64,000 nt of DNA from Salinispira sp. GTDB lineage: Bacteria; Spirochaetota; Spirochaetia; DSM-27196; Salinispiraceae. A program made the position numbers and the translations under genes. The notes beneath the pieces were generated by a model that saw only the letters and a list, made by a program, of their open reading frames with translations, did no database searches and was not told where the DNA came from. Positions 1 through 64,000 of this stretch are shown here, one piece after another. The DNA is taken from contig OZ271918.1 of assembly GCA_965602015.1 (NCBI GenBank), forward strand, positions 2,464,001 to 2,528,000, read 5' to 3'. The first letter of the stretch is position 1. Each line of letters begins with the position of its first letter.

Positions 1-171
1 TATTCGCAGCAGTTCGATCTTCTCGCCGCTTTCCATCATGCCGGGAAAGCAGAAATCCTGGCTGTTGCGCGAGAGGGTAAAACGGGTAAGAAGAACTACA
101 TCGATATCCGGTCCGGAGTTGACCATCCATGTCGGGAGAAAGTCTCCGGCGTTTGTGAACCGATTATTCAT
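1..171 (-). CDS. mcsB: ATP:guanido phosphotransferase / protein-arginine kinase McsB-like, 5' part only (runs off the window)
   Basis: Manual translation from ATG at 171: MNNRFTNAGDFLPTWMVNSGPDIDVVLLTRFTLSRN...FP resembles the McsB N-terminus (W..GP..DVV.S.R.RL.RN...FP). Overlaps the mcsA stop. Confidence 0.7.
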   Translation of the reverse strand, partial: MNNRFTNAGDFLPTWMVNSGPDIDVVLLTRFTLSRNSQDFCFPGMMESGEKIELLRI

Positions 172-727
172 CGAATTCCCCGGTTGACGGCATTTCTCCG
201 GATTCATCGAGGGCGGCAATCATGGACCTGAGGCGGGCTGCTTCTTCATAGTCCTCCCGCTGCACTGCCGACTCGAGGCGCTGCTGCAGTTCGGGTTTTT
301 CGATCAGGAGACTGCGGACCTGCTGCAGGCTTTTTGGCAGCTTGCCCCGGTGAGCGATTCGGGAACCGGTCCGTCGGAGCAGGGCGTCGATGTCCGCTTT
401 GAACACATCATAGCAGCTGCTGCAGCCCGCCCGTCCGCTTCGGCGCAAATCGGCAAAACTGGTCCCGCACCGGGAGCACAGCTGGTTATCCCGGGGACCG
501 ACTCCCGCGGGATCCAGCACAGCGGCAAACAAATCCCCGACCCGGGGAGCTATTCGGGTGTCGACCCGCTCGATGCCCAGGATGTTCATACAATCGGGGC
601 AGAGACTCATGCGCTGTTCTTTTTTCCCGAGATACTGGGTAATCTCCACCAGGGAATCTTCCTTGCCGCACATATCGCAGCTTCCCCTGAGTTCCGAGCT
701 TTCATTTCGGGTTTCCGAATTTTCCAG
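164..727 (-). CDS. mcsA: McsA (UvrB/UvrC-motif zinc-binding activator of McsB); ORF track starts at ATG 673, probable true start CTG at 727
   Basis: CxxC pairs (CDMC, CPDC, CSRC, CSSC) and C-terminal UVR motif (LESAVQREDYEEAARLR). AAGGAGG lies 5 nt upstream of the in-frame CTG. Confidence 0.85.
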   Translation of the reverse strand: MENSETRNESSELRGSCDMCGKEDSLVEITQYLGKKEQRMSLCPDCMNILGIERVDTRIAPRVGDLFAAVLDPAGVGPRDNQLCSRCGTSFADLRRSGRAGCSSCYDVFKADIDALLRRTGSRIAHRGKLPKSLQQVRSLLIEKPELQQRLESAVQREDYEEAARLRSMIAALDESGEMPSTGEFDE

Positions 728-765
728 GGATTCCTCCTTGCTTCTCTCCGGAGTGAACTCCGGCC

Positions 766-2151
766 TTAATGGCGGTGCAAAAGCTCCAGGGGTTTAGTGC
801 GCACGGCCCTCCTGGCGGGAAGCACCGACATCGTCAGGCTTAAAAAAAGCGACACCACCGCCATGACGGCAATATCGAAAAAGCGGATACTTACGGGAAT
901 TCTGCTCAGGTAAAAATCAGGGTTGAACAGTTCCAGAGGGACGTAGCCTTCACCGGGATTAAACAGCACGGTGCTGATGTAGCCCAGGCCGTTGATGCTG
1001 CGCTCCATGATTGAGATAATCACATTTACATTATACGCCGCCAAAACACCCAGGGACAAACCCGTCAGGGTGCCCATGGCTCCGATCAGTCCTCCGCCGA
1101 GGATAAAGACCTCCAGAATATGCTTGTTTTCCCAGCCCATGGCCTTGAGCATGGCCACTTCTTCCTGTTTTTCCAGGACAAGCATAATCATCGTCGAACT
1201 GATATTTACCGCAGCCACCAGAACGATGAGTACCATGATAAACAGTAACAGATTCCGGGTGGTAATAAAGCTCATGTACTGACTGCGTTCAAGCTCGAAC
1301 CAGCTGTACAGGCGCCAGTTGCTGTCGATAATGCCGCGTATGTCCTCGAGAATTGAGGGCTCAGCGTCCCGATCGGCCTCAGAGCGGGTATCGATTTGCA
1401 CAAAACCCAGGCTTGCCGCCGAAGGTTCAACAGAAAACGGGTCGTCAATCTTTATACCGATGAGTTCCCGGGCTTCCCCGGGGGCGATGATCCTCAAGGC
1501 ATCCTCGGCGGACACAAAGACCCAGAGGGCGTCCAGTTCGCGGTAGCCGCTGGAGACTACGGCTCGTACGGTGAAACGGCTAACCCGGGGCAGCGAACGC
1601 TCGGAGGTTCCGCTTCGGGCGGTGATCATCCGGACCCGATCGCCTACGGAAATCCCCAGGGTAGACGCCAGGTTTTCGCCGATGAGAATGGACCGTTCGG
1701 TCGCCAGATCGAACTCGCCCTCAATGACGTGCATGTAGCGTCTGAACCCCGGGTCGGCGCCGTACATGGCCGGATCGATTCCCCGCACCTGTACGCCGTT
1801 ATGACCCCGACCTCCGGCCAGAAGCGCGAGACCCTGTACCTCCGGGAATGCTGAGCGGACTCCGGGAACCCGATTAATCTCGCCGATGAGTTCGCCCATT
1901 TCCGAAAGGGTGCTTCGGCCGCGGGCTGCCAGTTGGAGGTGGTAGGTGCCGGTTTCGAGAAAGCGCGCGGTAATGCCGCTGATCATGCCGTTGGCCACCA
2001 CAAAGACCACCACCAGGGGAATGAGGCTCAGGGCTATGCCGGTAACTCCTCCCCGGACCCGTCGGAACCTTCGGTTTCGGCTTCCGGAATCGCCGATCCT
2101 TCCGAAGAGAAACCGCAGGGTCACCTTCCACACAAGGGACAGTTGATTCAC
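766..2151 (-). CDS. lolE: Lipoprotein-releasing ABC transporter permease (LolC/E family)
   Basis: MacB/FtsX-type topology, conserved C-terminal motif (EKQEEVAMLKAMG...PARRA...PLELL). Adjacent to lolD. Confidence 0.85.
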   Translation of the reverse strand: MNQLSLVWKVTLRFLFGRIGDSGSRNRRFRRVRGGVTGIALSLIPLVVVFVVANGMISGITARFLETGTYHLQLAARGRSTLSEMGELIGEINRVPGVRSAFPEVQGLALLAGGRGHNGVQVRGIDPAMYGADPGFRRYMHVIEGEFDLATERSILIGENLASTLGISVGDRVRMITARSGTSERSLPRVSRFTVRAVVSSGYRELDALWVFVSAEDALRIIAPGEARELIGIKIDDPFSVEPSAASLGFVQIDTRSEADRDAEPSILEDIRGIIDSNWRLYSWFELERSQYMSFITTRNLLLFIMVLIVLVAAVNISSTMIMLVLEKQEEVAMLKAMGWENKHILEVFILGGGLIGAMGTLTGLSLGVLAAYNVNVIISIMERSINGLGYISTVLFNPGEGYVPLELFNPDFYLSRIPVSIRFFDIAVMAVVSLFLSLTMSVLPARRAVRTKPLELLHRH

Positions 2152-2831
2152 TGGAGTCTCCCGGCGCTCAGAACCAGATGCCGATCGCCCATGGATGCGA
2201 GCCGGCTGTCATGGGTGACGATGATCATGGTTCTGCCCTGTTCTCGGACCAGCTCGAACAGCAATGCTTCTATTTCCCGGCTTCTCTGTTCGTCCAGGGA
2301 GCCCGTCGGTTCGTCGGCGAGGATGAGATCGGGGTCATTAATGAGAGCCCGGGCAATGGCGACCCGCTGCCGCTCACCTCCCGACAACTGATAGGGATAG
2401 TGATTCATCCGGTCATCCAGCCCAAGCCTGTTGAGCAGCGCCGCAGCCTTGTCGCGGGCAACCTGGGGATCCTCGCCGGCGATCATCGCCGGAAGGGCGC
2501 TGTTTTCCACTGCGGAGAAATCCCGCAACAGGTGGTGAAATTGAAAAATAAAGCCGAGGTTGCGCTGACGGTACTCGAAAAGCTGGGACTCCCGTATTGA
2601 GGATACTTCGGTGTTCGCCACCCGGAGAAAACCCGAATCGGCGCTGTCCAGGCCGCCCAGAATATTGAGAAGGGTGGTTTTGCCCGAACCGCTCTCTCCG
2701 GTAATAATCAGAATTTCCCCGGCTGCCATGTTCAGCTCGAGACCGTCGAGAATTTTTATTTCCGACCCGCCGTTGCCGTAGGCCTTGGTCAGGCCGTCAA
2801 TCTCTACAAAAGCCCGATGTTCATTCGTCAT
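2148..2831 (-). CDS. lolD: Lipoprotein-releasing ABC transporter ATP-binding protein
   Basis: GESGSGKT Walker A, LolD motif GFIFQFHHLL, LSGGERQRVAIARAL, ILADEPTGSLD. Confidence 0.92.
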   Translation of the reverse strand: MTNEHRAFVEIDGLTKAYGNGGSEIKILDGLELNMAAGEILIITGESGSGKTTLLNILGGLDSADSGFLRVANTEVSSIRESQLFEYRQRNLGFIFQFHHLLRDFSAVENSALPAMIAGEDPQVARDKAAALLNRLGLDDRMNHYPYQLSGGERQRVAIARALINDPDLILADEPTGSLDEQRSREIEALLFELVREQGRTMIIVTHDSRLASMGDRHLVLSAGRLQ

Positions 2832-4086
2832 TGAGTACCTCCCGGGGTTTCAGGCCGGCAATGCGGCCCGACGCGGCGTATGCCGAGATTGTTGCTGATG
2901 CGAAGGATAAGAGGGCAATGAGTATCACTTCAGATGCGATGAGACGGCTGGGGACTTCCTGGAGATAGAAATAGCTCGGAGAAAAGATGCTGAAATTTCC
3001 CCTCCCGGCCGTAAAGTTCACCACCCACTCAATGGCCTCGAAAATCCCGTTTATGTTACCTGCGATAAGAACACCGAGCACTGCGCCGATTACCGAGCCG
3101 ATAGCCCCGATGAGCAGCCCTTCGAGAACAAAAATCCGTCGAACATCCCGGTCCGAGCCTCCCATCACCTTGATAACGGCGATATCCTCCAAATGTTCGT
3201 GAACTGAACGGCGCAGACCCTGGAAAATATTGACCCCCACTACCAGGAAAATCAGGCCGACCAAAAAGGACATCATGGCCTTTTCCACCCGCAGGGCGCC
3301 GAAAATGCTTCGGTTATACTCCCGCCAGCTTTGTATGGTTTCCGGTTCGATATCCGGTAAAGCCGAGCTGATTTCCCGTATGGCGGCGATGTCCCGGTTG
3401 CGGTCGGAAATCTTCACTGCGACTTCCCGTCTGAACGCAGCATCAAGGTCCCGGGCTGCGGTATCCAGGGTGATAAATCCCCATCCGCGATCGAATTCGT
3501 AGTACCCGCTCTCGAACAGGGCCACCACCTCGAACTCGATGCTCACCGGCTGCCGCACGTCGAGCTGTTCTCCGCCGAGACTCAATACCGACAAGTAGTC
3601 TCCGGTCTGAACCCCGAGGAAACGGGCGAGCTCCCGACCCAGAATTACCTGCCTGTCCTGCAGCTCGATGCCCGAGGGCAGGCCGAGGCGGGACATGTAT
3701 TCGATGTTCTCCCGGTACAGCCGGGAATCAAACGCCTTTATAAGCATGGCCTGGCTTCCGCTGAAATAGCCCTCGACGAGCGCCTGGGTCTCAATGACGT
3801 CTTCGGCCATTTCGACCGAGCGCAAGGAACGCAGGCGTTCAGCCAGGTTATCCGGTATGCCCGTTTCGCCGTCGTTGGTGATTCTCAGATGGAAACTATT
3901 AATCTCGATGAGGTCTTCAATGGTATTCAACTGAAACCCGTTCATGACGGATATGACCGTCACCAGGGTGAGCACCCCCATGGCGAGACCAAAAATCGAC
4001 AAAAGGGCGGTTATTGAGCTGCGGGAGCGTCGACGGGATTTCATCAAACGCCGGGCTACAAAGAAAATCCATGTTCGGCGCTTCAT
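2821..4086 (-). CDS. lolC: Lipoprotein-releasing ABC transporter permease (LolC/E family)
   Basis: LSIFGLAMGV...VISVMNGF N-terminal motif, WREYNRSIFGALRVEK, GLLIGAIGS. Confidence 0.85.
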   Translation of the reverse strand: MKRRTWIFFVARRLMKSRRRSRSSITALLSIFGLAMGVLTLVTVISVMNGFQLNTIEDLIEINSFHLRITNDGETGIPDNLAERLRSLRSVEMAEDVIETQALVEGYFSGSQAMLIKAFDSRLYRENIEYMSRLGLPSGIELQDRQVILGRELARFLGVQTGDYLSVLSLGGEQLDVRQPVSIEFEVVALFESGYYEFDRGWGFITLDTAARDLDAAFRREVAVKISDRNRDIAAIREISSALPDIEPETIQSWREYNRSIFGALRVEKAMMSFLVGLIFLVVGVNIFQGLRRSVHEHLEDIAVIKVMGGSDRDVRRIFVLEGLLIGAIGSVIGAVLGVLIAGNINGIFEAIEWVVNFTAGRGNFSIFSPSYFYLQEVPSRLIASEVILIALLSFASATISAYAASGRIAGLKPREVLNDE

Positions 4087-5336
4087 TCAGCATCCCCCTG
4101 GTAGGTTCTGCGCCGTATCACCTCGCCGTTCAAGAGCTCCTCCTCCGCCTGCCTCGTTCCGTCAATATAAATAATCCGCAAAACGGCCTCGCCCCGCAGG
4201 TACCGGGTTTCCACCCGGCGGTTACCCTCGATATTTTGGGTGCTCAGCAGGATTCCGTTTTGCCGGGTGCTCAGCGCCGAGAGTTCGTCATCCCGGTAGT
4301 CGTACAGTGTTTCAAAGAGACCCAGGGCACTGGTGAAGCGCTCGCTGACGATTTGCCCGTCGTCCCGGTATTCGAACTCCCGCTCCTGGCGCGAGCCGTC
4401 GGCCCCGATCAGGACAGAAGAAAGTATCCGGTTATCCGGATCATACAGCCGGGTTTCCCTCGAACCGCTGATAAAGCTCTCGGCTTCTTCGCGGGAGCCG
4501 TCGTCCCGGTATGACACGCTGACGCTGCCGGACACTGCGCTCCGGGTAACCAGCCTGCCCCGGTTGTCGAACCGGCGGTACTCGGGAATGCTCTGCCCTC
4601 CGTCGGACCACAGCTCTATGACTCCCCGTTCGCCTTCATCCAACAACGAAAATCTTCGGCTCCCAGCGGTGGTGTCCACCACGCGCTGATACAGCCGCCG
4701 CTCTTCTCCGTAGAAATACCGGGTACTGCTCAGCCACTCTCCCCGGTTATTCCATTCAATTCGGGCGAGAATTACCCGGCTTGTTACCCGGTCATCCGAC
4801 CCGGATATGCTGCCCCAGCGGAGGAAGGGAAACCCCGGACCCCGCAGCGAAGTTCCATCGCTTGAAGCAGGCGGCAGCTCTCCGTAAAGCTCAATGCCGC
4901 CGCCCTGAACGGCCGGGATTCGGGACTCCCCGTTCCGCCGCCAAAAAACCACAAACCTCACAAGGGGGTTACGGTGAACAGGCAGATCCTCCAGCCCCAA
5001 AATCTCAGCCGGAGCGCCGACGGTCCAGATTTCCCCAATGCCCGGTTCGCTTTCGGCGTCGTCTCCTGACAGGCCGGTCCATAGCCCCGGCGATGGACCG
5101 GGGCCGGGAAATACCTCCGGCAGATCGGACGCGCCGGATTCCAGTGCCGAGGAAAAAATAAAGAGATCCTCCGCGCGCCGCAGGCCGTATTCCGGGCGTA
5201 TGCCGAGATTTCTCAATCGTGTAAGAATCTCCGGGAGATCCGGAGCCTCAACGCCGATTTGGGCCGAAAGACGAGATGGATAAAGAAACAGCAGGAACAG
5301 GGCTCCGAAGAACCAGAGCCGGCGGGTATTCGCCAC
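4083..5336 (-). CDS. Secreted hypothetical protein with beta-rich YD/MORN-like C-terminal repeats
   Basis: GTG start, signal peptide, repeated Y/F-x-x-x-G/N-R units in the C-terminal half. Translationally coupled in the operon. Confidence 0.6.
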   Translation of the reverse strand: MANTRRLWFFGALFLLFLYPSRLSAQIGVEAPDLPEILTRLRNLGIRPEYGLRRAEDLFIFSSALESGASDLPEVFPGPGPSPGLWTGLSGDDAESEPGIGEIWTVGAPAEILGLEDLPVHRNPLVRFVVFWRRNGESRIPAVQGGGIELYGELPPASSDGTSLRGPGFPFLRWGSISGSDDRVTSRVILARIEWNNRGEWLSSTRYFYGEERRLYQRVVDTTAGSRRFSLLDEGERGVIELWSDGGQSIPEYRRFDNRGRLVTRSAVSGSVSVSYRDDGSREEAESFISGSRETRLYDPDNRILSSVLIGADGSRQEREFEYRDDGQIVSERFTSALGLFETLYDYRDDELSALSTRQNGILLSTQNIEGNRRVETRYLRGEAVLRIIYIDGTRQAEEELLNGEVIRRRTYQGDAE

Positions 5337-5342
5337 GAAGAC

Positions 5343-6236
5343 CTATCCCTCTCCACCGTCGATGGAAGCCATTATATTGCGCACCAAAAGATCCGGATCG
5401 AATTTGCCGATATCCCCATAAGACTCTCCGGTTCCCATGTAGGCGAAGGGAATGCCCAATTGCCGGGAGATGCTTAAGGCCAGCCCGCCCCGGGCCCGGG
5501 AATCGTATTTGCTGAGGATTATACCGTCCACCCCGAGGGCTTCATGAAAAACCTCGGCCTGCTGAATGCCGTTTTGCCCGGTTGTGGCATCTATCACCAG
5601 GAGTTTTCTGTAGGCCGCATCGGCTATCCGGGACCGGATCACCTTGTCTATTTTTTGAAGTTCTTTTACCAATTGTGATTTGTTATGCATTCGCCCCGCG
5701 GTGTCGGCCATAACGATGTTCTCCTTACCGCTGAAGGCGCTTTCCACGGCGTCATAAATGACCGCAGAGGGGTCAGCGCCCTGCCCCTGCTGCACAATCC
5801 GAAGCCCGAGACGGGAAGCGTGAATGCCCAGCTGCTCCACCGCCGCTGCCCTGAATGTATCGCCGGCGGCAAACGCTATGCTCTCACCGGCATCCTTCCA
5901 TCGGCGGGCGAGTTTGGCCATGGACGTGGTCTTCCCCACGCCGTTTACCCCGAGAAAGAGATATACCGCCCGCTCCCCGGGCTGGGGATCCAAGTCAGCG
6001 CTTACAATCACATCGCGAAGCCTTTGGGTCATAAAGGCTTCAAGATCTTCGCTGTTTTTGATTCTGCTGGATGTTGCGGCTTCCCGGATTTCTTCGGAAA
6101 TTTCCATGGCGATCCGCGCGCCGATATCCGACTCAATCATCCGGTCTTCAAGCTTTTCGTAAAACTCTTCGTGATCCAGCCCGATTGCAAAAAGCTGCCG
6201 GATTTTCCGGCCGATCTTCATCTTTTTTTTAAACAT
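5343..6236 (-). CDS. ftsY: Signal recognition particle receptor FtsY (NG domain only)
   Basis: GVNGVGKTTS, DTFRAAA, DTAGR, DATTGQNG, GTGE motifs. Confidence 0.95.
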   Translation of the reverse strand: MFKKKMKIGRKIRQLFAIGLDHEEFYEKLEDRMIESDIGARIAMEISEEIREAATSSRIKNSEDLEAFMTQRLRDVIVSADLDPQPGERAVYLFLGVNGVGKTTSMAKLARRWKDAGESIAFAAGDTFRAAAVEQLGIHASRLGLRIVQQGQGADPSAVIYDAVESAFSGKENIVMADTAGRMHNKSQLVKELQKIDKVIRSRIADAAYRKLLVIDATTGQNGIQQAEVFHEALGVDGIILSKYDSRARGGLALSISRQLGIPFAYMGTGESYGDIGKFDPDLLVRNIMASIDGGEG

Positions 6237-6255
6237 ACAACCTCGATACGCGTCG

Positions 6256-7674
6256 TCAGGGGGCGTTAATTACTCCCCGGGCCCGCTCTGCAGTCTCGAG
6301 ATACCTGAAGAGCTGCTCAACGGTGTCCGCCAGACCGAGCAGGGTTACCAAAAGACCGGTAACGGTGACGCTTTGGGTGATTTTTACCGTCCGATCCAAA
6401 CGGGTGAACTCCTCGGCGTTTATGGCGCTGAAATCCGAGGCAAGGTAATTCCTGCTGATACCGTTGCTCACCAGGGGAACGATGGCACTGACCAGGGTAA
6501 AACCGAGACTGCGGTAGAAATCCCGACGGTCCCTCTCCATCTGTCCGCGCCAGTCTACCACATCAGGAGGGATTTGGTACCGGGTAAAATCGGGGGTTTG
6601 GGAATCAATGAGGATATACCATTGTCCCACGCCAAAACCCTGAAGCTGAAGATATTCCGGGTTTTCCGGACGACGCACCCGCAGGGGGGTGAATCCGAGA
6701 AAACTGCTGTCGGCAAAAACCGATAATCCCTGGGGAACCGTGGAGATCATAAGCCAATCGGGGGTCTCATCCGGGGGAACAAAGGAAACCGGCGTCACCT
6801 GCCCGTCGGAAACGCCGATTTGCCGGTTAAATACCCGGTCGACTCCCCGGTATATTTCAAGCAGATGCTCGCCCTCAGGCACGATATGAATAAAATCCGG
6901 CCGGTTTCCCCGGTACTGCCCATCCAGATAGACCCGGGAGGGCAAATCGTCGGTCCATTCAACGGAAATGCTGCCCGCCGGGCCATTATACAGCGCCTTT
7001 CCCAGATCGGTCTCGATATACTCACCGATGCTGCTCAGCGCTTCAATGCTGCGGATTCCGATTCGCTGAGAATGAATGACGGCGCCGCGGCCGAAAACCG
7101 CCTCAGCCGGACTGATAAGAAGCAATTCAAAAATAACGTACTGTTCCCGGACAAAGACGCTCCCGCTGATAAAAAGGTCCGCTGATGTCTGTTCCGCAAG
7201 GGCGAGAAGCAGACCGGCATCAATGGCATCCCCCTTTTCCAGATAGGCCCTGACTGATCGATGAAAGAGGGCCTTTAAATGACTGCCGGGGAATGAAACC
7301 GGTTCAATCACCAGGTTTCGAAATTCCGGCGGATCGAGGGTGCCTTCGGGATCGAAGGAAAGGGCCTCCGTGTACGCTTGCTGATCCGCCGCACTGAGTA
7401 GACGCCCGGGCCCCCGTGAAAGCCGCTCGCGAATAACCAGGGGCAGGCTCTCAACCAGGGGTGCGGTCCGCAGGGGTTCGCCGTCTTCCGCGGCAAAGGG
7501 CAGAATAGCAACCCGCAGGGGCCGCTGATACTCCTCCAGCTGGGCTTCGTTGGCCTGAAATTCAACAGCGGGAGTCTGACCGCGGAGATCCTCCGTGACC
7601 ACAAGGGCCAGGAGAAGTACAATGAGCGCCGCAGCCCACCTGCGCGTTGTTGCGATAACACCGGGACTGATCAT
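6256..7674 (-). CDS. PEGA-domain-containing exported protein
   Basis: Signal peptide, PEGA-like repeats (VYLDGQYRG..P; STVPQG.SVFADS.FLGFTPL), C-terminal hydrophobic segments. Confidence 0.65.
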   Translation of the reverse strand: MISPGVIATTRRWAAALIVLLLALVVTEDLRGQTPAVEFQANEAQLEEYQRPLRVAILPFAAEDGEPLRTAPLVESLPLVIRERLSRGPGRLLSAADQQAYTEALSFDPEGTLDPPEFRNLVIEPVSFPGSHLKALFHRSVRAYLEKGDAIDAGLLLALAEQTSADLFISGSVFVREQYVIFELLLISPAEAVFGRGAVIHSQRIGIRSIEALSSIGEYIETDLGKALYNGPAGSISVEWTDDLPSRVYLDGQYRGNRPDFIHIVPEGEHLLEIYRGVDRVFNRQIGVSDGQVTPVSFVPPDETPDWLMISTVPQGLSVFADSSFLGFTPLRVRRPENPEYLQLQGFGVGQWYILIDSQTPDFTRYQIPPDVVDWRGQMERDRRDFYRSLGFTLVSAIVPLVSNGISRNYLASDFSAINAEEFTRLDRTVKITQSVTVTGLLVTLLGLADTVEQLFRYLETAERARGVINAP

Positions 7675-8033
7675 GAGACCATATCTGCCCTTCTGAGGGC
7701 GTCTTCAACCCGCTCGGGGATGAACGGTTTGACGATGTAATCCCGAGCGCCGATGTTTAGCGCCCGGATGATGATGTCCTCTTCGTCGATGGTGCTGCAC
7801 ATTATTACCCGGGCGTTTTTATCTCTCTGCAGAATTTCCCGCAAGGCGGAAATGCCGTCCATTACGGGCATATTGATGTCCATGATTACCAGAGAGCCGG
7901 GATTTTCGAGGTACCGTCGGATGGCCTGCCTTCCGTCTGAAGCCTCGGCGGTCACGGGATATCCGGCGGACTCCACCGCGCTTTTTAGCAGGAACCTCAT
8001 AAAGGGAAGGTCATCAACGATAATCACATTCAT
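7671..8033 (-). CDS. CheY-like single-domain response regulator
   Basis: IVDD, MDINMPVMDG, DYIVKPF receiver motifs; 120 aa. Confidence 0.9.
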   Translation of the reverse strand: MNVIIVDDLPFMRFLLKSAVESAGYPVTAEASDGRQAIRRYLENPGSLVIMDINMPVMDGISALREILQRDKNARVIMCSTIDEEDIIIRALNIGARDYIVKPFIPERVEDALRRADMVS

Positions 8034-8054
8034 GGACTGTTCTCCGGGCGGGGT

Positions 8055-9156
8055 TTATTCGGCATCCCACCCCAGTTTAAGGTAGGATTCGATAAAATCG
8101 TCCAGATTTCCGTCCATCACCGATTGAATATTGCCGGTTTCGGTCTTGGTTCGGGCATCTTTTACCATGGTGTAGGGCTGAAATACATATGACCGAATTT
8201 GGCTGCCCCATGAAATATCCTTTTTCTCGGCGGCATTTTCCTGTTTTTCCGCCTCCTGTTTTTCAAGGTAATAATCGTAAAGCCGGCTTTTTAGCATTTT
8301 CATCGCCCGATCCTTGTTTTTATGCTGTGACCGTTCGTTCTGACATTGCACAACGATACCGGTTTCCAGATGGGTGATGCGAACCGCCGAATCGGTTTTA
8401 TTGACGTGCTGGCCTCCGGCGCCTCCGGCCCGGTACGTGTCTACCCGAATATCTTCCGGGGAGATATCCACCTGAATGTCATCGTCGATGACAGGCGACG
8501 CATAAACCGAGGCAAAGGACGTATGGCGACGTCCGGAGGAATCGAAGGGAGATATTCTTACAAGACGGTGTACCCCGGTTTCGCCTTTGAGGTACCCGTA
8601 GGCATAGGGACCGTCCAGCTGAAGGGTGACGGATTTAATCCCGCCCTCTGCATCCTGGAGATCAAGGGTGGAGATTTTATACCCCTTGGTTTCAGACCAT
8701 CGGGTGTACATCCGAAGAAGCATGCTGACCCAATCGCAGGCTTCCGTCCCGCCGGCTCCCGAGTGGATCGTCAGATAACAGCTGGCAGCGTCGTTTTCTC
8801 CGGACAATAGCTCGAGCACCCTGAGCTTTTCATATCGGCCCCGGTGTTTTTCCAGCAGGGATGAAATTTCTTCTTCCATGCTCTGGTCATCCTCGGCCTT
8901 TGCCAGCTCCAGAAGATCAGAGAGATCTTCAATTTCTGAAGACAGCTCTTCCCAGGGCTCGTAGCGCCCCCGAAGCTGCTTGATTTCGGTCATTATTTTT
9001 TCGGCATTGTCCCGATCATTCCAGAACTCCGGATCAGCCGTCCGGGCCTCCAATTCGGCGACCCGTTGTTTTATGGCATCCGAGTCAAAGATGCCTCCAG
9101 GTATCGAAGATTAATTCCTGCAGCTCCCGCACCGGAGCTTGTAATTCGTCAAGCAT
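8055..9156 (-). CDS. prfB: Peptide chain release factor 2, with programmed +1 frameshift
   Basis: SPF anticodon motif and GGQ motif. Upstream frame ATG(9156) MLDELQAPVRELQELIFDTWRHL ends at CTT-TGA-C (9090..9084); the +1 frame continues DSDAIKQRVAELEART into the tracked ORF. Confidence 0.97.
9084..9098 (-). promoter_or_regulatory. prfB +1 frameshift site (GGAGG-CAT-CTTTGAC)
   Basis: Internal SD 3 nt upstream of the canonical CTT TGA C. Confidence 0.95.
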
Positions 9157-9218
9157 GATGTCCTCGCTTTTTATATCTATAGACAACGGTAAAATTGCCG
9201 ATTATTGTAACAGAAGCC

Positions 9219-10514
9219 ATGAACTCTGCAAACTCCGGCATACAAAAACTTTCCATCAGCGCCCGTTTGATGTTTCTCCTCCTGCTCGCCTCGGCGCTGC
9301 CGTTTTCCCTCTCGGCCCAGAGCGTCCCCGGCGAGGACCTGAGGGTCGCCGAAGTTTTTACCCCCTTTGTCAGCGGTCTGCAAACCGAGGTATTGGAGAG
9401 CAGCATCCGCCTGACCTGGACGGATATTCCCGATGTGGAAGGGGTAAGCTACAATATTTACCGCTCAAACGTTGAAATTACACGCCGCAGCTTCAGCACA
9501 GCCGAGCTTCGGGCGACAATTCCCGCAGGGGTTGAGACCTATACGGACAGTATTCCCCAAAACGGACCGTATTTCTATGCGGTGCTCACCGTTGATCCCG
9601 ACGGCAGCGAGCTTCCCCTGTTTATCCCCTTTCGAAACACCAATGTTCTCGCCGCAGTCATGGCCGATCTTCCGGAAAACTTCGCGGCGGCGGGTATCAA
9701 TGCCCTCACGGCCCGGGCTGGGGAGCAGGATATTTTTATAAGTTTTTCCGTACAGGGAGATCTGGGAGATATCGCCCTGTTCCGCAGCACGTCGCCTATA
9801 ACAGACAGCAGCTCCCTTGCCGATGCCATCAGGCTTGAAACCCTTCAGCCCGGCGTTGTCACCTATCGCGATTTTGTCATCCCGGGAATTCCCTACTATT
9901 ATGCGGCGCTCAGCCTAGCAGACATCGGCAGGTCCCGCCCTCAGCTCATTACCGGGCAGAACACCCTGGACACTCCGGCCGAACTGCCCCTGGGCCGCCG
10001 CTTCGCCGGGGTCAGCACAGGTCCCCGAGGTCAGAGTCTTCCCCTGCTGATTCTCGATCAGTCGGTGATCAGCGGCGGGCAGCTTCCCCGCAGCGGGGTG
10101 GAAATTCCCGACCGCCGCAGAATGAGTCCCCAAACAGCCGGCCAGGTAGCCCGCTTGCTGGAGCCCATTCAGATTGCCCGAGAAGCCGAGCGCCTCCCTG
10201 ACATTCTGGCGACGGAACGCAACCCCGCCGGCGAGAAAGACCAGTCACTGGTGCTCTACACCATCGTCTCGGAGAGTTTCTCTCTGGAAAATTATGATCT
10301 GGCGGTTCGGCAGCTGGAGAGCTTACTCACGATTCCCCTCAGCGCTGACCTGGAAAACCGGGCGCGCTATTATTATGCCCAGAGCCTGTATTTCTCTGCC
10401 GAGTATGAACGGGCCTTCCTGCAGTTTCTTATTATTCAGAACTGGGATTACCGGAGGGTGACCCCCTGGATGGATGCAATACTGGCCGAGTTGGCCCGAA
10501 TCCGCCGGGCTTGA
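9219..10514 (+). CDS. Exported protein with fibronectin-III-like beta domains and C-terminal TPR-like helices
   Basis: Signal peptide; LTW...YNIYRS...Y.D...YFYAV pattern seen twice; ARYYYAQSLYF TPR-like segment. Start chosen at ATG 9219 (track starts at TTG 9195). Confidence 0.6.
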   Translation: MNSANSGIQKLSISARLMFLLLLASALPFSLSAQSVPGEDLRVAEVFTPFVSGLQTEVLESSIRLTWTDIPDVEGVSYNIYRSNVEITRRSFSTAELRATIPAGVETYTDSIPQNGPYFYAVLTVDPDGSELPLFIPFRNTNVLAAVMADLPENFAAAGINALTARAGEQDIFISFSVQGDLGDIALFRSTSPITDSSSLADAIRLETLQPGVVTYRDFVIPGIPYYYAALSLADIGRSRPQLITGQNTLDTPAELPLGRRFAGVSTGPRGQSLPLLILDQSVISGGQLPRSGVEIPDRRRMSPQTAGQVARLLEPIQIAREAERLPDILATERNPAGEKDQSLVLYTIVSESFSLENYDLAVRQLESLLTIPLSADLENRARYYYAQSLYFSAEYERAFLQFLIIQNWDYRRVTPWMDAILAELARIRRA

Positions 10515-10536
10515 GCCCCGCTGCAAAACGGATAAT

Positions 10537-12588
10537 TTACATTCTGCTGTTCAAACTAGAAAACTTAACGCTCACCACAAACTCCTGGGCAGCCCCGGGT
10601 TCGAGGTCAAGGGCTATGAGGGGAAGGAAGCAGGAAGCCTGATAGATTTCCCTCCACCGTTCCCGGTCCAAATGCTCGGTAATCTGGGGAATGCTCCAAC
10701 AGGGACAGCCGCTGCTGAATTCCAGCTCGATGCGAGTTTTATTGAACAGGTCCTCCAGGATGAAGCCCTGAGATTCTTCTATTTCGAGAGCCGACGGACC
10801 AATCTCAACTTTCTTGCTTTTATTGAGCCGATTATACAGCCTGAGGTATTGGACGTCGTTAGAGATAAAACTGAAGTTCATTTCCGGGGTAAAATTGCAT
10901 CGAAGGCTCTTCTGCCCCTGATTTTCGATGACATAGGCGACGGAAAAACTCTTGCGGTTGTCAAAGCGGTAGGTCTTGCTGATTTTTACCGGATGCGGTT
11001 CGTGATCGATCTGAACATCCCCGGTGGCGCTTAGGGGAAGCTCGAGTTTCTTGAGCACATTTCCGCCGCCTCCCTCTATCTCATACGGCAGCTCGGGGAA
11101 TTTGGATGAATCTTCGAAGCTCATGGACTGGAACTGATCAATCGTAACCTGGGGAGAGAGAAAATGGTCCACGAATCCCCGTCGGGGATAGTTGTCGTAT
11201 CCCCGGGACTCCTGAACAGGACCGTGATACACCTCCGGATAGCGCCCCATGTTATCGAGGTAGTTCCAGGGAGCCGGAAGGTAATCCAATTCGAAGAGAA
11301 TGCCCCCCTGGGAATGAATGTAGGCATTCATCTGATTCCCTTGAAAAAGGTATTCGTCGATTCCGTCCATATCAAAATCAAAGCTGCTGATGGATGCCGC
11401 GAAGATACCCCGCTCGCGGGTGAGGTTTTCCGAGCGGATGAGGGCCGAATAGAGCTCTTTGCGGTAGTTGTTGAAGTAGACCCCACCCCGCTCGCCGTGC
11501 CAGAACGGCAGATGGGACTGTCCATGCCACAGTTCTTCGCGGGCGGCCAGCTTGCGGTACTTATCACCCCGAATCTGAGAGGTGAGGCTCTGAACGTACT
11601 GCATTTTGCTGTACATCAGATTGACTTCCCAGTACCTCCCGAGGTTCTGACGAAAAATGCTACCGTAATAATATCCGGTTCGCCCCACCCCCGAGGTGAT
11701 GGTTCCCTTGCGCCGCAAATAGCGCTCAAGGGCTGATATGGAACCGTATGCCTGCATTTCATCGAAGCTGGTGGCGGGAAAATACCCCCGGGACCGGGCT
11801 CGGGGTTTACGCAGATACCGGGATGGAAGCAAGGTCTCGATTCTGCCGTCGGCGATCATGGATTCGAGGCGGTTCATTAGCCGTTCGAGATGGTCTTCCA
11901 CAGAGGAAGGGTCGAGCGTCCCGTCCTCAGCATCATGATGCACTTCATGCAACAGGCTGATCACCTGATCCTCCCGTTCATCGGGCACCTGATCAATCAG
12001 CCGGATTATTTCATCGGGAGACATGTTCCAGAAATTCTGGCGCACCTCATGCGACGCCGGAAAGACCAGCATGGTTTTCCCCTGGTCTTCGGTGATGCAG
12101 GGGGTGAAGAAATCCCGTTCCTCGAAACCGGCCTTCCAAAAGTGATATTCGTCGAGGAAGAGATAGTCCATTCCGGCGGCTTTGAAACTGGATGGCAGCA
12201 CGGGTTCCCAAATTTGCTCCGTCACCCAACAGCCTCGGGGACGCCTGCCGAAATTCCGGCGAAGGTAGGTGGTCAGCTGTTCTATCTGGCCGATGCGGTC
12301 CTGCTTGGGAATAAGACTGAACACCGGAGCGTAATAGCCACCGCCCAGCATTTCCAGCTGACGGCGCTTGGCCATTTCGACCATCACGTCTATGAATTCC
12401 GAGTGATTCTCTTCAATCCATTCCAGGAGGCTCCCGGAAAAGTAGGCGACAAACTTTACCGCCGGATGGGCGTACATCACTTTGAGCAGCGGTCGGTAAT
12501 ACGACTGATAGAGATTCTCCATCTCATCCTTGATGAGACCGATGGGAGCTGCGTGGACACTGCCAAAAATGATGTTCGTCTGCTTCAT
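10537..12588 (-). CDS. GH57 alpha-amylase/4-alpha-glucanotransferase-like protein (GH57 + DUF1925 + DUF1926)
   Basis: SG.LLEW, E.LGGGYYAP, GCWVTEQIWEP, FRQNL..Y.E.N.M, WHG..GGVY, DFDMDG.DE motifs. Confidence 0.85.
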   Translation of the reverse strand: MKQTNIIFGSVHAAPIGLIKDEMENLYQSYYRPLLKVMYAHPAVKFVAYFSGSLLEWIEENHSEFIDVMVEMAKRRQLEMLGGGYYAPVFSLIPKQDRIGQIEQLTTYLRRNFGRRPRGCWVTEQIWEPVLPSSFKAAGMDYLFLDEYHFWKAGFEERDFFTPCITEDQGKTMLVFPASHEVRQNFWNMSPDEIIRLIDQVPDEREDQVISLLHEVHHDAEDGTLDPSSVEDHLERLMNRLESMIADGRIETLLPSRYLRKPRARSRGYFPATSFDEMQAYGSISALERYLRRKGTITSGVGRTGYYYGSIFRQNLGRYWEVNLMYSKMQYVQSLTSQIRGDKYRKLAAREELWHGQSHLPFWHGERGGVYFNNYRKELYSALIRSENLTRERGIFAASISSFDFDMDGIDEYLFQGNQMNAYIHSQGGILFELDYLPAPWNYLDNMGRYPEVYHGPVQESRGYDNYPRRGFVDHFLSPQVTIDQFQSMSFEDSSKFPELPYEIEGGGGNVLKKLELPLSATGDVQIDHEPHPVKISKTYRFDNRKSFSVAYVIENQGQKSLRCNFTPEMNFSFISNDVQYLRLYNRLNKSKKVEIGPSALEIEESQGFILEDLFNKTRIELEFSSGCPCWSIPQITEHLDRERWREIYQASCFLPLIALDLEPGAAQEFVVSVKFSSLNSRM

Positions 12589-12683
12589 GTAGTCGCGTTG
12601 ATGCCTTTGGCATCTATCCTATCAAAACGATTGTACTGTCTGTTCTCTCATATCTCAATGATATTCCGCGAATTTATCAGCTC

Positions 12684-13256
12684 CTATACGGGAAAAACGC
12701 TTTGGTGTACGGCGTAGATTACCAGGGCGAACAGGCCAAGGGAAAGTAGGAGTATGGAGCCCCCCTTCAGGCGATACCGGCTGTTCTCCAGGGTAATCCG
12801 CTTGCGGATGAGGGTAAAAAGACCCATGGCTATACCGTAGCCCGCCCAGGAGGCGAACAGCATGAGCATGAGCTCCCAGGGACGCATGTGACGGTAACCG
12901 GCAATCAAAACGGGAATAAAAACCATGGGGTGCCGAATGACGTCATCAATAATGCCGATATCAATTGCGGAGGACTCCCGTCCCCCGGCTATGAGCACGA
13001 GCAGGCCCCGGACGCCCAGAAACAGCAGAACAAACAACAGGATAAAAAACGGCTGGCCGCCGGGAATGAGGCCGATGATACGGTTCACGGAAAATGCGGC
13101 CCAACCCGCAACGAGCAGCAGAAGCCCCCGGCGAAGCCAGAGCCTAAAGGCAGGCTCGGAAGTCCCGTCGGACATGATGTCCCCAACACCGGCGATAAAA
13201 TAGACAAAGAGATTAAGAGAGAACGCGAAGGTGGTGATTATCTGCCAGTCACTCAT
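12684..13256 (-). CDS. rnfA: RnfA/RsxA-like membrane subunit (divergent)
   Basis: Last gene of the rnf-like operon. Hydrophobic, with a C-terminus like RnfA (GYGIAMGLF..IRKRI...LKG.SI.LLSLGLFAL). ATG at 13256 overlaps the rnfE stop. Confidence 0.6.
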   Translation of the reverse strand: MSDWQIITTFAFSLNLFVYFIAGVGDIMSDGTSEPAFRLWLRRGLLLLVAGWAAFSVNRIIGLIPGGQPFFILLFVLLFLGVRGLLVLIAGGRESSAIDIGIIDDVIRHPMVFIPVLIAGYRHMRPWELMLMLFASWAGYGIAMGLFTLIRKRITLENSRYRLKGGSILLLSLGLFALVIYAVHQSVFPV

Positions 13257-13834
13257 GATACCGCCTTTGAGAAGAGGGCTCTGCAATATGCGATCAGGAA
13301 CAAGAGACCAAATCCGCTGGAAAAAATCATAAAGGGACCGGCCTGGTTGGAGCTTGCTCTCCATGGCGAAATGTTCAGATCCAGGCCTCCGAATGCCAAA
13401 AACTCCCGCACTGCGGCGATGAGCAGAAACACCGCCAAAAAGCCCAGGAGCCTGCCGTAGAGCGTTGCTACAGGAGAGGAGCTGCGCTCCTGCCCCGGGA
13501 ATAAGGCGATGTACATGGGCGTGGCGGCGAGGGTCAGGGGGAGCAGTATTCCCATGTCCGCCCTGATGAGGGGCACGGTCGCCGTAATAATCAAATCCCC
13601 GAGCGCAATAAAAACCGCCGCCATGAGCAACTTCGCCGTAAAATGCAGGGATTTGTGCATATATCTTTCGATTAGCCAGATGATTAGCGCCATAAGAGAG
13701 AAATACGCGAGATAAAAGCCGGAAAAAACCACTGCGTATATAAGCCTGTTGCTCATCAGGAGGATAGGGCCGATACCGAGATAGGCGCCGAGAATGGGGT
13801 TGTCCCGAAAAAGACCCTTTGTAAATTCATTCAT
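13253..13834 (-). CDS. rnfE: RnfE/RsxE-like membrane subunit (divergent)
   Basis: KGLFRDNP.L...LG.GP, LIAAVRE.LAFG, SGFGLL motifs. TGATG overlap with the upstream gene. Confidence 0.75.
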   Translation of the reverse strand: MNEFTKGLFRDNPILGAYLGIGPILLMSNRLIYAVVFSGFYLAYFSLMALIIWLIERYMHKSLHFTAKLLMAAVFIALGDLIITATVPLIRADMGILLPLTLAATPMYIALFPGQERSSSPVATLYGRLLGFLAVFLLIAAVREFLAFGGLDLNISPWRASSNQAGPFMIFSSGFGLLFLIAYCRALFSKAVS

Positions 13835-14340
13835 CAGCGATACTCTCCTGCGAGGGAAATCAGCCTGGTCAGTTCCCTCGCCCATTTGCGGAGATCAGAC
13901 TGCTGATAGATAAACGTGCCTGAGGAATCCTCGGAAAACTCCGGTTGCACAGTGGACAGCATGCTCTCGGCATATCCGTTTCCTCGGTCCCAACCGTTAA
14001 CCGGGTTATCAACGGAGACCACCGCATGGGAACGGTACTCTCCCATAGGGCCCAACCTGATAAGCACGTGCATATCCACCAGGTCGATGGCGGTGCGAAC
14101 CTCATACAAGGATCCGCCGTCGTCGAGCTCGTATTTAGTTCTCAGCGGGCCGTCGTTGAGCTGACGCTCCCCCCGTATGCGTGCGTCCTCCAAAATGAAT
14201 TCAAAGGCGCTGCTTCGTAACCGGGCGCCGTTAAATTCGGCGGTTTCCCTCAATAAGAGATACGCGCCGATAGGCACGGCGGTGACCACCAAAAGCAGGA
14301 TAAATATTTGCAGAATCAGCAAAGCGGTGTCGCGTTTCAT
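13834..14340 (-). CDS. RnfG-position membrane-anchored periplasmic protein (divergent)
   Basis: Single N-terminal TM helix; sits between rnfD and rnfE; no recognisable SGAT flavinylation motif. Confidence 0.5.
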   Translation of the reverse strand: MKRDTALLILQIFILLLVVTAVPIGAYLLLRETAEFNGARLRSSAFEFILEDARIRGERQLNDGPLRTKYELDDGGSLYEVRTAIDLVDMHVLIRLGPMGEYRSHAVVSVDNPVNGWDRGNGYAESMLSTVQPEFSEDSSGTFIYQQSDLRKWARELTRLISLAGEYR

Positions 14341-15503
14341 CGTTTGCCCCCTTGCTGGGCGGCAAAACGATGAAATCCGAACGGACGACGCCGGCTTATC
14401 ATAATAATGAGGGGATTGGCCAGATTCATCAGCAACAGGGCGGCGGCTGATCCGTCGGACAGCATGGTGAACTCCCGCAGCAGAAACGCCAGCGCTCCGA
14501 ATCCCGCGCCGAATATCAGCTTCCCCCGGGATGTATAGGGAGTGGTTACCGGATCGCTGGCGACGAAGAACAGGATGAACAGGAAGCTGCCGCTGCTCAA
14601 GGCGAACAATACATCACCTCCGAACACATCCGCCCCCCAGTGCACTCCCGCAAAAAGAAAGCTTAGAAGGCCCATGCTGAGCACCCCCGACAGGGGAATC
14701 TGCCAACTTATGATTCCCCTTGCAAAAAGCATCACCGAAGCCAGCAGTATGAGCAGAACGGATGTACTGCCCAATGCCCCGTAGCGAAAGCCGATGAGAT
14801 AGTCGATGTAACCCTCGGGAATTATGCTCCCAAGGGGAACGAAAATTCTGTCATTGAGAAACCGGAGCAGCAGTTCGTCCGCCGTAGAACCCTGGAACCC
14901 CAGGAATTGAAGGGGGCGGAGAACCGCTGGACTTCCGTTTTCCATGAGGCGCATCTTCAGGAGAACCAAGTCACCGGCTGCCCGGTATCCCCCGGGGTTC
15001 CAGCCGATGCCGCTGATAAGGCTTCGGCCCCAGTCGCCATAGGCGAACCCCGCCGGCCAGCTGATCTGGACGAAGAGGGTCCCGGCGACGGCGGGATGAA
15101 GCCAGTTACTGCCGAAGCCTCCGAAGCTCCACTTGATCACCAAAACCGCGAAAAAACCCGCAAGGGCCGGAACCGCCGGATGAACGGTTACCGGCAAAAG
15201 CAGGGCGATGAGCGATCCGCTGAGAATGCTGCTGCCGTCGGCCAAACTCTCCCTGAATTTCGAAGGAAAGCTAGGCGCGGGAAACACAAGGAGCACGGCG
15301 ATGGCCTCGGCAACAATCACCGAGGAAAGGCTGACTATCATTTGCAGCAGACCCCGGCTCCCGAAGGCCAGCACGCCCCAGGCAAACGGCAACAGAAGAA
15401 CCGCATTCCAAATCCACATGGCCCTGATGCTGGTAATCGCCCCGGAATAATGAGGCAGCCCCGCGCGTGACAGGTCACGGGGCAGATTAATTCGTCGCGT
15501 CAT
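14337..15503 (-). CDS. rnfD: RnfD/RsxD-like membrane subunit
   Basis: DGS.ILSG.LIALLLP, K..FGGFGSN.LHPA, GALGSTS, F.ASDPVTTP motifs. Start ATG 15503 with GGGGAG SD. Confidence 0.85.
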   Translation of the reverse strand: MTRRINLPRDLSRAGLPHYSGAITSIRAMWIWNAVLLLPFAWGVLAFGSRGLLQMIVSLSSVIVAEAIAVLLVFPAPSFPSKFRESLADGSSILSGSLIALLLPVTVHPAVPALAGFFAVLVIKWSFGGFGSNWLHPAVAGTLFVQISWPAGFAYGDWGRSLISGIGWNPGGYRAAGDLVLLKMRLMENGSPAVLRPLQFLGFQGSTADELLLRFLNDRIFVPLGSIIPEGYIDYLIGFRYGALGSTSVLLILLASVMLFARGIISWQIPLSGVLSMGLLSFLFAGVHWGADVFGGDVLFALSSGSFLFILFFVASDPVTTPYTSRGKLIFGAGFGALAFLLREFTMLSDGSAAALLLMNLANPLIIMISRRRPFGFHRFAAQQGGKR

Positions 15504-16818
15504 TGTTCTCCCCCAGATTCTGAACCGCCACAATACCATCCCGGAGAATTCCCGTCAGGGGTATGCGCGATGGGCATACATGGGAGCACAGACCGCATAT
15601 CCGGCAGGCCATTAAGCCGGCCTGCCGGGCTTCGGGCAGGCGGTTTTGCTTGAGAAGTTTGTGCAGGGTAACCGGTTCGATATCCGCCGGACAGCTTTCA
15701 ACGCAAAGCCCGCAGTGGATGCAGGGCTGCTCCTGGGCCTCACCGAGCTCCTCAGCGGTAAGAACGGTGACCGATGCAATCTGCTTGGTTACCGGGGTGT
15801 TCAAATCAGTGACTTCGTATCCCTGGAGGGGGTTACCCGCAAGAACTTTTGCGGCAGAGTCCAGATTTTCTCCCAGTTCCTCGAAAACCGCGGCCAGACT
15901 TGTCCCGATTCGCACCCTGACTGTTCGGGTTTTTTTAATGGCTCCCCCGCCCACCGTAATAAGGCGGTCCACCAGGGCCTTGCCCAGGGCGACGGCTTCG
16001 AACAAGGCATGCACAGTGGACACGGCAAATACCCCGGCGCCGGAGCTGGCGTAGCTGTCCTCGGGAAGCAGTTCCTTACCGGTGACCATGTGAATAAGCT
16101 CCAGGGGGTCGCCGGCGCTGTAGCTGTCTCTCAGGGGGTGGAATTTGATTCTTAATCCCGCCTTCGCCGCTTCCTGTCGAACAGCATGAACATAAGGCCG
16201 GTAGCGGCGGGTGTAGACAAAATACACATCATCGCTTGAGAGTATCTTCTGCAGCATCTGAATGCCCTTGAGAATTTCAGCGGGGTTTTCCCTGCACAGT
16301 CGAAGCTCGGACGCGCTGAACGGTGCTCCGCTGGCAGCGTTTATAATGATAGAGCCCGCTCCGTGTTTGCGCAGCTCCTTCAGCATGCTGCCCAGGGGTT
16401 CAGTGAAGCTGTCCATGTGCACCAGGCCCTTTTCGCTGATGCGGTCTATCAGCGCAAGGGGGCTGAGGGCTCGCCAATCGCTTTCGGTTTTTTGCTTACC
16501 GAGATAATCGAACTGTCCCCGGAGTTTTATCGACACCGCGGGGCAGCGCTGACCGCTGGGCAGATCGATGTCCACCAGTCCCTGCACCACTCCGGGTATG
16601 GGAGAGTGAACCCCGGCTCCATCGGATTCCGATGCCCGGCCGATGAGAAGGCCCTCTCTGACTTCATCGCCCAGATTCACCAGGGCCGTCGCCGATTCGC
16701 CCTGATGCTGAAGAAGGGGCACCACCGCCTCGGCGGGCAGACTGGCCTGCCAAATGGGCTGGGAAAAATCCTTGTCGACTATACCGTAAGGCCTGACGCC
16801 TTTGTTGCGCAATTTCAA
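15487..16818 (-). CDS. rnfC: RnfC/RsxC-like electron transport subunit
   Basis: PLLQH.G...VHSPIPG.V barrel-sandwich domain, SLBB domain (VRIGT), two ferredoxin motifs (CIHCGLCVESCP, CRICGLCSHVCP). Probable TTG start at 16818 overlapping the upstream stop. Confidence 0.88.
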   Translation of the reverse strand: MKLRNKGVRPYGIVDKDFSQPIWQASLPAEAVVPLLQHQGESATALVNLGDEVREGLLIGRASESDGAGVHSPIPGVVQGLVDIDLPSGQRCPAVSIKLRGQFDYLGKQKTESDWRALSPLALIDRISEKGLVHMDSFTEPLGSMLKELRKHGAGSIIINAASGAPFSASELRLCRENPAEILKGIQMLQKILSSDDVYFVYTRRYRPYVHAVRQEAAKAGLRIKFHPLRDSYSAGDPLELIHMVTGKELLPEDSYASSGAGVFAVSTVHALFEAVALGKALVDRLITVGGGAIKKTRTVRVRIGTSLAAVFEELGENLDSAAKVLAGNPLQGYEVTDLNTPVTKQIASVTVLTAEELGEAQEQPCIHCGLCVESCPADIEPVTLHKLLKQNRLPEARQAGLMACRICGLCSHVCPSRIPLTGILRDGIVAVQNLGENNDATN

Positions 16819-18461
16819 CTGTGAGTTCTCCGTTTTTTGACCTTGGCCACCAGCCACCTCACCGGGGCGAACTGCCATCGCCCCAACCAGGGAAGGGCAA
16901 GTATGAAGAGGACCAGGACCTCAGGCACCAGATTCCACACATGGGGAACTACCAGCAGCCCGGATTCCGGTCGCACATCATACCACCTTTCCCCGTCGCT
17001 ATACAATCTAAGCATTGAACGGGGGTGGAGGTTCCGCCGCTGGGATTCTATCCAGTGTTCATCCACCCTGAAGACTTCTTCATCGAAGGAACGCAGGCTG
17101 TCTCCCGAGCGATCGAAGCGGGGCAGGTACACCGTTCCGTTTTCATATCTCCCGGCTCCCCCGGAACGGCCTACGCTCACAAAGGGATAGGCCTGCTGAT
17201 ATGCGTATTCGGCGAGGATTACCGCGGCGGGATAGGGCATCTGATCCGCCGGGTCCGCCGCGTCTATAGGGGAAATTCTTCGGGGAGCGGCGAACCGTTC
17301 CTCCAGCAGGGCAATTACCGAGGCCACGAGTTCCGGGGCATCCGACTGGCCTTCTCCATCATCAACGGCGGACTGAGGAGAAACCAGCTGCTGAGGGGCG
17401 ATGAACCTGGTGGGAAAGGGAGCGGAGTTCACCTGAAAAAGAAAGGGCAGCGAGAGGGAAAGCAGCAAAACCAAAATGAGAACCCCCCGTTCATTCCGGG
17501 CGGGTGTATGCCATGATGGTGTCAGGGGCTCGGGCACGAATAGTTCGTGTTCCCGCTCTGCGGCGACTTTGTACTCCCAGCGCAGGCGCCAGATCAGCAC
17601 CAGGGCAAAAATCAGAATCTGGGGCAGCACCAATAACCCCGCCGCGAGTCCGGGAAGGAAGGATATTCCGGCCAGCAACACTGTCAGCCCGATAACCCAG
17701 GCGCTCCGGTACGGTTCACAGCGCCGTATTAGCCCTGACAAAAATGCCGGCCACCTGCGAGGCGGGGGAAAATCCACGGATAGCGCGTTTTTATCGCTGA
17801 GAGAATCCCGATATGCCTGGGTCAGCCCGGCGCCGATCTCCTTGAGAGCGATGAACAGCACGCTCAGAGCCGCAAGGAACAGAGGGTTTTGAACCAGGTA
17901 CAGGGGAAACAGCAGGATGGTCACCGGCGCAGTCCAGTCGCGTTGACCGACAAAAACCAGCATGGCGAGGGCTGTTACAACCCACAGCAGCAGTCCGGCA
18001 AACCGGGGTAGATTTCTGTCCCGGTGGATAAAATAGTTTCGTGTTAGCTCATCGAGGACCGCTGAAATGTTCTCCGGGTCCCCGGGAACCATAATCAGTT
18101 GACCTTCTCCAAGGGGGGCGTCGAACTGGCTGAGCAGGAAAGCCCGATACGGGCTGAGGCGAAGATCATCGGCATCGAGGCGCAAATCCAAATCGTACAA
18201 CAGAACCGGGTCCACCGAAGCGCCCCGATTCAGCGGCATGCTGACCGATTCGCGCCAAAGAACCGGTCCGAGTCCGGCTTCCTCCAGGGCGTTCACCGCC
18301 CGGGGTGCTTCGTCTGCCAGTTCAACGATGGTGTATGGATATTCCTGAACTGCCGGGATGGCTGCGGGACTGATGCCGAGGATAAGATAGGCGGCTAAAG
18401 CGGAAAAACCCGCCAATAGGACGTGTAGAACGTACAGAAGAGGATTGCGGATCAGCTTCAT
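16815..18461 (-). CDS. Hypothetical multi-pass membrane protein
   Basis: 548-aa ORF with several hydrophobic segments, translationally coupled to neighbours on both sides. Confidence 0.65.
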   Translation of the reverse strand: MKLIRNPLLYVLHVLLAGFSALAAYLILGISPAAIPAVQEYPYTIVELADEAPRAVNALEEAGLGPVLWRESVSMPLNRGASVDPVLLYDLDLRLDADDLRLSPYRAFLLSQFDAPLGEGQLIMVPGDPENISAVLDELTRNYFIHRDRNLPRFAGLLLWVVTALAMLVFVGQRDWTAPVTILLFPLYLVQNPLFLAALSVLFIALKEIGAGLTQAYRDSLSDKNALSVDFPPPRRWPAFLSGLIRRCEPYRSAWVIGLTVLLAGISFLPGLAAGLLVLPQILIFALVLIWRLRWEYKVAAEREHELFVPEPLTPSWHTPARNERGVLILVLLLSLSLPFLFQVNSAPFPTRFIAPQQLVSPQSAVDDGEGQSDAPELVASVIALLEERFAAPRRISPIDAADPADQMPYPAAVILAEYAYQQAYPFVSVGRSGGAGRYENGTVYLPRFDRSGDSLRSFDEEVFRVDEHWIESQRRNLHPRSMLRLYSDGERWYDVRPESGLLVVPHVWNLVPEVLVLFILALPWLGRWQFAPVRWLVAKVKKRRTHS

Positions 18462-18919
18462 CTCGCGAGAAAACTCGCTGCCAGCGCAATACTTCCTCCG
18501 AGGAGAACACCGACCAGCACCTCGGGAGGCGTATGACCGTGAACCTCTTTGACTGGAGCGAAATCCACATCCTTCTGGGTCTCCAGACTTCGCCCGAGAC
18601 GATTCAGAGCCTGGGCCTGGCGGCCCGTCGAAAGCCGGACGCCTAGGGCGTCGCGGATTACCACAATGGCGAAGAACAGCGCCAGGGCGAACAAGGTGCT
18701 GTTTATGCCCTCGTTGAATGCGATGCTGACCGCGAGCGCCGTCACCAGCGCCGAATGGCTTGAAGGCATGCCTCCGGTTCGCCAGATGAGGCTGGCTATG
18801 ATGTCCGCGGGATTTCTCAGAACCTTTTTATAGAGCCCGTTGAGGATGGTCTTAATAAACTGGGCGCCGAACCAGCTCAGCAGCGCAGAAATGAAAACCG
18901 GATTTACCGATCGAAACAT
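18458..18919 (-). CDS. Divergent PAP2 family protein (DUF212)
   Basis: TGGMPSSHSALV, DALGVR..TG.QA..LN, GHTP.EV..G motifs. ATG 18919 with GGAG SD. Confidence 0.9.
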   Translation of the reverse strand: MFRSVNPVFISALLSWFGAQFIKTILNGLYKKVLRNPADIIASLIWRTGGMPSSHSALVTALAVSIAFNEGINSTLFALALFFAIVVIRDALGVRLSTGRQAQALNRLGRSLETQKDVDFAPVKEVHGHTPPEVLVGVLLGGSIALAASFLAR

Positions 18920-19047
18920 CTGTACTCCAGGGATTTTATTGGCAATATAATAGCACGCCAATGTAATATAATGTAAAGGGAAACAGTAATGCATCGGCGG
19001 TTCCGTCGGCGCTGGAATTTGCCCGGCTAAAGTGAGATATTCCTGCT

Positions 19048-19959
19048 ATGAGTAACAGCGGCGTGTTTAATACCATCCACAGGGTGTGGACCAAATCCAT
19101 TTGGAAGATGCGAGGCCTGAAGGTCTTTGCCCTTGTGGGAAAGAGCGGAACGGGCAAGAGTTTCCGCGCCGGTCTGATTGCGGAAAAATACAAAATCGAG
19201 GCCATAATCGATGACGGATTGCTCATCGAAAACAGCAGAATAGTAGCCGGACGATCGGCGAAAAAAGAAAAAGCCTACCTCACGGCGGTAAAAACCGCAC
19301 TGTTCACCGACCGGGAGCACCTGAAAGAGGTTAAACACCATCTCGAGCACAGCCATGTAAAAAAAATACTCATTCTGGGCACCAGTACAAAAATGATATT
19401 TAAGATCTGTCGTACCCTTCAACTGCCCGAACCGGCCAAGATCATACAGATTGAAGATATCGCCACGGCGGATGAAATTGAAACCGCCATTCATTACCGT
19501 AAGAACCACGGCAAACACGTCATACCCGTGCCGGCAATCGAGGTAAGACGGACCTACCCGAGAATCATGGCGGACTCGGTAAAAATCCTTTTCAGAAAGG
19601 GCCTGGGAGTGTTCGGAAAGCAGCACGAACTTGAGAAAACCGTGGTGCGCCCGGAGTTCTCCAGGAAAGGGGCGGTAAGCATCAGCGAAGCGGCCCTCAG
19701 CCAAATGATTCTGCACTGTATTCAGGAAAAGGCTCCGGGGGTCAGCATGCGCAAACTCATCGTAAAACAGGACAAGGGGGGGTATCACCTGGACGTCGGA
19801 CTGGCGGTCCCCTTCGAATACGAGCTGGCACACACGCTTCACAGCCTTCATGACTATGTCATCGATAAAATCGAGAAGTATACGGGGATAATCATTGAAG
19901 ATCTTCACATCAGCATCGACAGCATCGGTGAAACTGTGCGTAAAAGCGAAAAACGCTAA
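19048..19959 (+). CDS. P-loop ATP-binding protein fused to a C-terminal Asp23/Gls24-like domain
   Basis: ALVGKSGTGKSFRA, IIDDGLLI; C-terminal G.VSISE.AL.Q...IEKYTGI.IE.LHI.IDSI. Confidence 0.75.
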   Translation: MSNSGVFNTIHRVWTKSIWKMRGLKVFALVGKSGTGKSFRAGLIAEKYKIEAIIDDGLLIENSRIVAGRSAKKEKAYLTAVKTALFTDREHLKEVKHHLEHSHVKKILILGTSTKMIFKICRTLQLPEPAKIIQIEDIATADEIETAIHYRKNHGKHVIPVPAIEVRRTYPRIMADSVKILFRKGLGVFGKQHELEKTVVRPEFSRKGAVSISEAALSQMILHCIQEKAPGVSMRKLIVKQDKGGYHLDVGLAVPFEYELAHTLHSLHDYVIDKIEKYTGIIIEDLHISIDSIGETVRKSEKR

Positions 19960-20006
19960 AGTCCGGCGGCTATCTTACCGATGTTGTGTACGGGCACATA
20001 TAAAAT

Positions 20007-20035
20007 TTGAACAAACAATAGGTATATTCCATACT
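20007..20035 (+). promoter_or_regulatory. Putative sigma70 promoter
   Basis: TTGAAC-17 nt-CATACT upstream of the GGAGG SD of the 20054 gene. Confidence 0.55.
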
Positions 20036-20053
20036 GATAATCGGAGGTAAGGA

Positions 20054-21238
20054 ATGAAAAAGGTTATGGCATTGGTTGCGCTTTTGATGCTGGTCGCGGG
20101 TGTGCTTTCGGCGCAGACCTCATTCGTCAGCGAAAGCGACCACTATCGGGTCCGTTCCCATATAAGCGAGGAGCATGCAGAAGAAACCGCAGTCCGTCTC
20201 GAAGCCCTCCTTTCCATGTTTAACGATTATTTTCATTTCGATCTGGACAATCTGGATTTCCAAATGCGGGTGCAGGTTTTTAACTCCTATACCCAGTATG
20301 ATCGCTACCTTACCAGGCTTATCGATGAAACCCGGGACGAGTTCGTTTACCTCCACTACAGCGACGCTTCCCGATCGGAACTGGTGGGAGCCCTGGAGGA
20401 AGGAGACGCATTTGACCAGAGCTTTACCCATCAGGCATTTATACAGTTTCTCCGGGCCTTCATAGACAATCCCCCCTTGTGGATTCGCGAAGGCTTTGCG
20501 GTGTACTTCGAAGAAGCCCAGTACGACGCGAACTTCGGCGCGGTGAATAACCGGGAAAATCTTTCGTGGCTCGAAACCCTGAAGGATATATTGTTCGGAG
20601 AGCGCTTTCCCGAAAGCCTGACCGCAGAACAGGTTCTGGCCACCGATGTGGAAATGGCCGTCAGCAATATTAACGTGTTTTATCCCCAGGCATGGGCGGT
20701 AATAAACTATCTGGTGAATACAGACAACCGGAGCCACAACCGGATTCTCTGGGACGCCATTTCCGCCATGGATCCCGAAGCCGACCTTATTGCCAACTCG
20801 GCGGAGGTATACGAATCGGCCTTCAAATGGGTGAACCAGGCGGAACTTCAAAACAGCTTCCTTGAATATTTTCAGGAAAAGAAGACCTATGCCGAACTCA
20901 TCGAAAGCGGTATCGCGGAGTACGACGCGGGCAATCTGGATGCCTCCGAGCAGCATTTTCTCGTCGCCATCAACCGCCGCGACATCAGCCACATCCCCCA
21001 TTACTATCTCGGCCTTATCAACTATGACCGGGGGAATTATACCCTGGCGGAACTGAATTACCGGACCGCACTGGAAATGGGAAGTACACCGGCCCTCACC
21101 TACTACGCCCTGGGGGTTAACGCCTTCGCCGACGACCGCTTTGAAGAGGCCGACGAGTATCTGCAGACCACCATTCAGCTCGACCCGGCGAACTTCACCG
21201 ACAAGGTGACCCAGATTCTCAACCGGATGGAAGGGTAA
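20054..21238 (+). CDS. Exported protein: peptidase-MA/DUF1570-like domain plus TPR repeats
   Basis: Signal peptide, PLWIREGFA.YFE, FYPQAWA...YL, C-terminal TPRs (HYYLGLINY, YYALGVNAF). Confidence 0.7.
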   Translation: MKKVMALVALLMLVAGVLSAQTSFVSESDHYRVRSHISEEHAEETAVRLEALLSMFNDYFHFDLDNLDFQMRVQVFNSYTQYDRYLTRLIDETRDEFVYLHYSDASRSELVGALEEGDAFDQSFTHQAFIQFLRAFIDNPPLWIREGFAVYFEEAQYDANFGAVNNRENLSWLETLKDILFGERFPESLTAEQVLATDVEMAVSNINVFYPQAWAVINYLVNTDNRSHNRILWDAISAMDPEADLIANSAEVYESAFKWVNQAELQNSFLEYFQEKKTYAELIESGIAEYDAGNLDASEQHFLVAINRRDISHIPHYYLGLINYDRGNYTLAELNYRTALEMGSTPALTYYALGVNAFADDRFEEADEYLQTTIQLDPANFTDKVTQILNRMEG

Positions 21239-21251
21239 GCGCAGCGCGCAC

Positions 21252-21287
21252 AAAAAAACAGCCTCGGTATAAGCCGAGGCTGTTTTT
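21252..21287. terminator. Bidirectional intrinsic terminator
   Basis: AAAAACAGCCTCGG-TATAAG-CCGAGGCTGTTTTT perfect 14-bp stem between convergent genes. Confidence 0.9.
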
Positions 21288-22476
21288 ATGTACCGGACTT
21301 CGCTCCGGTCTCGCCTTTTTCGTTTGACCCGGCGGCGTTCCCCGATGGTTTTTTTCTCCGCCTGGGGCGGCTACGCCGGCGGCGGTTTTTCTTTTGCCCC
21401 GATGCTATTTGCGATGAAGCCTCCTGCCGTTCGCGCATCAGACTCACCACAACCTCTTCGACGTCCCGGTTCGCCGGTACCATAGGCTTCAACAGTTCCT
21501 TTATTCCCTGGTAAACCTCGGGAAAATGTATCTTTTTATCATCCGCCCAGGGTCCGAGGCGGGTTACGTAATCCCGAACCAGCTGTTGTATCATCAGGCT
21601 CCGGGGGAGTTCGCGCCGGGAACTGAGCATTTCGTCTAGGGCACCCAGGTTTTCAAAGAATATGCTCCGGTTTTTATCCGGCGAGGGGTCACGGATAAGG
21701 GCGTCAAGTCCGGGCAGCACATAGCTCAGTACCTGGTACTCGTAGAATGCGGTAAAAATTTCCCGGGCATTGCCGCTTTCGAGGATTTTATAAAGCTCTT
21801 CGGTCAGCCGGGAGTATGAAACATCCGCAAGCAGAGGGGTTTGCAGCTTTATCTTTCGCTTGAGCAGAAAGCCGGGCTGGAGGCCGGTCTTGACTGAATA
21901 TTTCAAGGCCCGGATGATGCGGACCGGATCTTCAACGAAAATACGCTTGTGGGGAATCACCGCCCGCAGCCGTCCGGCGCGAATATCCTTGACCCCGCCG
22001 ACGAAATCCACAATCTGCTCCTTGACCGGATCGTAGTACAGGGCGTTCATGGAAAAATCCCGTCTGAGGGCATCCTCTTCAATTTCACCATAGACATTTT
22101 TGAAGCCCTTGGACTCAGCGCTGCGGAAGGTGCTGACTTCGATGATTTTCCGGTCCCGGAAAAAGATATGCACCAGGCGGAAGCGCTTGCCGATGACCCG
22201 GGAATTCCTGAAGAGCTTCCGGATTTTTGCAGGCTCGGCGCTGGTGCTGATATCGAAATCTTTGGGGCTCTTTCCGAGCAACAGATCCCGGACCGCACCG
22301 CCGACAATATAGGTCTCGAAACCCGCTTTTTGAAGTCGCTTGACGATTTTAACCGCGTCGTGGTCCAGCCTGGTTCGGTCGATGCGGTGTTCGTTTTTTG
22401 TGTAGACTGCCGCCTGTTCTATCAATTTCCCGTTGTCGGCGGTCTTGTAACGTTTAAGCAAATGGCTCTCCAACAA
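21286..22476 (-). CDS. pcnB: Poly(A) polymerase I
   Basis: VGGAVRDLLLG..PKDFD, the PAP signature IGKRFRLVHI, RRDF..NALYYD, EDPVRIIRA; Arg-rich C-terminal tail. Confidence 0.92.
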   Translation of the reverse strand: MLESHLLKRYKTADNGKLIEQAAVYTKNEHRIDRTRLDHDAVKIVKRLQKAGFETYIVGGAVRDLLLGKSPKDFDISTSAEPAKIRKLFRNSRVIGKRFRLVHIFFRDRKIIEVSTFRSAESKGFKNVYGEIEEDALRRDFSMNALYYDPVKEQIVDFVGGVKDIRAGRLRAVIPHKRIFVEDPVRIIRALKYSVKTGLQPGFLLKRKIKLQTPLLADVSYSRLTEELYKILESGNAREIFTAFYEYQVLSYVLPGLDALIRDPSPDKNRSIFFENLGALDEMLSSRRELPRSLMIQQLVRDYVTRLGPWADDKKIHFPEVYQGIKELLKPMVPANRDVEEVVVSLMRERQEASSQIASGQKKNRRRRSRPRRRKKPSGNAAGSNEKGETGAKSGT

Positions 22477-22518
22477 CTCCCTTGAACGGGAGTTTGAATA
22501 CTGCTACTGTCAGATTTC

Positions 22519-23640
22519 ATGAACTCGGATTGGATACCCCTGCTGAACCGATTGGGGAGTGCCGGAAAAGCATTTCTCTTTATTATAGATTTTGAAATGC
22601 GACACCCTCTGGTATTGCCCCTCGACACGATAGACGAGGAGTGGCTGCGCTACAGCTTTCGCGGGCACAGCAACAGTTTCGGTGAAGCGCAGGTAAATTC
22701 CGCGAATCGTATGCCCGATAGTATCCTGAACCCGAGTTTCATATCAAGTATCGAATATGAAAGGGCGTTCCGCCATGTTCGTCAGCAGCAGAGCCGGGGA
22801 AATTCCTTTCTCACCAATCTCACATTCCCCAGCGAGCTTCACCCCCGCATGCCCCTGAACCTGCGGGGTCTGTTCCCCCGCGTGAGCGCGCCGTACCGGC
22901 TGTGGATCGACTGGAGCCGGCTACGCAGCATAAGCGCGCCCAGCGGCCAGATCCTTCTACCCCATTCCGGGTCGCCCATTCCCGATGAAATTCTGGTGTT
23001 CAGTCCCGAGACCTTTATTCAAACCCACCACGGCAGAATGTACACCTATCCCATGAAGGGAACGTCCCTGGTTCGCCGGGGTGAAGATGGCGATGAAGCG
23101 ATTCGGCAGCTTTTGGCCGACAGCAAGGAGCGTGCGGAGCACGTCACAGTGGTTGACTTATTGAGAAATGACCTCGGCCGGGTGGGCTCGGATGTCTGCG
23201 TGGAGGACTTTCGCTACTGCGAGAGAATTCCCCTGCCGGACGGCGAGCTGCTGCAAATTTCCAGCAGGATCAGCGCAGCTTTAAAAGCCGACTGGCAAAG
23301 CAGCATAGGCGACATTCTTGCCCAGCTCATGCCTGCCGGTTCGGTGAGCGGCGCGCCAAAGCGGGAAACCTGCAAAATTATTTCAGAGGCCGAAGCCGCC
23401 GGTTCTCTGGCCGGCGGTGCCCTTCCCGGCGGGCGAGGATACTACAGCGGCATCGCCGCCCTGTATGATGGCTGGAACATCGATTCGGCGGTGCTCATTC
23501 GATTTATTGAGCAAAGAAATTCCCCGGCCGCTCCCCGCTGGTTTTTCCGCAGCGGGGGAGGCATTACCATATACAGCGATTGGGAAGCCGAGTACCGGGA
23601 ACTCCAGCACAAGGTTCGGCTTCCGGGAAAGACGGGATGA
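22519..23640 (+). CDS. pabB: Aminodeoxychorismate synthase component I (short form)
   Basis: FSPETF, TYPMKGT, KERAEH..VVDLLRNDL, PAGSVSGAPK, RGYYSG, DSAVLIRFIE, SGGGIT. Confidence 0.88.
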   Translation: MNSDWIPLLNRLGSAGKAFLFIIDFEMRHPLVLPLDTIDEEWLRYSFRGHSNSFGEAQVNSANRMPDSILNPSFISSIEYERAFRHVRQQQSRGNSFLTNLTFPSELHPRMPLNLRGLFPRVSAPYRLWIDWSRLRSISAPSGQILLPHSGSPIPDEILVFSPETFIQTHHGRMYTYPMKGTSLVRRGEDGDEAIRQLLADSKERAEHVTVVDLLRNDLGRVGSDVCVEDFRYCERIPLPDGELLQISSRISAALKADWQSSIGDILAQLMPAGSVSGAPKRETCKIISEAEAAGSLAGGALPGGRGYYSGIAALYDGWNIDSAVLIRFIEQRNSPAAPRWFFRSGGGITIYSDWEAEYRELQHKVRLPGKTG

Positions 23641-24398
23641 AGAAAAACGGTGCTTCGCCGATGAACCGCAGGCTTATTGAGACCATGCTGTGGAAACCCG
23701 ACGGGGGCATAGAGCTGCTTGAGGAGCACTATTCCCGTTTTTGCGGCAGTCTGCGCCGCTGCGGCATAACCGGCAAGGACATACCACGCGAGGCGGTCTT
23801 CGCCAGAGCCATAAGGGGCGCTGCGACGTCATTCCTGGCGAAGACCGAGGGCGGAAATGCCGGGAGCTCAGGAGGGCCTGACAGGCCGGACGATTCCTGT
23901 CTCCGGCTGAAATTGCTGTATGACCCCGACGGACCCCGCGAGGAGCTGCTCTGCGGCATCGAGGCCCAGCCCTTCGTTCAGCGCAGGATTCGCCGGGTTG
24001 GGAGGATTGATATTCCCGGCGCCGACTATTCGTTAAAATGGGAAAACCGGTCCCTGTTCACCGACCTGCACCGCCGCTTCCCCGGTTTTGATGAGATTAT
24101 CATTACCCGTTCAGGGGCGTTAAGCGACGGGACCTGGACCAATCTGTTCTACCTACCCGGACCGCCGGAATCCGGTGCTTCCCTGCCCTCCCGCCTTCAC
24201 CCCGCCGCCACTCCCGATTCACCGCTCTTGAAGGGAGCCCGGAGACAGCGCCTGTTACGCCAGGGAGAGCTCTACGAACGGCACCTGACCTGGGAGGAAA
24301 TCACCGGCACGCCGGGTGTTGTCGGATTTATCAATGCCCTGAATCCGCCCGGTGCTCTAGGATATGCCGCCCACGAGGACATTGTAGCGCTGAAATGA
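23637..24398 (+). CDS. pabC: Aminotransferase class IV / 4-amino-4-deoxychorismate lyase-like
   Basis: LIET...H..R, Y.LK..NR, DEIII..G.LSD...TNL, TP.SPLLKG.RR..LL. ATGA overlap with pabB. Confidence 0.75.
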   Translation: MKKNGASPMNRRLIETMLWKPDGGIELLEEHYSRFCGSLRRCGITGKDIPREAVFARAIRGAATSFLAKTEGGNAGSSGGPDRPDDSCLRLKLLYDPDGPREELLCGIEAQPFVQRRIRRVGRIDIPGADYSLKWENRSLFTDLHRRFPGFDEIIITRSGALSDGTWTNLFYLPGPPESGASLPSRLHPAATPDSPLLKGARRQRLLRQGELYERHLTWEEITGTPGVVGFINALNPPGALGYAAHEDIVALK

Positions 24399-24484
24399 TG
24401 GGGCTGACGGAGTATTTGATTGCGGCCCCTCGGGGATTTCCCAATTATATGTACAAAACATAAGTCATTGAGTAGACTCGGTCC

Positions 24485-25822
24485 ATGGCAAAGGTAATTC
24501 AACCAAAGGTATTAAAAGGATTCAGGGACATTCTGCCCGATGCGGAAATTCGCCGCCGGGGCATTATACGGACCATCGAGGACAGCTGCCGGCGCTTCGG
24601 CTTTGTTCCCATCGATACCCCTGTGCTGGAATACAGCGAAGTCCTGTTGGGCAAGGGCGGAGGCGAAACCGACAAGCAGGTCTACCGCTTCGACGACAAC
24701 GGCGGACGGGACGTGGCGATGCGCTTCGACCTCACCGTCCCCCTCGCGCGGTTTATGGGCGCCCACGTAAACGAACTCTACCTCCCATTCAAGCGCTATC
24801 ACTTCGCCAAAGTCTGGCGGGGTGAAAATACCCAGCGGGGCCGCTACCGCGAGTTTATGCAATGCGATTTTGACATCGTCGGCGTGGACAGCCCCGCCAG
24901 CGACCTGGAAATCCTCCAGCTCATGTACGGCAACTTTGCGGCATTGGGAATTACCGAAGTTACCTTCCGCCTGAGCCATCGAGGGCTGTTCAACCGTTTT
25001 CTTTCGGTGATCGGCGCTGAAAAAAGCAGCGAGGCGATTCTGCGGGCCGTCGATAAGCTGGCGAAGGTCGGAAGAGACGCCACCAGGGACGCCCTTGCCG
25101 AGGCCGCCGGCGCTGAAGCGGCGGATAAAATCCTCGAATACATCCTCATGAAGGAAGACAACAAGGCCACCCTGTTAAACATGGAAGAGCTGGCCGGTGG
25201 ACCCTGCGCCGAGAGCGCGCGGCTGAGAACACTCCTGGACCTGGCAGCGGAGCTGGATATTGATAATCGCTTCCTCATAGACCCCGCCATTACCCGGGGG
25301 CTTGATTACTACACCGGCATCGTATACGAAACCTTCCTGGACGAACTGCCGGATATCGGTTCGGTATGTTCCGGCGGGCGCTACAACGATCTGGCAAGCC
25401 TGTACACCAAGACCGAGCTTCCCGGGGTCGGATCGGCCATCGGACTGGACCGGCTTATTGCCGCCCTTGAGGAGCTCGAACAGCGCCGGGCAAAAACCAG
25501 TGACGCTCCGGGCTCGGCGACCCGCGGAAGCGACGTCCTCATTTTAATGCTCGATGAAAAGTTTCTCGGCCGCTACGCCCGGATTGCCCAGGAGTTCCGC
25601 CGGGCGGGTTTTAGCGCTGAGGTATTTCCCAGCGAAAAAAAAATCGGTCAGCAGTTTAGCTATGCGGAAAAAAAGGGCATTCCGCTGGGGATAATCGCCG
25701 GCGAGACGGAATTCGCATCGGGCACGGTAAATTACAAAAACCTCGTTAGCCGAAGCGCAAGCGAAGGTGTTACACTTGAAGCAGCGATAAAACGTGCGGC
25801 GGAGGATCTCCGGGATTTCTAA
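24485..25822 (+). CDS. hisS: Histidine--tRNA ligase
   Basis: KGFRD, MRFDLTVPLAR, WRGEN.QRGRYREF.QCDFD, RGLDYYTG, GGRY. Confidence 0.97.
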   Translation: MAKVIQPKVLKGFRDILPDAEIRRRGIIRTIEDSCRRFGFVPIDTPVLEYSEVLLGKGGGETDKQVYRFDDNGGRDVAMRFDLTVPLARFMGAHVNELYLPFKRYHFAKVWRGENTQRGRYREFMQCDFDIVGVDSPASDLEILQLMYGNFAALGITEVTFRLSHRGLFNRFLSVIGAEKSSEAILRAVDKLAKVGRDATRDALAEAAGAEAADKILEYILMKEDNKATLLNMEELAGGPCAESARLRTLLDLAAELDIDNRFLIDPAITRGLDYYTGIVYETFLDELPDIGSVCSGGRYNDLASLYTKTELPGVGSAIGLDRLIAALEELEQRRAKTSDAPGSATRGSDVLILMLDEKFLGRYARIAQEFRRAGFSAEVFPSEKKIGQQFSYAEKKGIPLGIIAGETEFASGTVNYKNLVSRSASEGVTLEAAIKRAAEDLRDF

Positions 25823-25861
25823 AGAACCGGGAGGCCCCGTCTTGAGCCAACAGGATGAGCA

Positions 25862-28525
25862 ATGGATCCCAGAAAACTCCCGGTTTATGATCAGCGCAGC
25901 AAAATACTCGATCACCTGGCGGAAAACCAGGTAATCGTCGTTGAAAGCCCCACGGGCAGCGGAAAAACCACCCAGCTTCCCATTATCCTCCACGAAGCCG
26001 GGTATGAAAAACAGGGCGTCATAGGAATAACCCAACCCCGGCGTATCGCCGCGGTGAGCGTGGCGGACTACATCCGCAATCAGCTTGCCGACGAACTTGG
26101 CGAAGCCGCCGGGGAATACGCCGGTTTTAAGATGAGATTCTTCGACGAAACCACCGAAAAAACCCGAATAAAGATTATGACCGACGGCATCCTGCTTCAG
26201 GAGATGAAGGCCGACCCCCTCTTGAGCAGGTACTCGGTAATAATGGTTGACGAAGCCCACGAACGCAGCCTCAATATCGATTTTATTCTGGGTCTGCTCA
26301 AGCGCTGCATCGAAGTCCGCCGCGATCTTAAAATCATCATATCTTCTGCCACCATCAACGCGGAGGTATTCTCAGAATATTTCAACGGAGCTCCGGTGGT
26401 GCGCATCGACACCGAAACCTTTCCGGTGACTACGGTCTATGCCCCTCCCGCCGTTGCCAACGACCCGGAGGTGTTGGTCGACAAGATTGTCGATCTGGTG
26501 GGCCACGTACTCGATGAAAAGCGGGAGGGAGATATGCTGATCTTCCTCTCGGGCGAAAAAATCATAAAGGACACCATCTCGGCGCTCTATTCCCAGCCCT
26601 ACCGGAAAAAGCTCTATCTGTTGCCCTTGTACGGCAGACTGAGCAAGGAAGAACAGGACGAAGTATTTCCCCCTCCCCCGGAGGGAAAGCACAAGGTAGT
26701 GGTTGCGACCAATATCGCCGAAACCAGCATCACCATCGACGGAATCACCACGGTTATGGACTCGGGCCTGGCAAAAATGAACTTTTACAACCCCAGGACC
26801 TACACCTCGAGCCTCATCGAAAAACCCATATCCCGGGCGTCGGCCAACCAGCGGAAGGGCCGGGCCGGGCGTACCCGGCCCGGTACGGTTTACCGGCTGT
26901 ATCAACGGGAAGATTTTGATCACCGGCCGCTTTTCAGTCAGGAAGAAATATACCGCACCGACCTCTCGGAGGTGGTGCTCCGCATGGCCGAGCTGGGGAT
27001 TCGGGATTTTGAGAGCTTCGACTTCATTTCTTCCCCGGGCAAAGCGGGAATCGCCTCGGCAATAGAGACCCTGATGCTGCTGGATGCCCTGACCGAGGAA
27101 AACGAGCTGTCGGAAATCGGAAAGTACATGGCGCGCTTTCCCCTGCTGCCCCGTCACAGCAGGATGATCGTCGAAGCGATGCTCAAGTACCCTGAAGTGA
27201 TGGACGAGGTGCTCATCGCCACCAGCTTTCTTACAACCAGCAATCCCTTCCTGCTCCCCCAGGGAGAGGAAACCGAAGCCCGCAACGCCCATCACAATTT
27301 CAGGGACAAGGCGGGAGATTTTGTCTCCTACCTGAGGCTGTACCACGCGTTCCTGGACAGCACAAAAAAGGAGAAGTTCTGTCAGCGTTACTATCTCGAT
27401 TATCAGATTATGAACGAGATTGTGAATGTTAAGCAGCAGCTGACGGAAATCGTCGGCGAAATCGGAATGCCCGTCAGCGCCGTCGGCCTCCCCCTCAGGG
27501 GCGAAATGCTCGCACAGTACATCTGCGCCCTGGCAAAGGGCCTCATTCAGTTTATTTGCGTCCGTACCGGGAGGTCGAGCTACCGCAGCCTCACCGCGGA
27601 AAAAATCGACATCCACCCGGGCTCGGTTATGTTCCGGGAGAGCCCGGATTACATTGTGGCCGGTGAAATCGTGAAAACAAGCAGAACCTTTGCACGAAGC
27701 GTCAGTCCCATCCTGCCGGAATGGCTTCCGAGAATTTCAAAGGCGGTGAGCCGGCACCTCACGGACAAGCACCGGGGCGGGAAACAGGGCCGGTCCTCCA
27801 GGAAGCTGGAAAGGGAACTGGGGAGCGAAGGCCCTGGCAGGGGAAAATCCTCAAGCCGGGCTGCCGGCGAATCCGCCTACCAGCCGGCCGGCTCCCCTGC
27901 GGCCGGTTCACCGGGTCGGGACTCCAGCTGGCAAATCAGCATCGGAGGGCAGATATTCGAACTCAAGCCCTACAAGGGCAAAAAGAAAATACTCCAGCTG
28001 AGCTGGCGGGAGCTCTCCTCTCTTGCGCAGAAAAAACACCTGGAACTCATCCCCCAGTATCAGGATATCCGGGTTCAGATCACCTGGCAGAACGCATTTT
28101 TCCTAAAAAACGAACGCCTGGGGCGGGCGATCAAAATCGCCAGGCTTATCAGCCCTGAGCTGGACAGCCAAAGCAGTTGGCCCCAGCACGGCAAGTTCAG
28201 CCCATGGGAAAATCCCGATGAGCTCGCGGCGGCCCTGGGCATCCTGATGAAACTCGCCGTCGGGAAAAAGAAAAAACAGGAACTGAGTTTTATAACCCTT
28301 TACACCGATAATCAGGGACTGTTCTGGGTGAGACCGGTGGCGTCCTTTGCGAATGCGGTTACCGAAAGCCTGGCAAGCCTGGACTCCCTGATTGACGACG
28401 TGGTCGCCCTGGAGGCCGTGAGGGACCAGGGCGGCGGCGACACCCTGCCGCCGGGTTTGCCGGAATTGAAGGAAATCACCGGAAAGCAATACCGCAGGCT
28501 CTCGGACATGCTTGAAAAGGTGTGA
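25862..28525 (+). CDS. hrpA: DEAH-box ATP-dependent RNA helicase, HrpA family
   Basis: PTGSGKTTQLP, TQPRRIAA, DEAHERS, SAT, ATNIAETSITI, QRKGRAGR. Confidence 0.92.
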   Translation: MDPRKLPVYDQRSKILDHLAENQVIVVESPTGSGKTTQLPIILHEAGYEKQGVIGITQPRRIAAVSVADYIRNQLADELGEAAGEYAGFKMRFFDETTEKTRIKIMTDGILLQEMKADPLLSRYSVIMVDEAHERSLNIDFILGLLKRCIEVRRDLKIIISSATINAEVFSEYFNGAPVVRIDTETFPVTTVYAPPAVANDPEVLVDKIVDLVGHVLDEKREGDMLIFLSGEKIIKDTISALYSQPYRKKLYLLPLYGRLSKEEQDEVFPPPPEGKHKVVVATNIAETSITIDGITTVMDSGLAKMNFYNPRTYTSSLIEKPISRASANQRKGRAGRTRPGTVYRLYQREDFDHRPLFSQEEIYRTDLSEVVLRMAELGIRDFESFDFISSPGKAGIASAIETLMLLDALTEENELSEIGKYMARFPLLPRHSRMIVEAMLKYPEVMDEVLIATSFLTTSNPFLLPQGEETEARNAHHNFRDKAGDFVSYLRLYHAFLDSTKKEKFCQRYYLDYQIMNEIVNVKQQLTEIVGEIGMPVSAVGLPLRGEMLAQYICALAKGLIQFICVRTGRSSYRSLTAEKIDIHPGSVMFRESPDYIVAGEIVKTSRTFARSVSPILPEWLPRISKAVSRHLTDKHRGGKQGRSSRKLERELGSEGPGRGKSSSRAAGESAYQPAGSPAAGSPGRDSSWQISIGGQIFELKPYKGKKKILQLSWRELSSLAQKKHLELIPQYQDIRVQITWQNAFFLKNERLGRAIKIARLISPELDSQSSWPQHGKFSPWENPDELAAALGILMKLAVGKKKKQELSFITLYTDNQGLFWVRPVASFANAVTESLASLDSLIDDVVALEAVRDQGGGDTLPPGLPELKEITGKQYRRLSDMLEKV

Positions 28526-29253
28526 CAGTGAGAGGTGCAGCCCGACGGATATGCAGGCATGTTTTGCTGCCGGTTCTCGCCGCGGGCCTCATTGCTGGGG
28601 CAGGCGGGGTTGGGGCACAGCCCCTCTCCGGCGCTGAGGGACAGACAGCCCTGGCACGAGCACAGGCGGTCAGGGAGGCTGAAGCCATATTCGCTCAAAC
28701 TCAGGCTGAGCGGGAAAACCTGTCCCGCTCACGCCAGATAGCCCGCTATGAACGGGGATTGATGCTGATTGAACAGGTGCTGTCCGCCGACACAAAAAAC
28801 GCCCACGCCTGGTATCTGCGGGCGCTGCTCTCCGGTGCCCGAGGAGAGGTCAGGGGTCTGTTGGCCGCCGCAGGAGAAGTGCCGGGAATTATTGAGGCGC
28901 TTGAGCGCTGCATCAGCCTTGACCAGCGGCATGTGGACGCCTGGGCGACCCTGTCGAGGGTGCATACAGCCCTTCCGACTCTTCTGGGGGGCGATAAAGA
29001 CCGGGCGGTTGAAGCAGCGCGCCAGGCCCAGACCCTTTTGGAAAGCCGCCGGGATGCTGCAGGGCAGCCCGGGCATAATAATATTGAGCTAATCACCCTG
29101 AGGGCAGTTCTGGCCCGCGCCTTGTGGGTGCGCAATGACCGCGGGGACAGAAGCGAAGCCCGCCGAATTACCGGGGAAATTCGTGCTTCAGCAGAGCAGA
29201 ACCGCATTACCCTCCCCGACCGGGTGGCGGACGATCTGGCAGCCGTGCGCTAA
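28522..29253 (+). CDS. Exported TPR-like protein
   Basis: GTG start overlapping the hrpA stop, signal peptide, helical repeats (AWYLRA, LERCISLD, LP.LLGGDKDRA). Confidence 0.65.
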   Translation: MTVRGAARRICRHVLLPVLAAGLIAGAGGVGAQPLSGAEGQTALARAQAVREAEAIFAQTQAERENLSRSRQIARYERGLMLIEQVLSADTKNAHAWYLRALLSGARGEVRGLLAAAGEVPGIIEALERCISLDQRHVDAWATLSRVHTALPTLLGGDKDRAVEAARQAQTLLESRRDAAGQPGHNNIELITLRAVLARALWVRNDRGDRSEARRITGEIRASAEQNRITLPDRVADDLAAVR

Positions 29254-29545
29254 AGACGCCTTACATGACCTTAGGCATTCCGCCTCACAAGGAGCTTATC
29301 GGCGCAGCTTTGTAAGCGCCGAGTGGGATAAAACATTTTTTAGGATAGGATACAACCTCTTCAGCAAGTCCATTAGCGGCTACGCCGCACTCCTGGTGAC
29401 CTTAATAATTGCTCTCGTTAGCGACACGATTATCGAAGTTAACTCAAAATCCAGATACTAAAGCACAAGAAGTAATCTTCTGTTATTATCATCTTCGTGC
29501 ATCGAGGGGCAGGGATGGATGGGATTTCTATAGAGCATGTGGCTG

Positions 29546-29560
29546 AAGATAGTGTATCTT
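29546..29560. promoter_or_regulatory. Palindrome upstream of the TA operon (putative autoregulatory operator)
   Basis: AAGATA-GTG-TATCTT, 20 nt upstream of the antitoxin ATG. Confidence 0.45.
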
Positions 29561-29580
29561 AATCATAAAGGTGAGATCAA

Positions 29581-29811
29581 ATGAACGAAAGAATCGAAAT
29601 AAACCCTGTCATTTGCCATGGGAAACCGGTCATACGGGGAACACGTGTTCTCGTTTCAAATATTCTAGGCGAATTAGCCAGTGGTGCCGTTTTCGATGCA
29701 GTTATTGAGATTTATCCAAATATCAATGTAGAAGATATTCTTGCTGCACTTGAATTTTCCAGTGAACTTACGCAATTTGATACCATTTCTTATCAAGACT
29801 TGGCAGTATGA
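29581..29811 (+). CDS. DUF433-family putative antitoxin
   Basis: RIEINP.ICHGKPVIRGTRV.V..IL...YP.I..EDI.AAL is the typical DUF433 pattern; 76 aa. Confidence 0.92.
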   Translation: MNERIEINPVICHGKPVIRGTRVLVSNILGELASGAVFDAVIEIYPNINVEDILAALEFSSELTQFDTISYQDLAV

Positions 29812-30161
29812 AGTTTTTTCTTCATGAGAATTTTCCCAAATCAGCTATTCAGTTCCTGAATGAGCGAGGGCATAAATCCTTCGATATTCGTGGGACAGAG
29901 AATGAAGGCCTTGATGATTTCTCTATCTTTCAACTGGCGAAGGAAAAGTCAGCAATTTTCCTCACTTGTGACCGGGACTTTTTTCATACCATCCACCTGA
30001 CTGAAAAACCGCATTATGGAATCATTGTCATAACTCTTCGAAAGCCAAATGGAAAGGCTATAATCGATAAGCTGCTGTGGGTCATGGATCGCCTTGACCA
30101 TTTCAGCTTTACTGACGAATGCATTCTCTTGACAGATAATAATTGCACCATTTATCGCTAA
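29808..30161 (+). CDS. DUF5615 PIN-like (VapC45-like) putative toxin
   Basis: MKFFL(H)EN.P, G.DD..I..LA, LTCDRDF, GII motifs. ATGA overlap with the DUF433 gene. Confidence 0.88.
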   Translation: MKFFLHENFPKSAIQFLNERGHKSFDIRGTENEGLDDFSIFQLAKEKSAIFLTCDRDFFHTIHLTEKPHYGIIVITLRKPNGKAIIDKLLWVMDRLDHFSFTDECILLTDNNCTIYR

Positions 30162-30169
30162 CAGAAAGC

Positions 30170-30334
30170 AACCGCAGTCGTGCGGGAGCGCGGATTAGAA
30201 CCCGACGACCACGATTTCCTCGCCGGTCGACTTTTTATCGCTCCCCGTGCGGGAGCGCGGATTAAAACATGTACTGCGTTTTCTATACAAGCCCGCTATT
30301 AGATCGCTCCCTGTGGGAAAGCGATTTTTGCTGC
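30170..30334 (+). CRISPR. Degenerate orphan mini-array: three type I-C-like repeats, two spacers
   Basis: R2 30237-30268 ATCGCTCCCCGTGCGGGAGCGCGGATTAAAAC (32 nt, 7-bp stem CGCTCCC/GGGAGCG, 11-nt tail). R1 30170-30201 matches the last 23 nt of R2 at 22/23. R3 from 30303 matches the first 21 nt at 17/21. Spacers 30202-30236 (35 nt) and 30269-30302 (34 nt). No cas gene in the window. Confidence 0.8.
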
Positions 30335-30413
30335 TCTGTAGTTTTACTGGCGTAATCCAACCGTTCAGATATCTTAGCAACAGTTTTTATTCTGTTTATG
30401 GATTCCATAAATT

Positions 30414-31764
30414 GATCACGTCCAATAATGTTCGCAATTTAGAAAAGTAAAAGGAGCCACAATTCTCTCCGAAGGTTAAGTAGCGATACACAACCAGAAG
30501 GAGTAAGTAATCATGGCCCCAAAAAACTCTACCGCAGATTTCAAGAATCTGCTATCCCAATTCACCGGTGAATCCGATCCCTTGTTTGAGATGCTCAAAT
30601 GGACAACAGAGCAGCTTATGAAAATCGAAGTCGAATCCAAGGTCGGTGCCCCCAAAGGTCAGCACTCCCACAACCGGGCTACTCACTTTTCCGGAACACG
30701 GGTTCGCCGTTTTGATACCCGATTAGGTACCATGTATCTGGTGGTTCCAAAGCTCCGAAAGGGAGGGTATATCCCCTTCTTTGTCACCGAGAAGCGCCGG
30801 TCTGAGCAGGCGCTTCTTCAGGTTGTCCAGGAAGCATTCATTAACGGCGTTTCAACCCGGAAGATTGATCGTCTGGCAAAACAGCTGGGAATCGAGAATA
30901 TTTCCGCAAGCCAGGTTTCAGAAATCAACAAAGGTCTTGATGAACAGGTTGATACATTTCGCAATCGCCCCCTTGAAGCGGAGTACCCAGTAATCTGGAT
31001 AGACGCCCTGTATGAAAAGATCCGGGATGACGGGAGAGTCTACAATCATGCGGTTATGGTCGTGTGCGGCCTCAACAGGGCTGGAGAACGGGAAATCCTG
31101 GCCATAGAGCCCATGGATGCTGAAAATGAAGACAATTACCGGTTCCTGATCCAGAGGTTGAAGGAGCGTGGCCTTCGGTCCGTGTGGCTTGTGGTCTCAG
31201 ATGCGCATCTGGGATTGAAGAATGCTATCCAGAAAGAATTCCTTGGTTCCAGCTGGCAACGCTGCAAAGTACATTTCATGCGGAACGTGTTGGCAAAAGT
31301 GAGAGCCAAACACAAAGAGCATGTTGCCGCCCGTATCAAACATATCTGGCTTCAACCGGATGCCGGTACCGCACGGGAATATGCCAAACAGGTGATGGAT
31401 GATCTGGAATCGCAATTCCCTGAGGCGGTGGAAATCCTGGATAACGGACTTGAAGACTCACTCCAGTTCTATGAATTTCCAAAGCTCGATCATCGGAAGG
31501 TCGCTTCGACAAACATGCTGGAAAGACTGAACCGGGAGATCCGTCGGCGGTCGAAAGTCGTCGGGATTTTCCCATCTCAGGATTCTTACCTGAGATTGGT
31601 GACCTGTTTCCTGATTGAATACACGGAAGACTGGACAGCCGGCAAGGCCTATATTAAAAAGGAAATACTGGATGAGCAACGAGATCTCATCCCGAAAATA
31701 GCCGCTTAACCCGCTGGAGGAAGCTGGCTCCTACATGAAATTGCGAACTAATTTGGACACCATC
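30414..31764 (+). mobile_element. IS256-family insertion sequence, 1351 bp
   Basis: Imperfect terminal IRs GATCACGTCCAATAATGTTCGCAATTT / (rc) GATGGTGTCCAAATTAGTTCGCAATTT. 8-bp TSD CATAAATT at 30406-30413 and 31765-31772. Confidence 0.93.
30513..31709 (+). CDS. IS256-family DDE transposase
   Basis: GVSTRK, IDALYEK.R, VSDAH.GL, WQRCKVHF.RN, STNMLERLNREIRRR. Confidence 0.95.
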   Translation: MAPKNSTADFKNLLSQFTGESDPLFEMLKWTTEQLMKIEVESKVGAPKGQHSHNRATHFSGTRVRRFDTRLGTMYLVVPKLRKGGYIPFFVTEKRRSEQALLQVVQEAFINGVSTRKIDRLAKQLGIENISASQVSEINKGLDEQVDTFRNRPLEAEYPVIWIDALYEKIRDDGRVYNHAVMVVCGLNRAGEREILAIEPMDAENEDNYRFLIQRLKERGLRSVWLVVSDAHLGLKNAIQKEFLGSSWQRCKVHFMRNVLAKVRAKHKEHVAARIKHIWLQPDAGTAREYAKQVMDDLESQFPEAVEILDNGLEDSLQFYEFPKLDHRKVASTNMLERLNREIRRRSKVVGIFPSQDSYLRLVTCFLIEYTEDWTAGKAYIKKEILDEQRDLIPKIAA

Positions 31765-31921
31765 CATAAATTTACTGGAAATCCTTGGCCAAAGTAGAAT
31801 TTCTATAGATGCGATGTAATGCGAAAATGACACTTATTCATATTTATCCGAATTCTTTCTAAGAGCATACCATCAGCAGAGAACTCCTTTTGACCTAGGC
31901 TGCCCCGGTATATGACCCGTC

Positions 31922-32389
31922 CTAGAATACCGCGTTCTCGGCAAACTCAAATAGATGGGGAATAATCAGGGGGAATCGGTAAGGCCCGTCGGGAAGCTCG
32001 CTGTGCAGCGAAGCCTCTGCGATCTCCGAACCCGGAGGGAGGACGCCGGGAGGCTCCAGGGCGGTGCACAGATAAATGTATCCGTACGAGAGGGCCCCGC
32101 CCCGGTCCACCGAGTACCATCCGGCAAGGCTGAGTTCCGCACGCTTAATTCCGGTTTCTTCGTACAGCTCCCGGATTGCCCCGTCCCCGGGACTCTCGCC
32201 TGGGTCAATTTTACCGCCGGGAAACTCCCAGCCATCCTGCCCGGTCACCCGTACCAGTACCCAGGAGCCGCCGAAGCGGGTAATGACAACAGTAAACGTC
32301 ACCGACGGAACCGGCAGGTCTTCCAGCACCGTAGAAATTTCCGCAAGGCGGGGCTCCCGAGGAGCTGAGGGGATGCCTGTATTCATCAA
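31922..32389 (-). CDS. NUDIX hydrolase
   Basis: Nudix box GGKIDPGESPGDGAIRELYEETG. Confidence 0.9.
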   Translation of the reverse strand: MMNTGIPSAPREPRLAEISTVLEDLPVPSVTFTVVITRFGGSWVLVRVTGQDGWEFPGGKIDPGESPGDGAIRELYEETGIKRAELSLAGWYSVDRGGALSYGYIYLCTALEPPGVLPPGSEIAEASLHSELPDGPYRFPLIIPHLFEFAENAVF

Positions 32390-33546
32390 TTAACCGCCTG
32401 TTCCAGCAGGCCGTCATCAGCCGGACTGCGGAAGGTCTGACAAAGGTCCTTTTGAAGCACAAAGCGCACCTGCCCCGCCTGCTTTTTTTTATCGTTCTTC
32501 ATAGCGGAAATCAGAGCAGGGGCATCAAAGCCGCTTTTATCTAATCGGTAGCCGTAGTCCCGCAGGAGATTCTCAACCCGCTGGGCGTACAGCCCCTCGG
32601 TTTGTCCCATGAGGATTCCGAGCTTGAGAGCCCTGACAATTCCCCAGGCCACAGCCTCGCCGTGGGTCCAGGCTCGCTTCCCGCCTCCGGACTCCACTCC
32701 GCTGAGGGCCTCAAGGGCATGGGCAAAGGTGTGGCCCAGGTTCAGATGAGCCCGGATACCCGATTCCCTGAGGTCCGCTTCGACAATTCTCCCTTTTACC
32801 ATGAGGCTTCGCCAGATGATGAGAGAAAGCAGGGACGGGTCCCGGGCAATAACCTTATTTTTTTCCGTCTCGAGAATGGAGAACAGTTCGGCGTCATCGA
32901 GCATGGCGCTTTTGATGACCTCGACCAAACCGCTGAGGTACTCCCGCTGTGTCAGACTGGCCAGGAGGGCCGGGCAGACACGCACTTCGGCGGCCGGGTA
33001 GAACGTGCCGACCATGTTTTTATAGCCGAAGTAATTGATCCCGGTCTTGCCGCCGAAGGATGCATCTACCATTGCAAGGAGGGTGCTGGGAATGAGGACG
33101 AGGCGGTTTCCACGGAGAAAAAGACTCGACGCGAATGCCGCCACGTCGGTTACCGCGCCTCCGCCGAGCCCGATGAAACAGCTGTCCCGGGCGAATCCCA
33201 GCGCAAAGGCGGTTTTGAGAATGAGCTCGACCGATGCGAAATTCTTCCCCCCCTCCCCCGCCGGGAGAATCACTATCGCCGACGGGACCTGCGCAGTATC
33301 GCCGTCGCTTTGAGCTGCGCTGTTTTTGAGGGCATCGATGTCCGCCGCTTCGCTGATCTTTGGCCTCTGCGAGAGTGCCTGGGCAAGCTCCGGCAAGGTC
33401 TCCGGGAGGCATTTCCAGACCTGGCTGTCGGTAATGAGGAGGTTTGCAGACCCGATACCGTCCAGCAGAACATTTGTGCTGTCAAATAATTCTATGTCAC
33501 TGGAAAATTCGCCGAGGGAGAACGTCTTTTTCTGATTCATGACCAT
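32386..33546 (-). CDS. aroB: 3-dehydroquinate synthase
   Basis: GGGAVTD, STLLAMVDASFGGKTGIN, KNMVGTFY, LNLGHTFAHALE, HGEAV, DKK. Confidence 0.95.
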   Translation of the reverse strand: MVMNQKKTFSLGEFSSDIELFDSTNVLLDGIGSANLLITDSQVWKCLPETLPELAQALSQRPKISEAADIDALKNSAAQSDGDTAQVPSAIVILPAGEGGKNFASVELILKTAFALGFARDSCFIGLGGGAVTDVAAFASSLFLRGNRLVLIPSTLLAMVDASFGGKTGINYFGYKNMVGTFYPAAEVRVCPALLASLTQREYLSGLVEVIKSAMLDDAELFSILETEKNKVIARDPSLLSLIIWRSLMVKGRIVEADLRESGIRAHLNLGHTFAHALEALSGVESGGGKRAWTHGEAVAWGIVRALKLGILMGQTEGLYAQRVENLLRDYGYRLDKSGFDAPALISAMKNDKKKQAGQVRFVLQKDLCQTFRSPADDGLLEQAVN

Positions 33547-33613
33547 GAGCCTATCTCAAGGTCCTCAGATGTGTAAAGTGCGCCGTTGATGTTCGTGGTC
33601 GAAGCTCTATAGT

Positions 33614-33970
33614 CTACGCTTCCATCTCTTCGACTTTTTTCTGGATGCTGGCTACGAGCCTGTCGATGAAGGGATCGACTATCTGGTATATCCGTTTATT
33701 GCCCTGCACCTCGGATTGGACGATGCCCTTGTCCTTGAGGATTGCAAGATGCTGACTAATAACCGGTTGGGGTTGATTCAAGCAAACCCAGAGCTCGCTC
33801 ACGCAGGGCTGGGAGTGCTGGGATATCATGCACAATAGTTTAAGCCTCACCGGGTGACCGCAGACCTTGAGTTTTTGGGCCGCATCCTGCAAAACGTCCT
33901 CGGGGCAGCGTGCGGCGGCAAACTCTACCGCCTCTTCCCGTGATATGCTGTCGAGCTGGATTTGACTCAT
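33614..33970 (-). CDS. ArsR/SmtB-family transcriptional regulator
   Basis: LK..GHPVRL.LL, CVSEL...QP.ISQHL.ILK..GIV...GN.R.Y. ATG 33970 with GAGGAG SD. Confidence 0.9.
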   Translation of the reverse strand: MSQIQLDSISREEAVEFAAARCPEDVLQDAAQKLKVCGHPVRLKLLCMISQHSQPCVSELWVCLNQPQPVISQHLAILKDKGIVQSEVQGNKRIYQIVDPFIDRLVASIQKKVEEMEA

Positions 33971-34024
33971 AAAAAACTCCTCTCTAGCTGCGATTGACGC
34001 CTGCAGCCTGCTGCGCACCGGGGC

Positions 34025-34273
34025 TTATTTGGTGGCAGGCTCTTTTTTCGCGGCGCTTTCGCCGGTTTTCGCGCTGCTTTCGCCGGCGGTTTTGCGGCTG
34101 TCATTGACGTAAAAACCGCTGCCTTTGAATATCACCCCGGTTCCCCCGCCAATAAGCCTTCTCAGGCCGGGCTTGCCGCATTCGGGACAGGAGTCCAAGG
34201 GGTTGTCTGACATACTTTGAAAGGTTTCGAACTCATGACCGCAGCTTTTGCATTCATAATCATAATAGGGCAT
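34025..34273 (-). CDS. FmdB-family zinc-ribbon protein
   Basis: MPYYDYECKSCGHEFE.FQSMSD..L..CPECG...IFKGSGFY..D. ATG 34273 with GGAG SD. Confidence 0.9.
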   Translation of the reverse strand: MPYYDYECKSCGHEFETFQSMSDNPLDSCPECGKPGLRRLIGGGTGVIFKGSGFYVNDSRKTAGESSAKTGESAAKKEPATK

Positions 34274-34363
34274 TGTATTCTCCAACACTATATAACAGTT
34301 TTTATATATAATAAAGCCTGAGCAGGGTAAATATATCGATTTTTTCCGCAATGGACAAGTATG

Positions 34364-35149
34364 TCAGCCTTGCAGGGGATCGGGGTTTTTTCTCACCGGA
34401 ATATCACGGGTGGCGAGATACTCCTTGATTTCCCCGATGCGGTAATCGCCGTAGTGGACCATGCTCGCAATAAGAGCGGCGTCGGCGTGACCGGCGGTAA
34501 ACACATCAGCAAGATGAGCCGGTTCTCCGGCTCCGCCGGACGCCACCACCGGCAATCCGACCGCCCGGGAAATCATTGACGTCAAGCCAAGCTCATACCC
34601 ACGGCGAACCCCGTCGGTATCTATCGAATTGAGGACGATTTCACCGGCGCCCAATGACTCGGCTTCCAGGGCCCACTGCAGGGCGTCCTTGCCGGTTTTG
34701 ACCCGCCCCCCGTTTATGACCACCTGATAGCCCGAGGGCATTGCGGAATCCCTGAGGGCGTCCATGGCCAGTACGATGCACTGACGGCCGAAAACCGCCG
34801 CCCCCTCGCTGATGATGCGGGGATTTTTCACCGCCTGGGAATTGAGGCTGACCTTTTCCGCCCCGGCATTAATCACTCGGCGAATATCCTCCAGGCTGCC
34901 CAGGCCACCTCCGACACAAAAGGGGATAAAAATCTCTTTGGCGACATTTTCCACCACATCGATAAATATACCCCGGTCCTCGCTGGAAGCGGTAATATCG
35001 TAAAAAACCAGCTCGTCGCAGCCCTGATCGTAGTATTCCCGGGCCATTTTGACCGGATCGCCGATATCAACGTTTCCCTCGAATTTAATGCCCTTGGTGG
35101 TCTTTCCATTGCGCACGTCCAGGCAGACGACTATTCGCTTCTCAAGCAT
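34364..35149 (-). CDS. hisF: Imidazole glycerol phosphate synthase cyclase subunit
   Basis: [42 protein letters not shown]. Confidence 0.96.
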
Positions 35150-35150
35150 A

Positions 35151-35804
35151 TTATCCCCCGAAATTCCCTGCGAAATTTGTCAGCAGTTTAAGTCCCACAG
35201 GTCCGGACTTCTCCGGGTGGAACTGGGTGGCCGCCATATTGTCCCGGGCATAGGCCGACACAAAGGGAAACCCGTATTCGCTTTTTGCCAGGGTAACCCC
35301 CGCATCCGCGGGAGCCGGGTAATAGGAATGGACGAAGTAGAAACTGGATGAATCGGGGATTCCTGTGAACAGCAATGCCGCAGGATTACCCTGTTCCACG
35401 AGCACCTGATTCCATCCCATGTGGGGAACCTTTAAATCGCTGATTTTCCGTAGTTCGAACTCGTCACTGAAGAATTTCGCGCTGCCGGCTTCAACGTCCA
35501 GACAGGGGGTCGGATTTTCATCGGCCGACTCCAGGCTTTCGGACAGCAGTATTTGACTGCCAATGCAGATTCCCAACGTGGGAACGCCCCGGTTCACCGC
35601 CTCCCTCAGAGCTTCATCGAGGCCCCGGGCCCGCAAAATGCCCATGGCGTGGGCCGCCTCGCCTACTCCGGGAAAAATGATTTTATCAGCTGTGCGGACA
35701 TCTTCGGGCTTTTGGCTCACCCGAAAATCTATACCCAAATAGCCAAGGGCGGTTTCAACCGATCTCAGGTTGCCCGCATCGTAATCCACAACGGTAATTG
35801 TCAT
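35151..35804 (-). CDS. hisH: Imidazole glycerol phosphate synthase glutaminase subunit
   Basis: [38 protein letters not shown]. Confidence 0.96.
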
Positions 35805-35835
35805 AACAGCTCCTGTTGGCTTCTATTCCTTCTTA

Positions 35836-36906
35836 TCAGGAAAAAAATGCCTCGCGTATCCATGCGGCCCTCAGAGGCAGACGGTACACGTGGATGCGGG
35901 AACCCTCAATTCGGATATCGACCAATTCCCGGAGTACCGCAGCATCCTCGAGCGGGAAATTCTGACGAAGCACCTGCAAAAAGGCAACCCGCAGGAGAAG
36001 CCGCAGCGCCCGGGCCTGGAAGGAGGAGGAGGCTTCCATGACGGCATCCGCCAGAAAAACTCCGTCGTCTCCCGCCGAAAGGGAAAAGCGTAGCTCTCCT
36101 ATTCCGCTCAGGTCCCCTCCAAGGGGGCCGAGAAAGTCCGAAGACATGCCCCCGCCCACCGCAAAGGCCGGCGGGGTTTCCCTTTCTTCGGAATGAACCG
36201 GGCCCTTTCTTTCCCAAGAGGCTCCGGAACCCCGGCGCTGAGTTTGTGCTACCGCGCGGAGGCCCGAAAGGATTTCCCTGCCGAATGCCGGATCGGCTCC
36301 GAGGGTTAGCATATACAGCCCCGCTTCGATGAGCTCCAAATGAAACGGTGGGTTCTCATCAGATTCCAGGACCCAGCGGGGCCTTCGGGTGTTCCCGATA
36401 AATACCGGCTTGGAGACAAAACCCATCTCCAGGACCCGGGGTTCGAGAATCTGACTCGGTACCCCCAGGGAAACATAGAGCACCGCACCGGACGGGGAAA
36501 ATTGCCGGCCACGGGGAACAAAGAACCCGATGGCCTGGTCGGTCAGCGTCAAAATAATCCGGGATAACCCCGGGGGAAGATCCACAAGCTCGCTGAGCGC
36601 CTGAGGGTCGATTCCCCGGGGATCGAGCTGTACCACCGACAGGCCGCGGCCCATGAGCTCATGTATGTGTACCGGCAGTTCCACAGGCTCAGGCTCAGAC
36701 TCAGGCTCATCAGCCCTTTGACCTCCGTCCATTCCGTCTACCGCACCTCTTGCCCGGTCCTCCGGAAGGGGCTGGAGGCCGGCCGCGTCCAGCCCGGGAA
36801 GGGCGGCGGTTGCGCATGAGGGCAGGGAGAGGACCACAGACAGAAACAGCGCCGTCAGAAAAACCGACGGCGCTGAAATCCTGTTGATGCGGCGGACCTG
36901 GTTCAT
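35836..36906 (-). CDS. Hypothetical lipoprotein
   Basis: Basic N-terminus, hydrophobic stretch and LPSC lipobox. Overlaps the ileS stop. Confidence 0.6.
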   Translation of the reverse strand: MNQVRRINRISAPSVFLTALFLSVVLSLPSCATAALPGLDAAGLQPLPEDRARGAVDGMDGGQRADEPESEPEPVELPVHIHELMGRGLSVVQLDPRGIDPQALSELVDLPPGLSRIILTLTDQAIGFFVPRGRQFSPSGAVLYVSLGVPSQILEPRVLEMGFVSKPVFIGNTRRPRWVLESDENPPFHLELIEAGLYMLTLGADPAFGREILSGLRAVAQTQRRGSGASWERKGPVHSEERETPPAFAVGGGMSSDFLGPLGGDLSGIGELRFSLSAGDDGVFLADAVMEASSSFQARALRLLLRVAFLQVLRQNFPLEDAAVLRELVDIRIEGSRIHVYRLPLRAAWIREAFFS

Positions 36907-39900
36907 AATTTCGAAATTTCGATATACACCCGGGCTTCCCCGGATTCCAGGACCGAGCCGGCCGTTGTGTTGAGCATTTCCAGCTGGTCGCAGAGCACTT
37001 CTGACTTGAGATAATCCTCGAAGCTGGCGATGGCGTCGGCCATTTCCTCTTCGGCGAAGAGTTTGATGGAAATCCGGTCGGTGACTTCCAGACCGCTTTC
37101 CTTGCGGAGGTTTTGTATGCCCCGGACCAAATCGCGGACAAGACCCTCCTGGCGGAGTTCTTCGGTGACGACGGCGTCGAGGGCCACCGTGAGGCTCCCC
37201 TCATTGAGAACCTTCAGGCCTTCCTTTTCCTCACGCTGCACGATTATCGAGTCCTCGGTAATATCGATGCTTCGGTTTCCGAATTCCATGCTGAGGGTGT
37301 TGCCGTCCAGCAGGCTTTGAATTTCACCGGCGTCAAAGCGGGCGATAACCGCTGCCGCCTCCTTCATGTCCTTTCCGAGCTTCTGACCGAGCTCGCGGAA
37401 GTTCGCCTTGGCGCTGTATTCGACCAGGTCTTCCTCATTGTCACGGAATATCACTTCCTTGACATTGAGCTCGTCGCGGATGATGTCTTCCATTTCGATG
37501 AGAATGTTTTTTTCATCGCGGTTTCGGGTCACCAGATGTATGGCGTTCAGGGGCTGGCGGACCTTCAGGTTATGCATGCTCCGGATCGCCCGGCCCATGC
37601 TCACCGCCTGCTGGGTAACCGACATTTTCTGCTCCAGCTCGCCGTCGCGCCGCTCTCCCTGAACAACGGGAAAGTCGCAGAGGTGCACCGAATAGGGCAT
37701 CGCCGGAGTCTTGAGGTTCTGGTAAATCTCCTCGCTGATGAAGGGTATAAACGGCGCAGCGACCTGAACGAGCTTAACCAGCACCTCATACAGGGTACCG
37801 TAGGCTTCGAGCTTGTCATCATCGTTTTCGCTCTTCCAGAACCGGCGGCGGCTTCGGCGGATATACCAGTTGTTCAGCTGATCGATGAATTTCACCACCG
37901 GATCTACCGCCTTCTGCAGGTCATAGGCGTCCATGTTAGCGGTGACTTCCTCGACCAGAGTCTCGACCGCTGAGAGAATCCACCGGTCCAGCGGATTGGT
38001 GGGGTTCTCCGGTGCGGATTCGGGCTTGACCTTGTCGATGTTGGCGTAGGTCACAAAGAAGCTGTAGGCATTCCACAGCGGTATGATGACGCTCTTGAGA
38101 ACTTCTTTGACACCGTTATCAGAATATTTTAAGTCCTCGGCTTTTACCACGGCGGAGTCCATAAGGAAGAGCCTCAGGGCGTCTGCCCCGTAGGTATTGA
38201 TGATTTCCGCAGGATCCGAGTAGTTGCGCTCGCTCTTGGACATTTTGCGCCCGTCTTCCGCGAGAACCAGACCGTTTACGATTACGTTTTGGAACGCCGG
38301 CTTCTCGAAGAGGGCGGCGGCTAGAACCGTCAGGGTATAGAACCAGCCCCGGGTCTGATCAAGTCCTTCGGCGATGAAGTGAGCCGGATAATTGGCATCG
38401 AAGCTGTTCTTGTTTTCGAAGGGATAGTGATTCTGGGCGTAGGGCATGGCGCCGGATTCAAACCAGCAGTCCAATACCTCGGGAACACGTTTCATGGTTC
38501 CCTTTCCGCAGGAACAGGTCCAGCTGATATCATCGACAAAATGCTTGTGCAGGTCCTCGACAAGGACGCCGGACTTTTCCTTGAGCTCCGCCCGGCTGCC
38601 GATGCAGACCGTCTCTTCGCATTCGTCGCATTTCCACACCGGTATGGGATTGCCCCAGAACCGGTTCCGGCTTATCGCCCATTCCCTGGCATTTTCAAGC
38701 CATTTTCCGAAGCGTCCTTTCTGGAGATGTCCGGGAATCCAGTTGATGGTGTCGTTGGAATCGATCATGGTTTTTTTGATCTTTTCGATGTCGACAAACC
38801 AGGAACTTATGGCCCGGTAAATCAGCGGCGCCTTGGTCCGGTAGCAGTGAGGATAGCTGTGAAGATAGTTCTCCCGGCGCACCAGCTTGCCGTTTTCTTT
38901 GAGCGCGTTGATGATGGGTCGGTCGGCGTCTTTTACAAAGAGCCCGGCATAGTCAGGGATTTCGTCGGTGAATTTACACTCGGCGTCGATGGGCACCAGT
39001 ACCGGAAGCCCGCTGTGCTTGAGCACCTGGTAATCGTCCTCTCCGAATCCCGGAGCGATATGCACGATGCCTGTTCCGTCTTCGGTTGTGACAAAATCGC
39101 CGAGATGGGTTTTAAACGCGCCTTCCTTGTGCAATTCGGCGAAATAGGGAAACAGGGGCTCGTAACTCCAGCCGGCCAGGTCCCTGCCCTTCATGCGGCC
39201 GATTATTTTGTACGACGATTCATCCTTGTAATAATGGGAAAGACGGCTCTCCGCCAAAATGAATTCTTCATCGCCGTCGGTGATGCGCAGGTAATCAATG
39301 TCCTCGCCGAGGGCCAGGCCGAGATTGGACGGCAGGGTCCATGGCGTGGTGGTCCAGGCCAGAAAAGAGAGTTTGCCGTTCTTTATTGTCTTGTCCTGCT
39401 TACCCTGGCCGTCGGATTTCACGGTAAAACGGATAGTAATTGCCGGATCGTGAACGTCCTTGTATCCACCGAGGTTGACCTCGAAATTCGACAGGGGAGT
39501 CGCCAATTTAGGGCTGTAGGGAAGGATGTATGCCCCTTCGTAAATCAGGCCCTTCTCCCACAACTGCCTAAAGACCCACCAGATCGTTTCCATGTAATCC
39601 GGGTCCATGGTCTTGTAGTCGTTGCGGAAATCAACCCAGCGCCCCATGCGGGTCATGGTGCTTTCCCACTCGGCGGTGTATCTGAGCACGATTCCCCGGC
39701 AGGCTTCGTTGAACTCGGCGACGCCGTATTCTTCTATTTGAGATTTTCCCGAAATTCCAAGCTCTTTTTCCATTTCGTATTCCACGGGAAGACCGTGGCA
39801 GTCCCATCCGAAGCGGCGCTGGACCTTCCTGCCCTTCATGCTCTGGTAGCGGGGAATAATGTCTTTGATGGTACCGGGAACAAAGTGCCCGAAATGGGGC

Positions 39901-40058
39901 AGACCGGTTGCGAACGGGGGTCCATCAAAGAAAATAAACTCTTCCTGCCCATCTCGCTGATCGATGGATTTCTGAAAGATGTCGTTGCTTTTCCAGAATG
40001 AGAGGATGGATTCTTCCATCTTGGGAAAACTCACCCTGGAGTCTACCGCTTTATACAA
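36903..40058 (-). CDS. ileS: Isoleucine--tRNA ligase, type 2 (eukaryote/archaea-like)
   Basis: DGPPFATGLPHFGH, GWDCHGLP, WTTTPWTL, SRNRFWGNPIP, EGLDQTRGWF, KMSKS; IleRS2-type C-terminus (EG.VRDLVRGIQ.LRK). Confidence 0.97.
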   Translation of the reverse strand: MYKAVDSRVSFPKMEESILSFWKSNDIFQKSIDQRDGQEEFIFFDGPPFATGLPHFGHFVPGTIKDIIPRYQSMKGRKVQRRFGWDCHGLPVEYEMEKELGISGKSQIEEYGVAEFNEACRGIVLRYTAEWESTMTRMGRWVDFRNDYKTMDPDYMETIWWVFRQLWEKGLIYEGAYILPYSPKLATPLSNFEVNLGGYKDVHDPAITIRFTVKSDGQGKQDKTIKNGKLSFLAWTTTPWTLPSNLGLALGEDIDYLRITDGDEEFILAESRLSHYYKDESSYKIIGRMKGRDLAGWSYEPLFPYFAELHKEGAFKTHLGDFVTTEDGTGIVHIAPGFGEDDYQVLKHSGLPVLVPIDAECKFTDEIPDYAGLFVKDADRPIINALKENGKLVRRENYLHSYPHCYRTKAPLIYRAISSWFVDIEKIKKTMIDSNDTINWIPGHLQKGRFGKWLENAREWAISRNRFWGNPIPVWKCDECEETVCIGSRAELKEKSGVLVEDLHKHFVDDISWTCSCGKGTMKRVPEVLDCWFESGAMPYAQNHYPFENKNSFDANYPAHFIAEGLDQTRGWFYTLTVLAAALFEKPAFQNVIVNGLVLAEDGRKMSKSERNYSDPAEIINTYGADALRLFLMDSAVVKAEDLKYSDNGVKEVLKSVIIPLWNAYSFFVTYANIDKVKPESAPENPTNPLDRWILSAVETLVEEVTANMDAYDLQKAVDPVVKFIDQLNNWYIRRSRRRFWKSENDDDKLEAYGTLYEVLVKLVQVAAPFIPFISEEIYQNLKTPAMPYSVHLCDFPVVQGERRDGELEQKMSVTQQAVSMGRAIRSMHNLKVRQPLNAIHLVTRNRDEKNILIEMEDIIRDELNVKEVIFRDNEEDLVEYSAKANFRELGQKLGKDMKEAAAVIARFDAGEIQSLLDGNTLSMEFGNRSIDITEDSIIVQREEKEGLKVLNEGSLTVALDAVVTEELRQEGLVRDLVRGIQNLRKESGLEVTDRISIKLFAEEEMADAIASFEDYLKSEVLCDQLEMLNTTAGSVLESGEARVYIEISKL

Positions 40059-40141
40059 AACATGCTCCTGTGGGCTGAGGAATCGATCAAAGAGATCAAA
40101 AAGTCTGCCCGGAAAAAATGGTGAAAAGTGTTCGAGCTGAC

Positions 40142-40170
40142 ATAGTAATGACGTTAGTGTCCACAGTCAA
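40142..40170 (-). promoter_or_regulatory. Putative sigma70 promoter of ileS
   Basis: TTGACT-17 nt-TACTAT on the minus strand. Confidence 0.6.
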
Positions 40171-40256
40171 GTTGACCATCGCGGGCGGCAGGGCGACGCT
40201 TGCGGGGAATTTGTTTACCGAGACAGAGCATCGGCGCTGTGCTATAGTTCTTAACC

Positions 40257-41495
40257 ATGGCAGAAGCGAAAGAACGCATCCTGTTTTTATACCTATCCAC
40301 CGGCGGAGGGCATATATCTGCAGCCCGCGCCCTGGCTCAGGAAATTGAAGGCCGATACGCCCCTCATGAGGTGGAAGTCCATATTTTCGACGGCATCCCC
40401 AACAACGGTTCCGAGGTTCAGCGGGCTCTGGTGGAAAAAGGATACCGCTTCACCACTCTGACAATGCCCTTCCTGTGGAGCATCGTCTATCAAATATCGA
40501 ATATTCCCTTTGTGATGAACAGCCACACCAAGGCGATGAGTTTCTTTTCAACCAAATTTATCCGGAAATTTCTGAGGGAGCACAGTATTACCCGGGTAGT
40601 GAACCTGCACTTCCTGCTCAGCCGACCGCTTTTCCGGGCTCTCAGGCAGACCAGGCGTTTGGACATGCCGGTGGTTACCGTGGTAACCGACCCCTTTACA
40701 TCACACCCCATGTGGTACTACCGCCAGTTTGCTCCAGTAGTTGTTTTTTCCGAGAGGGCAGCCAAGGACGCCAGAAAGTACCTCCGCTGGCTTGGGCTGC
40801 CTTCGCTTCTTCTGCCCCGCCCCCGAACCATTACCAAACTACCCCCGATTCTCAGCTCCAAATTCAATAAGCCCATGTCCGCAGAGGCACGGCAGGATTT
40901 GCGCAAAGAATACGGTTTCTCCCCGGATAAGCGCCTCATTCTTATGGCCGGCGGGGGCGAGGGCCTTCCCAAAGGTGAGAAGTACCTCGAAGCCATCGCC
41001 AGGGCGGGGCTCGATGCTCAAATCGCATTTGTCTGCGGCCGCAACCTCAGTCAGTTCGAGCGGATTTCTGCCATTGCCCAGAAGTACCCTGGTGTTTCTA
41101 TTACGGTGTACGGCTTTGTTACTTTTATGTACGAGCTCATGAACATGTCCGATGTCATCGTCACCAAAGCCGGCCCCGCGACGATTTACGAGTCCCTCCT
41201 TCTTCAAAAGCCCCTCATTCTCACCCAGCGGCTCTACGGTCAGGAACAGGGTAATGTGGATTTCGTCGTAAACAACAAGCTCGGCTGGTTTATACAAAAA
41301 CCCCGGATAATGGTTGCTCAAATCGAGGAAATACTCGAAAAGCCGGAAATATTTACCCAGACCATAGAGAACATTAAAAAAGCACATATCAAAAACGGCT
41401 GCGAGCAGGTCGTTGATTACATACTTTCCCTGCCTTCAAAACCTGCCAAGCGCAACAAGCTGATGGACATGCTCTACAGCCCGAAGCACCGCTAA
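40257..41495 (+). CDS. MGDG synthase / UgtP-like GT28 glycosyltransferase
   Basis: STGGGH.SAA.AL, TVVTD, GGGEG, CGRN, GFV..M.ELM..SD..VTKAGP.TI.E, GQEQGN. Confidence 0.88.
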   Translation: MAEAKERILFLYLSTGGGHISAARALAQEIEGRYAPHEVEVHIFDGIPNNGSEVQRALVEKGYRFTTLTMPFLWSIVYQISNIPFVMNSHTKAMSFFSTKFIRKFLREHSITRVVNLHFLLSRPLFRALRQTRRLDMPVVTVVTDPFTSHPMWYYRQFAPVVVFSERAAKDARKYLRWLGLPSLLLPRPRTITKLPPILSSKFNKPMSAEARQDLRKEYGFSPDKRLILMAGGGEGLPKGEKYLEAIARAGLDAQIAFVCGRNLSQFERISAIAQKYPGVSITVYGFVTFMYELMNMSDVIVTKAGPATIYESLLLQKPLILTQRLYGQEQGNVDFVVNNKLGWFIQKPRIMVAQIEEILEKPEIFTQTIENIKKAHIKNGCEQVVDYILSLPSKPAKRNKLMDMLYSPKHR

Positions 41496-41536
41496 CACGG
41501 GGATTCGGGCACCGGAACATCCGGCGCTCCGAACTA

Positions 41537-41566
41537 TTGCCCTTGCGCGGCGTTTACTGCTAGAGT
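41537..41566 (+). promoter_or_regulatory. Putative promoter of the ABC-F leader
   Basis: TTGCCC-18 nt-TAGAGT with an extended -10 TGn. Confidence 0.45.
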
Positions 41567-41635
41567 AAAAGCATCACAACGGAGCCGTATCGCAGATTGC
41601 CTTGAGGGATTTCCCGGCCCGTTTACGGAGCAGAA

Positions 41636-41653
41636 ATGATAGACAAAAAATAG
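41636..41653 (+). other. Putative leader uORF MIDKK*
   Basis: GGAG SD (41627-41630) 5 nt before ATG ATA GAC AAA AAA TAG; overlaps the 5' arm of the leader hairpin. Confidence 0.55.
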
Positions 41654-41698
41654 GGAGAACCAGACAGACTTCAGCGGCCCGTTCCCCTTATTTTTTTT
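41645..41698 (+). terminator. Putative attenuator terminator in the ABC-F 5' leader
   Basis: AAAAAATAGGGAGAAC (41645-60) pairs imperfectly with GTTCCCCTTATTTTTT (41681-96); T8 tract at 41691-98. Confidence 0.55.
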
Positions 41699-41729
41699 GC
41701 CGCTCATATCGAACCTCAGGAGGTTGCGA

Positions 41730-43247
41730 ATGAGCAGTCAATTTCTGCACATTTCCCATCTACATTTTAGCTATCCCGACAGCAGCGACCCGGTGTTCAC
41801 CGACCTTTCTCTTGCATTCGCTACCGGGTGGACCGCAGTGGCCGGCGCCAACGGATGCGGCAAATCAACCTTGTTGAAGCTCATCGGAAACGAGCTCATG
41901 CCCGCAGCGGGCAGCATCGCACCCAATATACCGGCGCTGTACTGTCCCCAGGAAGCGCACCAGCCGCCTCCCGGTCTGGAGGACTTCTATGCCGACGTAT
42001 ATGAGGGACAAAGCGATGCCGGCCGGCTGTTCTCCTCGTTGGGCATGGATTACGACTGGCCCTATCGTTGGGATAGTCTGAGCTTCGGCGAGCGAAAACG
42101 GGCTCAAATCGGCGTGGCCCTCTATGCGGCCCCGGGAGTTTTGCTGCTCGACGAACCGGCCAATCACCTCGATGAAAGCGGAAGAACGCTCCTCATACAA
42201 TCCCTGTCCCGGTTCCGGGGAATCGGTCTTCTGGTAAGTCATGACCGGGCGCTGATGGATGAGCTCTGCCCGTCTACCCTGCTTTTTGATGCCGACCCGC
42301 CCAGGATATATAACTGCCCATGGTCGACCGCCAGAGCTGAACTGGATGGAGAGAACCGCCGGCTGCGGAGGGTATATGAGCAGGAAAAAAAAGAGGAACG
42401 GCGCTTAAAACAGGAGCTTCAGAGACGGAGAGAGGAGAATGACCGGCATCAAAAAGACTTTTCAAAACGCGGGCTCGGGAAAAAAGATTTTGACGCCAAG
42501 GCTGCGGTGGATCAGGCCAGGCTCAGCGGGCGGAACGCCATCGGCGAGGGCAAGATAAGGCATATGGATCAACGCCTCAAGCGCCATCAAAATAGCATAG
42601 CGCCGCCGCCGGCCGTGGAGAAAACCGGAGTGAAATTCAGCGCTCAGGCATTTAAATCGGATTCCTTTTTTAGCCTGGGGCCCGGAAGCATTCCCCTGGG
42701 AAGCGACGGACGGCGGCTTGTCTTTCCCGAGCTGTCCATGAAGGCGGGAGAGAAAATTGCCCTGTCCGGTGAAAACGGCTCGGGAAAGACGAGTCTGCTG
42801 AAGCATATTGTGCGCAGCTTACCGGCTTCAGTCGGCGAAATTCTCTATCTGCCCCAGGAGTTGAGCGAAAACAGCATCGATGCGCTGGTAAGGGAAATTC
42901 ATAAGCTTGATAACGACCGCCGGGGCGAGCTGCTCTCCCATTTTTCCCGATTGAACGGAGACCCCCGTTCCATGCTCACCATCCACCGGCCAAGCCCCGG
43001 TGAAAGCCGAAAACTCGCTTTGGCCCGGGGACTGTTGGACAAAACGCCGATGATGATCCTCGACGAACCGGGGAATCACCTCGATCTGCCGTCAATCACC
43101 GCCATTGAGTCGGCCATAGCACAGTATGACGGCGCTGTTCTTGTGGTCAGCCATGACCGGCGGTTTCGGGAAAATCTCTGCAATGATGAATGGCGCATTA
43201 CCCGCTCAGACAGCGGCTCATCCCTGGCCATTTTTTCTGCAGTTTGA
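41730..43247 (+). CDS. ABC-F family ATP-binding protein (ribosome-associated; possible antibiotic-protection type)
   Basis: Two NBDs without TM domains (GANGCGKST / GENGSGKT, LDEPANHLD / LDEPGNHLD, VSHDR twice) and a charged inter-NBD linker. ATG 41730 after AGGAGG. Confidence 0.88.
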   Translation: MSSQFLHISHLHFSYPDSSDPVFTDLSLAFATGWTAVAGANGCGKSTLLKLIGNELMPAAGSIAPNIPALYCPQEAHQPPPGLEDFYADVYEGQSDAGRLFSSLGMDYDWPYRWDSLSFGERKRAQIGVALYAAPGVLLLDEPANHLDESGRTLLIQSLSRFRGIGLLVSHDRALMDELCPSTLLFDADPPRIYNCPWSTARAELDGENRRLRRVYEQEKKEERRLKQELQRRREENDRHQKDFSKRGLGKKDFDAKAAVDQARLSGRNAIGEGKIRHMDQRLKRHQNSIAPPPAVEKTGVKFSAQAFKSDSFFSLGPGSIPLGSDGRRLVFPELSMKAGEKIALSGENGSGKTSLLKHIVRSLPASVGEILYLPQELSENSIDALVREIHKLDNDRRGELLSHFSRLNGDPRSMLTIHRPSPGESRKLALARGLLDKTPMMILDEPGNHLDLPSITAIESAIAQYDGAVLVVSHDRRFRENLCNDEWRITRSDSGSSLAIFSAV

Positions 43248-44351
43248 ATTTCACTCCGTGTGAGGGGTATATTAGAGGATATCAAAAACGGAGAGTCTTT
43301 GTGAGTAAGCGCCTATCTAAAAAAAGAATAAGACGGTTCGTCAGCCGGCGGGTTACCGTCGGGCTGTTAGCAGTTTTGCTGATTGCCCTCATCGGCTGCA
43401 GTCAGCCTCAAATTGATCCGGGTGATCTGCTGATCAGCCTGGAATCCCGCCATGAGCTCAGTCTTGAGGTTAATGCGGCTAGCGGAGCATTGACCGCAGT
43501 TCATATCATAGAAGTCAATGCGGATACCCAGAACGGCAGTTCTTACCGTTGGCTCATAAACGGCAGAGACCCCTCGTCCATTGGCTATGAGGTGCTGGAA
43601 GGCAGCGAAAATCGGCTTCGGGTGCGGATTCCCGAGAGCGCGAAGGGCGATATCGAAATCAGCCATGTCCTATCTGCGGGCAATGCGGAAAACAGCGAAA
43701 GTCTGACCCTCAACGCATCCCCGGCGGATTACGATCCCCTCACGGAGCCAAGCGACGCCATACTGCTGCCGGGCTCAACGACACCCCGCGATGTATACCT
43801 GATTTTTCACAACAACAGACCCCAGCCGGTTTCCAGCGATATCAGGGTCGGCCCAAGAGCCTCCTCTTCGCCGGCCCCCGTCAGCAGAAGACAAAGTCCG
43901 GCAGCCCGGGAACGGGGATTCGCCGTAGGCCCCGCCTGGCCGGGGTTGCGGAACCTGGGAGCCCCGGAGCATATATGGCGGTTTAACCGGGATGTCCGGG
44001 AGAACATGCCGGCTTATAGCCGAAGCCGCAGCCGCAGCATTACCGGCCCCCAAAGCAACCCTCTGCCCCAGATCGGCGATGTAGATACCTTCCGGGTTGA
44101 CGGGACTGTCAGCGGGAAGGACAGCATCGACGCGACCCTTCGCTGGCAGCACACAAAATCCGTCACCATAGACGGGGCGACAAAAGATAAAACCGTAAAT
44201 ATCTGGGTAGGCGCAGAGTGGGAGAACTTCGCCACAAACAATGCCAATGATGCGGTCATAGGAGGCGATTTTGCCTTTGACGCAGTGCCCAATGCCTACA
44301 TTCAGGATCACCCTGAACCGCCCCGGGAATCCCGGAGAGTGTTTTGTATGA

Positions 44352-45251
44352 CTACAGCCCGCTGGCTGCGTCTTGCAGTTGATCATAATATGCCTTCTCA
44401 AACTCTGCCGGAGGCATATATCCCAGGATTTCATAAATCCGTTTATTGTTGTACCAGCTTACCCATTCCAGCGTAGCAGCCTCAATAGCATCCAGGTTTT
44501 TCCACGGTCCTTTACGGTAGATCATTTCGGATTTGTACAGTCCGTTTATGGTTTCAGCCAGCGCGTTGTCATATGAGCTGCCTACACTCCCAACAGATGG
44601 GGCAATGCCTTCTTCTGCTAAGCGGTCAGAATACCGGATTGACAGATACTGGCTCCCACGATCACTGTGGTGGATCAGCCCATTTTCAGGTTGCCTTGCC
44701 CACAGGGCTTGTTCCAGAGCATCCAGCGTCAGCTCTGCGCTCATGGACCTCGAGGCACGCCATCCGACGATCATTCGTGAAAATACATCGATGATAAATG
44801 CCACATATACAAAACCCACCCAAGACGCGCAATAAGTGAAATCCGCCACCCACAGCTGATTCGGACGGTCGGCACTGAATTCCCTGTGCACCAAATCGAG
44901 CGGACGTTCATTTTTCGGGTCCGGTACTGTGGTTCGCACCTTGCGGCCTCGTATGACGCCTTTAAGCCCCATGACAGCCATGAGACGGGCCACGGTACAT
45001 CGTGCGATCTGGAATCCTTCTCGCTTCAGCTGGTGCCAGACCTTGCGAACGCCGTAAACCTCATAATTCTCATCCCAAACCCTCTGGATCTCTGGCTTCA
45101 GGATTTCATCGCGCTTTACCCTTGCGGGAGCTGTTTCAGGGTGTTTTACTCGCTTTTTCTGTTCGTAGTACACCGAAGGAGCGATTGGCACCTGAGTACA
45201 AATCGGCTCGACCCCATAGTCATCGCGGTGTTCATCAATGAAGCAGACTAT
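44352..45251 (-). CDS. IS3 transposase OrfB (rve integrase core); expressed as OrfAB via -1 frameshift
   Basis: YGVRKVW, WVADFTY, HHSDRGSQY, DNALAE..NGLYK.E. The frame extends upstream of the tracked start (IVCFIDEHRDDYGVEPIC). Confidence 0.92.
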   Translation of the reverse strand: MVCFIDEHRDDYGVEPICTQVPIAPSVYYEQKKRVKHPETAPARVKRDEILKPEIQRVWDENYEVYGVRKVWHQLKREGFQIARCTVARLMAVMGLKGVIRGRKVRTTVPDPKNERPLDLVHREFSADRPNQLWVADFTYCASWVGFVYVAFIIDVFSRMIVGWRASRSMSAELTLDALEQALWARQPENGLIHHSDRGSQYLSIRYSDRLAEEGIAPSVGSVGSSYDNALAETINGLYKSEMIYRKGPWKNLDAIEAATLEWVSWYNNKRIYEILGYMPPAEFEKAYYDQLQDAASGL

Positions 45252-45574
45252 TTCTTGTGTTGGCGGTCGAGCTCCGCCTTCGCGAAATATGCGGAAGCCA
45301 GACGTAGAATCTCATTGGCTTTCTTGAGCTCCCGGTTCTCCCGCTCGAGCTCCTTGATTCGCTTCTTCTCGTCGGTTGTAAGTCCCTCCCGACTACCATT
45401 ATCTTTCTCGGCTTGGCGAACCCACCGCCGTAACGTCTCTGCAGTACAGCCTATCTTTTCAGCTATCGACTCAATTGCGGCCCACTGAGAATCATATTCA
45501 CCTTTGGCGGCGAATACCATGCGGATTGCCCGCTCCTTAACTTCCTCAGAAAACCTGCTGTTTTTCTTTACCAT
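45248..45574 (-). CDS. IS3 transposase OrfA
   Basis: RFSEEVKERA, IAEKIGC..ETLRRWVRQ HTH, leucine zipper ELERENRELKKANEIL, AYFAKAELDR. Confidence 0.93.
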   Translation of the reverse strand: MVKKNSRFSEEVKERAIRMVFAAKGEYDSQWAAIESIAEKIGCTAETLRRWVRQAEKDNGSREGLTTDEKKRIKELERENRELKKANEILRLASAYFAKAELDRQHKK

Positions 45575-46701
45575 GACTCCATCCTCTCACAAGATTTTGT
45601 CTCCGGTAAAGCCGGGGCGGTTCACCCCGACAGCCTCATCGATGTACTGGGAGACGCGTTTTTCTCCGACGACGGCAGCCAGGATATTTACCAGTTGGTG
45701 ACCAATCTTATCGGCGAAGAGTGGGGCCCCACGGGCTTCACCAATCTGATAGCCGAGAGGGATGCGGTAGACATTCTCTTATACGACATCGATGCGGACT
45801 GGAGTGTGGCCGCGGGAAAAACCGTCGGGTACTTTTGGGCAAAGGACAACTTCACCGCATCGGACGTTTCCAACAGCAACGAAAGAATTATGTTCTACAT
45901 GGACGCGCCATTTCTTCACTACACCGAGGCATTCTGGGCGGACGCCAAGGGAGTCCTGATTTCCACCCTAGCTCATGAGCTGCAGCATATGATCAGTTTT
46001 TATCAGCGCTGGGTTCGCGGAGGCCAGCTCGACGGAACCTGGATGGAGGAAATGATGTCCCTGATGGTGGAAGACCTGGTTGCCGACGCCATTGCCGTCG
46101 AGCCGCCGGTATATCGCCTGGATACCTTCAACGCCTATCCCGAGGAAAGCCTGACCAATTGGCCCGGACGGGGTTCGGACTCCCTGGACTTCGGCAAAGC
46201 TTATGCAACCAGCTATGCCTACGGGGCCTACCTGCTGCGCAACTACGGCGGAGCGGACTTTCTGGCTGCCCTCTATGCTGCCGACGCGGCGGACAGCGAA
46301 GCGGTAAGCGCTGCCATAGCGGCCCAAAGCGGCGGGAGCGGCCCTGATTTTGCCGGGTCCCTGGTCGACTGGGCAATTGCGGCCCTCGCCAGCAGCCGGG
46401 GAGCGCTGAGCGCAAGCCCCTTCAGTTACGGCGCGTATTCCGGGAGCCTCGGAACGGTAAGCTATAATCTCTCTGCCATAGATCTGGGTGCAATCCCCCA
46501 GTTTTTCGGAGAGGGCAGTCTGGGCCCCGGGGGAGTATTCGTCTTTAGCGACTCCGACAGAATCCCCGTGGATCTGGGGGAGAACATCCCGCCGAACAGC
46601 AATGTATTCTTCAGGGCCGCATCCGGGGCCGACGGAACGGTGACGGTTCCCGTTATTTTTCCGCCGGGACTCTCGGTGACAGTCGTAGTACAATAGGACG
46701 C

Positions 46702-47115
46702 ATGATGAGACGAAGTATTGCAGGAATAGTAGCGCTGGTGTTTTTGGGATCGGTGCTGGCCGCCTCGGGCCAGGAGGAACTTCCCGGCCGGCTGCACGGA
46801 AGCCGGCCGCTGCCCGCAGAGCCCGTCGAACTCACCGGGGTCGTCCGCATGATCGGATCTTCGCTGGAGTCCAGTCCGGCCCTTATTCTCGATGAGCAGA
46901 GCATACAGAACCTTGACGGCAGGTACAGCGCTCTGGGCATCATCGGTTCCGGTGCCGCCGCCCTGGTGGAAAACTTCCAGGGTCAGGAAGTGACGGTGAT
47001 GGTAATGGTACTGGACAGGGAACGCTATGACCGGCAGTACCGTGAGACCTACCCCCTCTCCTACCGGCTATTTCAGGGATTCGCCCTGATAGAAGAACCG
47101 GGAAGTGCTCCCTAA
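46702..47115 (+). CDS. Small exported hypothetical protein
   Basis: Signal peptide, 137 aa, AGGA SD; lies between the two peptidase genes. Confidence 0.65.
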   Translation: MMRRSIAGIVALVFLGSVLAASGQEELPGRLHGSRPLPAEPVELTGVVRMIGSSLESSPALILDEQSIQNLDGRYSALGIIGSGAAALVENFQGQEVTVMVMVLDRERYDRQYRETYPLSYRLFQGFALIEEPGSAP

Positions 47116-48469
47116 GATTCGTCTCCTCGCCGGACTGACCCTGCTGGTGATGGCGCTGAGCGGGGGCTGCGCCCTGGTATACCCGGGCAATTATCGCAAT
47201 TTCACCGTACCCGATCTGTCAAACGGCATGCCTCACGAAGTAAGGACCCAGCTGGTTTTCACCGGCGAGCATGTTGAATTGTACCTGGAAAGGGGAAAGC
47301 AGATTGTCAGGAGCAAACTGGACTCCATAGGCGGAGAACTCGACGCCGAACTCGTCCCCCGAATATCCGAACGCTTCGCCGAACCCTCGGATATCGACGG
47401 CAACCGGAGGGTAATTGTTGTACTGATGGACATTCGGGACGGTTTTGACCCCGACGAAAGCCAGTACGTCGCCGGTTTTTTTCTCAGAAAGGACATCGAC
47501 GGCGGCCTGTTGAGCAACCGGGGCGAGATCCTCTACCTGGATATCAGCCCGGGGCTGGAATACTCCGGGGGCAGGCAGACACTTATGTACACCGCCGCCC
47601 ACGAGTTATTTCACCTCATCGATTACTCCCTCGGTTTTCGCAGGGACACCTGGCTTTCCGAGGGACTGGCCCTGGCTGCCGAACAGGCATATACGGCTTC
47701 AGTTGTAGAATACCGGGCTGAGCTGTTCGCCGCCGGAGGCGCTCTAGACGGCGGACCTCCGGCCATTGCCCGGGGCAATCATTTTTATCACTGGGATTCC
47801 CCTGCCGGCGCCGGAGATTACGCGTCGGCCTACGCATTTTTTCACTGGCTTTTGTCATCGGCTGCGCCCCATGGGGCATCCACTCATGCGGTGTTCGCAT
47901 CAGGCGCCGGTAACGGCGAAGAGCTCATGGCAGCGTTGGCGGAGTTTCCCGAGTTCGATTATGCCGGGGAAATGCCCGATCTGTTGTTGGCCTGGCACCG
48001 GCAAAGCGCCGCCAACGCCGCGGGCTGGACCGGGTGGAACACCGGCGGGGCCTACGGCAACGATCCCGATCTGGCAGCAGCCCTGGCCGATGCCCGAATC
48101 TTCGCCCCGGCCCAATGGTACTCCGGGAGGACAGATGCGCGGCTGTATCCCGGAGACGCCATATACATCACCGGCCATGAGCAAAGCGGATGGTCGCCGG
48201 GGGCAGCGGGTCCGAATATTTCATTTTGGGGTCTTACCGGCAACGCAGCGGATACCGCCGTCCAGGCGGTGGATGCTGACCACCACATGCTGATAGTCTT
48301 TAACCGGAACCCGGATCCATACGGTCCGCCGGAGCCCGTCGGGCTGCTGCCCGCAGCTTCCGGGCAGCCCGCCACCGCTGACCTGAGCGAGGCTCGGCGG
48401 GAAAACCACAGCCGGAAACCCTCTTCAGCGCCCCGGTACCGGGCGGTACCGGCGCCGCCGGGGTATTAG
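47105..48469 (+). CDS. M30/neutral-metalloprotease-like lipoprotein
   Basis: Lipobox SGGC, DIDGN.RV...DI, VAGFF, SN.GEILYLD, TAAHELFHLI, WLSEGLA. Confidence 0.78.
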   Translation: MLPKIRLLAGLTLLVMALSGGCALVYPGNYRNFTVPDLSNGMPHEVRTQLVFTGEHVELYLERGKQIVRSKLDSIGGELDAELVPRISERFAEPSDIDGNRRVIVVLMDIRDGFDPDESQYVAGFFLRKDIDGGLLSNRGEILYLDISPGLEYSGGRQTLMYTAAHELFHLIDYSLGFRRDTWLSEGLALAAEQAYTASVVEYRAELFAAGGALDGGPPAIARGNHFYHWDSPAGAGDYASAYAFFHWLLSSAAPHGASTHAVFASGAGNGEELMAALAEFPEFDYAGEMPDLLLAWHRQSAANAAGWTGWNTGGAYGNDPDLAAALADARIFAPAQWYSGRTDARLYPGDAIYITGHEQSGWSPGAAGPNISFWGLTGNAADTAVQAVDADHHMLIVFNRNPDPYGPPEPVGLLPAASGQPATADLSEARRENHSRKPSSAPRYRAVPAPPGY

Positions 48470-51156
48470 CGCTTTAGGTCCTCGATGTATCCCCGCATTT
48501 TGCGGATTTTCCGGCTCATCTCTTCCCGCTTCTGGCGTTCCTTCTCAACTACTTCGGCGTCCGCCTTGCTGAGAAACTTTTCATTGCTGAGTTTGCGTTC
48601 GGTCTGCTCCAGGGCCTTGGACTCTTTCGCGATGTTTTTTTCCAACCGCTTGAGGGCCGCATCCACATCGATCATGTCGCGGATGTATACATATGCCTCA
48701 AATCCGCTTCCCACCACCGCCAGGGCGTCTGCACGCTCGAGGTTTTCCGGATTCCATTCAACGTTTTCCGCGGAGGTCAGGTCCCTTACCAGGGCGTCTT
48801 CGCCGGCGAAATACCTGCCGTGGGCAAATCCCTCTTCAAAAACCACGGCGAAACGGATTTTTGCCGTCGGGGGAATGGTGAACTCCGATCGGAGGGTGCG
48901 CACCGCCCGGATGAGCTCCTGAAGGCTCTCGAACGCCGCGGCTTCCTCCGGAAAGTTCCGCCAGGCCTCCTGCGCGGGGTATGCCTTGCCGAGTATGGGA
49001 TTGTCTTCTCTGGTTCCCGCCCCGGCCGGGGCCGGAAGTTTCTGGAAAATCTCCTCGGTGACATAGGGCAGGAAGGGATGCAGCAGGGCAAGGCCCTCTT
49101 CCAGAACAAACATCAGCAGGCTGATTGCCCGGTCTTTTTCCGCCTCGTCGTTCGAGTAGAGGCTTAACTTCGAGGCTTCGATGTACCAGTCGCAGAACTC
49201 GTTCCAGAAGAACTCGTACACTGCGCCAGTGGCGTCGCTGAATCGGTAGTTCGAGAGCCCATCGGAGGCTCTGGCCGCCGCGGCATTGAGCCGATGGAGT
49301 ATCCATTTATCGAGCACCGTCAGACCGCCGTGTTTTCCGTCGACGATTTCCCGGGCATTGTGCAGGGTCCTGCCGTCCAGATTCATCAGCAGGTAGCGGC
49401 TGGCATTCCAGATTTTATTGGCGAACCGGCTGCCGAGGGAAAAGGTCTCCTTGTCGAGCAGAATGTCCTGCCCCTGGGTTGCCAGGAAGGCAAGGGTAAA
49501 GCGCAGGGCGTCGGCACCAAACTCATCGACAATTTCCAACGGATCAATCCCGTTGCCAAGACTCTTGGACATCTTGCGGCCCTTTTTGTCCCGTACAAGT
49601 CCGGTCATGTAAATATCCCTGAACGGCACTTCACCCAGGAATTCCAGGCTTGCCATAATCATGCGGGCAACCCAGAAAAAGATGATGTCGTATCCCGTAA
49701 CCAGGCTGGTAGTGGGAAAGAACTCCGCCATGTCCCGGCTTTTTTCCGGCCAGCCGAGAATGGAAAACGGCCACAGCCAGCTGGAGAACCAGGTATCCAA
49801 CACGTCTTCATCCTGCCGGAAGCTCCGTCCGGCGTACTCTTCGCTTTCCGAGGGGTCGGTTCGGGAAATCACCATTTCGCCGGTTTCCGTGTCGTACCAG
49901 GCGGGAATCCGGTGGCCCCACCAGAGCTGACGGGAAATACACCAGTCCCTGATATTGGTGAGCCACGACTTGTAGGTATTCTCCCATTTTTTGGGGAAGA
50001 AGGTTATTTCGCCGTTTTCCCAGGCGGCAAGGGCCTTTTTGGCCAGGGGCTCCATGCGGACGAACCACTGGGTGCTCAAGTAGGGCTCAATTACCGTATC
50101 GGTTCGGTAGCAATGGCCCACCTGGTGCCGATGGGGCTCTTTTTCGACCAGCAGCTCCTGTGCTTCCAGATCGGCTACCACCGCCTTTCGGGCCTGGGCC
50201 ATGGTCATTCCCCGGTATTTCTCCGGAGCGTTGTCGTTCAGCATCCCGTCGGGATTCATGATATTGATTTCCGGGAGCTTGTGGCGCTTACCGACTTCAT
50301 AATCGTTAAAGTCGTGAGCCGGGGTAATTTTTACTACGCCTGTTCCGAATTCCGGGTCTACATAGCTGTCGGCGATAACCGGAATTTCCCGGCCCGTCAG
50401 CGGCAGAACCACGCTCTTTCCGATTACATCCCGGTAGCGCTCATCCTCAGGGTGAACCGCCACCGCCGAATCGCCGAGCATGGTTTCGGGCCGTGTTGTG
50501 GCAAGCTGCACATGGCCGCTGCCGTCCGCCAGGGGGTACTTGAGATGATAGAAAAACCCGTTTACTTCCTTGAACTCGACTTCGTCGTCGCTCAGGGCTG
50601 ACTGAACGCCGGTGCTCCAGTTGACCAGGTAGGTGCCCTTGTAGATGAGGCCCCGGTTGTACAGTTCGACGAACACATGCTGTACCGCGTCGCTCAATCC
50701 CTCGTCGAGGGTAAACCGTTCGCGGCTCCAGTCGCAGGAGGATCCGATCTTTTTTAACTGTTCGGTAATAATGGCGTGATGCTCTTCTTTGACCTTCCAG
50801 GTTTCGGCGAGGAAGGCCTCCCGGCCCATTTCGGTCCGCTCTTTTCCCTGGGAGCGCAGCTTCTTCTCTACGACGTTCTGAGTCGCTATGCCCGCATGGT
50901 CGGTACCGGGCACCCACAGTGTCGGTTCGCCGAGCATACGGTGGAATCGAATGAGAATATCCTGAAGGCTGTTGTTGAGACCGTGACCGAGGTGGAGAAC
51001 GCCGGTGACATTCGGAGGAGGGATGACGATGACAAAGGGCTTTTCCCCGTCTTTCGGCTGGCGGGGGGCAAACAGCCCGCTTTTCATCCAGAGATCATAA
51101 ATGCGCCCCTCAAACTCCCGGGGGTTGTACGCTTTCTCAAGTTCGATTGCCTTCAT
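48466..51156 (-). CDS. valS: Valine--tRNA ligase
   Basis: PPPNVTGVLHLGH, DHAGIATQ, TTRPET, DWCISRQLWWGHRIP, KMSKS, C-terminal coiled coil. Confidence 0.97.
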   Translation of the reverse strand: MKAIELEKAYNPREFEGRIYDLWMKSGLFAPRQPKDGEKPFVIVIPPPNVTGVLHLGHGLNNSLQDILIRFHRMLGEPTLWVPGTDHAGIATQNVVEKKLRSQGKERTEMGREAFLAETWKVKEEHHAIITEQLKKIGSSCDWSRERFTLDEGLSDAVQHVFVELYNRGLIYKGTYLVNWSTGVQSALSDDEVEFKEVNGFFYHLKYPLADGSGHVQLATTRPETMLGDSAVAVHPEDERYRDVIGKSVVLPLTGREIPVIADSYVDPEFGTGVVKITPAHDFNDYEVGKRHKLPEINIMNPDGMLNDNAPEKYRGMTMAQARKAVVADLEAQELLVEKEPHRHQVGHCYRTDTVIEPYLSTQWFVRMEPLAKKALAAWENGEITFFPKKWENTYKSWLTNIRDWCISRQLWWGHRIPAWYDTETGEMVISRTDPSESEEYAGRSFRQDEDVLDTWFSSWLWPFSILGWPEKSRDMAEFFPTTSLVTGYDIIFFWVARMIMASLEFLGEVPFRDIYMTGLVRDKKGRKMSKSLGNGIDPLEIVDEFGADALRFTLAFLATQGQDILLDKETFSLGSRFANKIWNASRYLLMNLDGRTLHNAREIVDGKHGGLTVLDKWILHRLNAAAARASDGLSNYRFSDATGAVYEFFWNEFCDWYIEASKLSLYSNDEAEKDRAISLLMFVLEEGLALLHPFLPYVTEEIFQKLPAPAGAGTREDNPILGKAYPAQEAWRNFPEEAAAFESLQELIRAVRTLRSEFTIPPTAKIRFAVVFEEGFAHGRYFAGEDALVRDLTSAENVEWNPENLERADALAVVGSGFEAYVYIRDMIDVDAALKRLEKNIAKESKALEQTERKLSNEKFLSKADAEVVEKERQKREEMSRKIRKMRGYIEDLKR

Positions 51157-51189
51157 CGTCCACTACTCCTGCGTCCTAAAGTGGATGCC

Positions 51190-51218
51190 ATAATAGCAGA
51201 ACAGGCACAGGCCTTCAA
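51190..51218 (-). promoter_or_regulatory. Putative sigma70 promoter of valS
   Basis: TTGAAG-17 nt-TATTAT with TGn extension. Confidence 0.55.
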
Positions 51219-52042
51219 TCAGGCTTTTTTCGTCCGGGCCGCCGGAAGACCTTGCTGATCAGATTCGCCGCCGGGCGCTTGTCCCTGGCTGCGGCCTCAA
51301 GGCTGCCCTCAAGCCTGCGCTGGGCCTTTATCTGGTCCAGGTGGTCGTTGTCCCCCGCATCGCCGATCTTTCGCTGCATGAGAGCCTGGAGAACGCTCTC
51401 CCTGCCGTACACGATAATCTCATCCCCAGGAAGAACCGCCGTCTCTCCCCGGGGCACCGCCGCATAGTATCCGTCGGCCCGCTGGATGCCGAGCACAAGC
51501 AGCCCTTCTTCATTCAGCCTCAGTTGCCCCAGGGAGCGCTCGGCAAGCCAGGAATCGCCGGCAACCGGGAATTTCACTACCTCGTAGTCCTTTCCCAGAA
51601 ACAGCAGGCTGTCGTAGTCATGGGCGTATACCCTGGTAAAACGTTTGAGAAAGCCCTGTACCAGTTTTGAGAGTATCCAGTCGATAAGCCCGGTCCTGCT
51701 GAGCAGCCACATAAACAGAACGGAACCGCCGAGAATTGCCAGCCTGATGACAATATCCCGCTGATCGGTGAACGAGGTAAAGGTGAGAATGAGGGTGGCC
51801 GCGAAGGAAACAAACCCGATGTTTCCCATAAACATCAGATTCATGATTATCCTCCGACGGACCGGATGCCGCACGATGGACTCGGATTCGCCGGTGGTGA
51901 ATCCCGTACCGGTGTACGCACTCCGCGCCTGGAAGCGGGCCATGTCTTCCGACATACCCGTGTGCTTGAGCATGATTGAGGCGATCTTCACGATGCTGAC
52001 CGAAAACACGAGAATGATTAGAAAGGAGATAACTGCTGCCAT
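51215..52042 (-). CDS. TrkA-C (RCK_C) domain membrane protein
   Basis: TG.S...ARFQA.SA.TGTGFTT.ESE.IV.HPVRR.I; C-terminal L..EG.LVLGIQR..G...PRG.T..LPGD.IIVYG. Confidence 0.85.
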   Translation of the reverse strand: MAAVISFLIILVFSVSIVKIASIMLKHTGMSEDMARFQARSAYTGTGFTTGESESIVRHPVRRRIIMNLMFMGNIGFVSFAATLILTFTSFTDQRDIVIRLAILGGSVLFMWLLSRTGLIDWILSKLVQGFLKRFTRVYAHDYDSLLFLGKDYEVVKFPVAGDSWLAERSLGQLRLNEEGLLVLGIQRADGYYAAVPRGETAVLPGDEIIVYGRESVLQALMQRKIGDAGDNDHLDQIKAQRRLEGSLEAAARDKRPAANLISKVFRRPGRKKPD

Positions 52043-52066
52043 ATGTATTCCTGCGGAGGACGCTGT

Positions 52067-53296
52067 TTACCGGCCGCTCTTCTCCCGCTTTCGGGAAATC
52101 CGCTGCATCTTGCGGTAGTACTCGGCCTGTTTTTTTATCTCGTCGAGGTCGGCGCAGTAGATTTTCCCTTCCATCGCCTTGAACCGCTTGTTGGACAACA
52201 GCTCGCTTACCGCCTTGTTGCCCTCTACCTGATTGAGGCCCACCATGTGGATGAGTTCCTTTGTGCCGAATTCAAAAGAGTAGGCCTCGCCGGTGCGCAC
52301 CGGTATCCGATTCTTCTCGAGCTGAATAAGAAGAAAGTCATAGAGCTTGCCGATGGGGTTGTCCAGAAGGGTGTTCGCCAGTTGCTTGTAAATGAACCAG
52401 ATCCGTTCAGACATCAGTGTAGTGATTTTTGAGATGATCTGGGGCTGGGACTTGACCATGGTCTTGAAGTTCTCCCGATTCACTACCAGGAGAACCGCCT
52501 CTTCATGGGCGATGGCCGACGCAGACCGGGGCTTGTCTTCCAGCAGGCTCATTTCCCCGAAGATATCCCCGGGCTTGAGCATGGCCAGGAGGACCTCGTT
52601 TTGATTCATGATTTTGGTGATTTTCACCTGGCCTTTCTGGATGATATACAGCTGCTGACCCGGCATATTCTCGGTAAAGATCATGGTGTCCTTGGGATAC
52701 AGCCGGGTGAATTCCGGGGTGTCCTCATCGAGATAGACCGCCTTCTGGTACGGCTTAACTTTTGCCATCCGCTGACGTGCTGTCTGTTCCTGACTGCCCC
52801 GGGGATAGAATTTAAGATACTGGTGGTAGGCGAAATACGCCTGGTTGTACTGATTCAGCTTGACGTAGTACTCGGCGACGTGGAAGAGGTGGTCCTTGCC
52901 GGCCTCGCCGTCGAGGCTCTGCTGGGTGAGCCGGGTGAGGGCTTCATCGAGATAGCGCATCCTCCGGGAGAATGACTCGATAATCTTCATGGCAACCGGC
53001 GTGTTTTTTTCAATGAGGAGACCGTAGTTGTCCCGGCTGACGGAAATAAGGTTGACATCGCTTATTGCCTGGGCAGTTTCAATGTGACTGTGGCCGCTCA
53101 TGGTGGATACGACGCCGAAGAAGTCCCCGGGTCCCAGGATATTTCCCCCTTCTTCGGCGACGACCTCGACTTCCTTGCTCAGGCGGACTTTACCGGAACG
53201 GATAATAAAGAACTGATTGGCGTTCTGCTTTCCTTCCACAATGATATACGCACCCTGCTTGAAGGAGACCATTGCTAATTGAAGTGGGTTGCTCAT
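52067..53296 (-). CDS. Dual cNMP-binding domain protein with TPR and CRP-like C-terminus
   Basis: Two cNMP domains (IRSGKV...PGDFFG; IQKGQV...PGDIFGEMSLL..PRSASA) with a central TPR-like segment. Start at ATG 53296 or TTG 53308. Confidence 0.85.
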   Translation of the reverse strand: MSNPLQLAMVSFKQGAYIIVEGKQNANQFFIIRSGKVRLSKEVEVVAEEGGNILGPGDFFGVVSTMSGHSHIETAQAISDVNLISVSRDNYGLLIEKNTPVAMKIIESFSRRMRYLDEALTRLTQQSLDGEAGKDHLFHVAEYYVKLNQYNQAYFAYHQYLKFYPRGSQEQTARQRMAKVKPYQKAVYLDEDTPEFTRLYPKDTMIFTENMPGQQLYIIQKGQVKITKIMNQNEVLLAMLKPGDIFGEMSLLEDKPRSASAIAHEEAVLLVVNRENFKTMVKSQPQIISKITTLMSERIWFIYKQLANTLLDNPIGKLYDFLLIQLEKNRIPVRTGEAYSFEFGTKELIHMVGLNQVEGNKAVSELLSNKRFKAMEGKIYCADLDEIKKQAEYYRKMQRISRKREKSGR

Positions 53297-53376
53297 ATTC
53301 CGTCCCAAGCCATTGCCCGCGATGGGGCGACATTGATGTTCCCGGCCCGGAATTAAAAATCAGGACCGCTATTATC

Positions 53377-53406
53377 AGTATAGGGGATGAGAAAAGTCTA
53401 AGTCAA
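53377..53406 (-). promoter_or_regulatory. Putative sigma70 promoter of the cNMP-binding gene
   Basis: TTGACT-18 nt-TATACT on the minus strand. Confidence 0.6.
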
Positions 53407-53534
53407 TCTGCCCCTGGCGCGGCAATCCGCGAGGAAGGGACGCTATTGACCGGACAAAATCCCGTATACCGCCTATAATCGGCAGAAGTGAAAAACTCTG
53501 AAATTCAATTATACCCCGAGAACCAGGAGGATGC

Positions 53535-54569
53535 ATGAAAATCCGCTGCGGCATAATCGGCTACGGCATGTCCGCCAAAACCTTCCACATTCCATTTATT
53601 GAAGCCCTCGAAGATTTCGAGCTCGCCGCCGTGTCCACCAGCCGGCGCGAGGAGCTGTCCGCCAATCACCCCGGTACGCGGCATCATGTTGACGCCGACG
53701 CCCTGCTATCGGACAGCGATCTGGATCTGGTAATCATCACCAGCCCGAATACCACCCATTTCGGCTATGCGAAACAGGCCCTGACACAGGGACTTCATGT
53801 GGTGGTTGAAAAACCTTTCACGGTTACCTACGGGGAAGCCGAACAGCTGGTCAAAGTAGCCGCTCAATCGGACAAAATCCTCACGGTTTATCACAATCGC
53901 CGCTGGGATGGGGACTTCCTCACCCTGAGCGAACTTCTGGAATCAGGCAAGCTCGGAAACCTGTCGCACTTCGAAACTCATTTCGACCGATTCAGACCGG
54001 CCGTCCGGGACCGATGGCGCGAACGGGCCGAGCCCGGAGCCGGCCTGTTGTACGATTTGGGTTCCCACATGCTCGACCAGTGCGTCTTTCTGTTCGGCAC
54101 TCCCGACTGGATACAGGCGGACATTGCCCGTCAGCGGCCCGGCGCGCAAATCGACGATTACGTGCACATGGTGCTCGCCTACGGCAGGATGCGGGCGGAG
54201 GTTCATATATCAAGCGTTGTCAACTCGCCCTCGCCCCGCTTCGCCATCCACGGCGACGGAGGAAGCTTTGTAAAGTACGGACTCGACCCCCAGGAGAATC
54301 AGCTCAAGGCCGGACTTGCCGTCGACCATCCGGATTTCGGAAAGGAAGATGAGGACGCTTCGGGCAGCTGGCATCCTGCACCCGAAGGCAGCCCGGTTCA
54401 GATCATCCCCAGCGTCCCCGGACGATATAAAGACTTCTATACCATCCTCGCCCGGGCCGTCAGGGGTAACGAGGCCCCGCCGGTGTTGCCCGAAGACGCC
54501 GCCATGGTGATCAGGCTCATTGAAATGGCACAAAAAAGCGCCGACACAGGCCGGCGCATCAATATCTAG
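53535..54569 (+). CDS. Gfo/Idh/MocA-family oxidoreductase (YdgJ/IolW-like)
   Basis: GIIGYG, VVVEKPF, YHNRRWDGDF, G.LYDLGSH.LDQ, K.GLDPQE. Confidence 0.92.
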   Translation: MKIRCGIIGYGMSAKTFHIPFIEALEDFELAAVSTSRREELSANHPGTRHHVDADALLSDSDLDLVIITSPNTTHFGYAKQALTQGLHVVVEKPFTVTYGEAEQLVKVAAQSDKILTVYHNRRWDGDFLTLSELLESGKLGNLSHFETHFDRFRPAVRDRWRERAEPGAGLLYDLGSHMLDQCVFLFGTPDWIQADIARQRPGAQIDDYVHMVLAYGRMRAEVHISSVVNSPSPRFAIHGDGGSFVKYGLDPQENQLKAGLAVDHPDFGKEDEDASGSWHPAPEGSPVQIIPSVPGRYKDFYTILARAVRGNEAPPVLPEDAAMVIRLIEMAQKSADTGRRINI

Positions 54570-54659
54570 CTTAATGGTGATATGCTGGCCGCCGGCGATT
54601 GCCGGCGCATCAATATCTAGCTTAATGGTGATAGGCTGGCCGCCGGCGGTCGCCGGCGC
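54550..54659 (+). repeat. 51-bp tandem repeat (2 copies plus 8-nt partial)
   Basis: 54550-54600 vs 54601-54651, 3 mismatches; includes the oxidoreductase stop codon. Confidence 0.9.
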
Positions 54660-54665
54660 CGGTTT

Positions 54666-55958
54666 TTATGCCCGTCTGGGGAACCGGGAGGTGAACTGGG
54701 CGACGGCCTTTGCTGTCTTTTCAATAACCGCCTGGTCTCCCCGGCTCTTGAGCACATCGACGATAAATGAGCCGACTGTGCGTATGTCGTCCTCTTTCAT
54801 ACCGCGGCTGGTGGCAGCCGGCGTACCGATGCGGATGCCGCTGGTCACCAAGGGGCTGCGCTTGTCGAAGGGTATGCCGTTCTTGTTTACAGTGATGTTC
54901 GCCGCGTCGAGCATCTTCTCGGCGTCCTTTCCGCTGATATCGAGATCGCTCAGATCCAGAAGCATCAGGTGATTGTCGGTTCCCCCGGATACGATGCGGA
55001 TTCCATTATCGGAGAAGTGGGCCGCAAGAGCCTTTGCGTTGGCGATGATCTGCTTCTGATATCCGGTAAACGCCGGGTCAAGGGCTTCTTTGAAAGCCAC
55101 AGCTTTGGCCGCAATGACATGCATCAAGGGCCCGCCCTGTATTCCCGGCATGACCGCGGAATCGAGCAGCTCGCTCCACATCCTGGTGCGGCCGCTCTTG
55201 GGGGCCACCTTGCCGATGGTATTCTCCCCGTCCTTTCCGATGAGTACCAGCCCTCCACGGGGGCCCCGCAGAGTCTTGTGAGTAGTGGTGGTGGTAAAGT
55301 GGGCATGGGGGATCGGGCTGGGGTGGAGCTGCGCCGCAACAAGGCCCGCGATGTGGGCCATATCAGTGAGAAACAGAGCGCCTACTTCATCGGCAATTTC
55401 CCGGAATTTCTGGAAATCGATAATCCTCGGATAAGCCGAGGCGCCCGCCACTATCATCTTCGGCTTGCATTCGTGGGCGAGTTTCTGAATTTCTGCATAA
55501 TCCAGACGCTCATCATCCGGAGATACCCCGTAACTCACAATATTGTAGAGCTGGCCGGAAAAATTGACCTTTGCTCCGTGGGTCAAATGACCGCCATGAG
55601 CCAGATCCATTCCAAGTATGGTGTCTCCGGGCTGTAAGGCAGCCTGATACACCGCCATATTGGCCGAACTGCCGGAATGGGGCTGAACATTGGCATAATC
55701 CGCTCCATACAGGGCTTTTGCCCGGTCTCGTGCAAGATCTTCCGCCATGTCGACGTATTCACAGCCTCCGTAATAGCGTTTACCCGGATACCCCTCGGCG
55801 TATTTGTCGGTGAGGACTGTGCCGGCGGCTTCCAGCACCGCTTCCGAGGTGAAATTTTCACTGGCGATCAACTCGATCTTTTCCAGCTGCCGTCGGGTTT
55901 CCTTTTGGATGATTTCATAAAGTTCGGGATCGAAATTCTGTATTTCATGCAGGGACAT
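54666..55958 (-). CDS. glyA: Serine hydroxymethyltransferase
   Basis: [53 protein letters not shown]. Confidence 0.97.
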
Positions 55959-55990
55959 TGGAGGCCTCCGTAGTACAAAGGGTTTTGACG

Positions 55991-56019
55991 AGCATAGCCA
56001 GATTACCTGCTGCCGTCAA
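55991..56019 (-). promoter_or_regulatory. Putative sigma70 promoter of glyA
   Basis: TTGACG-17 nt-TATGCT on the minus strand. Confidence 0.6.
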
Positions 56020-57545
56020 TTACCGCCGGCCGGGCGGCGGGGCAGCAGGCGAATTTCAAAGGGAATTTCGCCTCCCCTGCCGTCGGTAAGCCGCGGGAAC
56101 TCGTTGCCCTCCGGCAGGTACACATAGGGATAGAGACTCACACCGAAATCCACTTTTTGTTCTATGCTTTCCCGGTACACCGGAATCCATCCCCAGCGGG
56201 GAATAAAGAATTCCGCCCATGAGGTTGCAGAAAAACGGCGCTCCGACTCCATTGCGAATCCCCGGCGTTCCCGGGCGGCGATGCCCAGGCGGCGCAGCTC
56301 GTCGACAAATGCGGGAATCTGACGGGACGGGCTGATTTCGCTGTCAATAAACCAGTAGTACATAGATCGTGCCAGGGGGAGAGCTCCTCTGACACCAATA
56401 AACTCCGAGCGCAAGAGGTCCCGTTGCTCCGGGCTGAGCAGGAAGTCATCCGCCGGCTCGAGATATTCTTCATAAAATGGAAACAGCGGTGCGGCGCCGT
56501 CGTAGTTATCCCGGGCTTCGCCGAGAGCCAGGCTGAGATCCTCAGGGAGGCGGGGCTCGCCGTACTGATGAATAAATACCGAGCCGGCGCTTCTTCGGCT
56601 TTCGGGATCATTGGGAAAAAACCTCAATACCCTGACTCCCGAAAGACTCCGCTCAGCCGCGGGAAGAACGCTTACCAGCCCCGCGAGCTGACTGTGTACT
56701 TCCAGCGCTGCATTCTCGAGTTCAGCCCGGGGAATAAAAAGTCTGAGCTCCTGCGGGGCATTTGGGCCCATGGCAGAGCGGGATCCGATGCTTATCCTCC
56801 AGCTGAACAATGGTTCGTTTCCCGCAGGGAGATCCGCAGAGATTATTTCGCTGCTGGTTCTCCTGGCGCTTCGGAACATCTCGATGCGCTTATTCTCGTT
56901 TTCCGCCTCAGCAATGCCAAGCCGACTTTCAAAGTCTTCCAGAAGGTCATCGACATCCGCCGGCACATCATAGCTGCCGGTCAGGCTGATCACCGGGTAA
57001 TAAACCAGCACATGGTCCTCGCTGCGAATAAGCCAGGATTCCGGCAGCGGCTCGCCGTCAAGAAAAAACCCGAGATCCCGAATTTCCCGGGAAGAATAGC
57101 CTTCAAAATCCACCCGCCACAGAGAATCATCGCTCGAGGGAACCGGGCTGATATCGTAGCGCTTGGTGTTTTGCGACGCGATGCGACGGGGAATGGTGTC
57201 GGTGTTTGTCAGCAGCATTGGATTGCTTTCGCCTTGGGGAAGTATGACCCTCAGATCGCCGGAGCGCATTCCCTCCGGCATGCGAAAACTGATGCGGTCC
57301 GGTTCCCACTCCAGGATGTACGAGGCGGTAATCCTCTGATCGCCCACCAGTAGCGAATTACGGGGAGATATGCTCCCGAGTCCCCTTCCGTCAACAACGA
57401 TGACATCCCCTGCCCTGGCCGACCGGGGGGTGAGGGCCAGAATTCTCGGGGGCTGCAGGAAAAAATACAGGGTAGCGGCAAAGGCGGCAACAAGCAGCAG
57501 CAGTAAAATGATAATAATTATTCTGCGGGAAGGTTTTGCATTCAT
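56016..57545 (-). CDS. Membrane-anchored IPT/TIG-domain protein with transglutaminase-like C-terminus
   Basis: N-terminal TM, P.I.ALTP.SA..GD.I.V.G.GLG...W....I.F.MP (IPT/TIG); LRRLGI.AR...GF...WAEFFIP.WGWIPV. Confidence 0.7.
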   Translation of the reverse strand: MNAKPSRRIIIIILLLLLVAAFAATLYFFLQPPRILALTPRSARAGDVIVVDGRGLGSISPRNSLLVGDQRITASYILEWEPDRISFRMPEGMRSGDLRVILPQGESNPMLLTNTDTIPRRIASQNTKRYDISPVPSSDDSLWRVDFEGYSSREIRDLGFFLDGEPLPESWLIRSEDHVLVYYPVISLTGSYDVPADVDDLLEDFESRLGIAEAENENKRIEMFRSARRTSSEIISADLPAGNEPLFSWRISIGSRSAMGPNAPQELRLFIPRAELENAALEVHSQLAGLVSVLPAAERSLSGVRVLRFFPNDPESRRSAGSVFIHQYGEPRLPEDLSLALGEARDNYDGAAPLFPFYEEYLEPADDFLLSPEQRDLLRSEFIGVRGALPLARSMYYWFIDSEISPSRQIPAFVDELRRLGIAARERRGFAMESERRFSATSWAEFFIPRWGWIPVYRESIEQKVDFGVSLYPYVYLPEGNEFPRLTDGRGGEIPFEIRLLPRRPAGGN

Positions 57546-57578
57546 GGTTGTGAGGCCGTATTATCCACCGTCTGGGGC

Positions 57579-58151
57579 TTACTGTCCACCGGCTTGGGGA
57601 TTTTCGCTCACGGCATAATTGGAAACCGTAATCTCCAGCTCGAGGTTAACGGTGTTGCCGTTTCCCGGATCTACTCCCAGGGGGTAGAAAACCACCGGCT
57701 CGCCGGAGTTCACCGGAATGCTTTTGAGGCTTGTCTGGTAGCGGACCTTGTTGTCTTCGTCGTTGGTGATCCAGGTTTGGCCCTGGGCTACCAGCATGAT
57801 GGTCTGCTCTTCCTGACGGTAGGGGGTGAACTCAACCTCGACCACCACATTCTGACCGTTGAGCCGCACATCGACACCCCTGCCGGGGACCGTCAGCTCA
57901 TCAAGTTCCATGTTCCAGAGTATCGACTCATCGGAACCGATAACCCTCGCGGAGATAAACACCCGCAGAACATCGTTTTGCAGTTCCTGGAGGATGGCCG
58001 ACGGGTCTTCGGGGGCAGCAGCCTGATTCGCGGCCGATGCGGCGTTACCTCTGGCTCCTGCCTCCTGGGCCGCAACCGGAAGCATGGCCAGCCATCCGAG
58101 ACTGAGGGCAAAGGCCAGGGTCCGCATTGATGCACCCGCCCCGGGAATCAT
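57579..58151 (-). CDS. Exported hypothetical protein in the ECF sigma operon
   Basis: Signal peptide, beta-rich body, ATGA coupling to the upstream gene. Confidence 0.65.
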   Translation of the reverse strand: MIPGAGASMRTLAFALSLGWLAMLPVAAQEAGARGNAASAANQAAAPEDPSAILQELQNDVLRVFISARVIGSDESILWNMELDELTVPGRGVDVRLNGQNVVVEVEFTPYRQEEQTIMLVAQGQTWITNDEDNKVRYQTSLKSIPVNSGEPVVFYPLGVDPGNGNTVNLELEITVSNYAVSENPQAGGQ

Positions 58152-58846
58152 TGAGCACCCCTGGGCTGAACCCTTCGCAGCTGGGAATCCCCCAACATCT
58201 GGAAATTGCTGTCGCTGGGTATCTGAATGGTTATATCGTTAATGCCGGTGTTGCGGTTCCGGGCCTCTTCAAGAAGGCGCAGGAGTTGTTCTACATCCTG
58301 AACGTTGATTTGAAGATTGATTCCGCCGTCTTCCGCCGCATTGGGGTTTGGCGCGGGGGCCGCCTCATTGTTCACCGACAGGAGTCCCATGAAATTCGGA
58401 TCTATGTCCGAGAACTCCGAATGATTGACCACATTCATTCCCGTCGGTGCCTGAGCCAGGCTCTGTTCTGACGGGCGAATGCCGGGAACAAAATTAAGCA
58501 CTGCCAGGGCGACAAGCACAACCATGGCCGCGGCAGCGGCGGGCAGAGGTACCCGAAGCCATTGGCCGGAAGTAAAATCGAGTAAATTTTTGAGCCCTGG
58601 CCTTCGGGCTGACTGGGCTGCGGCCAAGCTGCGGTCCAGTCTCTGCTTGAGCCTCTTTTCCGCCTGGCCATAGCGCTCATTCATGGCTTGGTCGGCCTGA
58701 GCCATTATGCTTTTTACCGAACGGTAGCGCTCAAGGAGCCTGGACGCTTCGGGGTCGGCGCTTACCTGCTGATTCACCGTATTCTGATACGCTTCGGGAA
58801 CCTCGCCGTCGAGAATTTCCATGATAAATTCGTCATTCCGGGACAT
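58148..58846 (-). CDS. Putative anti-sigma factor
   Basis: N-terminal ..LDGE.. anti-sigma-like motif, single TM helix, directly after the ECF sigma gene. Confidence 0.7.
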   Translation of the reverse strand: MSRNDEFIMEILDGEVPEAYQNTVNQQVSADPEASRLLERYRSVKSIMAQADQAMNERYGQAEKRLKQRLDRSLAAAQSARRPGLKNLLDFTSGQWLRVPLPAAAAAMVVLVALAVLNFVPGIRPSEQSLAQAPTGMNVVNHSEFSDIDPNFMGLLSVNNEAAPAPNPNAAEDGGINLQINVQDVEQLLRLLEEARNRNTGINDITIQIPSDSNFQMLGDSQLRRVQPRGAQ

Positions 58847-59363
58847 GTATACCCTCCCTGTCGAGGAGCGCCGCCATTTTTTCTCGTGCGCGGAATGCCC
58901 GCACTTTTACATTGGCTTCCGTAATATTCAAAATCTTGCCGATTTCCCGATAACTCAATTCACCGTATTCCTTCAAAATAAGCACCGCCCGGAACTTCTC
59001 CGGAATCTGATTCAATGCCCGTTGAACCGCGTGAAAGGCCTCTTCCTTGAGGATGAGATCTTCTCCTGATTCGACCTTGCGCTTCGGCTCATACAGGGCC
59101 CGCTCATAGGCTTTCCGCTCGCGGCCTTTGCGTTTGGCGTGGTTCAGGGCCATGTTTTTCACGACCCGGATGAGCCAGTACTTCGCCTGATTCTGGTCGG
59201 GCAGCTGATCCAGCCGCTCGTACAGTTTGATATAGGCGTCGTGACACAGCTCTTCCGCCACTTCCATATCCGTCGTTACTCGGAAAGCGATTCTGATGAG
59301 TATGGGAAAGGTTTCCGTATACACATCATTGAACAGTTGTATGCGTTCTTCACTCCAATTCAT
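58833..59363 (-). CDS. ECF RNA polymerase sigma factor
   Basis: AEEL.HD.YIK, WLIRV.KN.ALN, region 4 LSYREI..IL.ITEANVK.R.FRAR. Confidence 0.92.
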   Translation of the reverse strand: MNWSEERIQLFNDVYTETFPILIRIAFRVTTDMEVAEELCHDAYIKLYERLDQLPDQNQAKYWLIRVVKNMALNHAKRKGRERKAYERALYEPKRKVESGEDLILKEEAFHAVQRALNQIPEKFRAVLILKEYGELSYREIGKILNITEANVKVRAFRAREKMAALLDREGIHVPE

Positions 59364-59387
59364 TAAACAAGAGGTCCCGGTTATTCG

Positions 59388-60842
59388 TTACAGATTTTTC
59401 TTCCAGCTGGTGCCTTCCGGCGTGTCGATCAGGGTTATTCCCTGAGCGGCCAGCTGATCGCGGATTTCATCGGCCCGTGCGAAGTTCTTCGCCTCCCGAG
59501 CCGAGTTCCGCTCGTCAATAAGCGTCTGGATGTCCTGATTGAGCTCCCGTACATCCGGCGCTGAAATAGCGTCCAGATCGAGACCGAGCACCATGTCCAT
59601 CATGTGCAAGACAATCCGCTGCTCCGCAGGTTCCACTTTATTATTTTTTACCAGCCCCCAGAGCTGAGCCAGGGCGGCGGGAGTATTAAGATCATCGGCC
59701 AGGGCATCGAGGAAAGCGTCCCAGATTTTCCCTGCCTCGGCGCTTAGCCCGGCGCCATCGTCCAGAGCCTCTTCCACCCGCTTTTTGAGCTTATCATTAA
59801 ACGGGGGCAGCTCGGCCACCCGGTCGCTGAGCTTCTGGCGGGCGGTTTTTGCCGCTTCCATGGTTTCATCGCTGAAATTAAGCTGGGTACGGTAATTCGC
59901 CCCGAGAACGAAGTAGCGGTAATCCAGGGGGTGAAAACCCATTTCCTCCAGGGAGCTCAGGGTGAGAAAGCCTCCCTTCGATTTGCTCATCTTCTCGCGG
60001 TTCAGGAGGAGAAATGCCGAGTGAAACCAGAATTTCACCCAGGGTTTTTTGCCGATTGCCGCCTCGCTCTGGGCTATTTCATTGGTATGGTGAACAGGTA
60101 TGTGGTCGGTGCCGCCGCAGTGAATTTCAAACTGGTCGCCCAGATACTTACGGCTCATGGCGGAACACTCGATGTGCCAACCGGGATATCCCGCACCGAA
60201 GGGGCTCTCCCAGATCATCGCCTGATTTTCAAATTTTGACTTGGTAAACCACAGGGCAAAGTCATAAGGGCTGTGCTTTCCGCCGTCCACGTCGACCCGG
60301 GCCCCCGCCTGCTGATCCTCCAGGCTCAGTTTGGCCATTTTCCCGTAGTCTTCGAATTTGGCGATGTCGAAATAGACATTTCCGCCGGCCTGATAGGCAT
60401 AACCCTTCTCTTTCAGGGTATGCACCATGTCGAGCATGTCGTCTATGTGGTCGGTTGCCTTGCAGACCACTTCGGGCTTTTGGATGTTGAGCTTTTGGGA
60501 ATCGGAGAAAAACGCGTTGGTATAGCCTTCCGCGATATCCCAGACACTCCGGTCCTGTTCCCGGGCGCTTTTTACCATTTTATCTTCGCCGTCATCGTTG
60601 TCGCCGGTGAGATGCCCCACATCGGTGACATTCATGACGTGTTTTAAGGAGTATCCGAACAGCAGGATGGTCCGACGCAGCACATCTTCCACAATATAGG
60701 TCTTAAGGTTTCCGATATGGGCGAAGTTGTAGACCGTCGGTCCGCAGGCATACATTCCGATGTGTTCCCCGGTCTGAACGAGATCTTCCTTAGACCGGGA
60801 AGCGGTGTTGTAAAGCTTGAGTATTCTTTTCTGAGAAGCCAC
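59388..60842 (-). CDS. cysS: Cysteine--tRNA ligase
   Basis: [44 protein letters not shown]. Confidence 0.97.
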
Positions 60843-60877
60843 TTTTGTAATCCCCCACCCGCGGGTATACTGCGGTA

Positions 60878-61804
60878 GTGGATACCATATTGCATCAAAT
60901 AAAAAATATCAACATTGAGGGAAAGCTTGAATTTAACTCGCCCCTGGCGGAACTGACCACATTTAAGGTTGGGGGGCCCGCGGATATTCTGGCGGTTCCG
61001 GCAAGCGAGGCGGATACTCTCTCCCTTATTTCATGGGCCGAGGAATCGCGGACCCCCTGGATGATTCTCGGCGGAGGCGCCAACGTCCTGGTTTCCGATC
61101 AGGGGATACGGGGTCTTGTCATACTGAGCTCGGGTCTCAACGGTATCCGATTGGAGAAAAACCTGTTGGTGGCGGGTCCCGGCTCGGCGATCAGCGACGT
61201 TTCGGCCTTTGCGGCGGACCACAACCTTGCAGGCCTGGAGTTCATATATTCCATGCCCGGCTCCACCGGCGGTGCGGTATGGATGAACGCCCGATGCTAC
61301 GGCGGGGAGATCTCAGAAATACTCGCCTGGGTGGATTACATCGAAGTTGACGGCGCCGGCGGTGCCCTGCGGCAAAGGCTTGTTCCCGGCGACGGGGATT
61401 TTGCCTATAAAATCAGTCCTTTTCAGGCCAGGCGGCGCATTATTCTCGATAGCGCCTATAATTTACAAGATGGGAACTCCCGGCAGCTCTGGAAAACCAT
61501 GAAGGAATTCCAGGCAGACCGGCAATCAAAGGGCCATTTTGCCGCGCCCTGCGCCGGATCGGTGTTCAAGAACAACCGGGCCTTCGGTGCGCCGTCGGGT
61601 CAAATCATCGACAGTCTGGGAATGCGCGGCACGGTAATCGGCGGAGCCAAAATCAGCGATCAGCACGCGAATATTATCATCAACCGGGGAAACGCCTCCG
61701 CCCGGGACATATCCGATCTTATGGACCTCATGCAGCAGCGGGTGATAGATGAACTCGGGTTCGACCTGGAGCCCGAAGTCCTGCGAATCGGCCAATGGGA
61801 TTAG
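60878..61804 (+). CDS. murB: UDP-N-acetylenolpyruvoylglucosamine reductase
   Basis: TTFKVGGPA, GGGANVLVSD.G, PGS.GGAV.MNA, AGSVFKN, HAN.IIN.G.A, LEPEV. Confidence 0.95.
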   Translation: MDTILHQIKNINIEGKLEFNSPLAELTTFKVGGPADILAVPASEADTLSLISWAEESRTPWMILGGGANVLVSDQGIRGLVILSSGLNGIRLEKNLLVAGPGSAISDVSAFAADHNLAGLEFIYSMPGSTGGAVWMNARCYGGEISEILAWVDYIEVDGAGGALRQRLVPGDGDFAYKISPFQARRRIILDSAYNLQDGNSRQLWKTMKEFQADRQSKGHFAAPCAGSVFKNNRAFGAPSGQIIDSLGMRGTVIGGAKISDQHANIIINRGNASARDISDLMDLMQQRVIDELGFDLEPEVLRIGQWD

Positions 61805-61834
61805 TCGCCGCTATAGCGGCATTCAGGAGCAGCC

Positions 61835-63178
61835 ATGGGAAGCATTGAAAACATCCGTCAGCATATAGATCTCATGGACAGGGACAGCATCAAAGAGGAA
61901 CTGGATCAGCTGTCGGTCAGCGAGCTCATCGATTTGTATCAGGAATTGCGGGACGATGAATCGGTGGAAATTTTCCTCATGATGTCCCTTGAAAGCAAGG
62001 TCGAACTCATCACCCACCTCTCCGAGGGCGAACAGGAATGGCTGCTCCGGAGTCTCAGCCTCGAAAAAATGCGGGAAGTGCTCATAGAAATTGAACCGGA
62101 CGATTTAGCCGACATCCTTCAGGCTGTGAGCCCCGAGGTCAGAAGTTCGGTGTGGAATTCCCTGTCGGATGAAGCGAGAAGAGAAACACAGTTCCTGTTG
62201 AAATTCGACAGCGACGACGCGGCGGGCCTCATGACCCCCAGGTACATCGCACTGCGCAGCAATATCACCATTGCCCAGGCGATTCAGTTCATCCGCCGGG
62301 GCGTGGAGGATATCGAGACCATCTATTACGTATACGTGGTGGACCGCCTTCAGCGCCTTCAGGGAGTAATCTCGCTGCGGGAGATACTCTTCTCAAACAA
62401 CGATGAAATTATCGGCAACAAAATGAGCACCAACGTGATTACGGTTCCCGAGGAAACCGACCAGGAAGACGTCGCGAAAATAATGGAGGACTACGACTTT
62501 CTGGCGCTTCCCGTTGTGGATCGATACAACCGGCTGCTCGGTATTATCACCTTCGACGACATCATCGATGTAATCCGGGAGGAACAGACCGAGGATATCT
62601 ACAAGATGGGTGCCATGGAAGGTTCAAGCGACGTCTATCTCGAAACGGGAATCGGCCGCCTGCTAAAAAAGCGCATCCCCTGGCTTATACTGCTCCTTCT
62701 TACCGGGACGATTACCACCAATGTGCTCGCCCTCACCGACGACATCCTTTCGGCGGCGGCTTTTCTGGTGCTCTTTATTCCCGTCATAACCCAGACCGGA
62801 GGCAACAGCGGCACCCAAAGCTCAACCCTGATGATCCGCGGGATCGCCATGGGCAATATCGATTTCAGGGATATCGGCAAGGTTGTAGTGAAAGAAATAC
62901 TGGTGGGAATAATCATGGGCCTGATACTCGGGGCCGTCATAATTTTGCGGTCGGTTTTCCTGCCCCCGGGGATTCAATGGTTCGAGGGGGCGGTTATCGG
63001 CCTGAGCCTGATTTTTGTGGTGATGTTTTCCACGGTAATCGGCGCCATCGCGCCGCTGCTTATTCACCGATTCGGTTGGGACCCCACGGTCATTGCCGGG
63101 CCCCTCATGTCGACATTCATTGACGTTACCGGGCTGACGATCTACACCTTCACCGCAAAGGTCATGCTCGGTCTTTGA
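61835..63178 (+). CDS. mgtE: Magnesium transporter MgtE
   Basis: AAGLMTP, CBS pair, R.PWL, GGNSGTQSST, DP.V.AGP..ST.IDV.G. Confidence 0.95.
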   Translation: MGSIENIRQHIDLMDRDSIKEELDQLSVSELIDLYQELRDDESVEIFLMMSLESKVELITHLSEGEQEWLLRSLSLEKMREVLIEIEPDDLADILQAVSPEVRSSVWNSLSDEARRETQFLLKFDSDDAAGLMTPRYIALRSNITIAQAIQFIRRGVEDIETIYYVYVVDRLQRLQGVISLREILFSNNDEIIGNKMSTNVITVPEETDQEDVAKIMEDYDFLALPVVDRYNRLLGIITFDDIIDVIREEQTEDIYKMGAMEGSSDVYLETGIGRLLKKRIPWLILLLLTGTITTNVLALTDDILSAAAFLVLFIPVITQTGGNSGTQSSTLMIRGIAMGNIDFRDIGKVVVKEILVGIIMGLILGAVIILRSVFLPPGIQWFEGAVIGLSLIFVVMFSTVIGAIAPLLIHRFGWDPTVIAGPLMSTFIDVTGLTIYTFTAKVMLGL

Positions 63179-64000
63179 CGATTATTTCCTTGTCATTAAA
63201 AAACGTCGCGTAGAGTGTATCGGTCTTCATTATGTGATTCATCACCCAGTCCTGGAGAAAATCCAGAACTTCATTGCTCAATACCGAGCGGCCCTCCTCC
63301 AATTCATCGTAGAGGGCACGGGCTTTTTTCAACAGCGCCCGGTGTTGCTCTATGTGCTCCTTCGCATCAGGGTAATTGTACCGCGCGAAATTCTCTTCTT
63401 CGCTTGCAAAATGATAGTCCGTGTAGTCGATGAGCTCCTTGAGGGTCTTTTGGGTCTGCTGAGCGCCCTTGCCCATCTCCATCTCTTCATAGAGTTTTTG
63501 CACCAGCTGAATAAGCTTTTTGTGATGTCCGTCGAATTCATCTACCTTCACGCTGAACCGTTCGTTCCAGCTGATAAACTGGTCGTATCCCATAGTCATC
63601 AATATCTGAACAATCTCTCCGGAAATTCCGCTTAACTCGGTGAACAGGTCGTCGGCAGAGTGAGCGTCGCGGGTTTCGACCGCCGTAATTATTTCAGCAA
63701 CTTTTTGGTGAAGTTTTCCCTGAAGATTCTCAAGAAGCCTGAGCTTTGCAGCCGGCAGGGACTTGTGGCTGGTACCCGAGCTCAGCCATTTGCCCAATTC
63801 GCCTTGCGATGCATCAGTGAGATTCACATCCGAAGCATTTATGGTGCCGTCGATTACCGCCCGAGCGGTGGCTACCCAGTTTATATGGGAGAGGATGAGA
63901 TTCGAGAAGAACAGCCGGTTTGAGATGCCTCCGTCATCGGCGCTTGCCAATCCGCTGAACTGAAAGGTTTTTATCATTTCCACCATTGATTCGAACATGC
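63162..64000 (-). CDS. CZB-like plus bacteriohemerythrin domains, probably the C-terminal part of a chemoreceptor starting beyond the window
   Basis: HINW...ELGKW...LH (CZB-like) followed by W...FSV.V.EFD.HHK.L...HF..EE...H..QH...HI...D (hemerythrin). The 5' end is at the window edge. Confidence 0.8.
   Translation of the reverse strand, partial: MFESMVEMIKTFQFSGLASADDGGISNRLFFSNLILSHINWVATARAVIDGTINASDVNLTDASQGELGKWLSSGTSHKSLPAAKLRLLENLQGKLHQKVAEIITAVETRDAHSADDLFTELSGISGEIVQILMTMGYDQFISWNERFSVKVDEFDGHHKKLIQLVQKLYEEMEMGKGAQQTQKTLKELIDYTDYHFASEEENFARYNYPDAKEHIEQHRALLKKARALYDELEEGRSVLSNEVLDFLQDWVMNHIMKTDTLYATFFNDKEIIVKDRA

Follow-up and report, generated by a model that had tools for sequence, protein, structure and literature searches.

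Short CRISPR arrays that lie far from cas genes have been described as degrading remnants, with 23% of arrays counted as distant and 12% as orphan (PMC7145637). Terminal repeats have been described as polymorphic at the 3' end and resistant to recombinational loss (PMC8047081). Repeats that serve as Cas5c substrates consist of a 7-bp stem, a 5-nt loop and an 11-nt tail and are cut after base 21, and the same account holds the loss of the repeat 5' end to be tolerated (PMC8524198). Regulatory elements of the CreA/CreR type have been reported for type I-C (10.1101/2023.03.10.532045), and those with three repeats are rare, with 12 cases in 10.1101/2023.03.03.530964. Here we compare with these systems a small repeat unit in the chromosome of a Salinispira sp., which is probably the decayed trailer of a type I-C array that has been lost.

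Architecture of the unit and its type I-C assignment

The window is a 64,000-nt stretch of contig OZ271918.1 (positions 2,464,001 to 2,528,000, forward strand), and positions given without a contig refer to it. On its plus strand, a unit of three repeats and two spacers occupies 30170-30334, with a spacing of 67 nt from R1 to R2 and of 66 nt from R2 to R3 (Table 1). The coordinates, sequences and spacings proposed in an earlier note, which had been made from the sequence alone, were right.

Table 1. Features of the repeat unit and its surroundings (window positions)
Feature	Position	Strand	Description
Low-GC insertion	29254-31921		Between a TPR gene and converging NUDIX-aroB genes
DUF433 (VapB-like) antitoxin gene	29581-29811	+	PF04255, E 5.6e-20; inside the low-GC insertion
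DUF5615 PIN-like bacterial toxin gene	29808-30161	+	Ends 8 nt ahead of R1
R1	30170-30201	+	Type I-C repeat with 5' end lost or replaced; repeat-derived part 30179-30201
Spacer 1 (S1), 35 nt	30202-30236	+	Weak hairpin fold; 3' end of five T
R2	30237-30268	+	Near-intact type I-C repeat; single change, in the 3' handle
Spacer 2 (S2), 34 nt	30269-30302	+	No target found
R3	30303-30334	+	Degenerate terminal (trailer) repeat
IS256-family element	30414-31764	+	Transposase at 30513-31709

From repeat position 10 on, R1 and R2 share 22 of 23 bases, for which base composition gives a probability of about 1e-12 at one offset, and R3 agrees with R2 at 17 of the first 21 bases (about 1e-7 at one offset). 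Because of these probabilities, and of the identity of R2 to a genuine type I-C repeat at 31 of 32 positions, the repeats are not a product of chance. Contigs from runs X1-X3 span the unit without differences and at single-copy depth, which makes a collapsed assembly unlikely; the runs come from one sample, possibly the source of the window itself, and as non-independent data they argue against assembly error only. Apart from R1, no further copy of R2 with up to 9 mismatches was found in the whole 3.87-Mb genome (G000), and a repeat profile run across it returned R2 and R1 only, with no second I-C array. Among 269 related spacers, 225 are 34 or 35 nt long, as S2 and S1 are. Rfam returned a weak CRISPR-DR9 match only (E 4.8), and a finder that needs three exact 12-mers missed the unit, bearing out the expectation that strict array finders could overlook it.

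The repeat had been called type I-C, and this assignment holds, the 31 of 32 positions being shared with the repeat of the I-C systems of G002 (same genus) and G005 (same family). G002 carries 35 copies of a repeat one base off R2, in an array preceded by WYL-cas3-cas5d-cas8c-cas7-cas4-cas1-cas2 and typed I-C. G005 carries 75 exact copies of a repeat one base off R2 on one contig, and cas8c is present in both genomes. In a DNA search of 41 genomes this repeat was matched in 4 of the 40 relatives, and a broader repeat pattern was matched in 15 of 99 genomes of the order. In addition to its I-C cas1, G002 has a second cas1 (G002:C1:1088423-1089178).

The two outer repeats are worn at opposite ends. 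Compared with the repeat of the relatives, R1 agrees at 5 of the 12 bases at its 5' end and at 9 of the 11 at its 3' end, which supports the view that it retains the 3' handle part. R3 shares 11 of the first 12 bases and 4 of the last 11, so that, as had also been proposed, only its hairpin half is left. R2 folds into a 7-bp stem with a 5-nt loop and an 11-nt tail. In R1 the 5' stem arm is gone and the canonical stem cannot form; the alternative 5-bp hairpin read there earlier (CCGCA-GTCG-TGCGG, at 30172-30185) does fold (z -2.2, with 5 of 200 shuffles equally good) and stops five bases short of the usual cut site. Normal processing at R1 is doubtful, since the stem at whose base Cas5c/d cuts is missing, although losing the 5' end of a repeat can be tolerated (PMC8524198). 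The hairpin of R3 is weaker than the canonical one (-9.2 versus -12.8 kcal/mol), and 14 of 200 shuffles fold equally well. Folding in context was dropped as an argument: the R2 stem reached a probability of at most 0.07 in 6 of 7 folding windows, and canonical three-repeat windows were also low (median 0.19, with 30 of 101 at or below 0.07).

Trailer ends of related arrays were readable in nine cases; the count leaves out seven ends (G031, G059:C225, G010, G076, G088, G009 and G005:C9) at which the contig ended at the last repeat or within about 100 nt of it. In six of the nine, the 5' part of the last repeat is preserved and its 3' handle lost, with 7 to 12 of the 12 5' bases retained (G045 is the weakest, with 7) and 2 to 5 of the 11 handle bases. 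The other three comprise one repeat worn on both sides, one mildly changed and one end without a degenerate repeat. The shape of R3 is the usual trailer-end form of the relatives. The second-last repeat carries a handle change at three of the nine ends, and in G005 this change is the same G-to-A as in R2.

Genomic setting and the search for cognate genes

The insertion that holds the unit has a GC content of 0.33-0.44, repeats and insertion sequence excluded, compared with 0.58-0.63 in the flanking genes. G002 lacks it: at the syntenic site the stop codons of the TPR and aroB genes are 26 nt apart, and the I-C locus of G002 lies about 250 kb from that site. In G001 the TPR gene is followed by other sequence, and the contig ends about 300 nt further on. 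The earlier note had considered that related strains might show a long canonical array at this position; none was seen, the G002 site being empty.

The toxin gene next to R1 encodes His at position 6, where all 30 other aligned homologues have Asp (31 of 98 matches were used in the alignment); Asp is also found at this position in 156 of 161 toxin-homologue loci. A conserved active-site acidic residue at this position of the toxin is described in PMC5499597 and PMC3834315. The toxin profile matched none of the solved structures searched, and conservation and the literature are the grounds for the role given to residue 6. The toxin is likely to be inactive, as His6 replaces the conserved acidic residue. 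These 161 loci, 1.0 Mb in all and many of them on short contigs, contain no array, with a lone 10-mismatch match as the closest hit, and a single-protein scan of genome contigs gave no result. The absence of arrays from the homologue loci indicates that pair and repeats are not a travelling cassette in the loci sampled. In G005 a BrnT/BrnA-like toxin-antitoxin pair lies directly behind an I-C array trailer (L024:18010-18560, G005:C60), and genes of toxin-antitoxin type adjoin I-C array ends in G000, G005 and G053.

The IS256 element inserted 79 nt behind R3, and the 8-bp target duplication on its two sides, at 30406-30413 and 31765-31772, is intact; four more full-length copies are present in the genome, at 99.9-100% identity. 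As it sits on the trailer side with its duplication intact, it does not explain the missing upstream part of the unit and was rejected as the cause of a deletion. At 31854-31909 there is an element of about 55 nt, to which six other stretches of the genome are related at 76-83% identity; it may be the terminus of a further insertion sequence or belong to a small family of repeats. Past the TPR stop codon we noted the word LHDLRHSA (29259-29285), whose HDLRHS core we take to be an integrase-like motif, and, at 29300-29335, a 7-bp hairpin with GGATAAAAC and then a T run behind it. The integrase reading of that word was abandoned, with no Pfam match up to E 10. The hairpin with GGATAAAAC and its T run bears a faint likeness to a repeat end, without support from the repeat profile. 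An attC-like reading of 30156-30201 was rejected by eye as too short.

The genome is a single contig, 99.67% complete, and its only CRISPR-Cas system is of type I-F, whose cas1 is the sole cas1. The I-F arrays count 7 and 60 repeats of an unrelated 28-nt sequence and lie 1.2 Mb from the unit. Family searches for Cas8c, Cas7 and Cas5d across the whole genome gave no match; in the controls, Cas8c was detected in G002 and G005, Cas7 in G002, and Cas5d in 5 of 14 control genomes. Seven Cas proteins of G002, searched by tblastn, reached E 0.06 at best, and the WYL regulator E 0.009. A profile built from 11 related leaders gave a best E of 9.8 in this genome, and E 1e-13 or better in three leave-out controls. 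The descriptions of the unit as leader-less and Cas-less were thus both confirmed, the second genome-wide for type I-C. The I-F system is complete (G000:C1:1267301-1285560); its arrays, about 2.4 kb apart with transposase-like open reading frames between them, are apparently one array split by an insertion element.

Origin of the unit and competing explanations

We consider the unit to be a non-functional, decayed trailer remnant of a lost type I-C array, with a probability of roughly 0.8. The trailer end of a deleted array had been the fallback of the earlier note, and it gains from the likeness of R3 to the terminal repeats of relatives and from the absence of I-C genes and leader. The identity of the repeat and the empty G002 site belong to the same body of observation, as does a parallel case in G053, a genome of the same order. 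There, at G053:C4:64622-64770 (L243:7622-7770), the last repeat of an I-E array is a chimera with an I-C 3' part, and behind it come a 34-nt spacer, an I-C repeat of full length, a second spacer of 33 nt and, finally, a decayed repeat. The layout of cut, full and decayed repeat with two spacers is that of the unit studied here, and the spacers are unrelated. The cas1 and cas6 genes upstream are I-E, and it appears that I-E replaced I-C by joining inside a repeat. Cas8c and Cas7 were not found in G053, an absence that is less sure because this genome is 91% complete. A gene of HEPN/nucleotidyltransferase type follows the decayed I-C repeat of G053.

The order of events, the way in which the array broke and the lack of function are our reconstruction. 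An I-C array would once have run into the unit from upstream, either at this site or in the donor of the low-GC insertion. A deletion or replacement may then have broken the hairpin of the third-last repeat, now R1, and brought in the end of the toxin-antitoxin operon. The last units would have survived because divergent trailer repeats recombine poorly. In the absence of Cas5d or Cascade no crRNA would arise, and the unit would now drift, read at most as the 3' end of the toxin-antitoxin mRNA. Some points weigh against the remnant reading. Since none of the relatives carries a long array here, the deletion is not directly seen, and the former locus is unmarked, with no cas or leader fragment left. 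The asymmetry of the repeats is also that of CreA/CreR RNAs as described in 10.1101/2023.03.10.532045. Finally, S1 has two features that are rare in real spacers, its five-T end (0 of 269) and a 26-of-30 match to the genome itself.

It is unlikely that the unit was a mini-array of the CreA/CreR type, guiding Cascade to repress the toxin-antitoxin operon or a cas promoter, stranded when cas was lost and followed by inactivation of the toxin. The adjoining toxin with His for the conserved Asp suits this history, as does the occurrence of such elements in type I-C. The pattern of repeat decay is also the same, the first repeat keeping the 5' handle and the last the hairpin side (10.1101/2023.03.10.532045). 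However, that shape is not specific to CreA/CreR, because trailer remnants show it too, and its recurrence in G053, where an I-E array is fused to an I-C tail, means that a regulatory RNA cannot be deduced from shape alone. Upstream of the toxin-antitoxin operon and in three cas intergenic stretches of G002, TTN-PAM sites matched at three seed bases at most. Upstream of the resident I-F cas1, the best seed site matches at 6 counted positions (7 bases), and the best likeness of S2 to the region upstream of the toxin-antitoxin pair is equalled by 56 of 269 unrelated spacers. Moreover, the pair has its own protein antitoxin, the 161 loci of toxin homologues hold no array, the unit is not beside cognate cas genes, and regulatory mini-arrays of three repeats are rare.

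S1 raises a further reading, in which it was taken from the cell's own PKD-domain lipoprotein gene and the unit is a self-targeting scar that drove the loss of I-C, came to form the 3' end of the toxin-antitoxin mRNA and continues to act as a tripwire guide against a re-acquired I-C Cascade. The first 30 nt of S1 match that gene at 26 positions in the coding sense, near its 3' end (G000:C1:2669491-2669520); all four differences are transitions, and the last five bases of S1 are unmatched. The score of this match, 22, was reached by none of 262 shuffles and none of 127 real I-C spacers, of which the best scored 21, twice. With a 270-nt query blastn gave it E 0.78, and two spacers were tested. 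The PAM of type I-C is TTC. The PAM position of the match reads CCC, with TTC three bases further up. We put true descent of S1 from the lipoprotein gene at about one in three, and the full scenario of scar and tripwire as quite improbable. A self-targeting S1 that preceded the loss of the system would still fit the history of a remnant, and if the descent is real, the unit would preserve a small natural trace of CRISPR autoimmunity ahead of that loss. The gene has a paralogue: the lipoproteins at G000:C1:2669257-2670684 and 87152-88519 share 42% identity, and the first has five PKD domains and the spacer-1 look-alike. In the 98 other genomes of the order, neither lipoprotein has a counterpart matching at E 1e-30 or better.

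Searches with the spacers found no target with a 5'-TTC PAM, which the earlier note had proposed to look for, in the host genome, in phage records or in viral contigs. No TTN site matching 10 seed bases exists in the whole genome, in scans that also took in its own I-F spacers. Phage records gave partial matches of 21-22 nt only, at E 1 or worse, and five exact-pattern scans of viral contigs gave none. No match to either spacer came up in the 98 other genomes of the order, all of them from other species. In the plasmid search they were included only as part of a longer query.

That a mobile element built the unit, as a mini-array or an anti-CRISPR RNA, and carried it in with the low-GC insertion strikes us as very unlikely. 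The unit does lie inside an insertion missing from G002, and viral contigs do carry solitary, near-identical I-C repeats, at four loci. Those viral units, however, are one clean repeat each and not a trailer of three. No phage or plasmid genes were recognised in the insertion, similarity to plasmid DNA was limited to two repeat-spacer-repeat matches, and neither phage records nor viral contigs held a spacer target. A promoter of its own is unsupported, with promoter-like sites at chance level (one upstream of the unit versus 2.3 expected). In two of the viral contigs, L205 and L207, a sigma-70-like promoter was seen by eye before the solitary repeat, and the sequence downstream differs between these related phages; in L206 the repeat lies between two terminase-like open reading frames.

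It is highly doubtful that the remnant was kept as a transcription terminator of the toxin-antitoxin operon, with the hairpins of S1 and R3 each followed by T, although such a use would not conflict with a remnant origin. The toxin stop codon lies 8 nt ahead of the unit, and a 3' run of five T as in S1 was seen in none of 269 real spacers; fold and T5 run occurred together in one. The T run that had been read behind the R3 hairpin is there, but the likeness to an intrinsic terminator did not hold up, as a terminator scan of the plus strand called neither the S1 nor the R3 hairpin. By a terminator formula both hairpins score below zero (-10.8 at best and -16.3), and folds as good as that of S1 occur in 44 of the 269 real spacers. 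The remaining idea, advanced in the earlier note, is that of a functional small-RNA cassette served by a type I-C Cascade from another locus; it is very unlikely and largely refuted by the cas searches: R2 is near-canonical with its 7-bp stem, R1 keeps most of its handle (9 of 11 bases) and the S2 unit might in principle be open to cleavage by a Cas5d, but no cas5d, cas7 or cas8c was found in a nearly complete one-contig genome (the very absence named in that note as grounds for refutation), the resident I-F system uses an unrelated repeat, there is no leader or promoter signal above chance, and no target combining PAM and seed was found.

Comparison with described systems

As a remnant the unit carries little weight in itself. 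It indicates a past encounter of the lineage, which now relies on I-F, with an I-C system resembling the one in its relatives. It also matters for annotation, in that a cut first repeat, a full middle one and a decayed last one mimic a design of the CreA/CreR type.

With the CreA/CreR elements of 10.1101/2023.03.10.532045 and 10.1101/2023.03.03.530964, as they are presented there, the unit shares leaderless, degenerate repeats and an adjoining toxin gene. It differs from them in that there is no adjoining cas locus, cognate Cascade or PAM-flanked promoter match, in its two spacers instead of one, and in not being conserved in the relatives searched. The viral solitary repeats and the Racr and Cracr RNAs (PMC10651486, 10.1101/2024.10.29.618823) are, by these accounts, likewise Cas-less I-C repeat units, carried by viruses, and the solitary I-C repeats of the viral contigs L204-L207 are near-identical to the repeat family of R2. 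Unlike these, the unit is chromosomal, with no clear promoter, no recognisable prophage and no I-C system to inhibit.

The orphan and distant arrays described in PMC7145637 are, like the unit, short and far from any cas cluster of their own type; the unit differs from that description in having only three repeats, one of them intact, and in sharing its genome with non-cognate (I-F) cas genes. The last comparison is with the I-C trailer ends of G002 and G005. Here the upstream array, leader and cas operon are gone and a break in the hairpin has cut the first repeat, whereas the repeat itself (31 of 32 positions), the spacers of 34-35 nt, the last repeat worn at its 3' side and the handle change in the second-last are features that the unit and those trailer ends have in common.
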